From positions 1 through 64,000 of IMG/VR virus record IMGVR_UViG_3300023276_001086: a DNA stretch of 64,000 bases. One strand, given 5' to 3'. The DNA is from a virus. Below are positions 1 through 64,000 of the stretch, piece after piece. The translations under genes were made by a program, and so were the position numbers. The first letter of the stretch is position 1. Each line of letters begins with the position of its first letter. Under the pieces are notes generated by a model. That model was given only the letters and a program-made list of their open reading frames with translations, was not told the DNA's origin and ran no database searches.

Positions 1-3000
1 GGGGATATAATCCTCCGTGTCGCCAATCTTCACCCTAAAGCCGCCAGCTGGATCCTTTTTGACACGCTTGATCTTCCCGCTCGAGGTGGCGAGGGTCGCT
101 GATCCCTTGACCTTCTTCTTGAGATAGAGGAGTTCGGTGGCTCGATTGAGACCACCAGATGTCAACGACTTTTCGCCCTTACCCTCATAGACACCGCCAG
201 AGTGGAATGCCTTCATAGCCAACTGAGTGCCGCGTTCTCCCAAGGCCTGAGCCGCCAGAACACCCACATTGGTCCCCTTGTCGGGAAGCTGCCCAGTCTC
301 ATCGAGCCCCATGCACTTCGCGCACACACCCTTCGGGTGACTGCAACGCATCGGGGAGCGGACTACGACCTTGGCCGTCGTCTTACTGTTCTTGATCTTC
401 GTGAGCATGTCGGGGGTCATCATGGTGCCAGAGGGGATCTTCTTCCCACGCCCCAAGTTGACATCAGCTGTCGTAAATCTTCCGACCACGTCTGGCTCGT
501 CCACGGAGAGATTGATACCACGCTCGGTACCGCAATCGTTCCTATCGACCACAGTGTCGATAACGCTGTTGGTCATCATCTTGGTGAGGTAGCCCGGCTC
601 ACTAACCGATTGAACTTTCTGGACAATACCCTTACGGCCGCCGCTGGTGGACGACCAATAACTCGTAGTGTCTAACCCCTCAGAGTAAGACTTACCCACA
701 GGGTTGGGGATGACGTCGCCTTTACCGTCGACGAACAGGACAGGGGCGGCGGTGAGCTGACGATAACCGTTACCCTTGACTCCCGCTGCGACCTGGAGCA
801 CATCCAAATTCGTATTCAGCTTCTTGGCCTTGTTCTTGACGCCTACTTCCATCTTGTCCATAGCGTCGCCATAGACATCCACAATCTTTTGGGCATCGGC
901 CGGCTTGTTAGCATCCAGCTTCGCAACTTTGGACGCAGCCGCCCGTAGAATAGGATCTCGCACATCCTTGTGTGTCTTGAAATCCTCGAGACCGAAGCTG
1001 AAACCCTCAGTAGATGCTGTCTCGTTGCCGAGCTCTTTCATGGCGTTGGCCATGTCGGGGTACGCCTTCGGATCAGCCCTGGCGACCTGTTGGAATAATT
1101 TGCCCTGCTCCTTCTTGGTGAGCTGGAACTTGAGATCCTTCAGGATAGGACCACCCTGCAAAGACTTCGGCAGTGTCTTGTCCACTCGAGCTCGACCGAG
1201 CGTAGTCTTGACACCCCCCACCTTCACGACGTCGGTGAGCTTCACGTCACTGGCATTGAATGCCTTCTCGAGAGCGGCCTGGTCCTTGAAATTCTTGCTC
1301 GTAGCCTTGCCCGTCTGTGCCGCCATGAACAGGCCAACCTGCTGCTCGTGGCTGGGTGTGTACATGACACCGTGGCTAGCCGGACTGAATAGGTTCTTCG
1401 AGGGGTACATCCCCTCGGCCTCCTTGATGGCGTCCTGACTTATTGGAACGAAGGCGCTCATGGTGTCGCCGTCGAAGTCAGCGTTGTACCCAGAACACAC
1501 CAACGGATGGATCTTGATGGCCTTGCCCTCAGTGAGCTTTGGCTTGAAGGCCTGAATGCCATACTTATGCAACACAGGGTCGCGCTTGAGGATGAGCGGA
1601 CGTTCGGCAACCACTCGATCAAGTGCCTTACGCGCCAACGGATCATCCTCCTCAATCATCTGCTTGGCTTGGAGCGGGGTGGCACCCGCAATACCACGAA
1701 GCTCTTTGACGATGAAGGGTTTGTACATTTCTTTGGCGGCCTTGCGCGGGATGGCCGCCTCATCGAGAGACATGCCAGGATCCGGAACGATAGTAGAACG
1801 GGCCGTCATGTCTTGCTTCCGCTTGATCAGTACGCTCTGAGCAAACCCATCCTTCGGTCCGTTCTTACCTGCGATGGTGTCGAGGATACCGGGGTGCTTC
1901 TTGTTCAGCGTTCCGCCAATGCCAGTCAGCGCCTTGAGGTGGTCATAGGTACTGGCGGCGATGGGGGCCTTCATAGAGTCGGGCGTGCCCTTGGGAAACT
2001 CACCCATCTTCTTGTTGACGATCCCGAGTCCCTTGTAGAGCTCGTTGAGGTCATCAGTCTGGAGGGAGCCATCCTCCATCACTGAGATAGGTCTCATCGA
2101 AGGGGGTAGTACGGGCACGTTCTGCGTCATGTACGCGTCACGTGGACTCATCTTGAGCTTCTTCAGGTTTCGGAGATACTTGATCTTCCGACGAGACTCA
2201 CTCTGCGCTTGACCCTTCAGCCCCTTGATTCGCTTCTCCTCCTTTGCCAAATCCTTACCGACGTCAATCTTATCCAGCATCACACCAACGGCCTTCGGAC
2301 CGTAAGTTACTCCCTTGACCCCAGAGCCGGTAACGATCTGACCATCCTTATCAACGCCGTCCTCCCCATCGATCAACCTACCGAACTGAGGCCCGCGAAT
2401 GCCGGACAGATTCATCACAGCCTTCTCAAACAACGGGTTCGGCATAGGCTCACTGAGCTTGATGTGGCTCCACTTCTTGCCATCCATCCCGCCAGTGATC
2501 TTCTCGTCGAACAGGCCGCCCTTCTCCGGCTTGAGCGTCCGCATCTTCAAAATGCGCCCAGCATCCTTGAGCTCACCCTCGCTCATGTCCTTGACCTGAG
2601 AGTCGAGAAGCGGCACCAAATTGAGACTGTTGCCATCCTTCTTCACGTCAACGCCCATGGCGTTGAGGTAACCGTTGAACTTCTGGTAGGCGAAGGTGGT
2701 CTTCGGAGGCGGCAAGACCTCACCGGCCTGGAGAGCCCCCCAAAGCTCATCCTTCTCCCCGCCTTGAGCCTTGTCTGACTTCGTGACCTGCATCTCCCGC
2801 AGGTTCGCCTTCGCACCATGGGCGAGCATGGCATAGACACCGAGAGACCCAAGAGCCTGCGCTCCGTGTTTCCCGCCCCCTCGGGGGACCAGGTTGTGGT
2901 CGTAAGCATCCCGATCTCTGGAGGCCATCTTCTTGCCGACTTGGTGCTCCATCTTGAGGATGTACTGGTGACCCGTCTGAATATTGGGGATGATCTTGCC

Positions 3001-5613
3001 AGTACTCGGATCGACCAAGTCCTCCTTGTCCTTGATACCGGCTTTCTTGAGAGCAGCCCCCACGTGCTCGAGGTTATTGTCGTGGGCAAAGTTTTCGATG
3101 ACGAAGGGTTTGCCTTCTTTTCGGGCCACCTTAGATGCTGCGGTCTCCAAGACCTGACCCACGTTCATACGACCGGGCGTGCCGATGGGATTCAGTAGAA
3201 TCTCCATGGGCTTACCCTTCTTGGTGTGCGGCATCTCGTGGTCAGGCAAGATACCAGTCACGATACCCTTGTTCCCGTGACGGCCGACGAGCTTGTCACC
3301 CACCTCCATGGGCTCGAGCGTTTTGACGTGGACCTCTACCTTCTTACCCTGTCGGTTGATCTCGACAACTTCCCCCTCGAAATCCTCCTCCCAGGTGACG
3401 GCCTTGTCCTTCTTTGGCTTGACCAAACTCTTGTGGAGCAAACGAAGCTTCTGTTGTTCCGTAGTAAGCTGCTGATCGGCTAGTGCTGCAACAAGGGTGT
3501 CGCCAGGCTTGACCTTCTGCCCCACCTGGACGATCCCACCGTCATCGAGCTTGTCGAACTGCTCCTTGTTCATCCGATCGGGGTAGTAGGCCTGGTACTT
3601 CTTCTTACCGTCGAGCGTTGCCTCCCTAGTGGAGAGCCCCTTCTTGTGCATGTGCTCACTGGTGAGCTTACCGGCGGCCGTCTCACTGATGACCACACCG
3701 TCTTCAAAGTTGAGACCCTTCCACGGGGTGTACCCAACTCGGAGGTTCTTACCGGGAGCGTAGACGCCGCCCTTGGTGAAGTTCGTATCCGCAATCAGCT
3801 GACCCTTCTTGACCACGTCACCCTTCTTGACGGTTGGCTTACTGTGGATGAACCCTTTCTTGTCGTTGAGCGGGTAGTTGTTGTAGAGAGGGACGTCGGT
3901 CTTTTTCCTGCCCTCTTGAATCGTCATCGAGTCCGCGCCAACCCGAGTCACTTTGCCTGCGACGGGGGTGTGGTGGGATGAGAACCCACCAACACGCTCA
4001 TCGAATGTCTTCTCCCCGAGTGTAGACTGCACCAGTGGGGGCTCACCATCCTTGAGCGGAATGGCTTGCTCCATGTGACGACCAGCCATGGTCGCCCGGT
4101 TCGGAGAATCGGAATTGAGGAATGGCACCATGTTGGTGGCCAAGGAGAACATCTGACTCGACTTCGGCACGACGTACTGGACATCGCTCATCTTGACCGG
4201 GCGCATCTCGTTACCCGGAGTGCTGGCCAGAACCTTACTTCCCTTTTTGGGAACATACTTCCCCGCCACGCGCTGCACCGCGTCAGGCAAGGCCACCGTC
4301 GAGTCATGAACCTTGGCGGTGTCCACCATCTCACGCTTGCCGGTCTTCACGTTGATGAGGGGTATGCGGATCTTCTTCCCCTTCTTTTGCGCCCCCAACG
4401 ACATCTGGAGAGAGATGCCGGTACCGGAACCCTCCGGAGTGTGGAGCGGGTCAAGGACTGCGAAGTGTGATGGGTCGACGAGCTTCGCCTCCTCAGTGAT
4501 GCGGTTAGCGTCTGCCACACCGCCCTCACCCGCAATGGTGGTACGCATTTGACCACTGATCATCTTCAGGGGATTGGTCTGCGTTGGTGTGTTCGCCAAC
4601 GACACCTTGCCGAAGAACTCTTTGATCGGACGGTTGAAGGTATCAGGAGAGACGATCTCCTTGATTGTGTCCCGGCGGTCGAGGTTGTTGCCGATACGCC
4701 GTTGGATGGTCTGCTGGTGACCCGTAATGCGCTCGCTGACGAAGTCTTCTACGCCGTGGAACTCCTTGAACATGAGCGAGTCCCGGACGTCCTGCTTCTC
4801 AGTACCCCGAGCTACACCGAGCAACCTACTCGAGCTCCGAAGAAGGGCGTCCTGACTGATGTGATCGATAGGCTTACCGAGCGTCCGCTCAGTAACATCC
4901 GGACTGAGCTTGGAGTCTTTGAAGTTCTGCTGAATGAGAGCGGCGGCCTGCTCATAGTCTTCGACCTCAGCCCGCGGGTCCAGGCGCTTGGCAAAGTCGA
5001 TGGCGACCTTCTCGTGCTTGACAGGACGACCGCGACTGTCTGTTTTGTTGGCCTCGAGGATGTCCTTGCCCCAGGTCCGCTCGAGTGTGTCGTCGCTGAT
5101 GCCCATCGCCTTCATGATTGGGTACATCGGAGGCTTGGATCCGCCGTGGGCGGCTTTGAACTTCCGCGTTTTGGGGTCAAACCCCACGTGCAACGGGCGC
5201 CCTTTGATGTTGAAGAACGAGTCAAGCTCCCCGTTCGCCTTGACCTTGGTGTAAACACCGGGCTTGAGGCGCCACTGGTTGTCCACCTGGAACTCTGATC
5301 CATCGACGATGTAGGAGTAGCGGTTGGTCACCTTAGGAAGGGTGGCCACCTTCTGCCGCTTCTTCTCGATGACCTTCCCAGTCTTCGTATCCTTCAAGAC
5401 CATCGTGGCGTGGATAGGCACACCCCAGGTACGCCCACCCAGCTTGGCCTTCTTCTGTGACGTGTAATCGGCCGAACTCTGCTTATCGGCAATCTCCACA
5501 TCCTCGATCTCGAGGGTGTGCTTATCGCCGACTTGGGGGAAGCTATCCTTGATCGACTCTTGTACGTTTTCTTTGAGCGCTGAGAAGCTTTCCTTGGGGT
5601 CCAGTCTCGACAC
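1..5613 (-). CDS. rpoBC: Phage-encoded single-chain (fused beta-beta') multisubunit-type RNA polymerase, 3'-partial (>1870 aa)
   Basis: Manual translation from GTG at 5613 (GGAGG RBS upstream). Beta motifs YIVDGSEFQVDNQWRLKPGVY, QTNPL...GEGG, HTPEG, GDKLVGRHGNKG and LLNPIGTPGRMNVGQ run in the same frame into beta' motifs RTLKPEKGGLF, KRDPVLH, NADFDGD (1465-1485), bridge helix GRKGIVQKVQSVSEPGYLT and trigger loop GERGTQLAMKAFHSGG. No stop seen; absence from the ORF track fits an ORF running off the edge. Confidence 0.95.
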   Translation of the reverse strand, partial: MSRLDPKESFSALKENVQESIKDSFPQVGDKHTLEIEDVEIADKQSSADYTSQKKAKLGGRTWGVPIHATMVLKDTKTGKVIEKKRQKVATLPKVTNRYSYIVDGSEFQVDNQWRLKPGVYTKVKANGELDSFFNIKGRPLHVGFDPKTRKFKAAHGGSKPPMYPIMKAMGISDDTLERTWGKDILEANKTDSRGRPVKHEKVAIDFAKRLDPRAEVEDYEQAAALIQQNFKDSKLSPDVTERTLGKPIDHISQDALLRSSSRLLGVARGTEKQDVRDSLMFKEFHGVEDFVSERITGHQQTIQRRIGNNLDRRDTIKEIVSPDTFNRPIKEFFGKVSLANTPTQTNPLKMISGQMRTTIAGEGGVADANRITEEAKLVDPSHFAVLDPLHTPEGSGTGISLQMSLGAQKKGKKIRIPLINVKTGKREMVDTAKVHDSTVALPDAVQRVAGKYVPKKGSKVLASTPGNEMRPVKMSDVQYVVPKSSQMFSLATNMVPFLNSDSPNRATMAGRHMEQAIPLKDGEPPLVQSTLGEKTFDERVGGFSSHHTPVAGKVTRVGADSMTIQEGRKKTDVPLYNNYPLNDKKGFIHSKPTVKKGDVVKKGQLIADTNFTKGGVYAPGKNLRVGYTPWKGLNFEDGVVISETAAGKLTSEHMHKKGLSTREATLDGKKKYQAYYPDRMNKEQFDKLDDGGIVQVGQKVKPGDTLVAALADQQLTTEQQKLRLLHKSLVKPKKDKAVTWEEDFEGEVVEINRQGKKVEVHVKTLEPMEVGDKLVGRHGNKGIVTGILPDHEMPHTKKGKPMEILLNPIGTPGRMNVGQVLETAASKVARKEGKPFVIENFAHDNNLEHVGAALKKAGIKDKEDLVDPSTGKIIPNIQTGHQYILKMEHQVGKKMASRDRDAYDHNLVPRGGGKHGAQALGSLGVYAMLAHGAKANLREMQVTKSDKAQGGEKDELWGALQAGEVLPPPKTTFAYQKFNGYLNAMGVDVKKDGNSLNLVPLLDSQVKDMSEGELKDAGRILKMRTLKPEKGGLFDEKITGGMDGKKWSHIKLSEPMPNPLFEKAVMNLSGIRGPQFGRLIDGEDGVDKDGQIVTGSGVKGVTYGPKAVGVMLDKIDVGKDLAKEEKRIKGLKGQAQSESRRKIKYLRNLKKLKMSPRDAYMTQNVPVLPPSMRPISVMEDGSLQTDDLNELYKGLGIVNKKMGEFPKGTPDSMKAPIAASTYDHLKALTGIGGTLNKKHPGILDTIAGKNGPKDGFAQSVLIKRKQDMTARSTIVPDPGMSLDEAAIPRKAAKEMYKPFIVKELRGIAGATPLQAKQMIEEDDPLARKALDRVVAERPLILKRDPVLHKYGIQAFKPKLTEGKAIKIHPLVCSGYNADFDGDTMSAFVPISQDAIKEAEGMYPSKNLFSPASHGVMYTPSHEQQVGLFMAAQTGKATSKNFKDQAALEKAFNASDVKLTDVVKVGGVKTTLGRARVDKTLPKSLQGGPILKDLKFQLTKKEQGKLFQQVARADPKAYPDMANAMKELGNETASTEGFSFGLEDFKTHKDVRDPILRAAASKVAKLDANKPADAQKIVDVYGDAMDKMEVGVKNKAKKLNTNLDVLQVAAGVKGNGYRQLTAAPVLFVDGKGDVIPNPVGKSYSEGLDTTSYWSSTSGGRKGIVQKVQSVSEPGYLTKMMTNSVIDTVVDRNDCGTERGINLSVDEPDVVGRFTTADVNLGRGKKIPSGTMMTPDMLTKIKNSKTTAKVVVRSPMRCSHPKGVCAKCMGLDETGQLPDKGTNVGVLAAQALGERGTQLAMKAFHSGGVYEGKGEKSLTSGGLNRATELLYLKKKVKGSATLATSSGKIKRVKKDPAGGFRVKIGDTEDYIP

Positions 5614-5660
5614 ATGCCCTCCATCATTGAGGAATCTAAGTTCCTCTCGGAGCCAGGATC

Positions 5661-5669
5661 ACTGTACCA
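5661..5669 (-). promoter_or_regulatory. Putative extended -10 promoter (TGGTACAGT) upstream of the RNAP gene
   Basis: TGn-TACAGT about 48 nt upstream of the GTG start; similar TGGTAnAnT elements at 12528-12536 and 29390-29398. Confidence 0.4.
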
Positions 5670-5695
5670 GGACCGTGCAAGAGGGACAACTAGAC

Positions 5696-5705
5696 TGGGT
5701 ATAAG
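5696..5705 (+). promoter_or_regulatory. GGTATAAG promoter-like motif, copy 1
   Basis: TGGGTATAAG in an intergenic position; same core at 12572 and 29187, each heading a plus-strand unit. Confidence 0.55.
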
Positions 5706-5749
5706 ACCCTTGAAGGTCGGACAATTTAGCCCCCGGCCACGGAGACCCG

Positions 5750-5881
5750 ATGGAGCCCAAGTTTAGAAATGTGGACCCAAGCAAGTGCACAATCCGAGCG
5801 GGAGGCGGCGACGACGACGACGATCCCTGTGATGACCTAGATACGGGGATTGACGAGGATCTTTACCGGAGTCCTCGCTGA
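5750..5881 (+). CDS. Small acidic peptide (43 aa), hypothetical
   Basis: GGAG RBS then ATG; MEPKFRNVDPSKCTIRAGGGDDDDDPCDDLDTGIDEDLYRSPR; downstream of the GGTATAAG motif; below the ORF-track cutoff. Confidence 0.4.
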   Translation: MEPKFRNVDPSKCTIRAGGGDDDDDPCDDLDTGIDEDLYRSPR

Positions 5882-6011
5882 AGATTCTCCTGCTGGCGGC
5901 ACTGATCAGCTTTGCTGTGAACGTGACTCGCCAGCCAGGAGACTGGCTGTTTGAGGGTGAGGAACCTCGACGGCCACAAAGACCGGCGTGGTACTGATCA
6001 CGCCGGTCGAC

Positions 6012-6065
6012 GGGTGAGGCGACTTGGGATTCTCCCAGGTCGTCTCGCCCACTCTTTCTTAGCTG
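6012..6065 (+). terminator. Long hairpin plus T-rich tail, putative intrinsic terminator
   Basis: 18-bp stem gggtgaggcgacttggga/tcccaggtcgtctcgccc with G-U pairs that form only on the plus strand, followed by actctttcttagct. Confidence 0.65.
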
Positions 6066-6069
6066 GGTA

Positions 6070-7941
6070 TCAGATGAGGGCGGCGTCGCGACGAGGAGGC
6101 TTCTGTTCGGGGAGCGGCTTGCCCGCGGACCCTTGCTGGGCTTGCGGCTGCGGGTTGAGCTGCTGCTGGATCTGCTGTGCAAGCTGGCCATTCTGTGCCG
6201 CGATACGTTGAATCACCTGCTGCTGGGCACCAGGCTCAAGAGCACGAATACGCTGGACCATCTGCTGGAACTGACCGCCCGGTTCCGGGACTGGCCCAGG
6301 AGACACGCCCTGTTCCCCGGCACCCTCACCGGGTTCGCCTGGGGCAGTGCCGTGCTTACCTTGCTGGGCCTGCTGCTGTTCACGAGCCATGACCATCTGC
6401 GCCTTAGCCTGCCACTTCGCTTGCTCGACCTGAGCCTTGCCGCCGATACGGGCCTCGGCCATCTGCTGCTCCTCGACACCCTCGAGACGGCGCTTGACCT
6501 CCTTACGGAGAAGATCATCCTCCTCTTCGGGATTGAAGTCCGAATCCTGGAGCAGCGTGGTGTCGCTGATGAGCTTGGCCTGGTTCATCTGGAACAGGTA
6601 CGCCTTGCGCTGGAGGTCATCTGCCATCTTGAAGGGCTTGAACCTGACATCGATCTCAGGCCAGTCCAAATGAGCTGCCGTGCGCCGAATGATGAAGTAC
6701 CGGATCATCCGCTGCAAACCCGAGACGTAGCGAAGGAAGGTGTTCTCCAGCATCCGAAGGCTGACGTTGGAACCGGACCAGGATAGGCCGCCGAAGATGA
6801 GCTCAGGCGGACAACCCATCCCAGCGATGATGGTATCGGCCACTTGACGCATCTCAGCATTGAGAAGCAGAGCTCGCCCGTCACCACCAATGGTCTGGTG
6901 CTGAACCGGGATGGGCATAACCGGCATGTAGAGCGGGTCTCGCCGCCACTTCATGATCTCGCCCATGGTGTGGTTACGCCAGTCCGCCAGGTTGACGAGC
7001 TCGTAGGGGTTGGCCCCAGGAGCCGACATCCCAGGTGAGAGAATGTTCATCGGGAGCATTCGCTCGAGCAGAACAGCCTCTTGGCTCTTTTTCATGAGCT
7101 GGAGGTAGAAGGTGTCCTTGAGCACCGGCATGATCATTGGAGTGCCCCAGCCGCGGTTCAGTTTCCCCGTAAGGATAGAAGGGCGGCGGAGGTGATAGAC
7201 GTTGTCCGGATCGAGGACCACGGCCTTCTGCTTCTTGACCGCATCGATGAACACCTGCGGAGAACGATCGACGACCTCCCGCTTGCCGACCATGATGGCA
7301 TTCTTGACGTGCCCAGGCAGTGAGTAGAAGTAGGTAGTCTCGGCGGTGAGCTCGTTGTAGCGGATGTCGATGTCCTCTGGGTTCCAGAGAATAAGTCGGG
7401 TGTTGTGCGGGGTCTTGAGGAACTGATCACGGACCTCGGCGTCCCCATCATGACCGCAGTGCGAGCACTTCAGGTAAAACTTGCAGCTCCGGAAGGTGTA
7501 CTTTGCCTTCGTAGCCTGGACCTCACCCTTGCACTTCTCACACTTCAGCCACTTGATGAACGGGTGGGACAACGAAATGATCGCGTTCCCGTAGCACATA
7601 TAGAAGAGCCCAATGTCGACGAGCGCCGAACGAAGATAGAGGTCGCGCTCGAAATAGTTCTCCCACTTACTCTTCAGCCCCGCGCTATCCGTATCGAGCA
7701 CGATGTCGGTGATCGGATACTCGGCCATCTTGTTGACGACCGTCGCGATCAGTGCGTTGGTGAGGTAGTAAAACCTGCACCACTGGAACATCTGCTTGAC
7801 GGTGCCGGGAAGATAGGTATGGGCCAGGTCAAAGAACGGATTGGGGTAGGAAATACCCTCCGCACTAGCTGTCCCGCCAATTCTTCCACGAAGCCTAGAG
7901 CTTCGGACATTGCTTGTTGGGGCTCCGCCATAGTTGAACAT
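6070..7941 (-). CDS. Probable portal protein with zinc-ribbon insertion
   Basis: 623 aa; portal-like layout (N-terminal helices, GWGTPMI, GCPPELIFG, VRFKPF, coiled-coil Q-rich C-terminus); CEKC/CSHC insertion; head-gene context. Confidence 0.6.
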   Translation of the reverse strand: MFNYGGAPTSNVRSSRLRGRIGGTASAEGISYPNPFFDLAHTYLPGTVKQMFQWCRFYYLTNALIATVVNKMAEYPITDIVLDTDSAGLKSKWENYFERDLYLRSALVDIGLFYMCYGNAIISLSHPFIKWLKCEKCKGEVQATKAKYTFRSCKFYLKCSHCGHDGDAEVRDQFLKTPHNTRLILWNPEDIDIRYNELTAETTYFYSLPGHVKNAIMVGKREVVDRSPQVFIDAVKKQKAVVLDPDNVYHLRRPSILTGKLNRGWGTPMIMPVLKDTFYLQLMKKSQEAVLLERMLPMNILSPGMSAPGANPYELVNLADWRNHTMGEIMKWRRDPLYMPVMPIPVQHQTIGGDGRALLLNAEMRQVADTIIAGMGCPPELIFGGLSWSGSNVSLRMLENTFLRYVSGLQRMIRYFIIRRTAAHLDWPEIDVRFKPFKMADDLQRKAYLFQMNQAKLISDTTLLQDSDFNPEEEDDLLRKEVKRRLEGVEEQQMAEARIGGKAQVEQAKWQAKAQMVMAREQQQAQQGKHGTAPGEPGEGAGEQGVSPGPVPEPGGQFQQMVQRIRALEPGAQQQVIQRIAAQNGQLAQQIQQQLNPQPQAQQGSAGKPLPEQKPPRRDAALI

Positions 7942-9027
7942 TTAGCCCACCACCTGCCCAACTTGCCCAGCCTGTTGAGTCGCCTGCCTAGCTAGCACAC
8001 CAACTGGCTGACCGTACTGTTGGGTCACCTGCCGGTACCTTGAAGCGGTAGACGGGGGCTGCTGAGGTTGCTGGGGCTGCTGCCCAGAACCGCCGCCAAT
8101 TACCTTGCCAGCCAAAGCCGAAATTCCAGTTCCAACGCCCATGGCCGCCGCTATGGGAAGACCACCAGCAAGTGAGTACCCAGCCGAGTCAACAACACCC
8201 CGAACCGCAGGTCGCCAATCCTTTTGCTGAACACCCTCTACCACACCGGGCGCAGCAAATGCCAACGGCAAACCCACACCCATCGCCAACCCGGGAGCAG
8301 TCAAGTTTGTCTTGGCGATATTGACTCGACCAAGCTGCTTCCCCGACGCACCTCGCCCAGTGGCGTAACCCTTGGCCACACCAGGGACCGAGGTCATGCC
8401 TTCTTCAGCAAGTAGTCTCTGTGAACGCTGGGCGGCAATTCGCCTGTTGAGCAGGGCACCGCGTAGATCAGACCTCTCCCACTTCTTACCGACACCTGTC
8501 TCAGAAAATCGCTGCGAAAGGCTGTCTCCCCCAAAGAACCCCTCTTCACCCTTCCGCTTCTTAGCGATAGTGTCCCTGATATTATCTAGCGCCTTCTTTT
8601 TGTCGGTAACGTGTGCGTCTGGAATTTTCCAACCAATTCCCTTGAGCGCCTTGACTCGCGCTTCTTGGCTAGTGCCCCCGGGAGCGGCCTTGAGATTCTG
8701 CCCGCGCCACCCCTGTCCCGGTAGGTAACCAGTAGCTCCGTGCAGCTGCCGCTGACCGAACTGCTTGATCTGGATACGGCCGGCCTTAGTCGCAGCCTGC
8801 CCACCGGCAAGACCAGCAAGACCGCCAACAATGCCACCTTTTACGGCGCCCTCAAATTTTTTATCTGGTGCTGCTCGAGAGTACCCAGTAGCCCCGCCGA
8901 CAGCGGTACCAAGACCGGCGCCGACCCATCGACCCATACTGGCCGATACAGGTGCAATAGCTATCTTTTCCATCTCGTCGAGTTGAGCGTCGATAAATGC
9001 GAGATCAGCGCTGTAGTTTCCTGCCAT
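7942..9027 (-). CDS. Glycine-zipper, basic protein with N-terminal LDEMEKIA motif; possible internal virion/ejection protein
   Basis: 361 aa; GxxxG-rich hydrophobic segments; motif shared with the 30-32 kb leader family. Confidence 0.6.
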   Translation of the reverse strand: MAGNYSADLAFIDAQLDEMEKIAIAPVSASMGRWVGAGLGTAVGGATGYSRAAPDKKFEGAVKGGIVGGLAGLAGGQAATKAGRIQIKQFGQRQLHGATGYLPGQGWRGQNLKAAPGGTSQEARVKALKGIGWKIPDAHVTDKKKALDNIRDTIAKKRKGEEGFFGGDSLSQRFSETGVGKKWERSDLRGALLNRRIAAQRSQRLLAEEGMTSVPGVAKGYATGRGASGKQLGRVNIAKTNLTAPGLAMGVGLPLAFAAPGVVEGVQQKDWRPAVRGVVDSAGYSLAGGLPIAAAMGVGTGISALAGKVIGGGSGQQPQQPQQPPSTASRYRQVTQQYGQPVGVLARQATQQAGQVGQVVG

Positions 9028-9883
9028 TCTGTACCACCCTCAGCTGCTCGGAGAGCTGTCGCTGACGGTACAGAACGTAGTCCCGGGCCACCAGCAGTTT
9101 CGCTACCTGGACGTCGACTACTGTCTCTTGGAGCTCATCCCGGTCGTCCCCCAGCGATACACACTTGCGATACCGGGCCTCGACTGGGCGGTGGTCCCGC
9201 TCGAGCTCTTTCGTAAGCTCGGAATCAGGCGCACCACAAGAATCGCAGACATCATTGTCGTCATCCCGGTCGATCCTACCACACTTGCGGCACCGATAAC
9301 GGGGACGGGATGCCCAGTCCTGGGCAACGTTCACTGGGGGCGGGAGGTAGTAGACGCCCTCATCCAAGAAAGCGGCAGCGATAAACATCTCCACCTCCTC
9401 GGACAGCGTCTGCGTATCAATCTTCCCCATGACGTCGAGAGCCATCATGATTTGGGCGACCGTCGGCTTCTGCATCGTGTGGAAGCTGGGGATGTTGTTG
9501 TTCAGCGCCTGGAGTACCACACAGAAGACCTCCCACGCCTTCCATGGGGATGGTGTGACGTGGCAGGTCTTCACTGCCTGAATCTGCTGCCAGTTGATTG
9601 CGCTGATCGAGGGCTGCCGGAAATCATCCTTCAGCTCAGAGGCCAGTGTCTCAGCCTCCCAGTCCAACCACTCCGTGCCGTACCTGTCGAGAATGACCAG
9701 GTCCAGCAGGAGCGGATGGGTGTCGTGGTGCGACAGGAAGTTTGTAGCGGTGAAGGGGTGGGGAGTGAACTCCGTGTCTGCGGAGTCCTCCCCCTCCTCT
9801 TCCGGGACGTCTTCGACGGGAGGCTTCTCGTCTTCAGCGCCCCGAAGCTGGCGGTAGAACCGCTCTTCAGAGGTTTGACTCAC
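9005..9883 (-). CDS. Hypothetical protein with zinc ribbon
   Basis: 292 aa; CRKC...CDSC; in operon. Confidence 0.7.
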   Translation of the reverse strand: MSQTSEERFYRQLRGAEDEKPPVEDVPEEEGEDSADTEFTPHPFTATNFLSHHDTHPLLLDLVILDRYGTEWLDWEAETLASELKDDFRQPSISAINWQQIQAVKTCHVTPSPWKAWEVFCVVLQALNNNIPSFHTMQKPTVAQIMMALDVMGKIDTQTLSEEVEMFIAAAFLDEGVYYLPPPVNVAQDWASRPRYRCRKCGRIDRDDDNDVCDSCGAPDSELTKELERDHRPVEARYRKCVSLGDDRDELQETVVDVQVAKLLVARDYVLYRQRQLSEQLRVVQNGRKLQR

Positions 9884-9895
9884 CAGCTACCTCGA

Positions 9896-11251
9896 CTACG
9901 CCAGCGTTAGGGTGAGGCTAGACTTCGAAACGATGCCATCACTTTCGATGGTCACGTCGACGATGTCCGTCGCAGCCTTCGCCGGGGAGTCACCGGTGAG
10001 ATCGGGCACGGCGACAGTGGCTGTACCATCATCGATGGCGGCAGCACCTGTGGTGCCTGTGGTGTTGGCCGGCAAGCACACCGTACCGCCACAACGAGCC
10101 ACAAAGCCCTCACCAACGCCACCGACCATCGGTGCAGCCGCCGCGATGGCGTTCGTGACACCGGCACCGCCAGAGGTTGCACGCAGGTAGCCGTCAGAGG
10201 CGGCAGCGCCGAGGTTGATGGCCGTAGCGATGTCGTCGGCATCCGAGACGCCAACCTGGATTTGGATGCCCCAGGCGCCGCCGGATTCCGACACGACCTC
10301 GGCACCAGCAGTCGCACCATCAGTGATCTCGATGGTGTAGCCCGTGTCACCAGGCGAGAGCGCCGTGATCACGACCTCGGAAGTGGTGAGCCACAGGGTC
10401 AGCTCATCGAAGGTCTGGTTCTGGAGGAGGTTGCGCCCCTCGAGAATGATGTCGGCGCCCGTTGCGGCAACACCGGTGCCGTCGAGCCAGTCGACCTCGG
10501 GTGGTGCACCGACCGACGGAACGACCGTGGCCGAGAACTGGTTCGACCGCACACCGTCAGAGGAGATCTCCACGAGGGTGGGGGTTCCGCTTGCGACGGT
10601 TGAGATGTCGGGAACGGTGACGGTACAGACTGCTTCTGCCAGAGCCGCAGCACCAGCAACGCCAGCCGTGTTGGCCGGAAGCGCCTCTTGGCCGTTGACG
10701 AGACAGGTGAAGCCCGCTCCGAGCCCACCAGTCAGAGCAGTGGCGGCCGCGATAGCGTTGACCGCAGCCGCACCACCGGCTGCCCGCAGGTAACCATCGG
10801 AGTCAGCACCAGCAAGGTTGATCGCCGTAGCAATCTGTTCCCCCGTGGAGACAGCGGCTTCGATACCGATCACGAACGCGTTGCCGGTCTTCACGACAGT
10901 CTCGGCACCAGCAGACGCGGTGTCAGCGATCTGAACGGTGAGATCGTTGCCGTCAGTGCCCGGCTTCAGCGCCGTGATGACTACCTGCGACGTGGCGAGC
11001 CACAATGTCAGCGCCGCGAAGGACTGACCTTGGACGAGATCCGCCCCGGCGATGACGAGGTCCCCGCCGTACTTCGGCAAGTCGCTTCCCAGCGAATTGA
11101 TTTTGGGGAACGAGGTCCGGTCCTCGAGCTCCGAGATGGCGTCTTCGACATCTTGCCGAAGGTCACCGACCTCACCAGCAATCCCACCCTTGGCTTGGTG
11201 AACGAGGTGGCTCTTCTTGGCGCGCTGAGTCCCAAAAGTCTTACTCGGCAT
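9896..11251 (-). CDS. Virion structural protein with about 200-aa internal duplication
   Basis: 451 aa, Ala/Gly/Thr-rich; two copies of GxDxxxxGxxLxQxQxF..LTLWLxTSxVVITALxPG..DGYLRA..LPANTxG; strong RBS. Confidence 0.7.
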   Translation of the reverse strand: MPSKTFGTQRAKKSHLVHQAKGGIAGEVGDLRQDVEDAISELEDRTSFPKINSLGSDLPKYGGDLVIAGADLVQGQSFAALTLWLATSQVVITALKPGTDGNDLTVQIADTASAGAETVVKTGNAFVIGIEAAVSTGEQIATAINLAGADSDGYLRAAGGAAAVNAIAAATALTGGLGAGFTCLVNGQEALPANTAGVAGAAALAEAVCTVTVPDISTVASGTPTLVEISSDGVRSNQFSATVVPSVGAPPEVDWLDGTGVAATGADIILEGRNLLQNQTFDELTLWLTTSEVVITALSPGDTGYTIEITDGATAGAEVVSESGGAWGIQIQVGVSDADDIATAINLGAAASDGYLRATSGGAGVTNAIAAAAPMVGGVGEGFVARCGGTVCLPANTTGTTGAAAIDDGTATVAVPDLTGDSPAKAATDIVDVTIESDGIVSKSSLTLTLA

Positions 11252-11274
11252 CCGACTCTCCTTTTCTGGCGACC

Positions 11275-12474
11275 CTACTGGGCCATGCTGGCGATGATAC
11301 GTTGTGTATCCATTGGAAGGGAATCGAAGATCACGACAGGGTTGTCCGCCAACCCACTCGCCATGTCCGCCCCAAACTTCTCTTTCAAAAGATCCTGCTT
11401 GTCGGTGGCCAGCTTCTTCAGCTGACCTTCGGTGAGGCTCTCATCGCCCTTCGCCCAAGACCACTCGGCAGACGCACGCTTCTCACCGAACGTCGTAAGC
11501 CAGGGGTCACAAACGCCCTGGTCCCAGCGATGATCGATCTGAGTAGCCGCGTCAATCTCCGCCAATGCTTCAGCGAAACGCTCCGGATGGAGGCTGGCCC
11601 TCTTCTCCATGAGAAGGTCGAGCAGCCCTGGACCTTCTTCGTTGTTCGTCTCGGCCCACACCTGGCGCCGGGTGGAGAGGGTGGCCTGCATCTCACCGGG
11701 GTTGGCGTACTCAGTCGAACCGTACTTTCGGATGACGGAGGAGACCGGAACACCTAGAGTGTCCGCGCGACTCGCTAACTTGGTACACATCTCGTGACGA
11801 ACACGGGGGTGCATCTCGCCGACCGTCTCTTGGAAGAAGGTGACTGCGTCCCCCACCTCGTCGTAGGTGTTGAGCGGGAACCGCCCATCGCCGAACGCTG
11901 CTGTCTTCGTCATGCCCCCAGAACTCTCCGGTACCCACTCGTCTACCAGGCGGACGTAGGGACTGTCCATCACAGCAGCCGACTTCTTCATGCTGCCCTG
12001 TCCGGGGCGTGCGGATCTCGGCATGATACCCGTACCAGATAGATCCGACTCTTTCTCCAGACGACCCACCGGTACGGTGATGTCGGCGCCGTCAGTCTTG
12101 ATCAACCTTTTTCGATTGGCAGCGGTCTTCACAAGCGCCAACGGGGGTTGGACGCTGAAGTGCTGGCACATCTTGGAAAGGTTGGACGCAATCTTGACCC
12201 GAGCAGTGGGCGGAATCTCGTCTTGGTGCTCAAGGAAGTAGAGCACGTTCACCGCAGTGTGCGCCTTATCCGTACAGGCGTACTTCCGCATCTGCTCATG
12301 CTCGCCCACAAAAACAACAGCAAAAGCGTGGTCTGGGAGTGCGTCGCGCTGCTCCACGTCCATGATCGCTGCCGTCTTGATGAAGTCTGGTACGGCACGT
12401 TTTCGGAAGAAGGTCCCGAGAGACGCAAAGCCATCGTCATAAGGATCGAGCACTGCGCCCGCCGAAATTTTCAT
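11275..12474 (-). CDS. Head-associated protein with two DUF6582-like repeats and many K-x-A motifs
   Basis: Start re-called at MKISAG (GAGG RBS); RDALPDHAFA..RKYACTDKAH and GRFPLNTYDEV..A..FF repeats. Confidence 0.6.
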   Translation of the reverse strand: MKISAGAVLDPYDDGFASLGTFFRKRAVPDFIKTAAIMDVEQRDALPDHAFAVVFVGEHEQMRKYACTDKAHTAVNVLYFLEHQDEIPPTARVKIASNLSKMCQHFSVQPPLALVKTAANRKRLIKTDGADITVPVGRLEKESDLSGTGIMPRSARPGQGSMKKSAAVMDSPYVRLVDEWVPESSGGMTKTAAFGDGRFPLNTYDEVGDAVTFFQETVGEMHPRVRHEMCTKLASRADTLGVPVSSVIRKYGSTEYANPGEMQATLSTRRQVWAETNNEEGPGLLDLLMEKRASLHPERFAEALAEIDAATQIDHRWDQGVCDPWLTTFGEKRASAEWSWAKGDESLTEGQLKKLATDKQDLLKEKFGADMASGLADNPVVIFDSLPMDTQRIIASMAQ

Positions 12475-12527
12475 GTGTTTCCTCGTTTGGTGCCCACGGA
12501 TACTACCTTCGGAGGTCGATGTCCTCA

Positions 12528-12555
12528 AGTCTACCACCCCGAACCCCCACGGCAA
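12528..12555 (-). promoter_or_regulatory. Sigma70-like promoter (TTGCCG-16-TAGACT, extended TG)
   Basis: At the divergent strand switch, upstream of the head operon. Confidence 0.45.
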
Positions 12556-12569
12556 AGACACTGCCTTGG

Positions 12570-12579
12570 TGGGTATAAG
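12570..12579 (+). promoter_or_regulatory. GGTATAAG promoter-like motif, copy 2 (replication operon)
   Basis: TGGGTATAAG about 48 nt upstream of the first plus-strand gene. Confidence 0.55.
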
Positions 12580-12626
12580 GGCTTCCCCACGGCAACCAAG
12601 TTAGGTGTACGCAAAAGGAGGGCTAG

Positions 12627-13073
12627 ATGGCCAGTTCGTACTCCATAGACTGCGATTATGGAGGACTAGGAAATTTCCAAGAAGACGACACGGCGTGCAT
12701 GCTATGTCCACACGAGCTCGACTGCTCACACGAATCCGAACTCGCCGAACTGGAGGCGGCCAGGACCCGCCGCACAGGGAACAGCTGGCGCTACCCCGGC
12801 AAATCGTCAGTCGAAAGACGCGGAACAACGGGCGGGACTGCGGCACGGTTCGGCAATGGGGCATTCCAGTCGTCTGAGCGGCGGAAGTCTCGTAGACCGA
12901 TGCCAGTACCCGGAGAAAATGCACTCGCAAGGGGCGGAAAGAACGTCTTCATGTCCGCGCTATCGGCTGGATTCCGTGAGGCCGCAGACTTCTGCGATGA
13001 CCACAATCTCGCTCCCGTAGTCGGCGGTGTCGTGGTCCCCGCGGCACTCCCAGCACCCAAGAAAAAGGAGTAA
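12627..13073 (+). CDS. Hypothetical protein, Cys-rich N-terminus
   Basis: 148 aa; AGGAGG RBS; C..CxxC....C. Confidence 0.7.
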   Translation: MASSYSIDCDYGGLGNFQEDDTACMLCPHELDCSHESELAELEAARTRRTGNSWRYPGKSSVERRGTTGGTAARFGNGAFQSSERRKSRRPMPVPGENALARGGKNVFMSALSAGFREAADFCDDHNLAPVVGGVVVPAALPAPKKKE

Positions 13074-13082
13074 GCTCCAGGC

Positions 13083-14444
13083 ATGATCGAGCTACCAATC
13101 CGAAAACCAGATGTCGCGTATCGGGACACCTGGCTCTGGGTACCCAAGAGCCGGGTCAACACTCGAATGTTACGGCACAGCCTCACCCTACTCATCAACG
13201 GTGGACGAGATGAGCTCACCATGTATCGAGAGTCTGAGCATCATCTCGGTATCCCAAGAGCCCGACTCGACCCAGACGAGCTCAAGTACGAGGTGGTGGA
13301 TCTCGCACCGACAAAGTTCGAGTCGGTCGACATCGTAAGCAAGGTTGTGCTCGATGCGCAGGACATGACCGACACCATACAACGAGACTCTTTCGCCGAC
13401 CTTATGGCGTCGGAGAACGGCATCCTCAACATCAGGTGCGGAGCAGGCAAGACCGTCATCATGCTCCACCTCATCGCAGAGCTTGGTGTGCCCGCCCTGA
13501 TCATCAACGACCGGGGACACATACTCGAGCAGTGGGTAGGTGAAATCGAGAAGCACCTCGAGATCAAAGGTGGGGTAGGTTGGATACAGGGCAACCCCAA
13601 GAAGTGGAAGTGGAAGAACCACCCCATCGTCTTGGCGAGTCTCAAAACACTCACGCTCTACGCTGACCAGATCCCCACTGACCTGTGCCAACGTTTCGGC
13701 ATCGTGGTCTGGGACGAGATACACCACCTGGCTGCCCCGGGGTACGCCCTGACGGCAGACATCTTCCCCGGCCGGCGCTATGGGGTGACCGCTACGGTCA
13801 ACCGACCTGACGGTCTGGAGATGCAGTATCTGTGGCACGTCGGCCCAGTCGTCTACCGCAACCTCGAGCATGACCTCGTCCCAGAGGTGGTCTTCAAGGA
13901 GTCACCGACCGTAGTGGATTGGAGCTGCGAAGAGGACAAACCCGAGTACTGCGACAAGTTCGGCGAGATCCACATCCAGAAGTTGTGCGCCTACGTAGGG
14001 CAGTGCCCCTCTGATATCGCACTGGCCAGGGAGGTCATCGACAAAGAGGTTGCCGCCGGTGGGGACATTTTGGCCCTGTCGGTATCGAAAAACCACAGTC
14101 GGGCGCTCCACGCACTCTATCCGGACTCTGGGGTCATTGACGCCAACGTCCCATTCAAGAAGCGGCTGGCCGTACTAGCGGACAATAAGCTCACGTTCGC
14201 CACGGTCCAGATCGCCAGGGAGGCCATCAACAAGAAGGCACTGGACGTACTGATTTTGCTGACCGAGTTCAGCTCTGACAACAACCTTCAGCAGGCTATT
14301 GGCCGGATACTCAGGAAGTGCGAGGGCAAGGTCCCGAAGGTGGTAGTCATCTCACACAAGAACATCGGACCTATGCAGGGCATGGGAATGAATCTGCGGA
14401 GACACTTCCGCGGATGGGGAATGGAAGTCAAAGATGAGCAGTGA
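13083..14444 (+). CDS. Superfamily 2 DNA helicase (UvsW/XPB-like)
   Basis: CGAGKT, DEIHH, TAT, QAIGRILR motifs. Confidence 0.9.
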   Translation: MIELPIRKPDVAYRDTWLWVPKSRVNTRMLRHSLTLLINGGRDELTMYRESEHHLGIPRARLDPDELKYEVVDLAPTKFESVDIVSKVVLDAQDMTDTIQRDSFADLMASENGILNIRCGAGKTVIMLHLIAELGVPALIINDRGHILEQWVGEIEKHLEIKGGVGWIQGNPKKWKWKNHPIVLASLKTLTLYADQIPTDLCQRFGIVVWDEIHHLAAPGYALTADIFPGRRYGVTATVNRPDGLEMQYLWHVGPVVYRNLEHDLVPEVVFKESPTVVDWSCEEDKPEYCDKFGEIHIQKLCAYVGQCPSDIALAREVIDKEVAAGGDILALSVSKNHSRALHALYPDSGVIDANVPFKKRLAVLADNKLTFATVQIAREAINKKALDVLILLTEFSSDNNLQQAIGRILRKCEGKVPKVVVISHKNIGPMQGMGMNLRRHFRGWGMEVKDEQ

Positions 14445-14886
14445 AGAGGAACGAGAGATACAGAAACAGGCCAATGAGCTAGTCGGGGTTACCTCCGGCA
14501 AGCACAGCTTTATTGGGAAATTTACTGGTCCCTGGGACGGGGGTGCCATCATACTAAGGGACGCGATAACCCACGAACTGCTGCAAAAAATAGTAAAGAT
14601 CGGCGGCGAGCCCCAGGCGGTCCTACTCCCAACACCCGGACTACTACCCTGGTTTATCAACGCGACCGTGTCCGAACTCGAAGTCGTACCTGATCACCTC
14701 TACCGGGTGGGCAAGCAGGACAACGACACCAAGACGGCCATCACAGGAGTGTATCTCGACTTCACGGAGTTTCTACGCAACGAACGCGCAGGCGGCAACC
14801 TCGTGCAGGGGGCCAAGCCCGATGACATGGCCAAGATCAACGCAGCTGCCAAACAATCGGGGAGCATTCTCCCCTTCGGTCGTTGA
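14434..14886 (+). CDS. Hypothetical protein
   Basis: 150 aa; overlaps flanking genes in operon. Confidence 0.7.
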   Translation: MSSEEEREIQKQANELVGVTSGKHSFIGKFTGPWDGGAIILRDAITHELLQKIVKIGGEPQAVLLPTPGLLPWFINATVSELEVVPDHLYRVGKQDNDTKTAITGVYLDFTEFLRNERAGGNLVQGAKPDDMAKINAAAKQSGSILPFGR

Positions 14887-15560
14887 TTATCGAACCACAC
14901 CCGTTCGCAGCAGAAGAGTACGCGAACTGCACCCGCTGCTCTTTGTGTGAAACACGGGAGAGGCTCGTCCTCGGAGTGGGTAACCACTACGCTGACGTCA
15001 TGTTCTTCGGACCAGGTCCTGGGCCATCGGAGGACGACGAGGGGTTACCCTTTGTCGGCCCATCGGGCGCCCTCCTCAATAGAGTGCTCAAGCTCATGGA
15101 GTGGTCACGCGACGAAGTCTTCCTCGACAACGTCGTGGCCTGCTGGCCCTGTCAGGAAACCGAAGAACGTTGGATAACCCGGGCACCAACCAAAGAAGAG
15201 ATCATGCAGTGCAGGCTTAGGGTCACGGAGACCATTCGCCTGATTGACCCCTTGGTCATTGTCGCACTGGGACCCCGAGCACTCTACGGACTTACGGGGG
15301 ATCCTACCAATATCGCCAAGGCTCGGGGCAGGCTGTACTACGCCAACATCCCAGGTGTCGTCAAGAACATCTGCTACCCAGTCTTTCCGACGTTCCACCC
15401 ATCGCACATCCTGAGCATGAACAAACGGGAAAACGCTGGAGAGATTGACGGGGACGCGGCCCCAGTACGCGGTCCCGAAAGCCCCATGCGCCTGTTCAAG
15501 AAAGACCTGATCTACGTACGCAACTATCTCAGAAGCGTCACAGCACTCTACAGGAGGTAA
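14883..15560 (+). CDS. Family 4 uracil-DNA glycosylase-like protein (4Fe-4S)
   Basis: CxxCxL, GPGPGxxED..GLPFVGPSG, NVVACWP, FHPS. Confidence 0.88.
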   Translation: MIIEPHPFAAEEYANCTRCSLCETRERLVLGVGNHYADVMFFGPGPGPSEDDEGLPFVGPSGALLNRVLKLMEWSRDEVFLDNVVACWPCQETEERWITRAPTKEEIMQCRLRVTETIRLIDPLVIVALGPRALYGLTGDPTNIAKARGRLYYANIPGVVKNICYPVFPTFHPSHILSMNKRENAGEIDGDAAPVRGPESPMRLFKKDLIYVRNYLRSVTALYRR

Positions 15561-15562
15561 GA

Positions 15563-16012
15563 ATGGCACCTAGAGGGAGAGCCGCTGCCGGTAAGGCAGC
15601 ACAAAGGGTTCGAGATGCAGAGGCGAACTTCGCGGCAGCGCACGAGGATTTGATCGTGTGGGAGGAAAACAATGAGGAGGTAATGGACGAGTTCCGCGCA
15701 CTCGTCGACACTCGAGAAACGGCACGAGAGGTCCTCGAGCTGGCCGTCTCCGACACCGGCCTACCCGGTGGTGGCATGCAGGTCGTGCCCACCAGCAAGC
15801 GAACCTTCGACGGCGAGAGGCTCCACTACCTCATCGAGGATGACGAGCTCCGCGATGAGGTCGTCGAGATCGTGTACAAGGTCAAGACCAAGGGCTTCGA
15901 CAAGGCGCTGAAGAGCCGCCGACTGGACAAGGACATCGCCAAACAGTGCATTGTCGCCACAGAGGCCGGCATGCAGATCCGAAAGAGGCCAACCAAATTC
16001 GTGCTGGGGTAG
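15563..16012 (+). CDS. Hypothetical protein
   Basis: 149 aa; GGAGG RBS. Confidence 0.75.
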   Translation: MAPRGRAAAGKAAQRVRDAEANFAAAHEDLIVWEENNEEVMDEFRALVDTRETAREVLELAVSDTGLPGGGMQVVPTSKRTFDGERLHYLIEDDELRDEVVEIVYKVKTKGFDKALKSRRLDKDIAKQCIVATEAGMQIRKRPTKFVLG

Positions 16013-16015
16013 CCC

Positions 16016-16357
16016 ATGGAGAACGAAGTACAGATCCGCCGGGTACGGATTACTCGACGGAAAGGAGAACCAGAAGTGGCAGAGCGGAAGACGGCCTACA
16101 AGAAGACTGACGTGTTGGTTGGCGACGCACTAGCCCGTGTCGAGCGTACCCGCTACGCCAAACACGGCATCGGCTACGGAGACTTCGCAATCAGCGGGTC
16201 CTGCACCGTCAGCCTTCACTGCAACCAAGATGACGTAACCATTGTCGGGGCCTGTCGGAAGGCTGGACAAATCGCTAACGCAGTGATGAAACAGGATGAC
16301 GAGGAAATGGCTAAGGTCGTCGAACTGGTAGCCAGGGAGCTAGCGGAGAATGCGTGA
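16016..16357 (+). CDS. Hypothetical protein
   Basis: 113 aa; in operon. Confidence 0.7.
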   Translation: MENEVQIRRVRITRRKGEPEVAERKTAYKKTDVLVGDALARVERTRYAKHGIGYGDFAISGSCTVSLHCNQDDVTIVGACRKAGQIANAVMKQDDEEMAKVVELVARELAENA

Positions 16358-16691
16358 GTCGGATGGCGCCTGCCGCATTGATGCGGTAGCTGCCACAAAG
16401 ATTGTCATCGAGGGTGGGGGTTCCTCCATCGGGGTCCAGGCAGCGCTTCTGGGCAAGATGGGCAAGGACACAATGACATTCGGAAACACTGTGGTGAGGA
16501 CCGGTTGGCCTGAGGAGGTCACCGAGCTCACTTCGCAACTGTGCGAGGCCATCGAAGAGCACATCGCACAGGTGCTGTTTGAGGAGGATTACAATGACGG
16601 AGATCACTCTTCCAATCGAGGAAACTCAATCCCTGCGGGGCTCGTCCAATCTGGACTGGTCACCTCAGACGATGGCACTGAACAGCTATGA
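16350..16691 (+). CDS. Hypothetical protein
   Basis: 113 aa; overlaps neighbours. Confidence 0.6.
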   Translation: MRESDGACRIDAVAATKIVIEGGGSSIGVQAALLGKMGKDTMTFGNTVVRTGWPEEVTELTSQLCEAIEEHIAQVLFEEDYNDGDHSSNRGNSIPAGLVQSGLVTSDDGTEQL

Positions 16692-17751
16692 GGAGCTGCT
16701 TGAGCAAATCCAGTCTGATGAGGATCTGCGTATTACGCCCAAGCGACTCGACCTGAGAAGCCGCGGTATCACGAAGGATGACGATCCCGGCTACGAGTGC
16801 TCCCACATGGGGAGCTGGCGCTGGTGGAAGAACGGATCCATCTACATCCCAGGCATAGGGAACCTACTCCCGACACGACACGCCAAGCGCCAGATCGGGA
16901 GCCAATTCGGCATCAAGTACGATCAGTTCCTCGGACCGATGGACAATGACCCAGAGCTCATCCAGCGGGCACTTCAACCCCACGTCAATGCCAGACGCGA
17001 CGATCCCAAGCTCATTACCAAAGTCGTAGCCCGCACGCTCCCCAAAGGTGAGGAGGTGCTAGGTGTCGATGGCATCCTTCGTGGAGTTGTTGGCCCGCGC
17101 TATGCGGAGATCAGAGACGTTCAAGTATTCGATACGTTGCGCAAGGTCGCCGGTTCCGCGCTCGATGAGATGCAGACATCGCTCACCAAACGTACCGATG
17201 AGGCAACCTTTGTCAGCATCGTCTACCCGGAGGCCAAAGATCTCGCCGCGGTTGGTGATGAGTGTCTCGGCGGCTTCAAGGTCTGGAACAGCGAAGTAGG
17301 CGGACGCTCCCTCGGCGCATCCGAGTTCGTCCAGCGGATGGTCTGCGCCAACGGGCTGGTCATCAACGTCCCAGGTGACCAACTGCTCTACCGCCGACAC
17401 AGCGGTATCACGCAGATCGAACTCGAGCAGCTCCTTCGTGACATGTGGGAGAGGCTCCCAGGCCGGTTCGAGCGTATCGCTGTCTCAGCGCACACACTCG
17501 GCACCATCCCCATCCATGACGCTGACGCAGAGATTGATCGCTTCGTCGGCTCACAAGGGCAACCGAAGTACATCCGTGACGCGGTCAAAGAAGCGTTCAA
17601 ACTGGAGCCAATCAACACCGCCTACGGCGTACTCCAGGCTATCACCAGGATGGCGACAGCCGCGCACATCGACCCAAGCCGCCAACTCGACCTTGAGAAT
17701 CTGGGCGGTAAGTACATGCTCCAAATGGCCCCCCCTACAACAATCGCTTGA
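16594..17751 (+). CDS. DUF932/DUF945-like protein
   Basis: GFKVWNSEVGGRSL...RMVCANGL motif; start placed at ATG after GAGGAGG (16672 is an alternative). Confidence 0.7.
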   Translation: MTEITLPIEETQSLRGSSNLDWSPQTMALNSYEELLEQIQSDEDLRITPKRLDLRSRGITKDDDPGYECSHMGSWRWWKNGSIYIPGIGNLLPTRHAKRQIGSQFGIKYDQFLGPMDNDPELIQRALQPHVNARRDDPKLITKVVARTLPKGEEVLGVDGILRGVVGPRYAEIRDVQVFDTLRKVAGSALDEMQTSLTKRTDEATFVSIVYPEAKDLAAVGDECLGGFKVWNSEVGGRSLGASEFVQRMVCANGLVINVPGDQLLYRRHSGITQIELEQLLRDMWERLPGRFERIAVSAHTLGTIPIHDADAEIDRFVGSQGQPKYIRDAVKEAFKLEPINTAYGVLQAITRMATAAHIDPSRQLDLENLGGKYMLQMAPPTTIA

Positions 17752-17797
17752 CCCAAGATGTAGGCCCAACGAGTACGTTGGGCACAACATCTGGTAG

Positions 17798-17825
17798 TTG
17801 AGATGTACTGTAAATACAGTATGAT
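17798..17825 (+). promoter_or_regulatory. Sigma70-like promoter TTGAGA-16-TATGAT with overlapping palindrome TACTGTAAATACAGTA
   Basis: Intergenic; preceded by hairpin gcccaacg/cgttgggc (17764-17783). Confidence 0.55.
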
Positions 17826-17849
17826 GGGAGTCTTTCCTTGGAGGCATGT

Positions 17850-18161
17850 GTGTCAGACGGAAAGGGTTCCGAAGGTGGTCGTCTCACCCTCGGACAGCGT
17901 GTACATCAACTCGAACACGAGCAATCCAAGACCAGGAAGGAGGTCAAACGAGTACGAGCAGCCACCGGACTCGGCCCAGACGATGAGGACGTAATCGCCT
18001 GGGTAGGGAAGAGGGTTGTCTTGGTACCGGCAGTCGCGGGCATGGGTGAGGAGACCGGCGTCTTGAAGCGCGTACACCGGTTCACCTACCTACTCGAAAC
18101 CGCAGCGGGTCTCGAATCTTTCAACAAGGGGCAAGTCCTGAAGATGCGGCTCTCGGGGTGA
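17850..18161 (+). CDS. Putative Sm/Hfq-like RNA-binding protein
   Basis: C-terminal half GKRVVLV...TGVLKRVHRFTYLLET..LESFNKGQV follows the Sm1/Sm2 pattern; N-terminal coiled coil; GTG after GGAGG. Confidence 0.5.
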   Translation: MSDGKGSEGGRLTLGQRVHQLEHEQSKTRKEVKRVRAATGLGPDDEDVIAWVGKRVVLVPAVAGMGEETGVLKRVHRFTYLLETAAGLESFNKGQVLKMRLSG

Positions 18162-19654
18162 CCGATAGCAACGCCAACAGGAACGAACTCCGCCTCATTA
18201 GTAAAATAATCGGGACACAGGACGTCAACACTGCAATCCGATCTGGTATCACCCCCAATGTTCTGCTCAGTCCCATCGCACGGACAATGTTTCAGGACAT
18301 CCTGAACTACTTCCATAACCGTGAGCACTATGGGCGCGTCCCCCCGCATCACTGGATGAAGTCGCGCTTCCCCGGCAGCTATCACAAGAGAACCATCAAG
18401 GAGACTACTGGGGAGCTGTGCGCGGCCATACGTGAAGTGGCGATGGCAACCGAGATCGATGCGGTTATCGAAGATATCGGCGCGCTCAAGAAGACAAACC
18501 CAACCCTCGCTCTCGAGAAAATGCGAGCCGCCGTTCTCCAAATTGGAAGAATGGCACCGAAGTCAACAGACCGAACGCTCGCAAATGATGCTGACGATAT
18601 CATCGCTCGAGCTCGTGCCCGACGCGACACGGATACCATTCTGGGTATCCCATTCCCGTGGGATGAGCTCAACGACCTGACCCAAGGAATGCAGAGCGAG
18701 GACTTCATCGTCCTGTTCGGCAGACCAAAGAGCATGAAATCGTGGGTTGCGGGTAAGATGTGCTCCCACGCCTATCTACACGGTAATTGTCGTGTACTGG
18801 TCTATTCCTGTGAGATGAGCACGGCCCTGTTCGAGGACCGTGTTTCCTGCACCATCCACGACTTGAACTACGAGTGGTTGAAGCAGGGCACCCTGAGTAA
18901 TCTCGACTGGGACATGTACCAGGAAGCCCTTTACGCACTCAAAGAGGACGAACTCAGCGATGCTGTCAATGGACGACACCGCTCGATCAAATTCTGCTCG
19001 GCCTTCGATGACCCCACTGGTGGTGGGGTAGCGCATCTGCTGGCCAAGGCAGAAGAGTTCGACCCAGACCTCATCATTGTCGACTCCTTCTACAAAATGA
19101 AGGACGACAGATCCGGCAAACGATCCGTGAAGTGGGATGTTCAGTACAACATTGTGCAGGATCTGAAGGGGATAACTCAGCTTCTACACATTCCAGTCAT
19201 AGGGGTGACGCAACGGCATAGGCAGAATAAAGAGGAGGAGGCCAACGGAGACGACGAAGATCTAGGTGATATCGCCTACGCCGATGCTGTGGGGCAGGAA
19301 GCGGACGCAATCTACCGCATCCGAAAAGACGGCATGCTGGCAGACGGTCGGACCGTCCAACTCAGGATCAGTATGGCAGGCTCGAGAGAGACTAGAGTGG
19401 GCGGGTTCCTACTCCACGTAACTCCCTCAACAAGCTGGCGACTCGACAGTTGGTTGGACGAGAACGGCAAAGAGGTAGATGACCCACTCAAGGAGAGGGG
19501 CGTCAAGGATCCGAGCAAACGAGGAGGCTCACTCAACGCATCCAGAAGAGGGAACAAGAAGAAGGCACCGGAAGAGGGGGCGAAGGACGTAAAAGCAGGA
19601 AAAGTGCCGGCAGATAGTGCGGATAGTCTGGGCATAGAGTACGAGGGTTTATGA
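18158..19654 (+). CDS. dnaB: DnaB-like (SF4) replicative helicase
   Basis: GIPFPWDELNDLTQG, GRPKSMKS, SCEM, LIIVDS, VTQ, EADAIY. Confidence 0.85.
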   Translation: MTDSNANRNELRLISKIIGTQDVNTAIRSGITPNVLLSPIARTMFQDILNYFHNREHYGRVPPHHWMKSRFPGSYHKRTIKETTGELCAAIREVAMATEIDAVIEDIGALKKTNPTLALEKMRAAVLQIGRMAPKSTDRTLANDADDIIARARARRDTDTILGIPFPWDELNDLTQGMQSEDFIVLFGRPKSMKSWVAGKMCSHAYLHGNCRVLVYSCEMSTALFEDRVSCTIHDLNYEWLKQGTLSNLDWDMYQEALYALKEDELSDAVNGRHRSIKFCSAFDDPTGGGVAHLLAKAEEFDPDLIIVDSFYKMKDDRSGKRSVKWDVQYNIVQDLKGITQLLHIPVIGVTQRHRQNKEEEANGDDEDLGDIAYADAVGQEADAIYRIRKDGMLADGRTVQLRISMAGSRETRVGGFLLHVTPSTSWRLDSWLDENGKEVDDPLKERGVKDPSKRGGSLNASRRGNKKKAPEEGAKDVKAGKVPADSADSLGIEYEGL

Positions 19655-20718
19655 ACGAGAGAGGACCCATCGTCGACATACTGGAGCCCTACTTACGCAA
19701 GACAAAGCCCAGCGGCCGAGACAACATCATGGCTCTGTGCCCCCTCCCGGGACACGACGAACAGAAGCCTAGCTTCGCCGTCAACATCGAGAACGGGCTG
19801 TGGATGTGCCATGGGTGTGGCCGAAGTGGTGGGCTCGTAACGCTGCTACAGCTACTCGGTATCTCCGGACAAGTCATCGACACGGTGGTTGCCCCGATCC
19901 GGCAGGATCTAAAGAAGCACCAGGAAAGGGAGAAGAGCAGACGAGAAACAAGGTTCCAAACAAGCAACCCACTCGAGGGGGGCAGGCTGCTCCCAGAAGA
20001 ACTACTGGGCATCTATCGCTGGAAACCACTCGACCTAGTCGAGCAGGGATTTGACCCCCAACTACTCAAGGAACTCGGCGTTGGTTACGACCGCGCCAAA
20101 GACCGGATTATCTACCCCATCAGGGACACCTACGGCAATCTGTTGGGTGTCTCTGGGCGAGCTACCACCGAAGGCGTGCAGCCCCGGTACAAGGTGTACA
20201 CCGGAGGTCGGCGAGGTGACGGGGGCGTTTGGATAACCGGAGACTTCGGTGAGGAATTCGACGAACAGTTCGGGGGGTATAGCCTCGACAGCCACAATCA
20301 CCTGTGGAACGGGCACAGTGCCTACGCCCGCATGCTGCTTGATGACGAACCCACCCCGCTGTACATCGTGGAGGGTTTCAAAGCGTGCATCTGGCTCATT
20401 CAGCACGGCTACCCAAACTCGGTAGCACTGATGGGCTCGTTCCTCACACAAGCGCAGCATGACCTGCTGCACCTGATCGTCAGTGGGCCCATCGTCCTGC
20501 TTCTCGACAACGACCCAGCAGGATGGAAGGCAACGAGAAGAATCGGGAAGTGGCTTTCCCGATCACTACAAGTGGAGATCTGTTCCTACTACCCCTCGTG
20601 GGCAGAGGAACCCGATGCTCTCAACATGGCCGGCCTCAACGAAACCATCGAGGCCAAAGAAAGGTATGTGTCATGGAAAATTCGGCAAGACGAGCAGCTC
20701 GCGCTGGACGAGCTCTGA
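19651..20718 (+). CDS. dnaG: DNA primase (CHC2 zinc finger plus Toprim)
   Basis: CPLPGHDEQKPSF...CHGC, IVEG, LDND. Confidence 0.9.
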   Translation: MNERGPIVDILEPYLRKTKPSGRDNIMALCPLPGHDEQKPSFAVNIENGLWMCHGCGRSGGLVTLLQLLGISGQVIDTVVAPIRQDLKKHQEREKSRRETRFQTSNPLEGGRLLPEELLGIYRWKPLDLVEQGFDPQLLKELGVGYDRAKDRIIYPIRDTYGNLLGVSGRATTEGVQPRYKVYTGGRRGDGGVWITGDFGEEFDEQFGGYSLDSHNHLWNGHSAYARMLLDDEPTPLYIVEGFKACIWLIQHGYPNSVALMGSFLTQAQHDLLHLIVSGPIVLLLDNDPAGWKATRRIGKWLSRSLQVEICSYYPSWAEEPDALNMAGLNETIEAKERYVSWKIRQDEQLALDEL

Positions 20719-21752
20719 AGAAGAGTGGCAGAAACAAGCAGCGCAAAGGTGGCGCTGGTTATGGTGCGCGGTACAAGCCCCCGAAGGCGGGTGAGCCGCT
20801 GTCCCCCATCCTCCTGTTCCGTGGGCTCTACAAGGTCAACCTGACCCTACCCGATGGGTCCACTCGAACAGACGAGCTCGACTACGACATCCGGTGCGAG
20901 CACTTCTCAAAGGCAGCCAACACCGGACTGACCTGTACCGCGGGCCTCACCGAAGACGACGAGGGTTACATCGGTGCTGGTGAGGGCCCTTGCGTACCCT
21001 GCGCCATCACAAAGGATGTGGGCAAAGGACCGGTGGGTTTCGCTCGGAAAATCCACGTGCTCAACGGCGTCCTTCTCGCTGACTTCCACATGGTCAACAG
21101 CGACCGGAAGAAACTGAAGGACGGCAAGCCGACCGGAGAGTTCTACCAGGATCCAGTCCCCTGCCTTGGCCGTCGCTGCACACACTGCAAACAGGACGTC
21201 GAGACAACCTTCGGCCGCGCGGTCTTCATGCCGCTGAGTAACAACTTCATCCAGCAGCTGGCCGACTTCGATCTCATCACTCTCGCCAGCGAGTGCCTGT
21301 GTGGGGGTTCCCTCGAGCCTGTTGGGTTCGTGTGCGCTCACTGTGACATGGAGTTCGCCGACCTCGAGAAGGACAACGTCACTGACGACGAGCTGCGACA
21401 ACTTCGCGAGAACGAGTTCCGCTGCAAGCACTGCAACGAGACCGACTATCTGCTGGAGGTCCCAATCTGTGGTGACTGTGATGACCCGAGACCCCTCACC
21501 ATGTGGAACACCGTCATGGAGCTCTACCGCTCCGGTGAGGGAGTCAACACCTCCCTCCAGGTCAAGAAGTACCGACCCGTGACAGAAGACGAGCTCGCGA
21601 GAATCAAGGAGCTCATGGTGCCGGCCGACACCGACAAGCTCTACAGGCACCTGACGCCTGCGGAGCAGGCCACCAAGTTCCAGGTTCCGCTTCCCGAGGG
21701 CATGGGCTCTGGCGAAACCAAGGGTCGGGGTTCGAGCCGCTGGGATGACTAG
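20673..21752 (+). CDS. Putative ssDNA-binding protein (gp32-like), multi-Cys
   Basis: Between primase and polymerase; H..C..CxxC core, RSGEGVNTS, extra CxxC pairs; followed by a terminator; start re-called at MENS. Confidence 0.5.
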   Translation: MENSARRAARAGRALKKSGRNKQRKGGAGYGARYKPPKAGEPLSPILLFRGLYKVNLTLPDGSTRTDELDYDIRCEHFSKAANTGLTCTAGLTEDDEGYIGAGEGPCVPCAITKDVGKGPVGFARKIHVLNGVLLADFHMVNSDRKKLKDGKPTGEFYQDPVPCLGRRCTHCKQDVETTFGRAVFMPLSNNFIQQLADFDLITLASECLCGGSLEPVGFVCAHCDMEFADLEKDNVTDDELRQLRENEFRCKHCNETDYLLEVPICGDCDDPRPLTMWNTVMELYRSGEGVNTSLQVKKYRPVTEDELARIKELMVPADTDKLYRHLTPAEQATKFQVPLPEGMGSGETKGRGSSRWDD

Positions 21753-21769
21753 CTGATCCGCTACAACCC

Positions 21770-21799
21770 GGGGCCCCGCTTCGGCGGGGCCCCATTTTT
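21770..21799 (+). terminator. Intrinsic terminator
   Basis: ggggccccgc-TTCG-gcggggcccc followed by attttt. Confidence 0.85.
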
Positions 21800-21808
21800 G
21801 GAGGAAGA

Positions 21809-23824
21809 ATGCACGCTGGATGGAGTCTGGATAGGCCCGAACCCGTCCACATAAAAACCGACAACGACGTTCAGTGGCTCCGCGACAAGTTGAGCGAGCA
21901 CGACCTGATAGCAATCGATACGGAGACTACGGGTCTCGACATTGCTCGAGACGTTGTCGTCTTCTGGTCCCTCTCTACGGGAGACGACCGTTACTTCCTA
22001 GAGCGTGACAGGCTCGAGGACTTCCGCGACATCTTCGCTGACCCATCCAAGACCTGGATTGGTTCGCAGATCAAGTACGACGCCAACATGCTCGCCAACT
22101 CTGGCTACGAGCTCGCTGGTGGGCTGCTGTGCACGCTCACCATGGACCGCCTGGTCGACGCCGGTCGGCTGCACGGTCTGAAAGATGCCTACGAACGAGA
22201 GTTCAATGAACGGATGATGTCTTTCGGTGAGACCTTCTATCCGAGGACACCCGGCACGAACAAGCCGCGCAAGCCCCCGAAGAGGGCCATGCACGACATC
22301 CTCCTCGAGGCGTTCGAGCGTGACCCCAACAGGGTGATCGACTACGCCAGCCTTGACGCCTGGACCGTCTACCGACTCTACGAACGACTGCGGGAGCAAC
22401 TCGAGCAGATTGAGACGTGGTACGGCTACACACTGTTCGACATATTCACACGCTACGAGATGCCGTTCACCCGAGTTCTACTTGAGATGGAGCGTCGTGG
22501 AGTTCTGCTTGACGTTGGGTACCTCAAGGACATCGAGCCGATAGTCGTAGCCAAGCAGCAGGAAGTCGGTACTGAGCTCAACCAGATCGCCGGCTTCCCG
22601 GTCAATCCCAACTCACCAAAGCAGCTCCAAAAGCTGCTCTTCGATATTCTGGAGCTAGAACCTCTCGAGAAGACCAAGAGCGGTGCCCTGTCTACGGCAG
22701 CGCCTGTTCTCAAGCAATATGCGGCGGACGGTGTCAAGGCAGCCGGACTCATCCTCGAGTACCGGTCCTTGGGCAAGCTGCTGGGAACCTACATCCGGGG
22801 CTTGACGGTCAGGGCTGATGACTACGGTCGTATTCACACAACGCTGAACCAGCACGTGGCGGATACCGCGAGACTCTCCTCATCCGACCCGAACCTCCAA
22901 AATCAGACCCGCTCGGGGTCAGCACTATTCGATATCCGTAAGGCGTTCATCGCGAGCCCCGGCCACAAGATGCTGGTGGCGGACTACGATCAGCTGGAAA
23001 TGTACCTCACTGGCCACTACTCAGGAGCTCCGGGTCTCGTGCAAGCTGCATGGGACGGCAAGGATATCCACACCGCCAACGTGGAACTTGTCTACGGCGA
23101 GCCTTACGACGACGTGGTCGCGGCGAAGAAGTCGAAAGACCGCACGCCCCGTCAGACCCACCTGGCCGATCTTCGACAGGCTGTCAAGTCAGTCGGCTTC
23201 GGTCTCATCTACGGAAAAGCCGCCCGCTCTCTTGGTGTCCAGCTTGGCTACGAGGCTGAGTACCGACAAAGTCACCCGGAGTGGCCCGACCGCCAGGTAA
23301 GCAAGGTAGCGACAGAGAAGGCTCAGGGGGTCATCAATGACTTCTTTGAAGGGCTACCCGAGGTCGAAGACTTCATCTACGGCACTCACCGCGAGGTTGC
23401 AGACACGAAGTACACCGAGACCTTGCTGGGACGGCGGCGCTGGTTCTGGGACATCGTGGACTGGGACGAGCACATCGAGCACCTGGAGGCGGCCAAGAGG
23501 AAGCACCGGAAGCTCTGCTGGTGCGGCGTCTGCAAGCTGTCTCGTGACGGTGAGCGTGCTGCGGTCAATCATCGCATCCAGGGTAGTGCCGCTGACGTCA
23601 CCATGCTTGGCATGATCAAGTGTGATCAAGACGCCAGGCTCAGGGAACTCGGGGCAAAGATGCTGCTTCAGGTTCACGATGAGCTCGTCTTTGAGATACC
23701 AGACGAGAACGTTGAAGAAGCGGCTGGCATCATCCAGTACCACATGGAGCACCCTGGCCTTGATCTAAGGGTGCCTCTTCGTGCGCCACCGGGTATAGGC
23801 GACAACTGGGAAGAGGCAAAATGA
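21809..23824 (+). CDS. polA: Family A DNA polymerase with 3'-5' exonuclease
   Basis: DTETTG, YASLD, RLSSSDPNLQN, DYDQLE, KSVGFGLIYG, QVHDEL. Confidence 0.96.
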   Translation: MHAGWSLDRPEPVHIKTDNDVQWLRDKLSEHDLIAIDTETTGLDIARDVVVFWSLSTGDDRYFLERDRLEDFRDIFADPSKTWIGSQIKYDANMLANSGYELAGGLLCTLTMDRLVDAGRLHGLKDAYEREFNERMMSFGETFYPRTPGTNKPRKPPKRAMHDILLEAFERDPNRVIDYASLDAWTVYRLYERLREQLEQIETWYGYTLFDIFTRYEMPFTRVLLEMERRGVLLDVGYLKDIEPIVVAKQQEVGTELNQIAGFPVNPNSPKQLQKLLFDILELEPLEKTKSGALSTAAPVLKQYAADGVKAAGLILEYRSLGKLLGTYIRGLTVRADDYGRIHTTLNQHVADTARLSSSDPNLQNQTRSGSALFDIRKAFIASPGHKMLVADYDQLEMYLTGHYSGAPGLVQAAWDGKDIHTANVELVYGEPYDDVVAAKKSKDRTPRQTHLADLRQAVKSVGFGLIYGKAARSLGVQLGYEAEYRQSHPEWPDRQVSKVATEKAQGVINDFFEGLPEVEDFIYGTHREVADTKYTETLLGRRRWFWDIVDWDEHIEHLEAAKRKHRKLCWCGVCKLSRDGERAAVNHRIQGSAADVTMLGMIKCDQDARLRELGAKMLLQVHDELVFEIPDENVEEAAGIIQYHMEHPGLDLRVPLRAPPGIGDNWEEAK

Positions 23825-24261
23825 GAAAGCCCGTCGTCATCTCAGCGATAAGCGACGAGCTGGGAAGACGCGACATCGAGGTCAGCGAAGACGTTGTCAA
23901 GCTGATCGTCAATCTGCTTCTGGAGATCATCATACAAGAGACATCACGGGGCGTTTCAATATCTCTCGGAGCGTTTGGGACGTTTCTCCCCAACGTAAAG
24001 CGGTACAAGGAAACCATATATTGGGGAGTGGTGCTGCGACGCGGCGCCGGCTGGAGGAAAAGATGCCTCATCACAAGAGGAGCGACGATGGATAAGTACG
24101 GAGTCGAAATCGACAAGAAGGACTCAAAGACCAAGGAGGCAGCTGCACGGGGCCTCTGCCCTCTGTGCGGGTCGAAACTAACAGGCTGGCCCCCCGTCTG
24201 CCCCGAGCACGGGAGCAAGCCATTCGAGAGGAGGCCTGATGGCGAAACGGAAGAGGGGTAG
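23821..24261 (+). CDS. HU/IHF-like DNA-binding protein, in frame with a small zinc-ribbon module
   Basis: Two helices then VSISLGAFGTF; C-terminal CPLCG..CPEH; internal RBS and ATG at 24088. Confidence 0.65.
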   Translation: MRKPVVISAISDELGRRDIEVSEDVVKLIVNLLLEIIIQETSRGVSISLGAFGTFLPNVKRYKETIYWGVVLRRGAGWRKRCLITRGATMDKYGVEIDKKDSKTKEAAARGLCPLCGSKLTGWPPVCPEHGSKPFERRPDGETEEG

Positions 24262-25492
24262 GGCAGACCTCTTTGAAGGCCGGCCAGCCATCTTCTCTGA
24301 AAAAGAGGTGATCCCAAAAGACCTCGTGGAACTCACGGCTGAGATCAACAAGAGAATCAACGAGGGCCGCAAGATAAAGCGCGACGTCATCCTTCCGGCC
24401 GACGAGCACGGCAACCCGTTCGTTCTCCGCCGGCCTACCGGACTCACCAGCATGGACATCGGTACCGGAGGTGGGCTCCCTGCCGGCGGCATCACGCAGA
24501 TCGATGGAGACACCGGCGTAGGAAAAGACGCCCTGTGCAACCTGACCGCTGCGATGAACCAGCACATCCACGGCAAGGACTCTCGCATCTTCTGGGGGCA
24601 GCTCGAGCTCCCATACGACAAGGGTCACGGGCGAACACAGGGTGTCGCTGTACCCTCCTCGCCTCTCGATATTCAATTCGAGAACGCCCGTCTCGAGGCC
24701 GAGGGTCTACCAACCATGACCGAAGATGAGATCACACGTGCCCAATTTTCCATTGGGTCGTTTATTTTCGCCGATGCAGGAGACACCGAAGACAGACTTC
24801 AGGCTGTGCTCGACATCGTGGAGAACAACGTCTGTCAGCTCGTAGTCGTTGATTCAATAGCCGCAGCCACGAGCCACTACCGGATCGACACCCCTCTCGA
24901 GAAGGAGACCGGGCAGGCGGTCAACGCCAAGATGCTGACTGACTGGCAGCACATCCTCTGGCACAACTTCCTCAACCCTCTTCGGGGCCGGCTCAATCTG
25001 ACGACAATGATCGTCACCAACCAGGTGAGGGCCAACATGAACCGCATCTCGAGGCGGTCTGCTGCTACGAAGGAGCAGAGTCCCCACTCCATCAAACACG
25101 CCAAGCTCCTAGACATCACCCTGAAGCCGGGCGAGTTCATCAACAAGGACGGCATACAGGTCGGCAAGGTCGTGAAGTGGCGCATCACCAAGGGCAAAGC
25201 CGGTGTACACGAAGGGGCTTTTGGGGAGGTCAAGTACTACTTTGAAACTGGATTCGACAGGATTGATGATCTGGCCAACGTCATGATGAGCATGGACATG
25301 ATCCTGCACAAGCCAAGTGCCAAAACCTGCGACATCATCGACAATCACGGCGAGATCGTTGTTGACGGCTGCAAGTGGGGTACACGAGGTGCGGGGGTGC
25401 GAGACGCACTGTACGCCGACCCCGAGCTGATGGAGCGGATGTACTACGCCTGCCTCCAAAACGCAGGAGTGTCATGTCTGCACAAGCTGTAG
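24239..25492 (+). CDS. recA: RecA/UvsX-like recombinase
   Basis: PTGLTSMDIGTGGGLPAG, GDTGVGKD, LVVVDSIAA, TNQVR. Confidence 0.9.
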   Translation: MAKRKRGRADLFEGRPAIFSEKEVIPKDLVELTAEINKRINEGRKIKRDVILPADEHGNPFVLRRPTGLTSMDIGTGGGLPAGGITQIDGDTGVGKDALCNLTAAMNQHIHGKDSRIFWGQLELPYDKGHGRTQGVAVPSSPLDIQFENARLEAEGLPTMTEDEITRAQFSIGSFIFADAGDTEDRLQAVLDIVENNVCQLVVVDSIAAATSHYRIDTPLEKETGQAVNAKMLTDWQHILWHNFLNPLRGRLNLTTMIVTNQVRANMNRISRRSAATKEQSPHSIKHAKLLDITLKPGEFINKDGIQVGKVVKWRITKGKAGVHEGAFGEVKYYFETGFDRIDDLANVMMSMDMILHKPSAKTCDIIDNHGEIVVDGCKWGTRGAGVRDALYADPELMERMYYACLQNAGVSCLHKL

Positions 25493-26010
25493 CTCGGCTC
25501 TTCGCCAGTGACGACATCTGCCCCGAGTGCCGACAGATCTGTGACCTGATGCGCCTCGTGGTTCTGGTCAGAGATCGAGAGGGCGAGGAGCGCCACCAGA
25601 CCTGGGAGGGGTGCTGGGAGTGCTTCGTCAAGGAGGATCAGTCACTCGAGCTCACTGAGGAGATCCAGACCAAAGACGTCATCAAGCTGCACACAGCGGC
25701 GCAGAGGCGGGGCCAGAACAAGAAGGCCCGAAGAAGGGAGGAGTGCGCCGGTGAGGACATCGGCGGAAGAAGAGTGGCCGGCTCGGGCTCCCAAGAGGCT
25801 AAGGGGGACGCCAGAAATGACTGCTGGATGGTTGAGGACAAACATACGACGGGAAGGGGTCTCACACTCTCCCGGGAAACGATGTCAAAAGCTGTAGGAC
25901 AAGCCAGCAAAACAGGAAGGAACGCAGTGATAAGGGTCGGCCTCGCAGATGGAACTGAACTGGCCATCTGCTTGTGGTCTGACTTCGCGGAGGAGGTGGC
26001 CAATGAGTAA
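25474..26010 (+). CDS. Putative PD-(D/E)xK Holliday junction resolvase with N-terminal zinc finger
   Basis: E..GGRRVAGSGS...KGD......EDK; CPEC..CWEC; start re-called at MSAQ. Confidence 0.65.
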   Translation: MSAQAVARLFASDDICPECRQICDLMRLVVLVRDREGEERHQTWEGCWECFVKEDQSLELTEEIQTKDVIKLHTAAQRRGQNKKARRREECAGEDIGGRRVAGSGSQEAKGDARNDCWMVEDKHTTGRGLTLSRETMSKAVGQASKTGRNAVIRVGLADGTELAICLWSDFAEEVANE

Positions 26011-26833
26011 GACAGCAGTACTACACACCCACGAAGACCTCGTGGCGCAACCTGAGCTGGCAGACAAGTTGAGAGAGGAGTGGAACGTAGTTGAGGAGAT
26101 CGATGAGTGGGTCGGCCATTTGCGCAACCACCCGGTACCGTGGAAGACCGAGATCAACTGGGGCGCACCCCGCCAGAAGGGAGTCTTTCACCCGTCGTCT
26201 ATCAGCAAGACATGCGACATGGCGCTCTACCTCGAGCTGCTGGCAGCCGACGAGTGGGAGAAAATCAACGCCACCACACTTCAGATCTTTGATACCGGGA
26301 CAGTCATTCACGAGCAACTTCAGTACTACCAGCACACTCGAGCACTAACGAATGACTACGAGTACCTCGACGAGGTCGCCGTAGCCAAGGGCAGTGCGCT
26401 GGCAGAGAAACTGAGAATGGGCGGCAACTGCGACGGCTTCATGAGACGGGTGCTCCGGTTGCGAGGACTGGACATCGATCTGCGCTGCCTGTGGGAGTAC
26501 AAGACGATCAAGTCAGAGGGTTTCGCCAAGCTGAGGAGCAGGCCTAGCAAGGACTATGTCCGCCAAGTGCACGCCTACATGGCAGCAACGGGCATCCCGT
26601 TGACGATCATCCTGTACTACAACAAGAACAACAGTCTGAAAAAGGCGTTCTTCGTCTTCTTTGATCCGGCAGTGTGGGGCCCCATTCAGAAGCGACTGGA
26701 ACAGATCGTCCAGCTCGCCGACAACTACGAGCTGCCGGACCGCAACGTCAACAGAAGCTGCGTCTACTGCAAGTTCTTCAAAGAGTGCGACCCACCCATC
26801 TCAAGGAGGAAGGGAGCGCCGAGGTTACGATGA
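26003..26833 (+). CDS. Cas4/RecB-like PD-(D/E)xK exonuclease (solo)
   Basis: HPSSISKTC, GTVIHE, GNCDG, EYKT, QVHAY, CxxCxxxxxC. Confidence 0.88.
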   Translation: MSKTAVLHTHEDLVAQPELADKLREEWNVVEEIDEWVGHLRNHPVPWKTEINWGAPRQKGVFHPSSISKTCDMALYLELLAADEWEKINATTLQIFDTGTVIHEQLQYYQHTRALTNDYEYLDEVAVAKGSALAEKLRMGGNCDGFMRRVLRLRGLDIDLRCLWEYKTIKSEGFAKLRSRPSKDYVRQVHAYMAATGIPLTIILYYNKNNSLKKAFFVFFDPAVWGPIQKRLEQIVQLADNYELPDRNVNRSCVYCKFFKECDPPISRRKGAPRLR

Positions 26834-27438
26834 GTGAACGCGACAGAAGCATGGGGAGGCAGGCTGCCCCGTCCGGTATGGGTGACGTCCTCACCGATAT
26901 CGAAGAGCAGCTGACCAAGTACGACGCGGTCCCCGGTCGGGCGAACAGGATCCTCAAAAAGCTGGGAATTCCGGCGGCCAGGAGGCCAAAAATGGCAGAG
27001 AAGCCCCAACTTACGGGGCGCGTCAGTGAGATGACAGACGCCGAGCTGGGGGACAGGCAAGGAGAGTTCGCCGTTTGGGAGGCGTACCTCGAGCCCCTTA
27101 TCGGGGACGCGGATACGCAGGCTGACATGTGCAAGGCCCGCAGGGACTACCTGCTGTCCAAGCTCAAACAGAACGCCACCGGTCCGCAAGCTGGAAGAGC
27201 GGACAAGGCTAAGACCGATCCCAGGTTCGTTGACGCGGACACCGAGTGGTTGGTCGCCAAGAAGGTAGCTCGCGAACTCCGAGCAGCCTGTGAGGGCCAA
27301 GAGACGCAGCGCAAGGTGTGCTCGAGGTACGTCGAGATTCGTCGGATGGAACACGACGCCCTCGTCAGAACCGACAATGTCCAGAAGACGAGACGGGGTA
27401 CCCCCAGGTTCCGCCGGACCCCCGGCAGGGACGACTGA
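26830..27438 (+). CDS. Helical protein, possible UvsY-like recombination mediator
   Basis: 202 aa, predicted coiled coil, in the recombination cluster; ATGA overlap; function inferred from context only. Confidence 0.5.
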   Translation: MSERDRSMGRQAAPSGMGDVLTDIEEQLTKYDAVPGRANRILKKLGIPAARRPKMAEKPQLTGRVSEMTDAELGDRQGEFAVWEAYLEPLIGDADTQADMCKARRDYLLSKLKQNATGPQAGRADKAKTDPRFVDADTEWLVAKKVARELRAACEGQETQRKVCSRYVEIRRMEHDALVRTDNVQKTRRGTPRFRRTPGRDD

Positions 27439-27863
27439 TGCCCCTCCGGATCTCACTACCGATGCCACCAACGGACAACAATCTCTACGTGCCCGTTCGG
27501 AAGAAGGGAAAGTCGGCAGGACTCCGTCTGTCCGACACAGCCAGGGTGTACAAGGTCAAGGTCGCCGAGGTCATGGCCGACGCCGCCCTGCTCAATCCTG
27601 ACTTCGGGATAGAGGAGAACGTAGAGTACGCCATCAGTCTCGTCGTCTACTTCAAGTCGGCCTACAGCAAGAGCTGGCCGAAGAAGGCGAAATCCAAGTT
27701 CAGGAAGATCGACACACATAACCGGCTCAAGTTGGTCATCGACTCTGTGATGGGCAGCATGGGCCTTGATGACAACTGTCTCTTCGAACAGAGCGTCATC
27801 AAGATGGAGGACCCGGAAGACCCAAGGGTCGAGGTAGAAATTAGGAGGTGGGAGTGGGCCTGA
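27438..27863 (+). CDS. rusA: RusA-like Holliday junction resolvase
   Basis: LPMPPTDNNLY, DTHNRLKLVIDSV, DDN, PRVEVEI. Confidence 0.85.
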   Translation: MPLRISLPMPPTDNNLYVPVRKKGKSAGLRLSDTARVYKVKVAEVMADAALLNPDFGIEENVEYAISLVVYFKSAYSKSWPKKAKSKFRKIDTHNRLKLVIDSVMGSMGLDDNCLFEQSVIKMEDPEDPRVEVEIRRWEWA

Positions 27864-28273
27864 AGAAGAAGTGGGCCTGGGAGGGAGTGGACTGGGATGA
27901 GCGCATTCGACGGGACGAGGTCGTCTTCACAGAGGACCTTGTCGAGAACATGAACTCTTCCGAGCTCATCGAGATACTCAACCTGCGGGGTGTGCGTGCT
28001 CACCGTGGGGTGGACCGAGACGATCTGCTCGATGCGTTCTATCGATCGATGGAGGGGGAGACAGTAGAGATCAAGCACCCCGTCGACTTTCTCAGAAAAC
28101 GGATTCGCTGGTTTCTCGATATCCACTACGAGAGAATCCGGGACCAGCTGACCATGCAGTGCGACCAACGCTGCTTCGACGATCACGATGCGGGGGTGCT
28201 GTTTTGCTACACGGCACCCATGACAAAGCGGAACATAGAAAAGGAAATGAAGAAGCATGGCTACAAAGACTGA
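27848..28273 (+). CDS. Hypothetical protein
   Basis: 141 aa; GGAGG RBS. Confidence 0.7.
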   Translation: MGVGLKKKWAWEGVDWDERIRRDEVVFTEDLVENMNSSELIEILNLRGVRAHRGVDRDDLLDAFYRSMEGETVEIKHPVDFLRKRIRWFLDIHYERIRDQLTMQCDQRCFDDHDAGVLFCYTAPMTKRNIEKEMKKHGYKD

Positions 28274-28994
28274 TGAAGAGATCGCCCGAGAGGCGTTCAA
28301 GCAGGAGCTCCTCCACACCAGCGCCTGGGGACTTCGCCGGCTCGCTGTTGGCCCCAAGGGTGCCAATGTTGGGGTCCCCGAAATGAAGAAGACCAACAAC
28401 AAGGCAGTGGCCGTGGTCGAGCTCATTATGGAAAAGTACGACGAGGGCTGGCGTCCCGGTGGGCCGGCTCTCAACCCGCAGAGCAGACCGGCCAAGAGGG
28501 CGCCCGCCAAGAAAGCCGCCCCGAAGGAAGACCAGGCTACCGACGAGCAGGAGGACTCGCCCGCCGAGGAAGAGACTGGCGGCAATCCGTGGGACGGCCT
28601 CGGCACCGGCGGCGGTGATCTGGATATCGACGGAGACAACGAGCCCGAGCCGGAACCCGAGCCGGAACCTGAGCCAGAACCCGCGAAGCCGAAGCGACAA
28701 CGGCGGGCCGCCAAGAAGGCAGCTCCCACCGGAGAGACCTCAGCTCTCGAGGAGAAGGTCGACAAGATCCTCGACACCCTCATGAAGTTCGCGGCCATCG
28801 CGTCCAAGTTCGAGAAGTCTGCGGAAGAGCTCAACGAAGGACTTCTGGAAATTCGCTACCTGCTGACGATGACCAAGGAAACAACCACGGTGGCGTTGGG
28901 CGGCATCTTCAACCGTCTGTCCATCAATGGCTACTCCGATGTCGTCAAGACCGCCAAGGCCACTGCGAAGAAAGCCTGCGGTAAGAAGGGCTGA
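28257..28994 (+). CDS. Hypothetical protein with acidic (EP)n linker
   Basis: 245 aa; EPEPEPEPEPEPEP and AKKAAP segments. Confidence 0.75.
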   Translation: MATKTDEEIAREAFKQELLHTSAWGLRRLAVGPKGANVGVPEMKKTNNKAVAVVELIMEKYDEGWRPGGPALNPQSRPAKRAPAKKAAPKEDQATDEQEDSPAEEETGGNPWDGLGTGGGDLDIDGDNEPEPEPEPEPEPEPAKPKRQRRAAKKAAPTGETSALEEKVDKILDTLMKFAAIASKFEKSAEELNEGLLEIRYLLTMTKETTTVALGGIFNRLSINGYSDVVKTAKATAKKACGKKG

Positions 28995-29012
28995 ACAGAG
29001 CCTACCCGGCCG

Positions 29013-29180
29013 GTGCGGCCGATCGACTCAATCATATTATCCGAGGATGACCTCGGGAATATGTCTGAGAAGGAGATGCGCAGACTCATCACAACGGTGG
29101 GGTTGTGCGCAGATGGCCTCACGACCCCCGCCACCCTCCGACGCATGATCGAACTGTCAGCCTACCCGAAAAACCCCTGA
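29013..29180 (+). CDS. Small hypothetical protein (55 aa)
   Basis: Manual translation (V)RPIDSIILSEDDLGNMSEKEMRRL...; fills the operon end; weak RBS. Confidence 0.4.
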   Translation: MRPIDSIILSEDDLGNMSEKEMRRLITTVGLCADGLTTPATLRRMIELSAYPKNP

Positions 29181-29184
29181 CCCT

Positions 29185-29194
29185 GTGGTATAAG
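29185..29194 (+). promoter_or_regulatory. GGTATAAG promoter-like motif, copy 3
   Basis: GTGGTATAAG directly upstream of a structured non-coding stretch. Confidence 0.55.
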
Positions 29195-29198
29195 GATA

Positions 29199-29379
29199 TT
29201 GCCTACAGACCCTCTTAGGGTGCGGCAACCTAGAGGAATTTACTCCTTTCGCCTCTAGGTAAACCGGCGCCTGGCCGCCAAAACCATGAGTCCACGCGTG
29301 CCGGTGACCCCTCCGAGACAGCAGCCAGGAAGGCTGTCTCGGGGGGCGATCCACCTACTTGTGGGCACTCTTTTTAGCT
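29199..29379 (+). ncRNA. Candidate structured ncRNA (about 180 nt, five consecutive hairpins)
   Basis: Stems 29199-29228, 29229-29259, 29263-29305, 29309-29346 (14 bp) and 29351-29364, then ctctttttagct; no credible ORF. Confidence 0.6.
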
Positions 29380-29405
29380 AACCAACCCGTGGTACACTGA
29401 GAGAT

Positions 29406-29660
29406 ATGGGGTGGGAATGGCGTCCCGGGAGCCGTAAACAGAAAACGCTAGTCTGCCGAACGTGCAACCAATGTAAGGACCCGAACTACCAAGGCTGCGG
29501 GACGTGCAACTACCACAGTGCAACATATGACTGCTGCCATTCTCGTGTCGAAGACAAAGACGGCTCGCGCATCAGGCTTCACTGCAAATTCTGGGTACTA
29601 GATGGCGGTGACGACGTAGGCAGCGAGGGCGACGAGAGCGGCGGCGACCAAAGTTCCTGA
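29406..29660 (+). CDS. Small Cys-rich protein, probably leaderless
   Basis: 84 aa with multiple CxxC; TGGTACACT ends 7 nt before the ATG; no RBS. Confidence 0.5.
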   Translation: MGWEWRPGSRKQKTLVCRTCNQCKDPNYQGCGTCNYHSATYDCCHSRVEDKDGSRIRLHCKFWVLDGGDDVGSEGDESGGDQSS

Positions 29661-30125
29661 GAGGAACCCGAACCACCACGACCTGTACCACGCTCCAGCA
29701 CGCCTGACGGCCCTCTCAGCAGCCGTAGCGCGTTCTTGGTGGTACTCGGCCTGCTCCTCGAGCAGCGTCTCTCTGATGGTGGCTGTCTCCCGCGCGTGCG
29801 CCACCTCGATACGGAACCTCTCAGCGATGTACAGACGGTCGGCCCACCGGAGTCTGCGGAGAGCTTTCAGCTTCAGCCCGTACTCCACGAGCCGGTCCCG
29901 ATGTACCAGAGCGCCGTCCCACTGGGCCTCGGCGATGTCTCCCTGCTTCATGGGGACGGATCGCGGTGGATTGAGACGCGGGATAAGCGCCCCCTCCTCG
30001 GGCCCGGGACAATCGAAGTTGGGTGCCTGCTTGGAGTCGTAGTTCTGGGGACCGCACACCGTCTGCGTCAACCCCGACGACGGATAAAGGACAATCAGCA
30101 GAACAACCGTTGCCGGCCACCTCAT
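29598..30125 (-). CDS. Membrane/secreted coiled-coil protein, spanin-like candidate
   Basis: N-terminal signal-like segment, coiled coil, C-terminal TM after WYRSWWFG. Confidence 0.55.
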   Translation of the reverse strand: MRWPATVVLLIVLYPSSGLTQTVCGPQNYDSKQAPNFDCPGPEEGALIPRLNPPRSVPMKQGDIAEAQWDGALVHRDRLVEYGLKLKALRRLRWADRLYIAERFRIEVAHARETATIRETLLEEQAEYHQERATAAERAVRRAGAWYRSWWFGFLSGTLVAAALVALAAYVVTAI

Positions 30126-30301
30126 CCGAACACGGCTCTCGGCCCCTGGCCGGGCTTCAGCGTGGGGCGATGCTCCTTCTTGAGAAGAATGAACCCCTCC
30201 TTGCGGCCGCGCTTCCAGAACTCTTTGGCCTTTGTAACCAAGCCCGGTTTGACGGCTGAAATCTTCTGCATCTCGTCTGAGAATGCACTGAAGTTGATCA
30301 T
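30122..30301 (-). CDS. Leader-family protein 6 (59 aa, cationic)
   Basis: MINFSAFSDEMQKISAVKPGLVTKAKEFWKRGRK...; ATGA overlaps on both sides; not in the ORF track. Confidence 0.85.
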   Translation of the reverse strand: MINFSAFSDEMQKISAVKPGLVTKAKEFWKRGRKEGFILLKKEHRPTLKPGQGPRAVFG

Positions 30302-30705
30302 CGAGAGCCCCCTTGTGAAGGACGAACTAGAGAACCGCCAACGCCCCCCGCAACACCAGCACCGGCTGTGGCCAAGGCAGCGCCGCCCAAAACCCGCTTG
30401 GACAGGTCGCCCCTCGCAGCCTCAGGAAGAGCGTCCATGGCCTTGTTCAGTGGTAGCGAATTCCCGGTCCGCGCAGTGACCGCATAGGCCGAGCCGAGTC
30501 CATGCTTCTTGACGGCCCCGCGAAAAAGACGTGACCCACCTACACCAGCACCAGCGCCCAGAGCCCCACCGACCAAAGCACCACTCAGACGGTTACCCTC
30601 TCCCGCTGTCGCTGCTCCGCCAACCGCGCCAAGGCCGGCACCTACCGCAGCACCCAGACCTGCAATCTTCTGCATCTCGTCTGAGAATGCACTGAAGTCG
30701 ATCAT
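30260..30705. repeat. 42-bp direct repeat (30260-30301 and 30664-30705), 41/42 identical
   Basis: aatcttctgcatctcgtctgagaatgcactgaagtYgatcat; encodes the leader peptide. Confidence 0.9.
30298..30705 (-). CDS. Leader-family protein 5 (135 aa, glycine zipper)
   Basis: MIDFSAFSDEMQKIA followed by GLGAAVGAGLGAVGG...; start re-called by ATGA overlap. Confidence 0.85.
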   Translation of the reverse strand: MIDFSAFSDEMQKIAGLGAAVGAGLGAVGGAATAGEGNRLSGALVGGALGAGAGVGGSRLFRGAVKKHGLGSAYAVTARTGNSLPLNKAMDALPEAARGDLSKRVLGGAALATAGAGVAGGVGGSLVRPSQGGSR

Positions 30706-31025
30706 AGATTGTCGAACCACGTCACCACCTCTTCGAGCGGCTTGTCCTGAAGCTCATCGAGCTCGGTCTGCTGCTCGTCAGACATTTCCTTGAGACGCTC
30801 GTGGTTGCGTACCTCGAGCTCAGCAATCTTCTGGTCACGGACGAGCTCGGAGTTGCGCAACTTCTTCAGCGCCTCACGGGTCTTCTCGTCAAGATCCCTT
30901 GGGGGTTCGGCGTACTGACTGACCAGGGCTACTGTCGTAGTAGCCGTGGCGATAGCGAGCAGAATACCCACCGGGAAGATGATCCACTTCCAGTACTTCT
31001 TGAACCAGGTCCAGGCCTTGAGCAT
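30702..31025 (-). CDS. Single-pass membrane protein with coiled coil, i-spanin-like candidate
   Basis: MLKAWTWFKKYWKW, TM helix, then charged coiled coil; GAGG RBS. Confidence 0.55.
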   Translation of the reverse strand: MLKAWTWFKKYWKWIIFPVGILLAIATATTTVALVSQYAEPPRDLDEKTREALKKLRNSELVRDQKIAELEVRNHERLKEMSDEQQTELDELQDKPLEEVVTWFDNL

Positions 31026-31033
31026 CACAGTCC

Positions 31034-31135
31034 TCAGTTGAAGTGGAGCACGCAAAACACGAGCTGGTCAACGCCACCAGCTGGCTTCACCAGATGGGAT
31101 TTACGGGGTCTCTCCCCACCAAAAAGGACACTCAT
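31034..31135 (-). pseudogene. 33-aa ORF resembling the N-terminus of the 9896-11251 structural protein
   Basis: MSVLFGGERPRKSHLVKPAGGV versus MPSKTFGTQRAKKSHLVHQAKGGI; AGGTGA RBS. Confidence 0.55.
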
Positions 31136-31142
31136 GACTCAC

Positions 31143-31433
31143 CTACCGCAAAGCGTGCCTGGTGTGCGCTGCGGTCATGCGAAGGCCTCTGCCGGCCGTG
31201 GCAGCACCCTCCCCGACTTCGCGCCCACCAAGACCACCGACAACGGCACCGCCCGCAAGAGCCGCCAGCCGAGCCTTCCCCGTCAACTTCGGGGCCAATT
31301 TGGACGCACCGGCCGCACCCAACCCGGCCCCGGCGATACCACCGACCATCTTGGCCTTACGGTTAGGATCGGGGTACCCGGCGTACTGGGCAATTTTTTG
31401 GAACTCGTCGCCAAATGCTGTGAAGTCGATCAT
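31143..31433 (-). CDS. Leader-family protein 4 (96 aa, glycine zipper)
   Basis: MIDFTAFGDEFQKIA followed by GxxxG segments. Confidence 0.85.
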   Translation of the reverse strand: MIDFTAFGDEFQKIAQYAGYPDPNRKAKMVGGIAGAGLGAAGASKLAPKLTGKARLAALAGGAVVGGLGGREVGEGAATAGRGLRMTAAHTRHALR

Positions 31434-31933
31434 CTCGTTACTCCTGTCACAAGCGCACCGCGCTCCTTGACTCTCTTGATAATAGACGGAACGCCCTCGT
31501 AAAGACCATGCTTCACAGCCTTCGTACTAAGATAGCCCCTACCCTTACTCATCGGGGCCCTCTTGTCCTGGTGGACGAGGTATGCGGGGCCGAGCTTGTG
31601 CGCGTGCAGTCTCCCCGCCCTATAGGATGTTGTAAGAGGCCGCTCTCCGGGCAACGGAGTGGCCAGCCTAGTCGGCTCAAAGCCCATGGCCTTCATGTCC
31701 GGCATCGTGCTCTCGGGTACGACCACGTTCCGATAACCGAGGACCGTGGGCACGTCCTTGTTGTTCAACGCACTGATGAGCTGCCTCTTGGCCTTCCCAG
31801 GAGTCTTCGACAGCTCGTTGACGATGGGGAGCTGCGCCTTGATCTGCACCCCGACGTGGCCCGCGCCCAGGGGCTTGAACCCCACGGTAGCGATCTTGAC
31901 GAGCTCATCGGTGAATGCAGAAAAGTCGATCAT
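31430..31933 (-). CDS. Leader-family protein 3 (167 aa, basic)
   Basis: MIDFSAFTDELVKIA; cargo contains an HxH..HxD..H pattern. Confidence 0.85.
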   Translation of the reverse strand: MIDFSAFTDELVKIATVGFKPLGAGHVGVQIKAQLPIVNELSKTPGKAKRQLISALNNKDVPTVLGYRNVVVPESTMPDMKAMGFEPTRLATPLPGERPLTTSYRAGRLHAHKLGPAYLVHQDKRAPMSKGRGYLSTKAVKHGLYEGVPSIIKRVKERGALVTGVTR

Positions 31934-32127
31934 CAAAATCCCGTACTCCCACGGCCAACGAGTCCCAAAATCCCACTACCTGGGTTGAGTGGGTTGGCCC
32001 CACCGGGCAACGTCCCGACTGTCCTCTTCGCCTTCCGCTTCAGCGTATCGAGTAGAAGGCGCACCTTCTTCGGGTTCTTTGTGGCAATCTTCTCGAACTC
32101 ATCGGCGAATGCAGAGAAGTCGATCAT
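31933..32127 (-). CDS. Leader-family protein 2 (64 aa, cationic)
   Basis: MIDFSAFADEFEKIA; TAATG and TGATG overlaps. Confidence 0.85.
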   Translation of the reverse strand: MIDFSAFADEFEKIATKNPKKVRLLLDTLKRKAKRTVGTLPGGANPLNPGSGILGLVGRGSTGF

Positions 32128-32648
32128 TAGGCTACTCGGCCCAAACGACTTTCGCCCTCTCGAGCAACACGACGCATCATGTCCCCCTGGTGCTCGCCGC
32201 TGAATGCCCCTTCCGCAACCCGCGGCTTCTGCCGCTTGATGCTCTCAGTCGGGAAGTCCTTCGCCTGCTGACGGATCTTCTTGACCTCTGCGCGATGCCC
32301 CTTCAATGCCGCCCGACGCTTGAGAGGGTGCCACTTTGAGATACCCTCGACGGCCTTCCTCTTCTCCCCCTGCATCTCAGCAATACGGCCGGGCTTCCGT
32401 GTCGCAGTGCCGCCGGGCTTCATCGCCGTGGCAACATCCTTTGAGATGTCCTTCGCCCCCGCCCTGACATCGCCCACTGTGAGACTCGCGCCCCCGGGCT
32501 TCCGAGCTCGCTCGAGCTCCTTCAGACCGGCCTGGAACTTCCGACCCTCGGGTGTAAGGCGTTTCCCCACTAGAGACTGTATAATTTTGGTCTGCCGGCG
32601 CAGGGCAATCTTCACGAGCTCATCGGAGAACGCAGCGTAGTCAATCAC
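32127..32648 (-). CDS. Leader-family protein 1 (173 aa, highly basic)
   Basis: (M)IDYAAFSDELVKIA; GTG start re-called by GTGA overlap. Confidence 0.85.
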   Translation of the reverse strand: MIDYAAFSDELVKIALRRQTKIIQSLVGKRLTPEGRKFQAGLKELERARKPGGASLTVGDVRAGAKDISKDVATAMKPGGTATRKPGRIAEMQGEKRKAVEGISKWHPLKRRAALKGHRAEVKKIRQQAKDFPTESIKRQKPRVAEGAFSGEHQGDMMRRVAREGESRLGRVA

Positions 32649-33046
32649 GACTTCAACCTCTTCTGCTCCTTCGGGTCGAGGTCGAGCTCGATGTCGATGC
32701 CCCGAGCTTCGGCCATCTTCTTCACCCACTTGACCATGACCATGGAGAGCAGACCAGCGATGCCGTAGACCAGAGCCAGCGTGAGCGAGCTCGACTCAAC
32801 AAGCTGCGGAGGCCTGGGCACACCGGGGATCCATCCGAGTCCGAAGCCGATGAGGAACATGCTGGGGACCTTCACGGCCTCCATGAACTTGAGGAACTTG
32901 CGGACGGGCTTGTTCTTGGTGTCCCAGAGGTATGGCCCAATGCCCCGCCACTTCCCGAGCCCGTTGAAGAAGGCCACGATAATGAAGACCACGCAGCTCA
33001 TCACGATGAACTGCCAACTCGATACGATCCCCCAGAGGTCGTCCAT
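32645..33046 (-). CDS. Holin-like membrane protein
   Basis: 133 aa, three hydrophobic segments, charged C-terminal tail, directly after the tail genes. Confidence 0.55.
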   Translation of the reverse strand: MDDLWGIVSSWQFIVMSCVVFIIVAFFNGLGKWRGIGPYLWDTKNKPVRKFLKFMEAVKVPSMFLIGFGLGWIPGVPRPPQLVESSSLTLALVYGIAGLLSMVMVKWVKKMAEARGIDIELDLDPKEQKRLKS

Positions 33047-33054
33047 GATTTCTC

Positions 33055-35748
33055 CTACTTTGTCATCGTCGGTGCGTTTACGACGTCCAAATGGTTCAAT
33101 GCTGCCGTGATTCCGATAACGTTTGGAAGGATCACAGGCACGACGGGATTGTTCCCATCTGCCGAAACGACCCTATTTCCAATGGCAACGCCCGTGTTAC
33201 CGAAGCCTCCACCAGCAGACGCGGCGTTGAACCGAATGACCCCGTACTCGTTCGCACTACCGCCAGTAGTATCCAGGATGTCCCCGTTGATGCGAATAGT
33301 GCAGTTGAGGACCGATACCAACGCGGCACTGGTACCCTGCAAATCGAAGATATGATTGTCCCCGCTCTGGATGTCCCCATCCCAAATCACGGTGACGTTA
33401 TCGATGAGAACATGAACGACATAGTCGTGAAGCAAAATGGCGTTGAGGGGCCGGAAGCCTGTCGCTGGGCTGATGTAGATCCGACCGTTTCGAATAGTGT
33501 GGGACTCCGAGTCGACCGTCTCCCTGCACAAGATGGCCGTCTCCACGTCGACCCCACCAGAGTCGTTGTCCAGTACGATGTTGAAGTCCTCGAACACGAC
33601 GTCCTTGCCATCGAGAACGACAATCGCCTTGGACTGCACCCCGCCGGTCATAATCTCCGATGCGTTGCCAAAAGAGAAACCCCGAACGGTAGACTGTGTT
33701 CGCACTGCGAGCACACCACAAACCGGTCCAGGGGTGTCGTCTTCCAACAGGGCCGTCCCCGCCAAGCGGACGTCAACACCCTCCACGATGGTCCTACCCT
33801 CCGGAGCGTAGGGGTACGTGGCCTGCGTGTAGTCGCCGCCGAGCACAGAGATGATTCCGTAAGCGTAGGCAACCTTGATCGCCCTGACGCTGAAATAGAT
33901 GTTGAGCTGCGCTGAGATGTCGGTGATGCGCGACTGGCCGTCGATCTCGATGAGACCGTCCGCATACGCCCCGTAGGAGAAGGGGTCCATCCCGTTGGGT
34001 GTGTCGTAATGATGGACCGCAAAGCCGTTGATGTTGCACTTGGTCAGGCGTACCCAGGACTCATCCATGATGAGGTAGGGGCAGTCCACCCGGTCAAAGA
34101 TGACGTTACGCCCAGTGACACCTTGGAGCCGCATCACTGGGAAGGGGGTACCACCACCGGCCGCGGCCGTTGGCGGGTCGCTGGCGTCATCTGTGCCCTT
34201 GCTCCGCGCATCCTGGAAGAAGACGTTGTTGAGCATGAACCCGCTGTTGACGGCCGCAGTAGGAATGACCGCGGTCCCCTCGGGCTCACGCTGACCGTAG
34301 ATCTCAACGAAGAACACGTCGTACCAACCGGTTGCCGTGTTGATGACTCGGCAATTCTCGAGCACCACACCAAGCTGCTCGGGTGGATAGTTGGCATCGA
34401 TCAAGCTCAAGCTGCCGCGAAGCTCGCAGTTTGCAAACTTCACGTCCTCGAGCGCACCAGTAATGGTCAAACCCGTCGCGGCCCCAGTCTCGAAGTAGCA
34501 GTTGGTAAACGACAGCCTCGAGGACTTGCCGCCCAAAAAGCTCAGACAAGGGAACGCCGTCAGCCCAGAGCCGGGGGTCAACGGACGGACGTTCTCAAAC
34601 ACAACCTCAGAGCAGGCAGCGAAAGAGAACAGTGTGCCGGTCGTGATGTACTGCGCGTCGTAGCGCAAGTTGCGCACCGTGACGAGGAAGTCCGAACTCA
34701 TGGCTATGATGCTCGACGACCCGCCACTGGTCACGTCTTCGATGATGTTGCGCTGAGATGTCTGGATGCCCCACCCAACGGCAGTCACTCTCCGGAGGTA
34801 GGAGTTGGAGCTCATCACGATGGTGGCAGCCGTAGACGTGATGCCACTCTGCGGGTCGAGAGTCAGGTCCTCGAGCGAACTCCCGTTGTTGAGTTCGATG
34901 CGCCCGTTGGTGGACGAGGTGTCTACCTCAACGGTCGTGCTGGCCTGATCCTCCCCGACAACATGCACGCCGGCGAGTGTCAGAGTGTTCGTCGGTCCGT
35001 AGGCACCAGCTCGCAGATAGATCCGCTTCTCCCCCGCCGTGATGGCGTCGGAAAGGGCGGTCACACCGAAGTAGTCCGCCGGCCGGGCCGGTGACGTGGC
35101 GCCGGCGTCACAAATCGCGTAGCCGATCTTGCCGCTCTCGGCCGCACCTTCTTGAAGACCGCGGATGTCGGCTCGAATAAGCGCATCGTCTGGCAACGTA
35201 GCCAGCGTCGCGTCCCTGGCATAGGAGAACCGGTAGTTCCCCGTGGGCAGCGTCTTGTTCAGCCTCAGCGTGACCGCAGCTGCGGTGAACCCGGTACCCA
35301 CTGCGGCACCGGAGAAGACACTAGCGACCTTCACCTCGACCCCGTCGATCATCACCTCGTCATAATTCTCATCGAGGATCTGGAAGAGAGTATCGAAGTT
35401 CTCTGGGGTACCTGTGTAGTCCGTGTTGTTGCCCATGTACACGGAACCGACAGGAGAGAACGCCACTGCCAGACTGTGCGCGCCGCCAGCCGGGTCGATG
35501 ATGATATCCGTCCCTGCAAACCCGCTCAACACACCAACCTGTGTAATGGCGATGTCCGAGTCGAGCGGCAGCTTTATGTTGTCCATGTTCTCGGCGAGCG
35601 CGAGGTGTGGACGATTGGCTGCTGCGGTAGTCGCTTCTTCGGCCTGGCCGAGGAACTTGCAGCCCGCGTTCTTCCCGGGAGTGACCGTGGCGAGCGCGTC
35701 GCAGGTATCCTGGAGCGTCGCAGCGTCGATGTAGTCTCCGTAAGCCAT
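33055..35748 (-). CDS. Tailspike/tail fibre with putative right-handed beta-helix
   Basis: 897 aa; RIYLRAGAY..VHVVGE entry motif and repeated F.N/V.I.N strands. Confidence 0.7.
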   Translation of the reverse strand: MAYGDYIDAATLQDTCDALATVTPGKNAGCKFLGQAEEATTAAANRPHLALAENMDNIKLPLDSDIAITQVGVLSGFAGTDIIIDPAGGAHSLAVAFSPVGSVYMGNNTDYTGTPENFDTLFQILDENYDEVMIDGVEVKVASVFSGAAVGTGFTAAAVTLRLNKTLPTGNYRFSYARDATLATLPDDALIRADIRGLQEGAAESGKIGYAICDAGATSPARPADYFGVTALSDAITAGEKRIYLRAGAYGPTNTLTLAGVHVVGEDQASTTVEVDTSSTNGRIELNNGSSLEDLTLDPQSGITSTAATIVMSSNSYLRRVTAVGWGIQTSQRNIIEDVTSGGSSSIIAMSSDFLVTVRNLRYDAQYITTGTLFSFAACSEVVFENVRPLTPGSGLTAFPCLSFLGGKSSRLSFTNCYFETGAATGLTITGALEDVKFANCELRGSLSLIDANYPPEQLGVVLENCRVINTATGWYDVFFVEIYGQREPEGTAVIPTAAVNSGFMLNNVFFQDARSKGTDDASDPPTAAAGGGTPFPVMRLQGVTGRNVIFDRVDCPYLIMDESWVRLTKCNINGFAVHHYDTPNGMDPFSYGAYADGLIEIDGQSRITDISAQLNIYFSVRAIKVAYAYGIISVLGGDYTQATYPYAPEGRTIVEGVDVRLAGTALLEDDTPGPVCGVLAVRTQSTVRGFSFGNASEIMTGGVQSKAIVVLDGKDVVFEDFNIVLDNDSGGVDVETAILCRETVDSESHTIRNGRIYISPATGFRPLNAILLHDYVVHVLIDNVTVIWDGDIQSGDNHIFDLQGTSAALVSVLNCTIRINGDILDTTGGSANEYGVIRFNAASAGGGFGNTGVAIGNRVVSADGNNPVVPVILPNVIGITAALNHLDVVNAPTMTK

Positions 35749-35756
35749 GCTGTCTC

Positions 35757-36509
35757 CTACGAGAACCTCAGCTCCCAGTCCACTTGAAGGACGAAGGCTG
35801 ACGTCTTGCTGAGGGTGTCGAACGTGTTGTAGGCCACCATGTACTTCGTGAGCGGGAGCGCTCCATAAACGATGGGCGGATCCGTCAAATTCGGCAGGCC
35901 CGATGTGAACAAACCAATCTCAGACAACGGCACGCTGGTGAAGCCGGCGAAGCTCACCTCGCCCACACCAAGTACCGACGTGAGTCGGATAACCCCGATC
36001 TCGGGGAAGGTGTTCGGCGCCGAGATGTCGTCGTAGTAATCCGTGGCGTTGACCAGAACCGGCCATTCCAGACCCAGCACCGTTGGGTTGGTATCTTCTT
36101 GCACGGGATCGGCCACCGGGGCACTGCCACCCCAATCCCCAGCGTAGCCCGGGTAGGTTGTGAAAATGGTGGCCGGGAGGATGAGCTGACTGCGCCCGCC
36201 GATGCCGAACGCCATGTAGCGAAGACGATCCTCACGGAAGGTCGCGTCAGGAGCGATAGCGGAGAGGCCCACCAAGTGGGCAATCCAGTCACGACCGTAG
36301 TTCAGGAAGATGTTGTGGCTCTCACGCTCCTCGACAACCTCATTGCTGTCGGGATCGATCATCTTCAGGAAGACGTTGGACTCCACCTGAATTGGCGGAG
36401 CCCCGCCGCCGCCACTGCGGGATTCACCCCCGCCACCACCGGGACGGATAGTCCGAAGACGGACCTGCTCCTGCACCCTGATGTCTTCCTTGAACTTCTT
36501 ATTGATCAT
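35757..36509 (-). CDS. Baseplate/tail-fibre attachment protein
   Basis: HNIFLNYGR, YMAFGIGG, LSEIGLF, K....LQVDWELRF. Confidence 0.65.
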   Translation of the reverse strand: MINKKFKEDIRVQEQVRLRTIRPGGGGGESRSGGGGAPPIQVESNVFLKMIDPDSNEVVEERESHNIFLNYGRDWIAHLVGLSAIAPDATFREDRLRYMAFGIGGRSQLILPATIFTTYPGYAGDWGGSAPVADPVQEDTNPTVLGLEWPVLVNATDYYDDISAPNTFPEIGVIRLTSVLGVGEVSFAGFTSVPLSEIGLFTSGLPNLTDPPIVYGALPLTKYMVAYNTFDTLSKTSAFVLQVDWELRFS

Positions 36510-37078
36510 TGCTGCCCCGAGTGCTTCTTACTGGTAGTGGACCGAGTATACCAGCCTGCCGGGAGATCTACATCGAAACGCCAGCTTGTGGTGGGCGTAG
36601 CCACTGCACCGTAGCCTGCGTCTGCCACATTGGTGGCCCAGGTGAGCGCCTCTGTCGTGTTCACAGCGTCTGGGTTGTGATACTCGAGCTGCGTCGCGCT
36701 GATATACCCAGTGACAATGAACTGCCCGTTGTTGAGCGGGTTGGCTGCCGCAGAGATAGTGATGGTGCCGCCGACCATGTTGGCCACAAAGAGACCCGCC
36801 ACATCCGTGATCGTAGCCGGCGTGCCTGCCACGATGACTCCTGCTGCCGGGGAGTTCGTCGCCTTGGTTCCCGTGGAAACACCGCCGTCGTAGCCGTTGG
36901 CATCTTTCCAGGTCTCCACAGCGTTGCCCTTGTCCGGCCCGTCCCACACCTCACTGGTGGTCGGGTTGCTCCAGCTGGCAGGAGGGGCATCAACAGCAGG
37001 ACCGGCCAGCCTCTCCCTGTCTGGAGCGCTGGCGGCGTCGAAGCAGAACCCTGAGTCGTACTTAGGGAATCCCATCAT
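36506..37078 (-). CDS. Virion structural protein carrying the shared NNGxF module
   Basis: 190 aa; overlaps neighbours. Confidence 0.65.
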   Translation of the reverse strand: MMGFPKYDSGFCFDAASAPDRERLAGPAVDAPPASWSNPTTSEVWDGPDKGNAVETWKDANGYDGGVSTGTKATNSPAAGVIVAGTPATITDVAGLFVANMVGGTITISAAANPLNNGQFIVTGYISATQLEYHNPDAVNTTEALTWATNVADAGYGAVATPTTSWRFDVDLPAGWYTRSTTSKKHSGQQ

Positions 37079-38964
37079 GGCACCGGTATGGCGAGCTGGA
37101 ATACGAGGTCCTCGTCGGGAAGCCCTCCCGGTGTGAACCCTCCAGTGCGCCCCCTGATCGCCCTATCATACCCCCACTGACTCCAGGGCATCTCCTTTTC
37201 GTAGACACCAGTCTCTTCCCAAGCATCCGACCCAGCTGCACCGAGATAGAACTCGCCGCCGCCGGGGCCAGTGAGGGCCTGAAGTGTTACGTAGTTGACG
37301 GCGAACGCGCTGACCTCCCAGGCATGCAGCCTGAGCTGGTGCCACGTGAGCTGGTTGGTGTGGTGCCGCCACTCGGCCAGCACAGTCTGCGGGTTGTCCT
37401 GGTCGAGCAGCCTGAAGTGCGCCTGGCCGCTGACGAGGTAGACCCAGATGTTCACGCCGACCTGGAACCCCTCGGTGAGCGCCGTGAGAGATGCCTGCTG
37501 AACACCCACACCGTTCATGGCATCCACGACGTACAAGCTCTGTGCGCTGCCGTGGACCGGAGACCCGACCTTGGTGGGGGTGGTGGCCCCGACCGTGACC
37601 CAAGGGAGTACGGTGACGTCCTCGAAATCGCCATCGAGCAGGAGGTTCGACGCCAAGAGATGGGCGTCCCACCGATGAATGACGTGCCCGCTCTCATCGG
37701 TGTCATCAAAACGGAAGGAGCCCTCGCTGATGGTGGCGGGACGCGTGCCGGGCGTGCCGCTTGGCCACTCGGTGTCGCTCTCGGATGGAGCCTTGCCGGG
37801 CACGTCCGCCAGCCGAAGACCGCCAAACGGAAGACCGAGATTCTCCGGTACCGGCGGATCCGTCACGTATGTTGTCGGGTCCTCTGGATCGTAGGCAGTC
37901 ACCGCCGCTCGAGGCACCTCATGCGGGGAATCGGCGTAGCCAATCGGGACGGCGTATGCCGGCCAATCATCCGGGTAGGAGTAGGCAGCGTCTGGTACAG
38001 CGGGGCCGAGCAACACGGGGTCGTCGATACCAATCGTCAGCGAGATGCTCTTGAGCACCACGAAAAATGGATCCGTGTGGATTGGTTTGTACCGGCGGAG
38101 GTACTGAGAGAGGAACAGGACGTTGACCAAGTCGAAGATGTCAGCGTCGATTACGACGCCAAAAGTGTGGAGCTTGTGGGGCTCGTAGATATCTCCCGAC
38201 CCCACGAAGGTCCCAAGCCACTCCGGCTCCTCGACGTAGTCGGTGATGACTACGCCCTCGCACAAGGGAGCGAACTGCTCCACTGAGTCCCCGAGACCGT
38301 AGGACACCCCCGTCGCCGGATTGATTTCAACGGCGAGAGACGATGGGAACAAGTACGACCTGACCTCTGACCGATTGTCCTCACCCTGAATGAGTATACG
38401 GTTCCTGGAACCGTCGAACGGGCTGTCGATGCCGATGATGTTCCCACGCTCTTCAGCAAAAGGCAGACCCAAAATGATCTGACTGCTGACGCGGGTCTTG
38501 AATACCGTGCGACCATCCCACACGTAGCTCCACAGTCCTCGCACCGCCGAAAGGTAATCGAGATTGTCTGTCCGCTCCGCGAGGTCGTCGAGCGTAAACC
38601 CGATTAGCCTACCGAAGTTCGACTCAACAGCAGGCCTGTTGTCCAGGTAGGTGATCTCCGCCCACAGCTGATCTGGCGGGTTATCTACGCTACGTATCCA
38701 CCAACGCTGCCCCAGGAGACTGAGCTCGAGAGCAGGATCGAAAAGCTCAACCTGCGTCGCAGAGATGACCTGAAACAGCCGAAAACGCCGACCATCCAAG
38801 AGCTCGAGGAAGTACCCGCGTAGGTCGGCGTCAGCACCGAACTGTGCCTCAAAGTCGGCTGAAGCATCGAAAAAATACTCGTGGTTGGTTGCGTTGGTGT
38901 AACCGGCAAAGCCCCGCATGGCCTGTGCGAACCAAGCGTTGATCATCTGAATGGTGTTGATCAC
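37075..38964 (-). CDS. Baseplate-associated protein with C-terminal CBM-like domain
   Basis: 629 aa acidic; YKPIHT motif; NLLLDGDFE start of a CBM4/9-like domain. Confidence 0.6.
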   Translation of the reverse strand: MINTIQMINAWFAQAMRGFAGYTNATNHEYFFDASADFEAQFGADADLRGYFLELLDGRRFRLFQVISATQVELFDPALELSLLGQRWWIRSVDNPPDQLWAEITYLDNRPAVESNFGRLIGFTLDDLAERTDNLDYLSAVRGLWSYVWDGRTVFKTRVSSQIILGLPFAEERGNIIGIDSPFDGSRNRILIQGEDNRSEVRSYLFPSSLAVEINPATGVSYGLGDSVEQFAPLCEGVVITDYVEEPEWLGTFVGSGDIYEPHKLHTFGVVIDADIFDLVNVLFLSQYLRRYKPIHTDPFFVVLKSISLTIGIDDPVLLGPAVPDAAYSYPDDWPAYAVPIGYADSPHEVPRAAVTAYDPEDPTTYVTDPPVPENLGLPFGGLRLADVPGKAPSESDTEWPSGTPGTRPATISEGSFRFDDTDESGHVIHRWDAHLLASNLLLDGDFEDVTVLPWVTVGATTPTKVGSPVHGSAQSLYVVDAMNGVGVQQASLTALTEGFQVGVNIWVYLVSGQAHFRLLDQDNPQTVLAEWRHHTNQLTWHQLRLHAWEVSAFAVNYVTLQALTGPGGGEFYLGAAGSDAWEETGVYEKEMPWSQWGYDRAIRGRTGGFTPGGLPDEDLVFQLAIPVP

Positions 38965-41621
38965 ACATCCTCCACAGTCGACACCTGCTCCACGCGGAAG
39001 TCGTTACCCTCGATGAGCGGACTGGGCACTCCTGGAACGGGAACCCCATCCTTGTCTATGAGTCGAACAGCTTCCTGCAACCTAGGGATGTTCTGTACCA
39101 CATCATCAACAGCGATGGCCGTGCGACGTAACACACCCTTGAATCGGACCGTGTAGGTGTCGCTGGCCAAGTACGCTGACATTATTGATGTCGCGTCGTC
39201 GAACACCAGTACCTTACCCCGGACCCCGAAGATGGCGGCTGGAATCTCGATGACACCCCCCTCTTCCGTGCGGACCTCAAAGACAGCTGAGTCGTGGGCA
39301 GACGCCCCGATGAGGGTGAAGTTCGTGTCTCTGGACAGCACGGTTGGTCGGAGCATCCAGTAGCCGGGCCGGTTTGTCAGCGGCAAGGCGTGCGACGTGA
39401 TGAAGGTAGCTCCCTCAATCCGTGTCACACGGTAAGCAATTCCCTCGAGGACGAGGTAGTGCCCAGGAAGCGCGTCCCCAGGCATGTCCGAAGCCGTGTA
39501 GGTAAATGCCTCGGTCACGAGCACGGCATTGACGTTCTCGTATTCAATCTGAATATCACTGTTCACCGCCGTAATGACGAAGGAACCATTGTTGTCTGGG
39601 TCCGTGGCGTCGGCGATAGTAATTTCTTGGCCCACCAAACTGGAAGCAAAGGCGCCAGCCGCGTGGTCGAGGGTAGCCGTACCCACCACAGGTGAGTCCG
39701 GAGTAATGGTGTCCCCAGTCCCCGAGAAGCTATTCAAGACGTAGGCATACTCCGGGTCCACTGCCAGGTCACCGACCACGGCCACAGGAGTGGGGGCGTC
39801 TGCGAATCCCGCTGCGTTGACCGCGTTCTCGATAGTGGCGGGGAGCTCCTCGTAGTTAGGCTCCTCGTACCACGGATCGAAGTCGAGCCAACGACGCTGA
39901 AGAGTGCGCTGAATATCCAGTAGGCTCTTCGAGTAGGACGCCTGCCACAACTTCATGAGCTCGTCGGTAGAACCCTGCGCCGCCCCCGACCAGAAGGTGT
40001 CAACCTTGTCCTTGTCATCTACGATGCCCCACACGTCGGGGAGGTAGTTCCAGATGAAGCTGAGGTCCGGAGTGAGCCCCAGCGGGACGTTGGTCTGGTA
40101 GATGTTGAGCAGAGCCACCGCAGGCAGGCTGTCCCGCACGCCATCGTTGACCACGAGCTGCACGGTGTAGAGGCCGAGAACGTCTCCGAGGTAGGACCCG
40201 ACCTGGCTTGTCCGGCCTTCCCAGAGGTCGAGCTCCCACACCTTCGGGTCCGACAGCCGCCAAATCTTGCTGCCAGCCGTCCGGTAGCCGTCGAGCTCGG
40301 CCACAACGAAGACCATGAGGCCGGCGTCCAGGGTCTCAAATGTCCAGGCCGCACCGCCCCATGTGGCAATCTGGCCCTCGTGCGTGGCGAAGTCGTTGAG
40401 CGCCGTGGGGATGACCAGGTACTTGTCCCCGACCGACGGGCCCACAATCGTGGAGCTGTTCGCGTGGCGGTCGATGACGTCAATCATAGTCGTTCCGGTC
40501 AGCCGTGTGCCGCCCCAACCGGACTGGACGACTATCTCCCACTCTGCACTCGCAGAGCCCGCCACCATGGCATCACGATTCAGCGCGATCCAGCTACCGT
40601 CGTCTGCCACGCGCATGATGATGGAGTCGAGGGGCAGGTCCCCAATGAGAAGGTCCCCCTCGAGCGCTCCTGTGAACGTGCCGGCGACTCCGGTGATGAT
40701 GTTGGTGTACCCGGTTGCGTCCGCCGGAGTAGTGCCGGTACCGGTGAGCTTCGCCCCCGAAGCATCTGGAAGGTCAGTGGTGGTCCAGACGTGAGTGAGC
40801 GGCGCTGCCGGCGTGTCCGGGTCGTAGCTGTCCCGACCATCGAAGTAACCGTACTGAGTGATCACACGAGCCTGGTCAGGCCCGATGATCGCCACCGGCC
40901 TCTGGTTGCCCAGAACGAGGCTCGAGCTCAAGCGAATGCAGTCCAGGCAGATCTGCGTCGTGTCGGCACCCGCCTGACCAACGACCTCCACCCGAACGTT
41001 GTCTACCTCAATCGCCGGCGTATCCAGCGGCTCAAAGGTGTAGCGGAGCTCCATGACGCCAGTGGCGTCGTAGACGTCCTTGCGGGTCACGTAGAGGTTG
41101 GCCCTGTTGTTGGCCTCGTCGACCGTCACCCTGACAATGTAGTAGTCCGCGCCCTCTGAGAAGATGTCTGCCGAATCGGGGAAGACCGAAGAGACCGTCA
41201 CCCCGTCAGTCGAGAGAGCGAAGCCGCCCTCCTCTGACATCAGGAGCCCGGCGCACTTGCCGAACTGGTTGAAGGCCCCGACGAAAAACCGCTTGTCGAC
41301 CGGGCTCGAGAAGTCCTCGGGCAGCGCCGTTGGGAGGAAGCTGAACTGGATGGAGAACTCCGAATGCGGAACCTCGTAGTCAAAACGAAAGCCGGAGTCC
41401 ATGCCATCGTTACTCATCATGCAGTAGTCGTTCGCCCCGCTGAACCAGGTGTAGATGCCGCCAGAGCGCGCCACCGTGACACCGGACCACGACAAGATGG
41501 TGAGCATCGTAACGTCGCTGGGCTCGCAGAAGTCGAAGATGTCCCACGGGTCCGACGTGGGGAACGACATGGCCCCGTAGAAGACCGTGCCGTACAGAAA
41601 GGTTCCGTAAACCGCCATCAT
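38961..41621 (-). CDS. Virion structural protein with PKD-like and DUF2793-like segments
   Basis: 886 aa; NQRPVA..DGRDSYDPD..W...GLYTVQLVVNDG; GDKYLV..F..HEGQIA.W...WTF. Confidence 0.65.
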   Translation of the reverse strand: MMAVYGTFLYGTVFYGAMSFPTSDPWDIFDFCEPSDVTMLTILSWSGVTVARSGGIYTWFSGANDYCMMSNDGMDSGFRFDYEVPHSEFSIQFSFLPTALPEDFSSPVDKRFFVGAFNQFGKCAGLLMSEEGGFALSTDGVTVSSVFPDSADIFSEGADYYIVRVTVDEANNRANLYVTRKDVYDATGVMELRYTFEPLDTPAIEVDNVRVEVVGQAGADTTQICLDCIRLSSSLVLGNQRPVAIIGPDQARVITQYGYFDGRDSYDPDTPAAPLTHVWTTTDLPDASGAKLTGTGTTPADATGYTNIITGVAGTFTGALEGDLLIGDLPLDSIIMRVADDGSWIALNRDAMVAGSASAEWEIVVQSGWGGTRLTGTTMIDVIDRHANSSTIVGPSVGDKYLVIPTALNDFATHEGQIATWGGAAWTFETLDAGLMVFVVAELDGYRTAGSKIWRLSDPKVWELDLWEGRTSQVGSYLGDVLGLYTVQLVVNDGVRDSLPAVALLNIYQTNVPLGLTPDLSFIWNYLPDVWGIVDDKDKVDTFWSGAAQGSTDELMKLWQASYSKSLLDIQRTLQRRWLDFDPWYEEPNYEELPATIENAVNAAGFADAPTPVAVVGDLAVDPEYAYVLNSFSGTGDTITPDSPVVGTATLDHAAGAFASSLVGQEITIADATDPDNNGSFVITAVNSDIQIEYENVNAVLVTEAFTYTASDMPGDALPGHYLVLEGIAYRVTRIEGATFITSHALPLTNRPGYWMLRPTVLSRDTNFTLIGASAHDSAVFEVRTEEGGVIEIPAAIFGVRGKVLVFDDATSIMSAYLASDTYTVRFKGVLRRTAIAVDDVVQNIPRLQEAVRLIDKDGVPVPGVPSPLIEGNDFRVEQVSTVEDV

Positions 41622-41632
41622 TCACCCGCTAG

Positions 41633-41797
41633 CTATGCACTGTATCGTAGGGCGTATTGACCGCGTTGGATAGAGTCCCGGTCACCTACCAGCAGACGAG
41701 TTCCAACCGCGGGGCCCGCTGCCGCGTTGGGAAGCACCGCAGCACTAGCATAAGAGCCCCAAAACGGGTGCGAGCCTATTATTCCTCTGTCGCCCAT
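41633..41797 (-). CDS. 54-aa ORF, possible truncated structural-gene remnant
   Basis: GGAGG RBS then MGDRGIIGSHPFWGSYASAAVLPN...; fills the intergenic gap. Confidence 0.45.
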   Translation of the reverse strand: MGDRGIIGSHPFWGSYASAAVLPNAAAGPAVGTRLLVGDRDSIQRGQYALRYSA

Positions 41798-41806
41798 CAG
41801 ACCCTC

Positions 41807-42673
41807 CTAGAAACCAGGCCAGTCATTGCGGAGGTTGCCGCCGACCATCCTGCAAGCTCGGCCCGGCATTTGCGCCGCCGAAATCTTCCGACCTACAGCG
41901 GCAACACGATGCTCCGCTGTCATCATTTCCGGGAAACCCGAGCCCCACCCGCGAAACGTCAGCGGGATAGCGTTCTCATTGCAGAAGTCAGCTACCGCCT
42001 TCACCCAGGCCACTGGGAGAACCGTCTTGTCCTGAATGGGTGCAGTCACGGAAACCCAATCCAATTCCGGCCACGCTGCGAGGTCGATAGCCCCCATCAT
42101 CGGTGAGCATCGCACCAACCGCCGATCAGCGAGCGAATCCATCAATACCGGAATCATGGCATCTGCGTGCTCTTGGTCCTCCACCGACACAGCAAAAGTC
42201 ACGTTAGGCAGGGGCCACTCTTTAGTGAATGAATCCCAACTAGGGTCGGCCCACCTATCAGCCTGGACTGCAACCGACGCTGGGGTATTTTCGTCAGCAA
42301 GCCACTCTTTCGCCGCCTGGATACGCCTCGTCGTCACCACGAAATGATGTCGAGGGAGCTTAGCCATCACGCCGAAGATCGCTGCTCTATAATCGTCGGT
42401 CACCCCAGGGTGGAACATATCGCTGATGTGCCCCACGTTGAAGAGGGCAGGAGGCTCGATGTTGAAGGGGATGTCCAGCGACTCTGACATGAACACCACC
42501 TCCCCTGTCCAGTCCCCGTCCCCATCGATCACCTCGACATGATGCTTCTTTACCCAGGGATGCTGTGTGAGCTTCACCAGCCTCTCAGCACAGTGGTCAC
42601 ACCCTGACGACACCTTGGTACACCCAAAAATCGGACTCCAGCCGACCATATTCACATATTCCACGCCTACCAC
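41807..42673 (-). CDS. DUF5131 (phage Gp37/Gp68) family protein
   Basis: WSPIFGCTKVSSGCDHC, SDMFH, PLPNV...SVEDQ, LDWV. Confidence 0.85.
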   Translation of the reverse strand: MVGVEYVNMVGWSPIFGCTKVSSGCDHCAERLVKLTQHPWVKKHHVEVIDGDGDWTGEVVFMSESLDIPFNIEPPALFNVGHISDMFHPGVTDDYRAAIFGVMAKLPRHHFVVTTRRIQAAKEWLADENTPASVAVQADRWADPSWDSFTKEWPLPNVTFAVSVEDQEHADAMIPVLMDSLADRRLVRCSPMMGAIDLAAWPELDWVSVTAPIQDKTVLPVAWVKAVADFCNENAIPLTFRGWGSGFPEMMTAEHRVAAVGRKISAAQMPGRACRMVGGNLRNDWPGF

Positions 42674-45168
42674 CCAAAGTCCTGAAGCGCGTTATCGAAG
42701 ATGTTGTAGGCCGACTCAGCCGTCGCCGTGATGTTCGCGCTCAGCGTCGGGTCCGCATTGAATCGGCAGAAGTCCAGGGTAGCGACGGTCCCAGCCGCCG
42801 AAGTAAACGGGTTATTCGCCCCACCGCTGGCGTGGACGAATGTCGATCTAGTCGCCCGGAATTTCGTGCTCGCCACCTGAAAATTGATTGCGAAAGTCGT
42901 GCGCCCGATCAATCGGCAGTTAGCTATGGACACCGTTGGGTTGGCATGAATCAGCCGGATCGGCACTGGCTCCCCCGCACTCCCAACCCAACCCCTGACA
43001 TCATCAAAGATAAGCTCCGCACTGGTCCCACCACCAAGGAAGAACACGCCTGCCCCCAGAACAGGGTCGACATCTATGTTCCGATACGTCACTTTCCAGT
43101 TAGCCGTCGATGGTGCCCAGGCGCGGAACAGCATGGACCCAGCTACGCGGCCATTCTTGACTGTCACTTGCGGATTATCGCCAGAGACTTCAGCAGCACA
43201 GAGAGTTGAACCGCTTATCGTGAAGCCATTCAAATCCAGAATCGTGTGGTATCCATCTGGCCAGCTAGTCCCAGGCGAAGAGGAGTCATCAGACATCAGT
43301 TTGATGACAATGTCGTCCTGAGAGACGAGAGCCGCCGACTGCACCGCCTCAGCCGCAGTGTTGTACATCTGCCCGACGCCAGCCAGCTTTGGTGTGTCGG
43401 ACGGGTCGTGGATGCTGGGGGACACACCCACATCAAAAGTGCAATTCCTGAATGTCCCAGTCTTCAGAGTCCCGGAATACACCGAGAAGTCCAAAGCCAG
43501 GTAAATTCCAGTCGGCGGGGAATACCCCAACTGCCCTTCACCGAACCGACAGCTTGAACAAATCAAATCATCTGGCTGAGTGTTGATCAAGAGTGGACGT
43601 GCCATCAAAACCGAGCAGCCATCATCCCAACTGACACCTAAGAACGTGCTTCGCTCCAGCCACACCTGGCCAGTCGTGCCCAAGGTGACCACCCCGGCAA
43701 AGACCGTCGACATGGACGGTTCATCGTCAAAGAAGTCCTTGGTAGTGACCCGACTCTGGAAAACGTACAGGTTGGCAGTACCCGAGACGCCAAGTTGCTG
43801 AAGATGCGTGTCAACCAGGCGCAAACTGCCAACAGCGGAAGACACCGCACACTGCTCACCGTCTACGTCATCCAGCGTGAGAGCATGATCGCCGACTCCG
43901 GTAACCTGGACCGCCACCGCCGCAGCACCAGACAGCAAGAAAAATGCTTGGTCCAGCTTGCACCGGGCCAGCCTCACTGACGACGGGCTCGTCCCACGGA
44001 CATGAATCCCAAGCCGCGCATCAAACGAGAAATCCACATCCCGGAAGACGATGTTTAGCGCCTCGTCGATGTCGACTGCCCAAGTCGTAGGTGCAAGCGC
44101 CCACGTAAACGGCTCTGTCACACTGCCGTAGCCAAACCCAGGGTGGGTGTACACAAGCTGCGTCAGGCTATTGACCGCCGTGATAGTGAACGTCCCATTG
44201 TTAGCGGGATTCGTGCAGCCTGAGATCGTTATCGACTGACCGATCATCCCCACCAGGAAAGATGCACCGACCGCGTCAAGTGTGACACTACCAAAACCTG
44301 GGGAGTCGGCTGTGAGCGTAAACGTGCCAGTGTCAGTAAGACCCGCAGAACCCTCTCGGTCGATGGTGACGTTGTAGTACCCCGCATTGTCGTTCGTCTG
44401 CGTGACGATTTCGACATCAGCGGTCTGCGTGATGACGCACGCCTCTTTCGATTCGCCAATCACATACACGTACTCTGGAAGGTCCAGAGCCGACTCTGTG
44501 TAGTGCCCAGGCATGATCTTGATTCCGACGCGGTGCGCCACGGTGGGAGACATCGCAACCGCTGCGATAATCCCGGCAGCGATGGTGTCCTCTGGGAACT
44601 GGATCGTCCCGTCTTCGGTGTAGGAACTCGTCGTCTTGTCGACGACCACCCAGTTGTCGATGCCAGGAAGCGCGTCGTTCCCGCCCCCACCCCCACCCCC
44701 AACAATGTTCCAAGCTACCCCATCGTCAACGTAGAGGCCTTCCCCAGTACCGCTCTTATAGCCAAAACGGCCCTTTGTGTAATCGGTGGGCAGTGTAGCG
44801 ATGGGGTTGAGCTCCACGACACCTTCGGCACCTACCCCAAATTTCTGGGTGTAGGCAGGGGGCGAACTATCGTAGTCATCCCCGACCGACAGAAGCTTGC
44901 CGCCGTTCGTAACGAAACTGTCCCGGGCCACGAGCTTGAAAGCGATGGCACTCGCGCCATCAGCGACAGGACTGACCATCCCGCCGGGGCCCTGACCAGC
45001 AGCACCGACACCGATCAACGTGCCAGTCGTACCAAGGAACACCTGGATGGCTAGGATCTGCGAGTCCGGATAATTGAAATCCTCGTCGTAAACGATGTCG
45101 ACAAGATCTACTCGAGCAACTGCGGCATCGACCGAAGTCGGCCAATCAGTTGTGCCTGGATATGCCAC
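42667..45168 (-). CDS. Tail fibre/virion structural protein, beta-helix-like
   Basis: 833 aa; DGTIQFPEDTIAAGI, IKIMPGHYTE, YVIGE; GGAGG RBS. Confidence 0.65.
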   Translation of the reverse strand: MAYPGTTDWPTSVDAAVARVDLVDIVYDEDFNYPDSQILAIQVFLGTTGTLIGVGAAGQGPGGMVSPVADGASAIAFKLVARDSFVTNGGKLLSVGDDYDSSPPAYTQKFGVGAEGVVELNPIATLPTDYTKGRFGYKSGTGEGLYVDDGVAWNIVGGGGGGGNDALPGIDNWVVVDKTTSSYTEDGTIQFPEDTIAAGIIAAVAMSPTVAHRVGIKIMPGHYTESALDLPEYVYVIGESKEACVITQTADVEIVTQTNDNAGYYNVTIDREGSAGLTDTGTFTLTADSPGFGSVTLDAVGASFLVGMIGQSITISGCTNPANNGTFTITAVNSLTQLVYTHPGFGYGSVTEPFTWALAPTTWAVDIDEALNIVFRDVDFSFDARLGIHVRGTSPSSVRLARCKLDQAFFLLSGAAAVAVQVTGVGDHALTLDDVDGEQCAVSSAVGSLRLVDTHLQQLGVSGTANLYVFQSRVTTKDFFDDEPSMSTVFAGVVTLGTTGQVWLERSTFLGVSWDDGCSVLMARPLLINTQPDDLICSSCRFGEGQLGYSPPTGIYLALDFSVYSGTLKTGTFRNCTFDVGVSPSIHDPSDTPKLAGVGQMYNTAAEAVQSAALVSQDDIVIKLMSDDSSSPGTSWPDGYHTILDLNGFTISGSTLCAAEVSGDNPQVTVKNGRVAGSMLFRAWAPSTANWKVTYRNIDVDPVLGAGVFFLGGGTSAELIFDDVRGWVGSAGEPVPIRLIHANPTVSIANCRLIGRTTFAINFQVASTKFRATRSTFVHASGGANNPFTSAAGTVATLDFCRFNADPTLSANITATAESAYNIFDNALQDFGW

Positions 45169-45202
45169 TTCAACCTCCGCGTGCTGCTAGTATACTCTCA
45201 CC

Positions 45203-45523
45203 ATGCACTTCAAAGAGATGAAGACAGAGGATCGAGTAAAACTCATCAAGGGCCACGACGACGTGCTCACCCCGATGGTAAAAGCTGATGAGCAAATCTA
45301 CGAAGGCGTGATGTGCCCACGATGCGAGGGGATGGCTACCAAGGAGTTCGACCTCCACCGAACCCTCAACTCTCCCCGCATCATCCCTCGCTACAACTGC
45401 CGATGTCTGGAGTGCAGCTGTCTCTTCGAACCAATCACCAGGCTCGTCGTCGAGATGGGGAACAAGGGCCAGCTCCGTCCCGACACCCTGGTCCCGATCA
45501 TTGACCCCGCCAACGGACATTAG
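45203..45523 (+). CDS. Small zinc-ribbon protein, opposite strand, probably leaderless
   Basis: CPRC...CLEC; TATACT at 45191-45196, 6 nt before the ATG; exactly fills the gap between minus-strand genes. Confidence 0.7.
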   Translation: MHFKEMKTEDRVKLIKGHDDVLTPMVKADEQIYEGVMCPRCEGMATKEFDLHRTLNSPRIIPRYNCRCLECSCLFEPITRLVVEMGNKGQLRPDTLVPIIDPANGH

Positions 45524-48500
45524 ATCGACCTCGACAACGAAATGTAGCTGGCGCCCTCAGAGGTAGTCCCATCGTCATCTGGGATCAGCGCAGACATCCT
45601 GCCACTCGAGATCTGGTCAACCGACCGCTCTGTGATAATCGTCCTGTCTCGCTGGTGACCAATGCCGAGCAGTACGACCGGGTGCGTGACCTTCGTCGCC
45701 CCAGTGGTGCGAATGGTGTTGGCCATGTCATCCACCTCGAGCATGTTCTCCGGGAGGATGGCGTCTATGAGCGCGACAAGATCAGCGCGTACATCGTCCT
45801 CTGTCCCGCCGCTACGGTACTCGATGGCGGCCCGAACAAAGATGGGCAGCAAAGACTTCGCCAACGGACTCGAGACCAGCACCCGGTTCTGCGGGTCGCG
45901 CATGTAGTCGTGAACCCGCTCAACGATGGGGTCACGCTCGTAGACAATCTGAATACTCCTGCCTGAGAGCTCCTGCTTCTCCCCAGGGTCGTCGTCTGAC
46001 CCAACAACGAGGATACGTGGGCTGATGCCCAGCCAGGGCTTCTCTGCCATCGAGTAGGACGTGTCGTCGTCCTCCGTGGTGATCTCCCACCCCTCCGAGC
46101 CGTAACCCACGACAGTGGCCTGAAGGTCATCAGCGATATTCCAGAGGTTGCCGTACCCCTGCGAGATACACTCGAGGTCGAAGTAGTAAAGCCCGTTCTC
46201 GTCCACCTGGTCGGCCATGGTAGTCGAGGTAATGCGCTGCCTACCAAAACGCTCGATATGCAGATAGTGGCCGAGCTCGTCAATGATGGCCCCGCCCAGA
46301 AGCGCCCCAGCCGTCCAGGACGTACCAGCAAGATCCGTAATACTGATGGGCCCCGTCGCCCCACCAAAGACAGTGCTGATGAGGTAGAACCCCTTCTCCG
46401 GGGAATCATTATTCGTCTCGGCGTTCGGCCCCGCCCCGCCTGAAAACACCCCGTCGACAAGCCAAGTGTTCCAGGTTTGCCTCGCGACTCCGAAAATAGT
46501 ATCCGTGGCGTCACTCCCCGCGCCCAAGTTACTACGGATGGTGATACTCCGGTCAGCCCGAAGCATGAGATAAAATTCACCGGGCCCGCTCGGGTTCTCG
46601 AACTTAGATGCTACAGCTACGCTGAGTTGCGCATTGATCTGCGCAATGATGGTATCGGTGTCGAGAGACGTACCCGAGAAGGTCACCGTCTCGGTACCGT
46701 TACCCACATCAATCAACACCGTAGCCCCATCCAACGTGAGGTACGGTCCGCCGGCCGCCAAGTCCACTGACCCCACGAGGGGGGCGTAGGTAATCTCGAG
46801 ACGATCCCCCTCAGCGACGCCGTAGAGGGGCACATCGAGAGCTACAGCACCACCGAGCTCGAACGGCGCCAAGAGGACGTCAAGTGCCGCCCAACCTGCC
46901 GTTGGCGTGGCGGTATCTGATGGAAGAATCTCATCCAACACTTCAGGGTCGGGACGGAAGTTGAGACTCGTGGCACCGAGCTCGACCGAGAGCAACGCCG
47001 AAGCGTAGGTCGCCTCAAACGTCACGGGGTCGAGAAAATAGAGACGGAACGATCCGTAGCTCGGCGGACCAATCTCATACTCCATATCCGCAGGACTCAC
47101 AGTGGGCCAACGGACGGTGCTGGTCAGCTGAAGTAAGTCGACAGTAGCAAGAAGACCGTGCGTGCCTACCGCCAGCACCGTGTAGTAGCCCTGATTATCC
47201 GTAGTGTTGATGTTGACGATATCCCCGGCACGAACGCCGAGAGCGTACAAATCCTCCCCCGTGGCGACGCCATCCTCGTCAACCATCTGAAGGGTATCTG
47301 TGTCAGCCGCGGCCGCGTTCAAGTAGGTATTCTGTGAAATGGAAACGTTGGTCCCAACCTTCGCTTCTCGCCCAGGGTTCTGGAAACTGCTGGACTGCAC
47401 GTCCACTGGGTGGCGATAAGGCACGTAAGCCCCAGTTGGGTCAAGGTTGCTGTCGAGCAACTCCACAGTCTTGACGCGCAACAACGGCAGCTCGACACCA
47501 TCCTGCTTACGGTAGATCTCGTAACCAAGTGGTGAGCTCGAAGTCGTCATGATTGTGTCGATGGTGAGTTGATTACCGCTCACCCCGCTGCTCACGATCC
47601 CGTACTCACCAGCGTCGTCCCCCTCCAAAATCCTCACATAATCGGTGTCGACCACCCCCACAGCGGCGAAGGTCGGTGCGGCACTAACGGTCTCTACGAT
47701 AGGGAGACCTGCGACGGTAAGAAGATCCTCACCCTCGAACCTCACCTCACGTGGATCAGTCAGATCGATATCGATATCATCGACCAGCAAATAGGATAGA
47801 TCAGTAACGGTACCCGGAGCAGTCATGGTCTCAGATAAGCGAACCAGCGCCCCGGGCCCGACCCACGATTTCTCCAGTACGCGGTAAGATCCAGCGTCCG
47901 TACCCTCCTCGATAACCAGACTGGTCCGCCCAGGCACGATGTTGTCGTACTCGACCTCTAATAGATCATTCAGGGTGACTACACCCGGAGAAGCATCATC
48001 AGTCTGGGCGTCTTCGCGCCGTGCAATGACATCCTCATCCGCCACCAAACTCAATGCCAGCGAGTTCTCCTCGATGTCCCCACCGCGCACGTAGATATCC
48101 GCACAACCCCCAACGTGAATCTCGTTACTTGGGATGGTCAGCGTCTCACCGTTCGTAACATCCGGGAAAAGAATGCCCCCGGGGATATCTGAAAGGGTGA
48201 TAGTAGACGCAGTTCGAATGGTCCAGTGACCCTCCAGCGGCGTCACAACCCCATCGGGGAGCGAGGTATCGCCATCGTACTGAGATGCGATACTTAGCTG
48301 GGCGGCCCCCATGACTTCGCCGAGAATGAACTCGTGGGGGACGATAGCGACACCATCGTTGTACCAGACCTCAAGAGAGTAGCCCGACAGGTCCGTACCA
48401 ATGGGTCCGAGAGCTACCGTGAAATCTATTGAGGGGACCGTCACGTCGAAGAGTGTGGTCCAGTTATCCAACGCAGCCGTGGGACTCGTACTACCGTCTG

Positions 48501-49383
48501 CCCCGGAATGGAGCACGGGACCGAGACTCCCACCGACAATCACGTCACGGTGCATCTCCTCGTCGTTGAACCCAATGGCTTGGATAATAGTGAGGTCGCT
48601 GAACTCTGCCTTGAGGGCGGCCACCATACCGGGGAACGTCGTGGCGGAACGCTCACCCATGGAGCTCTCACCGCGGTCGATGAACTCTGCGGTGGTCTCT
48701 TCACGAACACCCGGCGTAGCCTTGGCCAGGTTTGTGGCCCGTGTCGCAGCCGTCAGCCCAGTAACACCGATGATCTGTGACGCACCAATGTTGTAAGCCG
48801 TACCCGGTCGCTCGGCCTGGTAGTTGACATCAAAGTAGTAGAGGCCGCTCGAGTCAATGTTGAACAACATCTCCTCGGCGTTGATGCTCTGCGCCTGGGC
48901 CGGGAGATAACGCAAACCGTTGGCCGTATAACCAACGTTGGTCGTGCCGATGTTCGCCGACAACGGATTCTGGAAGTAGATACGAATCTTGACCCGGGCG
49001 TACCCGCCCAACGTCCGCGTCATGAAGAAGTTCGCCATGAGGCGATCAGCCTCAACTGACGTAAGCTGCTCGGGGTTAGCCAGCGAAAGCTGCCGCGAGA
49101 CACTACGGAACTCTCGACGAAGCGGCTCAAGGAGCGTGACCATTGGCTTGACGAACAAGTCAGCCAGTGCTCCCCCCTCCTCCACGAACAGCTGCGGGTG
49201 CTCCTGCTGAAGACGGGTCAGGATATAACTGAGCGTATCCGTCTCGAAAGGGTCCGGCTCTAGCCGCGCCACAAGCGGCTCTATCACCTGCACCGATGCC
49301 GGGGCGCCCCTATCCGTGTTGATAGTGGGGTCCATGGCCCGCAGGCGCTCCTGAATAAAGAGTCTCCAGCTGTCGATCGCCAT
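45520..49383 (-). CDS. Baseplate wedge protein (baseplate J/gp6-like, extended)
   Basis: 1287 aa; AERPGTAYNI, NLAKATPGVREETTAEF..R, GGCADIYV. Confidence 0.75.
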   Translation of the reverse strand: MAIDSWRLFIQERLRAMDPTINTDRGAPASVQVIEPLVARLEPDPFETDTLSYILTRLQQEHPQLFVEEGGALADLFVKPMVTLLEPLRREFRSVSRQLSLANPEQLTSVEADRLMANFFMTRTLGGYARVKIRIYFQNPLSANIGTTNVGYTANGLRYLPAQAQSINAEEMLFNIDSSGLYYFDVNYQAERPGTAYNIGASQIIGVTGLTAATRATNLAKATPGVREETTAEFIDRGESSMGERSATTFPGMVAALKAEFSDLTIIQAIGFNDEEMHRDVIVGGSLGPVLHSGADGSTSPTAALDNWTTLFDVTVPSIDFTVALGPIGTDLSGYSLEVWYNDGVAIVPHEFILGEVMGAAQLSIASQYDGDTSLPDGVVTPLEGHWTIRTASTITLSDIPGGILFPDVTNGETLTIPSNEIHVGGCADIYVRGGDIEENSLALSLVADEDVIARREDAQTDDASPGVVTLNDLLEVEYDNIVPGRTSLVIEEGTDAGSYRVLEKSWVGPGALVRLSETMTAPGTVTDLSYLLVDDIDIDLTDPREVRFEGEDLLTVAGLPIVETVSAAPTFAAVGVVDTDYVRILEGDDAGEYGIVSSGVSGNQLTIDTIMTTSSSPLGYEIYRKQDGVELPLLRVKTVELLDSNLDPTGAYVPYRHPVDVQSSSFQNPGREAKVGTNVSISQNTYLNAAAADTDTLQMVDEDGVATGEDLYALGVRAGDIVNINTTDNQGYYTVLAVGTHGLLATVDLLQLTSTVRWPTVSPADMEYEIGPPSYGSFRLYFLDPVTFEATYASALLSVELGATSLNFRPDPEVLDEILPSDTATPTAGWAALDVLLAPFELGGAVALDVPLYGVAEGDRLEITYAPLVGSVDLAAGGPYLTLDGATVLIDVGNGTETVTFSGTSLDTDTIIAQINAQLSVAVASKFENPSGPGEFYLMLRADRSITIRSNLGAGSDATDTIFGVARQTWNTWLVDGVFSGGAGPNAETNNDSPEKGFYLISTVFGGATGPISITDLAGTSWTAGALLGGAIIDELGHYLHIERFGRQRITSTTMADQVDENGLYYFDLECISQGYGNLWNIADDLQATVVGYGSEGWEITTEDDDTSYSMAEKPWLGISPRILVVGSDDDPGEKQELSGRSIQIVYERDPIVERVHDYMRDPQNRVLVSSPLAKSLLPIFVRAAIEYRSGGTEDDVRADLVALIDAILPENMLEVDDMANTIRTTGATKVTHPVVLLGIGHQRDRTIITERSVDQISSGRMSALIPDDDGTTSEGASYISLSRSI

Positions 49384-49385
49384 GA

Positions 49386-50039
49386 CTACAACCCCAACCC
49401 AACTACCGAACCGTTGCCGGCCTGATTTCCAATAGAAATTCGCCCCTCGAGGGTGAGGGTCTCCGGAAGAAATCGGGCCTCGGTCACCCTCGCATAAAGC
49501 AACCGCTCAGTCATACTCAGCCTTGGGTTATTGGCTTGGAGAGACATGATCTGTCGCCGAGATTCGTCAGCAGCCCTCTTGAAATCCGCGACCAGTGTCC
49601 CGCTGTTCGGCCGCTTGACGAGCTGCCCAACGGCCCGAAGAAGCCCACCACCGATCTTAGGAGAAAATGCGTCGGTACCAGGAGACTGAAGCATGATTTT
49701 CAAAAACGTCTGGATGAGTCTGGTGAACCCGTCAACCGTACCTGGCGTATCTGTGAGCCCGAAAGTGATGAAGCTCCTGTCGGTTCTCGTAAGCCGGTTA
49801 CTGGTCACGACAACGGAACGAATGGACTGCCCCACCTGCCCGGACGGGATCTGCGCAAGAAGCTCACGACTAGATGTGATGATAACGTCCGGGGACTTCA
49901 CTTCATTGATGAGCACATCCTGCGCAGAGTTGAAATCTACGCCCCCAACTGCCAGAGTCGGCGGGTTTGATCCCGCCACATGCGCCACCTGAGTGAGCTT
50001 GAGAATATCCCGAATCTCTATGAACTGAAGGTCAACCAT
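49386..50039 (-). CDS. gp25-like baseplate protein with N-terminal Ig/IPT-like domain
   Basis: GFTRLIQTFLKIMLQSPGTDAFSPKIGGGL..ERL; directly upstream of the J-like gene. Confidence 0.7.
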   Translation of the reverse strand: MVDLQFIEIRDILKLTQVAHVAGSNPPTLAVGGVDFNSAQDVLINEVKSPDVIITSSRELLAQIPSGQVGQSIRSVVVTSNRLTRTDRSFITFGLTDTPGTVDGFTRLIQTFLKIMLQSPGTDAFSPKIGGGLLRAVGQLVKRPNSGTLVADFKRAADESRRQIMSLQANNPRLSMTERLLYARVTEARFLPETLTLEGRISIGNQAGNGSVVGLGL

Positions 50040-50385
50040 CGTCCCCTACAGCTTCCACGTCCGGACCTGAACCATCTTCTCTGGTGTTGGTCGCCTGGGA
50101 GGAGTCACTACGGAGTTCAAACGCACTGGCTGGCATCCGACGAGCCTGCGCAACGGCATCGAGCACATCATGCTTCATTGATCGAATAGCACCGAGCTTG
50201 GAAGGACGAATCGCGCTCACGTCCTCCTCAATGTCCTGAATGGCCCGCGCAATCGTGTGCTCAAAGGTAGCGGCTGACACCCCTTCGGTAACCTCGCTGC
50301 CCCTCACAAAAGCGAAGCCCTGCGCCAGCACCTGTCGAATGTTGTCGGTCGACGCCTCGTTCTTACGCTCTTCTTCCGTCGTCAT
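50032..50385 (-). CDS. Hypothetical protein
   Basis: 117 aa; overlaps neighbours. Confidence 0.65.
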   Translation of the reverse strand: MTTEEERKNEASTDNIRQVLAQGFAFVRGSEVTEGVSAATFEHTIARAIQDIEEDVSAIRPSKLGAIRSMKHDVLDAVAQARRMPASAFELRSDSSQATNTREDGSGPDVEAVGDDG

Positions 50386-53372
50386 GTGCCTTCACGCTCG
50401 TTGACCCCGTGATAGTAATCTATCATCGTGTCCTCTGGGGGTTCCTCCTCAAAATCAGAGAAGTCATAATCAGGATGCTTATCCTCCTCCCAGGACTGGC
50501 GCAAACGAACAAATTCCGAGTCAAACCGGGCCTTAGCCCGACTACCGCGATTGACATCCTGCACTACGAATTCGTTCGCAGCAGCCTGAAATGCCTTGCT
50601 GAACGACGCGTTACCGGCTGTCGCGGCGAAGAACGTAGTGAACTCTCCCGTGATCAACATTTGCCGAGCTCGATCAAAGCCGTGCTCGAGCAGAGCCTGC
50701 AAAGCGGAATCCGCCGCAGCGATGGCCGACACGAAAAACGCATCGAGGATCGTCGTCAAGTCCGCCAGCTTGCTCTTCAGCATAGACACTCTGGTGTACG
50801 CCGTGTTTACCCTATCCCGACTCGGGGTCACCAGCAGGATGGGGCCCAACGCCCTATCAATCCAACTCAAGTCCTCCCCGAATGGCGGAAGCGTACCGGC
50901 CACCCAAAGATCCAAAGTGTCTATGAATGTCTGGTACATGACGAACGCCCCAGACTGAATACTGAACCCCTCCACACTAAGCGCGAACGAGGGATCGAGA
51001 CTGGGGGATACGACCAGCACACCATCGCCGAGCTGGGCAGTAGAAGTGATCGTAGCCTGCTCCGCGCTAATACCGTCCAGCACCAAGTCCCCAACACGGA
51101 TATGAAGACGTGACACATCAAGCGCCCGCCACCCGTAAACGGGATCCCGGTACTCGAGCTCGAGCTCGTTGACCATGGCAGTGTGGGTGATACCGTCGAG
51201 ACCCAAAAGGTCACGAGCCGAGTCAGTGGGATGGTCAAGCTCAACCACCCCAGTTAGCCCAGCATCCAGGGACGTAATCTCGAGGACCTCATGGTAGACC
51301 ACAACCGTGTGCATCAGATCCGCTGTGTTGTCCCTGAGCCTCCTGCTGAGGGTCAGCTCAACCGAGCTGGCGCCCGAGTTCCAGGCGTACCCGGCGAGCT
51401 GGTAGGCACCCCGGTTGTCCCCGCTGGCGACGTTGACCTTCAATTCAGCAAAGGCCGGCCAGTCCCCGGTGGGGTCCGCCGTGACTGGAATAGACAAAAC
51501 CGTATCGCTGTCACGCACCGCCCGACCGGAATTGAGAACATCCTGACGCAGCATCCGGGCAACTGCGTCGACCGAGAAAGTGCTGTCATTGTTGAGCATG
51601 TTGACGAGCGCGGCCCCGGAGACGTCAGCCTCTCGTGACTCCTGGTGTCGAGTGAGGCCGATTGTGCTCAGACATCGCGCGCTGGGGGTACCGGCAACAT
51701 CACCCAGTATTGTGATGATCGAACCTTCGCCATCGAGCTCGGAGGTTATCGACACACGATCCCCAGAAGTACTCGCCGTAAACCCAGCCCCGCCAGCGTC
51801 GTCGATTGCGTAGGCCACCGTGTCCACGGTACCTACTGGACCAGCTGGGACGAGATAGTCTGGCCAATCCCCCTCCGGAAGATCGACTGCAACAAAGGCT
51901 GGATCATCGTTAGCCTTGATCCATATTTCGCTATTTCCGTCCCAACCAGTCGACCTCGTAGCAGGTGTGCTGCCCCCGTCCCCGGAGTACCAAGGTGCGA
52001 GACCAGAAGCATAAGAGAAGCCATTGGTCACTACCATGCTCCTCTGCGCGTAACTGGTCGGAGGCGACACCACGCTGTAGGCGATACTGACCTCATTCGC
52101 GCCCGTCACGGTTACAGTAATCTCAGGTCGAATACTGTCCGTCCACATGGCGACGTTATCCAGATCCGTCTGGATCTGCGCCCCAGTCCTCGTCCCAGTA
52201 TTGAGCTCGCACTCGTAATGAGTCCCATCCACGGCAATATGGAACATCTCAGTTCCAGCGGCGATGGTGAAGTCCCCCACCTTCGATACGAGCGGCCACG
52301 GGACTACCAAGTCAGGACCAATAGCAAAGTCTCCCGCCACGCTCCCCATAACCGTAGCGGCCTTGATACCGGAATGGTACGACGGCGAACTCACAGGAAA
52401 GAGATCTGCAACAAGCGGGGATCCATTCAGGTCCGAGAAGCTCAACAGGTTCGTAGGCAACAAGGCCGCCGAATCGTAAAGCGGGTAGGGCGCACTGATG
52501 GTACCCGTAGCAACCGGAGCCGTACCCTCACCATGAGCGGTGAGCCGATACAGGGGGTCCGACGATACCAACTGGGAGAACTTGGCCGTCCCGGGGATAG
52601 GCAGGGTGGCCAGTGCCTTGACCACACTCTCATTGGCCAGCAGTGTCAGGAGGGCCTGCCGCGCCTGGAGGATGCGCTCCTCGCCCGTCAAGCCCTCAAG
52701 CACCTCGTACAAGTCGTCAAGCTGACTGAAGGCACGCAGTACTTGTCGCTGACCTACCCTAGAAGACAACTTCCCACTGGTGAACTCCGACAGCGCCGAC
52801 TGAATACTACCCACACTAGAGAGAAGTCGCGTGTGCTCATCCTTCAGGCTGGCAAAACTGGTGGACACATCGACCTTCGCCTCACCGGAGGGTCGAACGA
52901 TATCGGTCACAGGCGCTGTCGACCCACGCGGAACAAAAGTCATCTTGACTGTACGGGAGAGCTCCCTCTTAGCCCGAGTCAGCGCCTGCTGGTAACGACG
53001 GTACTCCGAACCAGCGAGACTCCCACTCCGAGACAAGGAGGAGTCCATAGCCTGCAAACTGTTGCGCGCACTAGCGATAGAGGACACATCGTTGACAGGT
53101 CGGTTCGGCATGGCCAGGTCGTCAATAGCGTCGAGGAGGTCGTCACACAACGCGTCCTCTGCATTGATGATTTGCTTGATGCCGTTACGGGCTAGGTAGA
53201 TCAGGTAGAAGACGACATCGGGGTCGTACAAGAGAACGGAGTAAACAATCTCCATGATCTCCGTGAACTCGGTCGCAGTATCGAGAGGTCCCAGAGAGTC
53301 CTGCTGGAAAGACAGGGTTCCCTGGACCAACGACCCAACAGCTGCTGATTTCTCGTCACTGCTGTAGCTCAC
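50382..53372 (-). CDS. Large virion structural protein
   Basis: 996 aa; helical termini with beta-rich middle; baseplate context. Confidence 0.65.
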   Translation of the reverse strand: MSYSSDEKSAAVGSLVQGTLSFQQDSLGPLDTATEFTEIMEIVYSVLLYDPDVVFYLIYLARNGIKQIINAEDALCDDLLDAIDDLAMPNRPVNDVSSIASARNSLQAMDSSLSRSGSLAGSEYRRYQQALTRAKRELSRTVKMTFVPRGSTAPVTDIVRPSGEAKVDVSTSFASLKDEHTRLLSSVGSIQSALSEFTSGKLSSRVGQRQVLRAFSQLDDLYEVLEGLTGEERILQARQALLTLLANESVVKALATLPIPGTAKFSQLVSSDPLYRLTAHGEGTAPVATGTISAPYPLYDSAALLPTNLLSFSDLNGSPLVADLFPVSSPSYHSGIKAATVMGSVAGDFAIGPDLVVPWPLVSKVGDFTIAAGTEMFHIAVDGTHYECELNTGTRTGAQIQTDLDNVAMWTDSIRPEITVTVTGANEVSIAYSVVSPPTSYAQRSMVVTNGFSYASGLAPWYSGDGGSTPATRSTGWDGNSEIWIKANDDPAFVAVDLPEGDWPDYLVPAGPVGTVDTVAYAIDDAGGAGFTASTSGDRVSITSELDGEGSIITILGDVAGTPSARCLSTIGLTRHQESREADVSGAALVNMLNNDSTFSVDAVARMLRQDVLNSGRAVRDSDTVLSIPVTADPTGDWPAFAELKVNVASGDNRGAYQLAGYAWNSGASSVELTLSRRLRDNTADLMHTVVVYHEVLEITSLDAGLTGVVELDHPTDSARDLLGLDGITHTAMVNELELEYRDPVYGWRALDVSRLHIRVGDLVLDGISAEQATITSTAQLGDGVLVVSPSLDPSFALSVEGFSIQSGAFVMYQTFIDTLDLWVAGTLPPFGEDLSWIDRALGPILLVTPSRDRVNTAYTRVSMLKSKLADLTTILDAFFVSAIAAADSALQALLEHGFDRARQMLITGEFTTFFAATAGNASFSKAFQAAANEFVVQDVNRGSRAKARFDSEFVRLRQSWEEDKHPDYDFSDFEEEPPEDTMIDYYHGVNEREGT

Positions 53373-53724
53373 GTTTCTTCTTCCTCACAGCCGCCAACAC
53401 AGTCTTGAGCTCCCCGAAACCCTCACCCCTGAGTTCCCAAACTGTTCTGGCAACTTGGTCATGATCCAGGTGGAGAATATCACAGACCCAGACAAAGCTC
53501 ATGGGCTGGTCCGCATCATCCGGGGAGATCCGAAAGATCCAGCTGAAGGAAGTATCGTAGAGCTTCTTACGCTGCTGAAGGCTACAGTCTTGGTAGGTGT
53601 ACAGATCCCGTAACGTGCGGAGCAGTATGCTCCAACACATGGTCCTCAACGACTCGAGGTCCCTTTGGGCCTCCCAGCTGTGCTGGTCCCACTCATCCTC
53701 GAAGTCCCGCTTGAGCGCAATCAT
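53356..53724 (-). CDS. Hypothetical phage protein
   Basis: 122 aa; W..IL.R...D, WIF, FVWVCDILHLD. Confidence 0.7.
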   Translation of the reverse strand: MIALKRDFEDEWDQHSWEAQRDLESLRTMCWSILLRTLRDLYTYQDCSLQQRKKLYDTSFSWIFRISPDDADQPMSFVWVCDILHLDHDQVARTVWELRGEGFGELKTVLAAVRKKKRELQQ

Positions 53725-54674
53725 GTCACTGTAATGGCGAGCGCCGTATAGGTCACGGGCTGGTCGGGGAAGGTCACTATGCTGGTGTCGGACCTGGTTG
53801 CCTCGATAGTCGTAGCTCCCGAAGCTACACCCATGATTCGGAGTGTTCCGTCCTCCTGGAGCTGCACAGTGGCCACACCAACGTCACTGCTAGTGAAAAC
53901 CACATCCCGGTCCAGTGGATCCAGAGTCTGCCCATCGGAAGACATGATGGTCAACACCACATCGGAATAGGCACTCACGGCTACGGAGAGTGGGTTGGGT
54001 ACGAAGGTGATCTCGGAGACCACCGGGAAGAGCAAATCGAGCAAACTCACCGAAGACGCATCGGGTACCTTGATCACCCGACGTGAGTGGGCAAAGCCCT
54101 GCACCAACGCAGAAACCTCAGCAACGCGGTACAGATCGATCTCGACGTAGCCATCGGCATCAGTACGAGTGATGATCTTGTCCCCCATGACGCCGATACC
54201 GTCAACGACCAGGGGACTGAGGTCCGCTTGATCCTCGTTGTAGCAAACGGGAATGAAGTGGATATCCATGTTGGCTAGCGGCCGACCAGACATGTCGACA
54301 AAGTACCCCGAGCAACGACACATGCGGGGATCCGTCGCCGTCGGCAACGACCTGGTCTGCCCTTGAACCGAGAAGTAGTTAGTCCCTGTCGGTGACCCGG
54401 CCGCCGGCGAGTAGACATCAATAGACTGGGGCGTCTTGCTATCATCCCCAAGCAAGCCGTCGAAAGACACACCGGTCTTGCTCATGCGAATGGTGTACAC
54501 CTCCGGAACAACCTCACCATTGAGCATCAGCTCGCAGTAAGACTCCCCACCAGAGAGGGCAGTGGTGTTCTGCGTAACAAAAACGTCAAGAGAGTCATAG
54601 GCCTGCACGAGAACACCCTCGAGAGGGGCGTCGACCTCATCAACTGCGTAGACTCGGACTGTCTCAATAGCCAT
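53721..54674 (-). CDS. Structural protein with C-terminal Ig-like (Big_2) domain
   Basis: VVFTSSDVGVATV....GVASGATTIEA. Confidence 0.7.
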   Translation of the reverse strand: MAIETVRVYAVDEVDAPLEGVLVQAYDSLDVFVTQNTTALSGGESYCELMLNGEVVPEVYTIRMSKTGVSFDGLLGDDSKTPQSIDVYSPAAGSPTGTNYFSVQGQTRSLPTATDPRMCRCSGYFVDMSGRPLANMDIHFIPVCYNEDQADLSPLVVDGIGVMGDKIITRTDADGYVEIDLYRVAEVSALVQGFAHSRRVIKVPDASSVSLLDLLFPVVSEITFVPNPLSVAVSAYSDVVLTIMSSDGQTLDPLDRDVVFTSSDVGVATVQLQEDGTLRIMGVASGATTIEATRSDTSIVTFPDQPVTYTALAITVT

Positions 54675-55000
54675 TAGCCGTGGAAGCCCTTCAGCTCCGT
54701 GCCCAGCCGACTGTTGTTTACCGCCGCCTGCTGGATATGTGCCGCCTGAATGCCGCCCCCACCGCCGCCCATCGTCAACATTGGGCTCACCCCAGACCCA
54801 GCCAGGCTCATCCGAAGCTGCGCGTTTGAATTAGCGCGCATCTGCTGAAGATTACCCTCCTGGGACATCCGCTCCCGCGTGTGCCGATTCTCACGACCAG
54901 CCAGCATAGTCGTAGTCCGGAGCTCATCCATTTTAGCTTCCCGAGTCGCCCGCCGGGCCAGCGCAAAAAGGGCACCGATAGTAAAAGCCTTACCCAGCAT
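54674..55000 (-). CDS. Hypothetical protein
   Basis: 108 aa; 1-nt overlaps on both sides. Confidence 0.65.
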   Translation of the reverse strand: MLGKAFTIGALFALARRATREAKMDELRTTTMLAGRENRHTRERMSQEGNLQQMRANSNAQLRMSLAGSGVSPMLTMGGGGGGIQAAHIQQAAVNNSRLGTELKGFHG

Positions 55001-55944
55001 CAGGTCCTCCTCACGGCCGCAGGAATGTCCGGGACCTGAATCTGGAACACATCATCAGCAGCGGCCACCTCACCGAGCACGTCAAACTCCGTCCCTGATG
55101 ACGGCACCGTAATCTGTCTGGTAATCCCAGTACCTGCGATGGACACGTCCACGATCGCCCCCTTGATGAGCATCACTTCGGCGTGCCCAGCAGTATCAGT
55201 GTAAACCGGTACAACCCCGCGTACTACCCCCACGGTATCCACCACGAGCGCGCCGGGTATGTACACAGGATGAAAGGTTATTCTCCTCTCAGCTATCGGC
55301 GAGCCGTCCACAGTCGCGAGATCCAACACTCCCTTGATGAGATAGCTCGCCCCGATGATCGAGCCGATATCACCCTGAATGGGGTCGCTGGTCGTCGACA
55401 CAGCCGCCGTCGAGCTGTTGTAGTACTGCGTCTGATAGTAGTAGCTGGAGTCGCCGCTCTGGTCGTCATACTCGTAGTCGTCCTGCAACGCGACGAGCAG
55501 GATGCGTTCATCCTCACCGTTGTCGATATCGTCCAGCACGAAGCCAAGCTCGGCCAGCGCCGTGCCCCCGGTGATCTCGAGCACCGAACTCGTCCCAGTG
55601 GTGTCGCTCGTGAGCCGAATCGCCCCGCCCTCTTCGGAGGCCGTAAGGCCAGTTGAGTTGTCGTTGATGAAGTCGACGGTGTCGTCGGCGTTGATCGGAT
55701 CAGCTGTAGCGAAGGTGATTGTCTGCTCAGAGCCCTCGTCCACCTTCAACAACAGCGTCAGGGCGTTGAGCGTGAACGAGGCGGTCTCGGTGCTGAGAAT
55801 GGTCGCTTCGGTATCAGCGGCCGCGGTGATCTCCGTATAGGTCCCGCCCTCGCCGTCCTCCGAGCGATAGACACGCATCTGATCGAACAGGGTCATGACG
55901 TTCGCCAGGTTGCCCACGAATATCTTCAGCTTGATGACGGCCAT
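55000..55944 (-). CDS. Virion structural protein
   Basis: 314 aa, acidic and beta-rich; C-terminal part resembles the middle of 53721-54674. Confidence 0.7.
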   Translation of the reverse strand: MAVIKLKIFVGNLANVMTLFDQMRVYRSEDGEGGTYTEITAAADTEATILSTETASFTLNALTLLLKVDEGSEQTITFATADPINADDTVDFINDNSTGLTASEEGGAIRLTSDTTGTSSVLEITGGTALAELGFVLDDIDNGEDERILLVALQDDYEYDDQSGDSSYYYQTQYYNSSTAAVSTTSDPIQGDIGSIIGASYLIKGVLDLATVDGSPIAERRITFHPVYIPGALVVDTVGVVRGVVPVYTDTAGHAEVMLIKGAIVDVSIAGTGITRQITVPSSGTEFDVLGEVAAADDVFQIQVPDIPAAVRRT

Positions 55945-56247
55945 CTACTCCTCCTCCTCCGCCCTTCGGATCGTGGGGGCCAGGTCCTCGGCCGAGAGGA
56001 TGGTCGGTTCACTGGAGCCCGTGGTCTGGTCAGGGCTCTTCGCTCCACGCATCTCCGGCTTGAGCTCCACGCCAGACAGTGTCACAGGTGCCCCGGCCGG
56101 ACCCCCTACTATGGGCGGCACCGTGCAGCGCAAGGTGGGCCGAACCTCTACGGTGGCCACCAGCGTGGGTGCGTCACAGACCTCAACCTCTACCAGCCCT
56201 GAATGGTGCCAGCCGTCAGTAATCGCTGATAGGGCTGTGAGTGCCAT
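55945..56247 (-). CDS. Hypothetical protein
   Basis: 100 aa; coupled to neighbours. Confidence 0.65.
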   Translation of the reverse strand: MALTALSAITDGWHHSGLVEVEVCDAPTLVATVEVRPTLRCTVPPIVGGPAGAPVTLSGVELKPEMRGAKSPDQTTGSSEPTILSAEDLAPTIRRAEEEE

Positions 56248-56786
56248 TACTCCTTCACCAACGTCATCGTCTGCAAGCGGTTCGCCCCATAGTGCAGCGA
56301 GTCCACCAGGTACTCCGCAATCGTCCCAGTCTCAGCCACGCCACCCTCTGTCGAGGCCAGGGTATTGACCTTCGTATCGAAGACGCGAAGACGCGCCGTG
56401 AGCAACATGCTATTCGCGTCGTAGGTACACTTGTCGATCCGCGTGTTCTCCTTGTTGAGCCCGAGGAGCCGGATGATCATGGCGGCCAAGTCGTCGAGGC
56501 CCTCCTGGGTCACGAAGATCTGCTCAGCCTCCCTCGAGTAACTGATGTGCTCGATGCTGTGTGCGGCATCTGCATACACGATGAAGAGGGCCGAGTAGGA
56601 TCCGACACTCGACGGAACCCACGATCCCTCGTACCTCCCCTTGGCGATGTGCGTGAGGTCGACGACAGCGAGCGGGGTGGCATTCCCCGGCTCATAAATC
56701 TCAGCCTGGGGGTACATGCCAACGCCGCCGTCAGGCAGCGCCTCGACAAGCGTCACCGTGCCCCCAACTGTCGCCGGTATCGTCAT
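56247..56786 (-). CDS. Putative structural protein
   Basis: 179 aa; coupled to neighbours. Confidence 0.7.
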   Translation of the reverse strand: MTIPATVGGTVTLVEALPDGGVGMYPQAEIYEPGNATPLAVVDLTHIAKGRYEGSWVPSSVGSYSALFIVYADAAHSIEHISYSREAEQIFVTQEGLDDLAAMIIRLLGLNKENTRIDKCTYDANSMLLTARLRVFDTKVNTLASTEGGVAETGTIAEYLVDSLHYGANRLQTMTLVKE

Positions 56787-56788
56787 CG

Positions 56789-57574
56789 CTACTCCAAGCA
56801 GCTCGGCGGGAGCCGTCTACCCTGTTTGGATAACGCCCCCCGCATGAAGACCTTCTCACCACGGCTCATGCCCAGACACAAACGATTGTACGCTCGTTCA
56901 TGCCCATTGGAGATTTCAATCTCATGCTCGAGGTCCACCAGCGCCTGCTTCATTGGACCGACGTTCGAGTTTCGACCGACAGTCTTGATCTGCGACTCAA
57001 TGCGCTTGTACTGCGCCGAGCGCTGCGTCCGCTCGTGTACGACGTTGGCTTCGAGCTTGGCCAAGAACCAAGCAGCGCTGAAGCCGCCACTGATGAGCAC
57101 GACGATGACCCCAATCAACCCGTAGAACATCCGACGTGGGGCCTTCTTGATATCCCCGACGTCGTGTATGAGCTGGTTCTGTTGGCTTGTGACTGCCTTG
57201 ATCTTCCCAGCCTGGGCGATGCCCTTCTGGACGTCCTTCTCGACCTTCTGGGCGGCGTCACGTTGGTTCTCCTTGATGTCCCCGATGACCTTCACCTGGA
57301 AGCAACGATGCCCCTCGTCGACCTTGTCCTCCACTCGAGACAGGCGCTCCGTGGTGAGCCCCATCTTAGTGTCGAGCTCGATGACCTTGTCACTGGTGTC
57401 GTCTACCTTCTTCTTGATATCTGGGATCTGCTCTGTGAAAACAGCCGTCGCGTTGACGGCGCTAGCCATCTTATCAATGACCTCCCACAGCCGGTCAATA
57501 TCCACAGAGGCCACGTCACTCACCCTCTTTGGTCGAGGTGTGATGCGCATCTTGCTGGGTTTTTGGGTAGCCAT
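56789..57574 (-). CDS. Coiled-coil membrane protein
   Basis: 261 aa; single TM (FYGLIGVIVVLISGGFSAAWFLA) between coiled coils. Confidence 0.7.
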   Translation of the reverse strand: MATQKPSKMRITPRPKRVSDVASVDIDRLWEVIDKMASAVNATAVFTEQIPDIKKKVDDTSDKVIELDTKMGLTTERLSRVEDKVDEGHRCFQVKVIGDIKENQRDAAQKVEKDVQKGIAQAGKIKAVTSQQNQLIHDVGDIKKAPRRMFYGLIGVIVVLISGGFSAAWFLAKLEANVVHERTQRSAQYKRIESQIKTVGRNSNVGPMKQALVDLEHEIEISNGHERAYNRLCLGMSRGEKVFMRGALSKQGRRLPPSCLE

Positions 57575-57714
57575 AACGCGAAGTCATCCTTCTCTCCTCC
57601 TAGTCGCCCCCCACGATCTGGGCGGAGTCAACAATCAACCACCCAAAACCAATCGGAGCGGAAATTGAACCACATAACCAACGTCGGACAATACGCCGCC
57701 GCCCAAAAGTCTAC

Positions 57715-57981
57715 TCAAGGCTCCACCTCGTCGTCGAATGGGTCTAGGGGCGTCGAGTCGCCCTTGTGAAACCATGTGTCGAAGGTGTCGGCAGGGAGGC
57801 TGCGCCTCGTGAGGAAGGCGGCAAGCTCCGCGTCGAGGAACCGCCGCATCTTTTGTGGAAGCAACTTCCTCGGCGTGCGACGAAGGAGAGCCATCAAGAC
57901 GTGCAGCCTTCGATTCGTGATCCTCTGCCGCCTCTGAACGACAAGGAGTAGAGCCTCGACCTCTGCGAGAGTCATCGCCAT
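57715..57981 (-). CDS. Small hypothetical protein
   Basis: Start re-called at MAMTLAEV (TGATG overlap); 88 aa. Confidence 0.6.
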   Translation of the reverse strand: MAMTLAEVEALLLVVQRRQRITNRRLHVLMALLRRTPRKLLPQKMRRFLDAELAAFLTRRSLPADTFDTWFHKGDSTPLDPFDDEVEP

Positions 57982-58274
57982 CAGTCCACCGCCTCTTTCA
58001 TCTTCGTAACCAAGGCGTCGATGATAGCTTGCTTCACCAGAGGGAACTCGCAAAGCTGACGCACTACAAACTCTCGTTGCCCCCGCGCAGTATGCGAGCC
58101 GGGGTCGCACGAAGACGCAGCCGAGACACCCACCTGAAACGTGACGATGTGCCGATCATCGACGTAAGCACTGACAATGGGAGACTCCCCGCCCTTCTCG
58201 CAGAAGTTGATTTGAATACCCAGCGACACGCTGGATTCGAGGACTTCGCCTTCTGGATTAGTAGTAGTTGTCAT
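57981..58274 (-). CDS. Small hypothetical protein
   Basis: Start re-called at MTTTTNPEG; 97 aa. Confidence 0.5.
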   Translation of the reverse strand: MTTTTNPEGEVLESSVSLGIQINFCEKGGESPIVSAYVDDRHIVTFQVGVSAASSCDPGSHTARGQREFVVRQLCEFPLVKQAIIDALVTKMKEAVD

Positions 58275-61200
58275 AGTCTGCAACCCCGAAGAGGAGCGCC
58301 ACATAGTCGAGAGCCATGTGCTTGTACTCGCCAGCGTCGTCATTATCTATCGAGAAACCTGGGACCAATGCCGTGCTCGGGATAGTGGTCGTGTGTGTCG
58401 CCTTCAGAACCCCGTCGATGTAGAGCTTCGCGTCGGAAGCAGTGACCACCACGGCATATTCACGCATGGTATGGGGGTCCATTGCGATGTTGTCCGTCGT
58501 AGTCGCCGACGAACTTGCCGTGGTCACGAATTTGACCGTGTTAGCGTTCGTCCCTCTGTTGACCCAAATATGGTCAGCGAGAATTCCAGACGTGTCGTGC
58601 ATCCCGCCAAACATCGTGTACCCGTCAGCGTCACCACCCTCGCTAACGATCTGCGCTCGCCACCTGATAGTGAACGGGTCGGGAGAACCAGCGACGATCC
58701 TAGTTCGTCCGATAATCGTTGCGTAACTACCGCTCGCCGTTCCCGTCCGAATCCGCAACCAGTGCGGATCACTGTTCAGGAGAGAGCCTCCACCGACATC
58801 AGAATCCCATGTAAACGGTGGAGAATCGTAAAAGGATTCGTGCATGAAATGATCGTACAGAGAGAAGAGACCGAGCCCGCCAGAAGACCCCCCAGGGATG
58901 GTGATCAGCGCCTCGTCTGACCCAGCATCAGTGACCGTGACTCCATCACCCTCGAAATTGAGCGTACCGTGTGGCGTATTGGGGATGCTGACGCCCTCAT
59001 CTTGCACGATTACATCGGAGCCAGAACCAGTCGGCCCGGTGTCGCCATCAGCGCCATCAGCACCAGTCGCGCCGATGCCCTCGACACGACTGATCACAAG
59101 AGCCGAACCATTCGCTTGCAGTATCAGCAGATTCGTTCCGCTGTTCCGCATCGCCTGCATCTTGAGTTTGTCGCCAGAGTCCAGATCGAGAACCGCGACA
59201 CGGGTTGCAGTACCGTGCCCCTGAGTCGCTTGACGGTTGTAAATGCCACCAGCGACACCAGCGACCTCGACGTACCCACTCCCAGTGTCGATCATCAGGC
59301 GAGTCAAGCTGTCAGACCGGCTCGTGCCCGACGAGGCATCGACCGAAACAGACGCATGTACGAGGTAGGTTCCGTCTTCTCCGATTGTCACTTCAGCAGA
59401 CGACGCGACGTGGGTAAAATCCGAAGTCTTTTTTCGCTCAGTGATTAGCGGAACGTCGGTCCACCCAGCGTCGATGCTCGTGCCACCAGTCGAATCGTAA
59501 GCATCGAAATACTGCGAATCAGCAGCAGACCCACCACCAGGCAGGTTTCCGATCTGCACACGTTTCTTGCTGTTCGAGTCGGCGCTGTCTTCGATCAGTA
59601 GGAGGTCGGCGCTGACAGGAGTCGTCTTCTCTGTGACAGCAGAAATCTCAGCAGAGACATTGTCGTGAATCGCGTCTGCGTCCGCGCCACCCGGAAGGTT
59701 CGTGATCGAGACCTTCTTCTTTGCGTAGGACGCTGCACTGTCCTCGATGATGAGGACGTCGGCACCCACTGGGGATGCCTTGTCGGCGATGGCATTGATC
59801 TCGGCATCCACATTGTCATGGATGGCATCGGAGTCGGTGCCGCTACCCCCAGGCAGGTTGCCGACTTGGACCCGCTTCTTGTTATTTGAGTCAGCACTGT
59901 CCTCGATGACCAATAGGTCAGCACTGATCGGAGACGCTTTTTCGGTGATGGCTGAGATCTCCGCTGCCACGTTGTCATGAATCGCGTCGGAGTCAGTACC
60001 GCTGCCCCCAGGCAGGTTGCCCACCTGAACTCGCTTCTTGGCGTTCGACGCTGCGCTGTCCTCGATGAGTAGAAAGTCACCGCTGACGGGCGTGACCTTC
60101 TCAGTGACCGCGCTGATCTCAGCATTCACATTGTCATGAACAGCCGTAGAGTCGATACCAGCAACAGTCGTCGTCGCCAGCTTCAGCGGTGTGACTGCTC
60201 GGGCGTCATCAGTACCCGTGTCGGTCTCGCCCTGTGTCGCGATCTCGATGACGCCCTTCTGAGCCTCGGAGCTTGCCTGTACGCTCGCGGAAACATTCGT
60301 GGGGTCCAGAGCATCCTTCTGCCACTTGACGTTGACCTCACCCGCTGGTGCCGCTGGGAGAGAATCGTCGAGATCGACGTCTGTTGACGCCGTAGCAGAC
60401 CCATTGACCGTGATGGTGTCTCCACCGCCACCACCCGCTGACGGGCCGGTGCGGTCGATGTACTCGATCAGCAGACGAGAGCCATTCGGAGTCGTCTGTT
60501 CGTTTGGCTCCGATGCCACGCTATCCAGAACCGTGAAGCGAATCTTGTCACCCGCACCGAGATCGAAAAACGAGGTCATAGAAATCGCTGTGGACAGATA
60601 GCCGTTGTTCTCACGGATATAGCCACTCATGACCTGAGATTGCTGCACCCACCCGCCGCCAGTATCGAGATCGAAATGGAGCTGTGGATTGCCTCGGATA
60701 CCGGCAGCGGTGTCCACCGCAGTCACATTGAGCATCGCCGTGACTCGATACCAACCAGCCGTAGAAATCGTGACCTCGCCCGGAAGCACCGATGTCGAGT
60801 GCGTGTAGTAGTCGTCTTTGATCACCTCGGAGGTGAGCGGTACGGTCTGCGCGACGTTCGTCACTGCCATCGCCCCAGTGACGTCGATGCCTTGGAACAT
60901 CTTGACTGTGACACCAGAGGGCAGGTTCCCGATCTGGACTCGCTTCTTGTTGTTCGAGTCGGCGCTGTCTTCGATCAGGATGAAGTCAGCACTAGCTGGT
61001 GCGACCTTCTCTGTGATCGCTGAAATCTCAGCCGCCACGTCGTCGTGGATTGCGTCGGGGTCCGTCCCGCCCCCACCAGGGAGGTTGCCTACCTGAACCC
61101 TCTTCTTTGCGTTCGCCGCCGCACTGTCCTCGATGACAAGGAAGTCACCACTGACGGGCGTGACCTTCTCGGTGATGACGCTGATCTCAGCCGCCACGTT

Positions 61201-62877
61201 GTCGTGGATGGCCGTGGAGTCGATACCCGGCGTCGTGCCCACCTGAGCAGCCGTCACCGCATGAGGGTTCCCGGTGACGTCAGCTACGTGCGTGTCCAGG
61301 GTCGAGCCATCTGCCGAGACGTCGCGCCCGTCGACATTCCCGACGTTCGTGACCGCGTTGGCTCCCATGTCCAGACTGCCAGACATGGCGCGAGTCCCGT
61401 CAGCCAGGAGATACTGCTCGTGATCGTCATCAGAGAGACCAGCCAAAGAACCATGGTCATTCGAGGTGCCTGACGCCCCTCGGAGCTTAGCTGTGCGCCA
61501 ATCGACCCACTCCCCACCCGAAGACGTGAGCACCACACGACCCTGCACCACATTGTCGTACACGTTCGCAGTCTGAAAAATCACCGTGCCTACTGCCAAC
61601 AATTCTGGAAGGGGCAGCACCCCAAAAGCGAGGTTCGCAATCTCGGTCTCGGCACCGTCCCTTGCTTGGTTCGCCGTCGCGTAAGTCGCTTGACCCTGGA
61701 TAGCGATGTACTTCGGAACCGTCCCGTCGTCCGCAGTGATATTCGTGGCAAAAACGTGACACAGCACGAAGTCACCAATCGCTACTTCCGCCTGCGTGCC
61801 GCCGTCATTCCATGCGAGCCTACCTGTCCCCGTGTTCAGAACCGAAAAGCCAGCGACCGTAGTCCATCGCCAATCCGACCCAACGAGACGCCAGATCTCA
61901 AGACCGACTGTCGAGGCAACAGCGGCTAGCTCGATACCGAAATCTTCGTCGTAGAACTCGCCCTCAGCGACACTGAACTGAGCATGTGAGTCAGTGTCGC
62001 CGTCGCCGATGACGAAATTGGAAAGAGCCATCCCATCTTCAAAAGCCGCCCCAACGGTGCCATGCAAATAATGATGGGTCTCCGGGCTCATCAAAGCGCC
62101 ATGCAACTCAGGCATCAGACGCCCGTCGTTGTTCACGGCATCCCACAGGACAAAAGCGACAATCGTGTAGTTCACGATGATGTCGTCGGCCTGCGCGTGC
62201 GAGGGACTATTGAGACTCGTCATCGAGCCCTCGCTGTCAATGTAGAACACCCACAGACCCTCGGTGTCTGTGATGGTCTCAGTCAGGTTCCCTGTCTCTG
62301 TGTACGGGACACCCTCGAGGTAGTATTTGAAACTCGTCACAGCCGGGGAGACCGTGAGAGTCCTCGTGCCGTCATTCCAAGCCAGGTCTACGTCAGAATG
62401 ATCCGCAAATCCGTTCTGATACCAGTCTGCACGAGAGACCCCGTCCGCAGCGGCACTGACAAGAGCCCACACCCAAGGCGCACCAGCCGCAGTCTGCTTG
62501 TAGGGCTCGTTCTCATCCTTGACGGTGACAATGGAACCTTGCTTCGGAGTCGTGAAGACCCAAGCCGCCGAATTCCACTGAGCGATCTCACCCTCATGGG
62601 ACACAAAGGCCCCGGTCGGAGAACCCCCTACAATGACCCTATAGCCTGTGGATGGGCTGCCGGGTGGCGTGTTGATGCCCTGATCATCAACCGGCCCCTG
62701 CCAAACATTCTCACGACTCTCACCAACACCATGGACAACACCATCCTCGAGGATGACGAGGCCCTTGTTCTGGACGTACTGAGTTTGCAGCTCCGTGGCT
62801 GGGTTGGAGGACTGCTCCTCCCAGATGACCGCCTCTTCGTAAAGGGGGCCATCATGCGAGTCTGGGGTACGACTCAC
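58258..62877 (-). CDS. Large mosaic fibre protein
   Basis: 1539 aa; DUF2793-like N-terminus, HGSLAGLSDDDHEQY, six ~52-aa repeats, KGVIEIATQGE fibre repeat, two C1q/BclA-like domains, short collagen-like GxxGxx. Confidence 0.8.
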   Translation of the reverse strand: MSRTPDSHDGPLYEEAVIWEEQSSNPATELQTQYVQNKGLVILEDGVVHGVGESRENVWQGPVDDQGINTPPGSPSTGYRVIVGGSPTGAFVSHEGEIAQWNSAAWVFTTPKQGSIVTVKDENEPYKQTAAGAPWVWALVSAAADGVSRADWYQNGFADHSDVDLAWNDGTRTLTVSPAVTSFKYYLEGVPYTETGNLTETITDTEGLWVFYIDSEGSMTSLNSPSHAQADDIIVNYTIVAFVLWDAVNNDGRLMPELHGALMSPETHHYLHGTVGAAFEDGMALSNFVIGDGDTDSHAQFSVAEGEFYDEDFGIELAAVASTVGLEIWRLVGSDWRWTTVAGFSVLNTGTGRLAWNDGGTQAEVAIGDFVLCHVFATNITADDGTVPKYIAIQGQATYATANQARDGAETEIANLAFGVLPLPELLAVGTVIFQTANVYDNVVQGRVVLTSSGGEWVDWRTAKLRGASGTSNDHGSLAGLSDDDHEQYLLADGTRAMSGSLDMGANAVTNVGNVDGRDVSADGSTLDTHVADVTGNPHAVTAAQVGTTPGIDSTAIHDNVAAEISVITEKVTPVSGDFLVIEDSAAANAKKRVQVGNLPGGGGTDPDAIHDDVAAEISAITEKVAPASADFILIEDSADSNNKKRVQIGNLPSGVTVKMFQGIDVTGAMAVTNVAQTVPLTSEVIKDDYYTHSTSVLPGEVTISTAGWYRVTAMLNVTAVDTAAGIRGNPQLHFDLDTGGGWVQQSQVMSGYIRENNGYLSTAISMTSFFDLGAGDKIRFTVLDSVASEPNEQTTPNGSRLLIEYIDRTGPSAGGGGGDTITVNGSATASTDVDLDDSLPAAPAGEVNVKWQKDALDPTNVSASVQASSEAQKGVIEIATQGETDTGTDDARAVTPLKLATTTVAGIDSTAVHDNVNAEISAVTEKVTPVSGDFLLIEDSAASNAKKRVQVGNLPGGSGTDSDAIHDNVAAEISAITEKASPISADLLVIEDSADSNNKKRVQVGNLPGGSGTDSDAIHDNVDAEINAIADKASPVGADVLIIEDSAASYAKKKVSITNLPGGADADAIHDNVSAEISAVTEKTTPVSADLLLIEDSADSNSKKRVQIGNLPGGGSAADSQYFDAYDSTGGTSIDAGWTDVPLITERKKTSDFTHVASSAEVTIGEDGTYLVHASVSVDASSGTSRSDSLTRLMIDTGSGYVEVAGVAGGIYNRQATQGHGTATRVAVLDLDSGDKLKMQAMRNSGTNLLILQANGSALVISRVEGIGATGADGADGDTGPTGSGSDVIVQDEGVSIPNTPHGTLNFEGDGVTVTDAGSDEALITIPGGSSGGLGLFSLYDHFMHESFYDSPPFTWDSDVGGGSLLNSDPHWLRIRTGTASGSYATIIGRTRIVAGSPDPFTIRWRAQIVSEGGDADGYTMFGGMHDTSGILADHIWVNRGTNANTVKFVTTASSSATTTDNIAMDPHTMREYAVVVTASDAKLYIDGVLKATHTTTIPSTALVPGFSIDNDDAGEYKHMALDYVALLFGVADYDNYY
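59530..61221 (-). repeat. Six ~156-bp (52-aa) intragenic repeats: 2 copies at about 60910-61221 and 4 at about 59530-60153
   Basis: AIHDNVxAEISAxTEKxxPxSxDxLxIEDSAxSNxKKRVQxGNLPGG. Confidence 0.9.
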
Positions 62878-62878
62878 T

Positions 62879-63430
62879 CTACTTCCCCTTGGCCTTCTTG
62901 GGGCGCTTCGCAGTTGCCTTCTTGACTGGGGGCTTCGCAGCTGCCTTCTTGACTGGGGGCTTTTCTTGCCGCTGGGCCTTCAACGATGGGCCCGGGTGTG
63001 CATCCGGTACACGCCCGTCCTCCTCTATCGAGGCCTTGAGCGCCTCAAGCTTTGACATCTCAGCCTTGAACACACCGTTGACGTATCCGGTTGCGTCATC
63101 GAGTCCCTTGGCGCGGCCCTCTGACACGTGAGTTGCTATCTCAGCAGCTGTAGCGAGGTTGTCAATCGCACCAACAGCCCGCTTGAGATACCTCTTCGCA
63201 TAGGCAGCGACCTTGAGTGGCTCACCGACATACTCGTCAATGACACCCTCCTCGAGGTCCTTGTCTATGTGAGCCGCAAGCTGACCCACCCGCTGAGCTG
63301 CCAGGATGAAGGCGTCCTTGCCACCCCTGTGGCCGTGGACTTGCGCCCGAGCCTTGTCGCCCATCTCTTCGATGTGGCGACCAAACTCCTCGGCCATAAT
63401 GGTTTTGATCTGCGCCTTAGCCGGGTTCAT
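62879..63430 (-). CDS. Hypothetical protein with Lys/Ala/Pro-rich tail
   Basis: 183 aa; KPPVKKAAAKPPVKKATAK encoded by a 27-bp tandem repeat. Confidence 0.75.
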   Translation of the reverse strand: MNPAKAQIKTIMAEEFGRHIEEMGDKARAQVHGHRGGKDAFILAAQRVGQLAAHIDKDLEEGVIDEYVGEPLKVAAYAKRYLKRAVGAIDNLATAAEIATHVSEGRAKGLDDATGYVNGVFKAEMSKLEALKASIEEDGRVPDAHPGPSLKAQRQEKPPVKKAAAKPPVKKATAKRPKKAKGK

Positions 63431-63472
63431 TGCCCTCTCCTATGTCAGCGGGTGGGCGGGAGCACGGGCTGC

Positions 63473-64000
63473 TTAGCCCCAAACGATCATCGAGATGACA
63501 TCCGGGTTGCTGCCCCCACGATACTTCAGGGCGTACTCGAACTTGAGATCGCCCTCAGCGGCGGTGTCGCCAGGGTAGACATCATTGTTCGCCGCAGCGT
63601 CGACCCCATTCCATTGGAGCTGCCCGTTGACGAAGACGTCCACGTCGGTGAGGAAGGTCACACCGGAATAGTCACCGAGCTGCGCCGAGATGTTGGGCCC
63701 AGTCGCGCCAGTGACATTGGTATTGGCTGCGATGTCGCCAGTGACCGTTGCTACGGTCTTGTCCCGCGTCACAGCACCAACGGCTTGAACGATGGCGTTG
63801 AGAAGGGAAACCTCGCCAAACTGCGCCTCGAAGGCGATCCACTCAGCCGCTGTGTCCGACAGCAACATGCCGTCGCGTGCCCACGTAGCGTCCTCGTTGC
63901 CGTCTGTGAGGATCAGCTCACCGGCACCAACCACACGGAGATCGTCGGAACCAGTTGTCTCGACTGTGCCGCCCGTGACGCCGATGTCGATCTCAGTGGC
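63473..64000 (-). CDS. Virion structural protein, 5'-partial
   Basis: Frame stays open to the window edge; DVFVNGQL...DVY..LKFEY C-terminal motif. Confidence 0.7.
   Translation of the reverse strand, partial: ATEIDIGVTGGTVETTGSDDLRVVGAGELILTDGNEDATWARDGMLLSDTAAEWIAFEAQFGEVSLLNAIVQAVGAVTRDKTVATVTGDIAANTNVTGATGPNISAQLGDYSGVTFLTDVDVFVNGQLQWNGVDAAANNDVYPGDTAAEGDLKFEYALKYRGGSNPDVISMIVWG

Follow-up and report, generated by a model that had tools for sequence, protein, structure and literature searches.

Several families of regulatory RNA are known to act at the sites where ribosomes dock on messages. In the Bacillota, RsaE/RoxS, LhrC and RNAIII use short, C/U-rich, unpaired motifs that target the Shine-Dalgarno (SD) sequences of several messages, and in enterobacteria the Hfq-dependent DapZ and MicL, 3′-UTR-type sRNAs with specific seeds, combine a promoter of their own with the terminator of the mRNA. 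The cuckoo RNAs of the Alphaproteobacteria (CcsR1-4/RSs0680a-d, alpha-r14) display anti-SD motifs in their hairpin loops on stems of variable sequence (PMC4615179). The 6C sRNA pairs with ribosome-binding sites through C-rich loops, for which loop-to-single-strand pairing suffices and action independent of a chaperone has been reported (PMC6486639). In phages P1 and P7, loop sequences of the c4 antisense RNA block a ribosome-binding site, and the phage-derived sRNAs covered by a 2025 review include temperate-phage and prophage examples with dedicated targets (PMC12197685). Here, by contrast, a clade of large, lytic-looking, uncultured phages is found to conserve an RNA that appears to copy the mRNA-docking sequence of the ribosome, and the same phages also conserve a predicted Sm/Hfq-like protein.

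The window analysed, 64,000 nucleotides in length, forms the beginning of an IMG/VR virus record of 167.8 kb that has 58.5% GC and a CheckV completeness of 95. The site in question is the meeting point of a plus-strand replication block, which encodes a helicase, a DnaB-like helicase, a DNA polymerase, a UvsX-like recombinase and RusA, and a long minus-strand block, in agreement with the convergence at the replication block that the initial annotation had described. The last small gene of the plus-strand block (29013–29180, stop codon at 29178–29180) encodes a 55-aa protein, for which tblastn found no homolog in the related records L002–L005. The product of the convergent gene (29598–30125, minus strand; alignment A1) is 175 aa long, with an N-terminus that is signal-like and a membrane segment at its C-terminal end. 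The order RusA, 141-aa protein, 245-aa protein and convergent membrane protein is conserved, with a small protein preceding the junction. From the flanking sequences and the synteny table, the RNA gene is placed between the stop codon of the 55-aa gene and the terminator of the operon. The gene at 29406–29660, immediately downstream of the RNA gene, is leaderless by appearance.

A promoter-like box, TGGTATAAG, occupies 29186–29194 on the plus strand and begins 6 nt past the stop codon of the upstream gene; within this region lies the word GGTATAAG (29187–29194). The word occurs seven times in the 168-kb record, at sites that are all intergenic by context, and four of these sites are positioned 40–60 nt upstream of an SD sequence and start codon, with one of the four, at 12572, heading the whole replication block. 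In five related records together there are 24 such sites, most of them ahead of an SD sequence and start codon, whereas the reversed control word has 8. At the junction itself, the box or a one-base variant accompanies all 12 RNA copies described below and is missing from relatives that lack the RNA. At the position of the most conserved T of sigma-70 −10 elements the box has a G, its last base, and it might therefore serve the phage's own, presumed polymerase and sigma factor. T29200 and G29201, 6–7 nt past the box, are invariant in the five long forms of the RNA, and the predicted non-coding RNA of ∼175 nt is accordingly drawn at 29201–29376 on the plus strand, with both ends provisional. 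At the 3′ side, a weak hairpin 5, a U-run and the terminator tail CTTTTTAGCT extend over 29350–29379 on the plus strand, with the tail at 29370–29379 in the terminator scan; the U-run at 29371–29375 confirms the U-rich tail reported earlier. A tail of the form CTTT(C/T)TTAGCT is found five times in the record, always on the plus strand and after hairpins, and in relatives, four that lack the RNA included (L013, L024, L055 and L058), this operon closes with similar tails.

Comparison of the five long forms reveals no conserved ORF in 29201–29376. A small-peptide reading was considered for a 31-codon frame with its ATG at 29286 and was rejected, as no SD-like word lies upstream and the start codon is missing in relatives. 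At the level of sequence, the element therefore has the three attributes of an sRNA gene: a box of its own, a tail of its own and no conserved ORF. The strand of the RNA is set by the orientation of the box and the tail, and not by G-U pairs. The initial annotation had read the G-U pairs as favouring the plus strand, which holds for hairpin 4 only (−27.5 kcal/mol, as against −23.4 on the minus strand), whereas hairpins 1, 3 and 5 are slightly better on the minus strand.

Relatives were sought with the DNA polymerase, the convergent membrane protein (A1) and a conserved 141-aa protein (A2), and related contigs were taken from IMG/VR, JGI metagenomes, NCBI, ENA and Logan. In all, 84 homologs of the 175-aa convergent protein were found, together with 12 distinct copies of the RNA at the same junction, the window included and the other eleven in related metagenomic phages. 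Five are long forms (the window, L052, L053, L054 and L057), L056 is an intermediate form, and six are shorter or divergent (L002, L003, L004, L005, L016 and L008, the last identical to L009); the short forms keep only the promoter, the motif-bearing module and the terminator. Because every copy was found by a search beside two flanking proteins, the constant position is partly an effect of the search design, and copies away from these two proteins would escape it. Megablast and blastn of 28200–30600 against GenBank phages found no relative and returned only a 49-nt, chance-level match to a Gordonia phage. In IMG/VR, the 245-aa upstream protein has no relative and the hairpin 4 stem pattern no exact match; the three conserved words together gave three IMG/VR matches, all without box or tail, which are hence ascribed to chance.

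The relatives that lack the RNA are informative as to what the junction requires. The four named above have neither box nor RNA and carry a single plain hairpin with a similar tail, while L059 and L060 have a different, ORF-less sequence at this position. That four relatives possess a plain terminator only indicates that termination can do without the extra 150 nt, and the additional 100–350 nt seen at the same junction in the other phages are thus an optional gene rather than a part of the terminator. A plain intrinsic terminator was rejected for the same element, since it fits the 3′ end but leaves 150 nt upstream that contain a promoter box, an invariant loop and a pseudoknot. It may also be asked whether the hairpins form a cis-acting 3′ end of the replication operon that stabilises or terminates its message or insulates the two blocks, with the CU-rich word of hairpin 2 being incidental. 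The element does lie between the last stop codon and the terminator, so that read-through transcripts would carry it, and the junction is convergent with a terminator-like site present; however, the four RNA-less relatives manage with one plain hairpin, the element is always accompanied by its own promoter box, and an invariant, unpaired 8-mer and a covarying pseudoknot would be unexpected for a stability element. A cis-acting 3′ end is consequently an unlikely account of the locus.

The same geometry bears on a possible antisense partnership with the convergent late/lysis-side transcript, in which a read-through duplex would time the expression of either one. Convergent pairs that overlap at their 3′ ends are the design of several type I toxin–antitoxin systems. 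In L052, L053, L054 and L057 the RNA tail and the convergent gene's stop codon are no more than ∼10 nt apart, and the terminator scan lists no minus-strand terminator in 29380–29598. In the window, however, 220 nt and an 84-codon ORF lie between the RNA tail and the convergent gene, the RNA-less relatives retain that gene, and the invariant loop word and the tertiary contact are left unexplained by a pure cis-antisense role; we regard such a role as quite improbable.

Folding of 196 nt of the plus strand gives −80.8 kcal/mol, compared with −62.6 ± 4.2 kcal/mol for 200 dinucleotide shuffles (z = −4.32), none of which is as good, as would be expected of the structured RNA that had been proposed; the minus strand folds over its whole length to −79.7 kcal/mol (z = −2.2). 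The five inverted repeats of the initial annotation are all found where it had placed them on the plus strand. Hairpin 1 (29199–29227) has an energy of −9.9 kcal/mol when folded alone, and relatives are able to form a hairpin at this position by direct reading, with sequences that are unalignable. Hairpin 2 (29228–29260; −11.0 kcal/mol for 29229–29259) has a stem of 9 bp, and its 15-nt loop displays CUCCUUUC. Hairpin 3 as first drawn (29264–29306; −15.8 kcal/mol folded alone) is present in the window, but its outer stem (29263–29270/29298–29305) is specific to this phage, and relatives keep in its place a small hairpin, 3a (29266–29279, GGCG/CGCC), with the 6-nt loop CCUGGC at 29270–29275. Hairpin 4 (29309–29346) has a 14-bp stem and a 10-nt loop, and is the most stable of the five, whereas hairpin 5 (29350–29366; −4.5 kcal/mol) is weak.

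Covariation was assessed in alignment A3, which comprises the five long forms (the window, L052, L053, L054 and L057), and RNAalifold on this alignment returns hairpin 2, the small hairpin 3a and hairpin 4. Across four helices, 91.2% of the cells in the five long forms are paired, as compared with 39–52% when the partners are slid by 1–3 columns, and 15 pairs are changed on both sides; none of 500 shuffles reaches as high. Both sides are changed in 4 of the 10 pairs of the hairpin 2 stem, the loop motif of which is invariant in the long forms, and in 8 of the 15 pairs of the hairpin 4 stem; hairpin 3a is paired in 95% of its cells. In addition, the loop of 3a is complementary to the loop of hairpin 4 in all five long forms, and the resulting kissing helix, formed in the window with GCCAGG at 29324–29329, is 96.7% paired with two of its six pairs changed on both sides (CCUGGC/GCCAGG in the window, CCCGGC/GCCGGG in L053 and CCCGUC/GACGGG in L052 and L054). 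Compensatory changes among related phages, to which the initial annotation had looked as a check, are thus present in the alignable long forms, and the covariation is strong but, with five sequences, not final. A second word, AGUCCAC (29289–29295, plus strand), forms invariant columns in A3. Two further pairings or resemblances were considered and set aside. Intramolecular pairing of the hairpin 2 motif with GGAAGG in the hairpin 4 loop would use bases engaged by the covarying 3a kiss, and L057 has no GGAAGG. A resemblance of the words GCCCGUC and AGUC to the decoding region of 16S was judged to be coincidental, as the first word covaries with the hairpin 4 loop and the order differs from that in 16S. 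The two most informative features of the element, its invariant CUCCUUUC loop and the kissing loops that covary, were absent from the initial annotation.

This pattern of conservation also speaks to the proposal that the element acts as DNA, either as a structured replication origin or as a packaging signal. It borders the replication block and contains many inverted repeats, but the GC content here is 0.56–0.58 with no AT-rich dip and no iteron-like direct repeats, conservation follows the rules of RNA (compensatory changes, G-U pairs and a loop–loop contact), and the element is missing from relatives with the same replication genes. The maximum of the cumulative GC skew at this site arises because the coding strand switches there. 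An action as DNA is thus highly improbable. Taken together, the box, the shared tail, the lack of a conserved ORF, the eleven further copies and the compensatory changes in three helices and the pseudoknot argue for the stand-alone structured RNA that had been suggested, and the element is very probably a genuine, conserved non-coding RNA gene. Among the roles offered for it at that time, regulator fits best and decoy is conceivable, whereas packaging RNA and replication origin find no support.

The feature that is most suggestive of function is the word CUCCUUUC at 29243–29250, in the loop of hairpin 2. It is a word of the 16S rRNA 3′ tail and is complementary to GAAAGGAG; the 16S rRNA of some bacteria ends in CCUCCUUUCU. 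When k-mers are counted without bias in the first seven copies, only three 8-mers are common to at least three copies, namely GGTATAAG, CTCCTTTC and TTTTAGCT, which correspond to the box, the tail and CUCCUUUC, and no 8-mer is common to at least four copies in 2000 shuffles. Ten of the 12 distinct copies have the full motif, seven of its eight bases (UCCUUUC) are retained in L008/L009, and L005 has CUCCUGCC in a paired region and elsewhere only a CUCC-type word. The probability that the motif is unpaired is 0.97 in the window and 0.83–0.97 in five of the first seven copies. A stem of 5–13 pairs may be drawn around it in 10 of the 11 motif-bearing copies, with a stem sequence that differs by lineage, and in the stem-enclosed copies the motif is at the 3′ side of a loop of 12–21 nt; in L002 it is in the linker directly after a hairpin.

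The complement of the motif is in evident use at the start sites of these phages. Across six records, 20 of the 37 occurrences of GAAAGGAG precede an ORF start at a spacing of 3–11 nt, and among 241 crude gene calls for this phage, 44 (∼18%) have at least six contiguous complementary bases in the SD region. Start regions that carry GAAAGGAG include those at record positions 16060, 77733 and 124006. GAAAGGAG is thus a genuine ribosome-binding site of these phages, which implies that the motif equals the part of the host 16S tail that pairs with those sites; this identity is one that we infer from the SD usage of the phages themselves. The reverse possibility, that the motif is simply a ribosome-binding site of the minus strand, was rejected, since that strand offers no start codon at a usable spacing: in the four records with the full 8-mer at the RNA locus, no ORF of at least 40 codons begins 3–13 nt downstream of GAAAGGAG.

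A loop of this kind could also serve as a decoy of the 16S tail, soaking up a factor that recognises or cuts the anti-SD tail (a toxin, a defence nuclease or a binding protein) with no pairing to messages. Toxins of the MazF family include some that cleave 16S rRNA in its anti-SD region, and RNAs that mimic antitoxins are known from phages. In keeping with a decoy, the conserved word comprises all eight bases, as against 4–6 in the usual SD-targeting seeds, the motif in L002 and L003 is single-stranded after a hairpin in the manner of 16S helix 45 and its tail, and the compact, covarying body suggests a shape that a protein recognises. The motif is, however, mostly held in a closed loop and not at a free 3′ end, the remainder of the RNA is unlike 16S in order and structure with no match to the Rfam rRNA models, and no candidate factor emerged, so that a decoy is rather a long shot.

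The best reading of the locus, to which we assign a probability of about 0.5, is a trans-acting sRNA that occludes ribosome-binding sites. It follows from an exact anti-SD word in an open loop, from the variable stems and from the likeness to cuckoo, 6C and c4 RNAs; an unpaired seed complementary to ribosome-binding sites, as an SD-occluding sRNA requires, is present at the level of sequence. According to this model, the RNA would be transcribed rightwards from the phage promoter box just past the last gene of the replication block, and the transcript would stop at the replication operon's own terminator. Hairpins 1, 2, 3a and 4 would fold into a compact body in which the loops of 3a and 4 kiss, leaving the loop of hairpin 2 to present the CUCCUUUC bases unpaired. 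The loop would then pair with SD sequences of the GAAAGGAG type in messages of the host, of the phage or of both, such that 30S subunits would be kept off the paired messages and the choice of messages translated during infection would be altered; the phage-encoded Sm/Hfq-like protein may aid the pairing. In this model we infer that the RNA is transcribed, where it starts and stops, that it pairs with messages, which messages these are, and what part, if any, the Sm-like protein plays. If SD occlusion holds, these phages would possess a virus-made, general tool for steering translation by base pairing, and it would be a base-pairing counterpart of T4 RegB, which cuts GGAG in start sites.

Targets were sought with a genome-wide duplex scan and a comparative ranking of 57 gene clusters over six records, in which no cluster ranked consistently high; the best, the UvsX-like recombinase, is at rank 1 and 2 in two records and at rank 68 in the present one. 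Given that the motif is complementary to many start sites of the phage itself, an abundant RNA would also strike phage genes unless selectivity is conferred in some way. This generic complementarity, along with the elaborate body, is the reason that confidence in the mechanism is held near the value given above. The covarying body exceeds the needs of a simple seed-bearing sRNA and hints at a protein or ribosome partner. It is in this respect that a structured RNA with some other partner (the presumed phage polymerase or sigma factor, a sponge for the Sm-like protein, or the ribosome), for which CUCCUUUC would be a contact and not a seed, has to be considered: the kissing-loop core and AGUCCAC are unexplained by SD occlusion. 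The short forms, however, retain only the promoter, the motif module and the terminator, and as they keep the motif without the body, it is the motif that is the constant part; a partner of this sort is therefore doubtful. A broader scheme, also improbable on present sequence evidence, is that of an anti-SD-tail mimic that would reprogramme translation of the whole cell, together with an Hfq-like ring and a presumed polymerase of the phage, either by titrating SD-led messages while sparing a privileged class or by acting as a decoy against a defence nuclease that cuts the tail. Under titration, the leaderless-looking gene at 29406–29660 would be an example of the privileged class.

A candidate for the protein that may assist the SD-occluding RNA is encoded at 17838–18161 on the plus strand, with a stop codon that overlaps the start of the DnaB-like gene. 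The protein has no Pfam match and tblastn found no counterpart in the relatives; counterparts were instead found by gene position, as a small ORF that shares its motif immediately precedes the DnaB-like gene in five of six records. The AlphaFold2 model is confident over residues 49–107 (pLDDT 85–94) and consists of a helix and five strands, in agreement with the N-terminal helix and five-stranded bent sheet of the Sm fold. Foldseek neighbours are mostly Hfq and Sm proteins at E values of 4e-3 to 2e-2 (for example 3rer_C, with a TM score of 0.78 and an rmsd of 1.5 Å), and others include 7afi_X, a chain of a 30S assembly complex, and BirA C-terminal domains. By profile, the Pfam LSM family matched only one of five members (E = 0.17), and the RimP C-terminal SH3 domain matched three of the five (E = 0.006). 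A four-copy model scores 0.60, as compared with 0.00 for the best of three controls, although the calibration used two copies and likeness to solved Hfq/Sm rings may explain the score; in the calibration, 20 of the 30 proteins whose solved structure is a pair of one chain reached the mark for self-association, as did 1 of the 23 solved as single chains. The four-copy runs agree in at least 86% of contacts, with a partner pLDDT of at least 77, and place residues 90–96 (strand 4) of one copy against residues 100–105 (strand 5) of the next. The self-association score carries no information on binding to the phage RNA, for which the protein is a candidate helper.

In comparison with known RNAs, the locus matches no Rfam family. 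Rfam release 15 at gathering thresholds gives no match in the window or in 13 related loci, and a relaxed scan of 28900–29700 at E values of up to 10 gives three matches, all far below gathering scores. ARAGORN detects no tRNA or tmRNA in the window, in the whole 168-kb record or in six related loci, which agrees with the earlier description of the element as not tRNA-like. The 16S rRNA 3′ tail and hairpin 2 have in common the word CUCCUUUC, the pairing partner of the GAAAGGAG start sites in use in these phages, but the phage motif is located in a closed loop or an internal linker and not at a free 3′ end, and beyond this word the RNA bears no relation to rRNA. The likeness to DapZ and MicL is one of layout only, with a promoter at the end of the upstream ORF and a terminator common to the operon; the box of L052 and of L054 contains the stop codon of the upstream ORF. 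RsaE/RoxS, LhrC and RNAIII have other motifs and folds and are host-encoded, and the phage RNA matches none of their kind in Rfam.

Further likenesses are to RNAs that direct their loops at ribosome-binding sites. Like the phage RNA, c4 is phage-encoded and has loops that pair around a ribosome-binding site; it differs in having one dedicated target, ant, within a temperate immunity circuit, whereas the phage RNA described here is complementary to the generic SD consensus (PMC12197685). The 6C (B11) sRNA of Actinobacteria similarly directs pyrimidine-rich loops at purine-rich ribosome-binding sites, but does so from a host gene and with a pair of C-rich loops (PMC6486639); the phage motif, in contrast, has a U-rich 3′ side, and its RNA, which has no Rfam match, occurs in a phage that also encodes an Sm-like protein. 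The cuckoo RNAs, as here, keep an anti-SD-like loop word as their sole conserved sequence while the stems change by compensatory mutation, vary in the number of hairpins from member to member and have been proposed to occlude ribosome-binding sites; unlike here, they are chromosomal genes that carry CCUCCUCCC in each of two to four hairpins (PMC4615179). The phage RNA does not have two to four adjacent CCUCCUCCC loops, as its other loops carry different words, and the retention of a loop motif on compensating stems is thus a likeness of design and not of membership. With its single CUCCUUUC loop, a kissing-loop core that constitutes a clean structural hypothesis and a second invariant word, the phage family is a well-defined example, supported by covariation, of a phage RNA with an anti-SD loop.

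The word GGTATAAG behaves, judged from its placement in the sequence, as a promoter box common to the clade. It occurs on the plus strand at window positions 5698, 12572 and 29187, the last of these preceding the predicted non-coding RNA gene, and elsewhere in the 168-kb record of the same phage (G000:C1) at 78147 and 158823 on the plus strand and at 109392 and 125020 on the minus strand. The last position of its hexamer is G, and no −35 element is visible with the box. In the related phage record G001, 6 of 9 5′ leaders that follow the box share ATCTAG, mostly as ATCTAGC, ∼20–30 nt downstream of it. At their other end, 3′ of a hairpin, the transcription units finish with a tail that is conserved as CTTT(C/T)TTAGCT or a sequence close to it; its five copies in the record are all on the plus strand (window 6054 and 29370; G000:C1 78114, 78220 and 89038). 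Such tails are also present in the relatives L013, L024, L055 and L058, and termination may have a sequence-specific component, perhaps linked to the phage's own RNA polymerase.

Other units are bounded by the same two words. One of ∼70 nt, devoid of ORFs, lies outside the window at G000:C1:78147-78230 and has a counterpart in G001 (C1, ∼25600-25691, minus strand); as GCGTAAAGC is found in this unit in both phages, we regard it as a candidate second small RNA. In another (window 5698-6064, plus strand), an acidic ORF of 43 codons, equipped with a Shine-Dalgarno (SD) sequence of its own, is followed by three hairpins. Downstream of the RNA gene, a variant box, GTGGTACACT, is located 7 nt upstream of the ATG (29406) of an 84-codon Cys-rich ORF (CxxC ... 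CxxC; 29389-29660 with the box, plus strand), the mRNA of which would be leaderless or almost so. The ORF shares 63 nt with the convergent gene and was not found in the relatives inspected. The 168 kb contain just two matches to GTGGTAYAMK, which flank the RNA gene on both sides.

The junction where the RNA gene lies, between the plus- and minus-strand blocks, holds other ORF-less sequence in more distant relatives (L059 ∼3320-4320 and L060 ∼4590-4950, both minus strand), and may be a hotspot of small RNA genes. One ORF-less junction stretch of L059/L060 contains the tRNA T-arm-like words GGTTCGAGTCC and GAGTTCGACTC, and the L059 junction also has short GCAAGACGG-like repeats in a run; neither ARAGORN nor Rfam gave a match in the junction sequence of the two loci. 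In L002, further hairpins extend for ∼240 nt 3′ of the RNA (17515-17750, plus strand). They include GAAAGGAG, on the same strand as the RNA and preceded by a word that also stands 5′ of another gene's SD in the same phage (G004 position 2944). Also among them is a perfect hairpin in which UCCUUUCUGU is buried.

The phage also encodes a small Sm/Hfq-like protein (window 17838-18161, plus strand), with counterparts at L029:504-779 (minus), L037:11544-11801 (minus), L041:5569-5886 (plus) and L051:2642-2959 (minus). Its ORF, directly 5′ of a DnaB-like gene, is kept in 5 of 6 related phage records. The protein is barely detected by sequence profiles; its predicted fold and modelled self-association fit an Sm ring.
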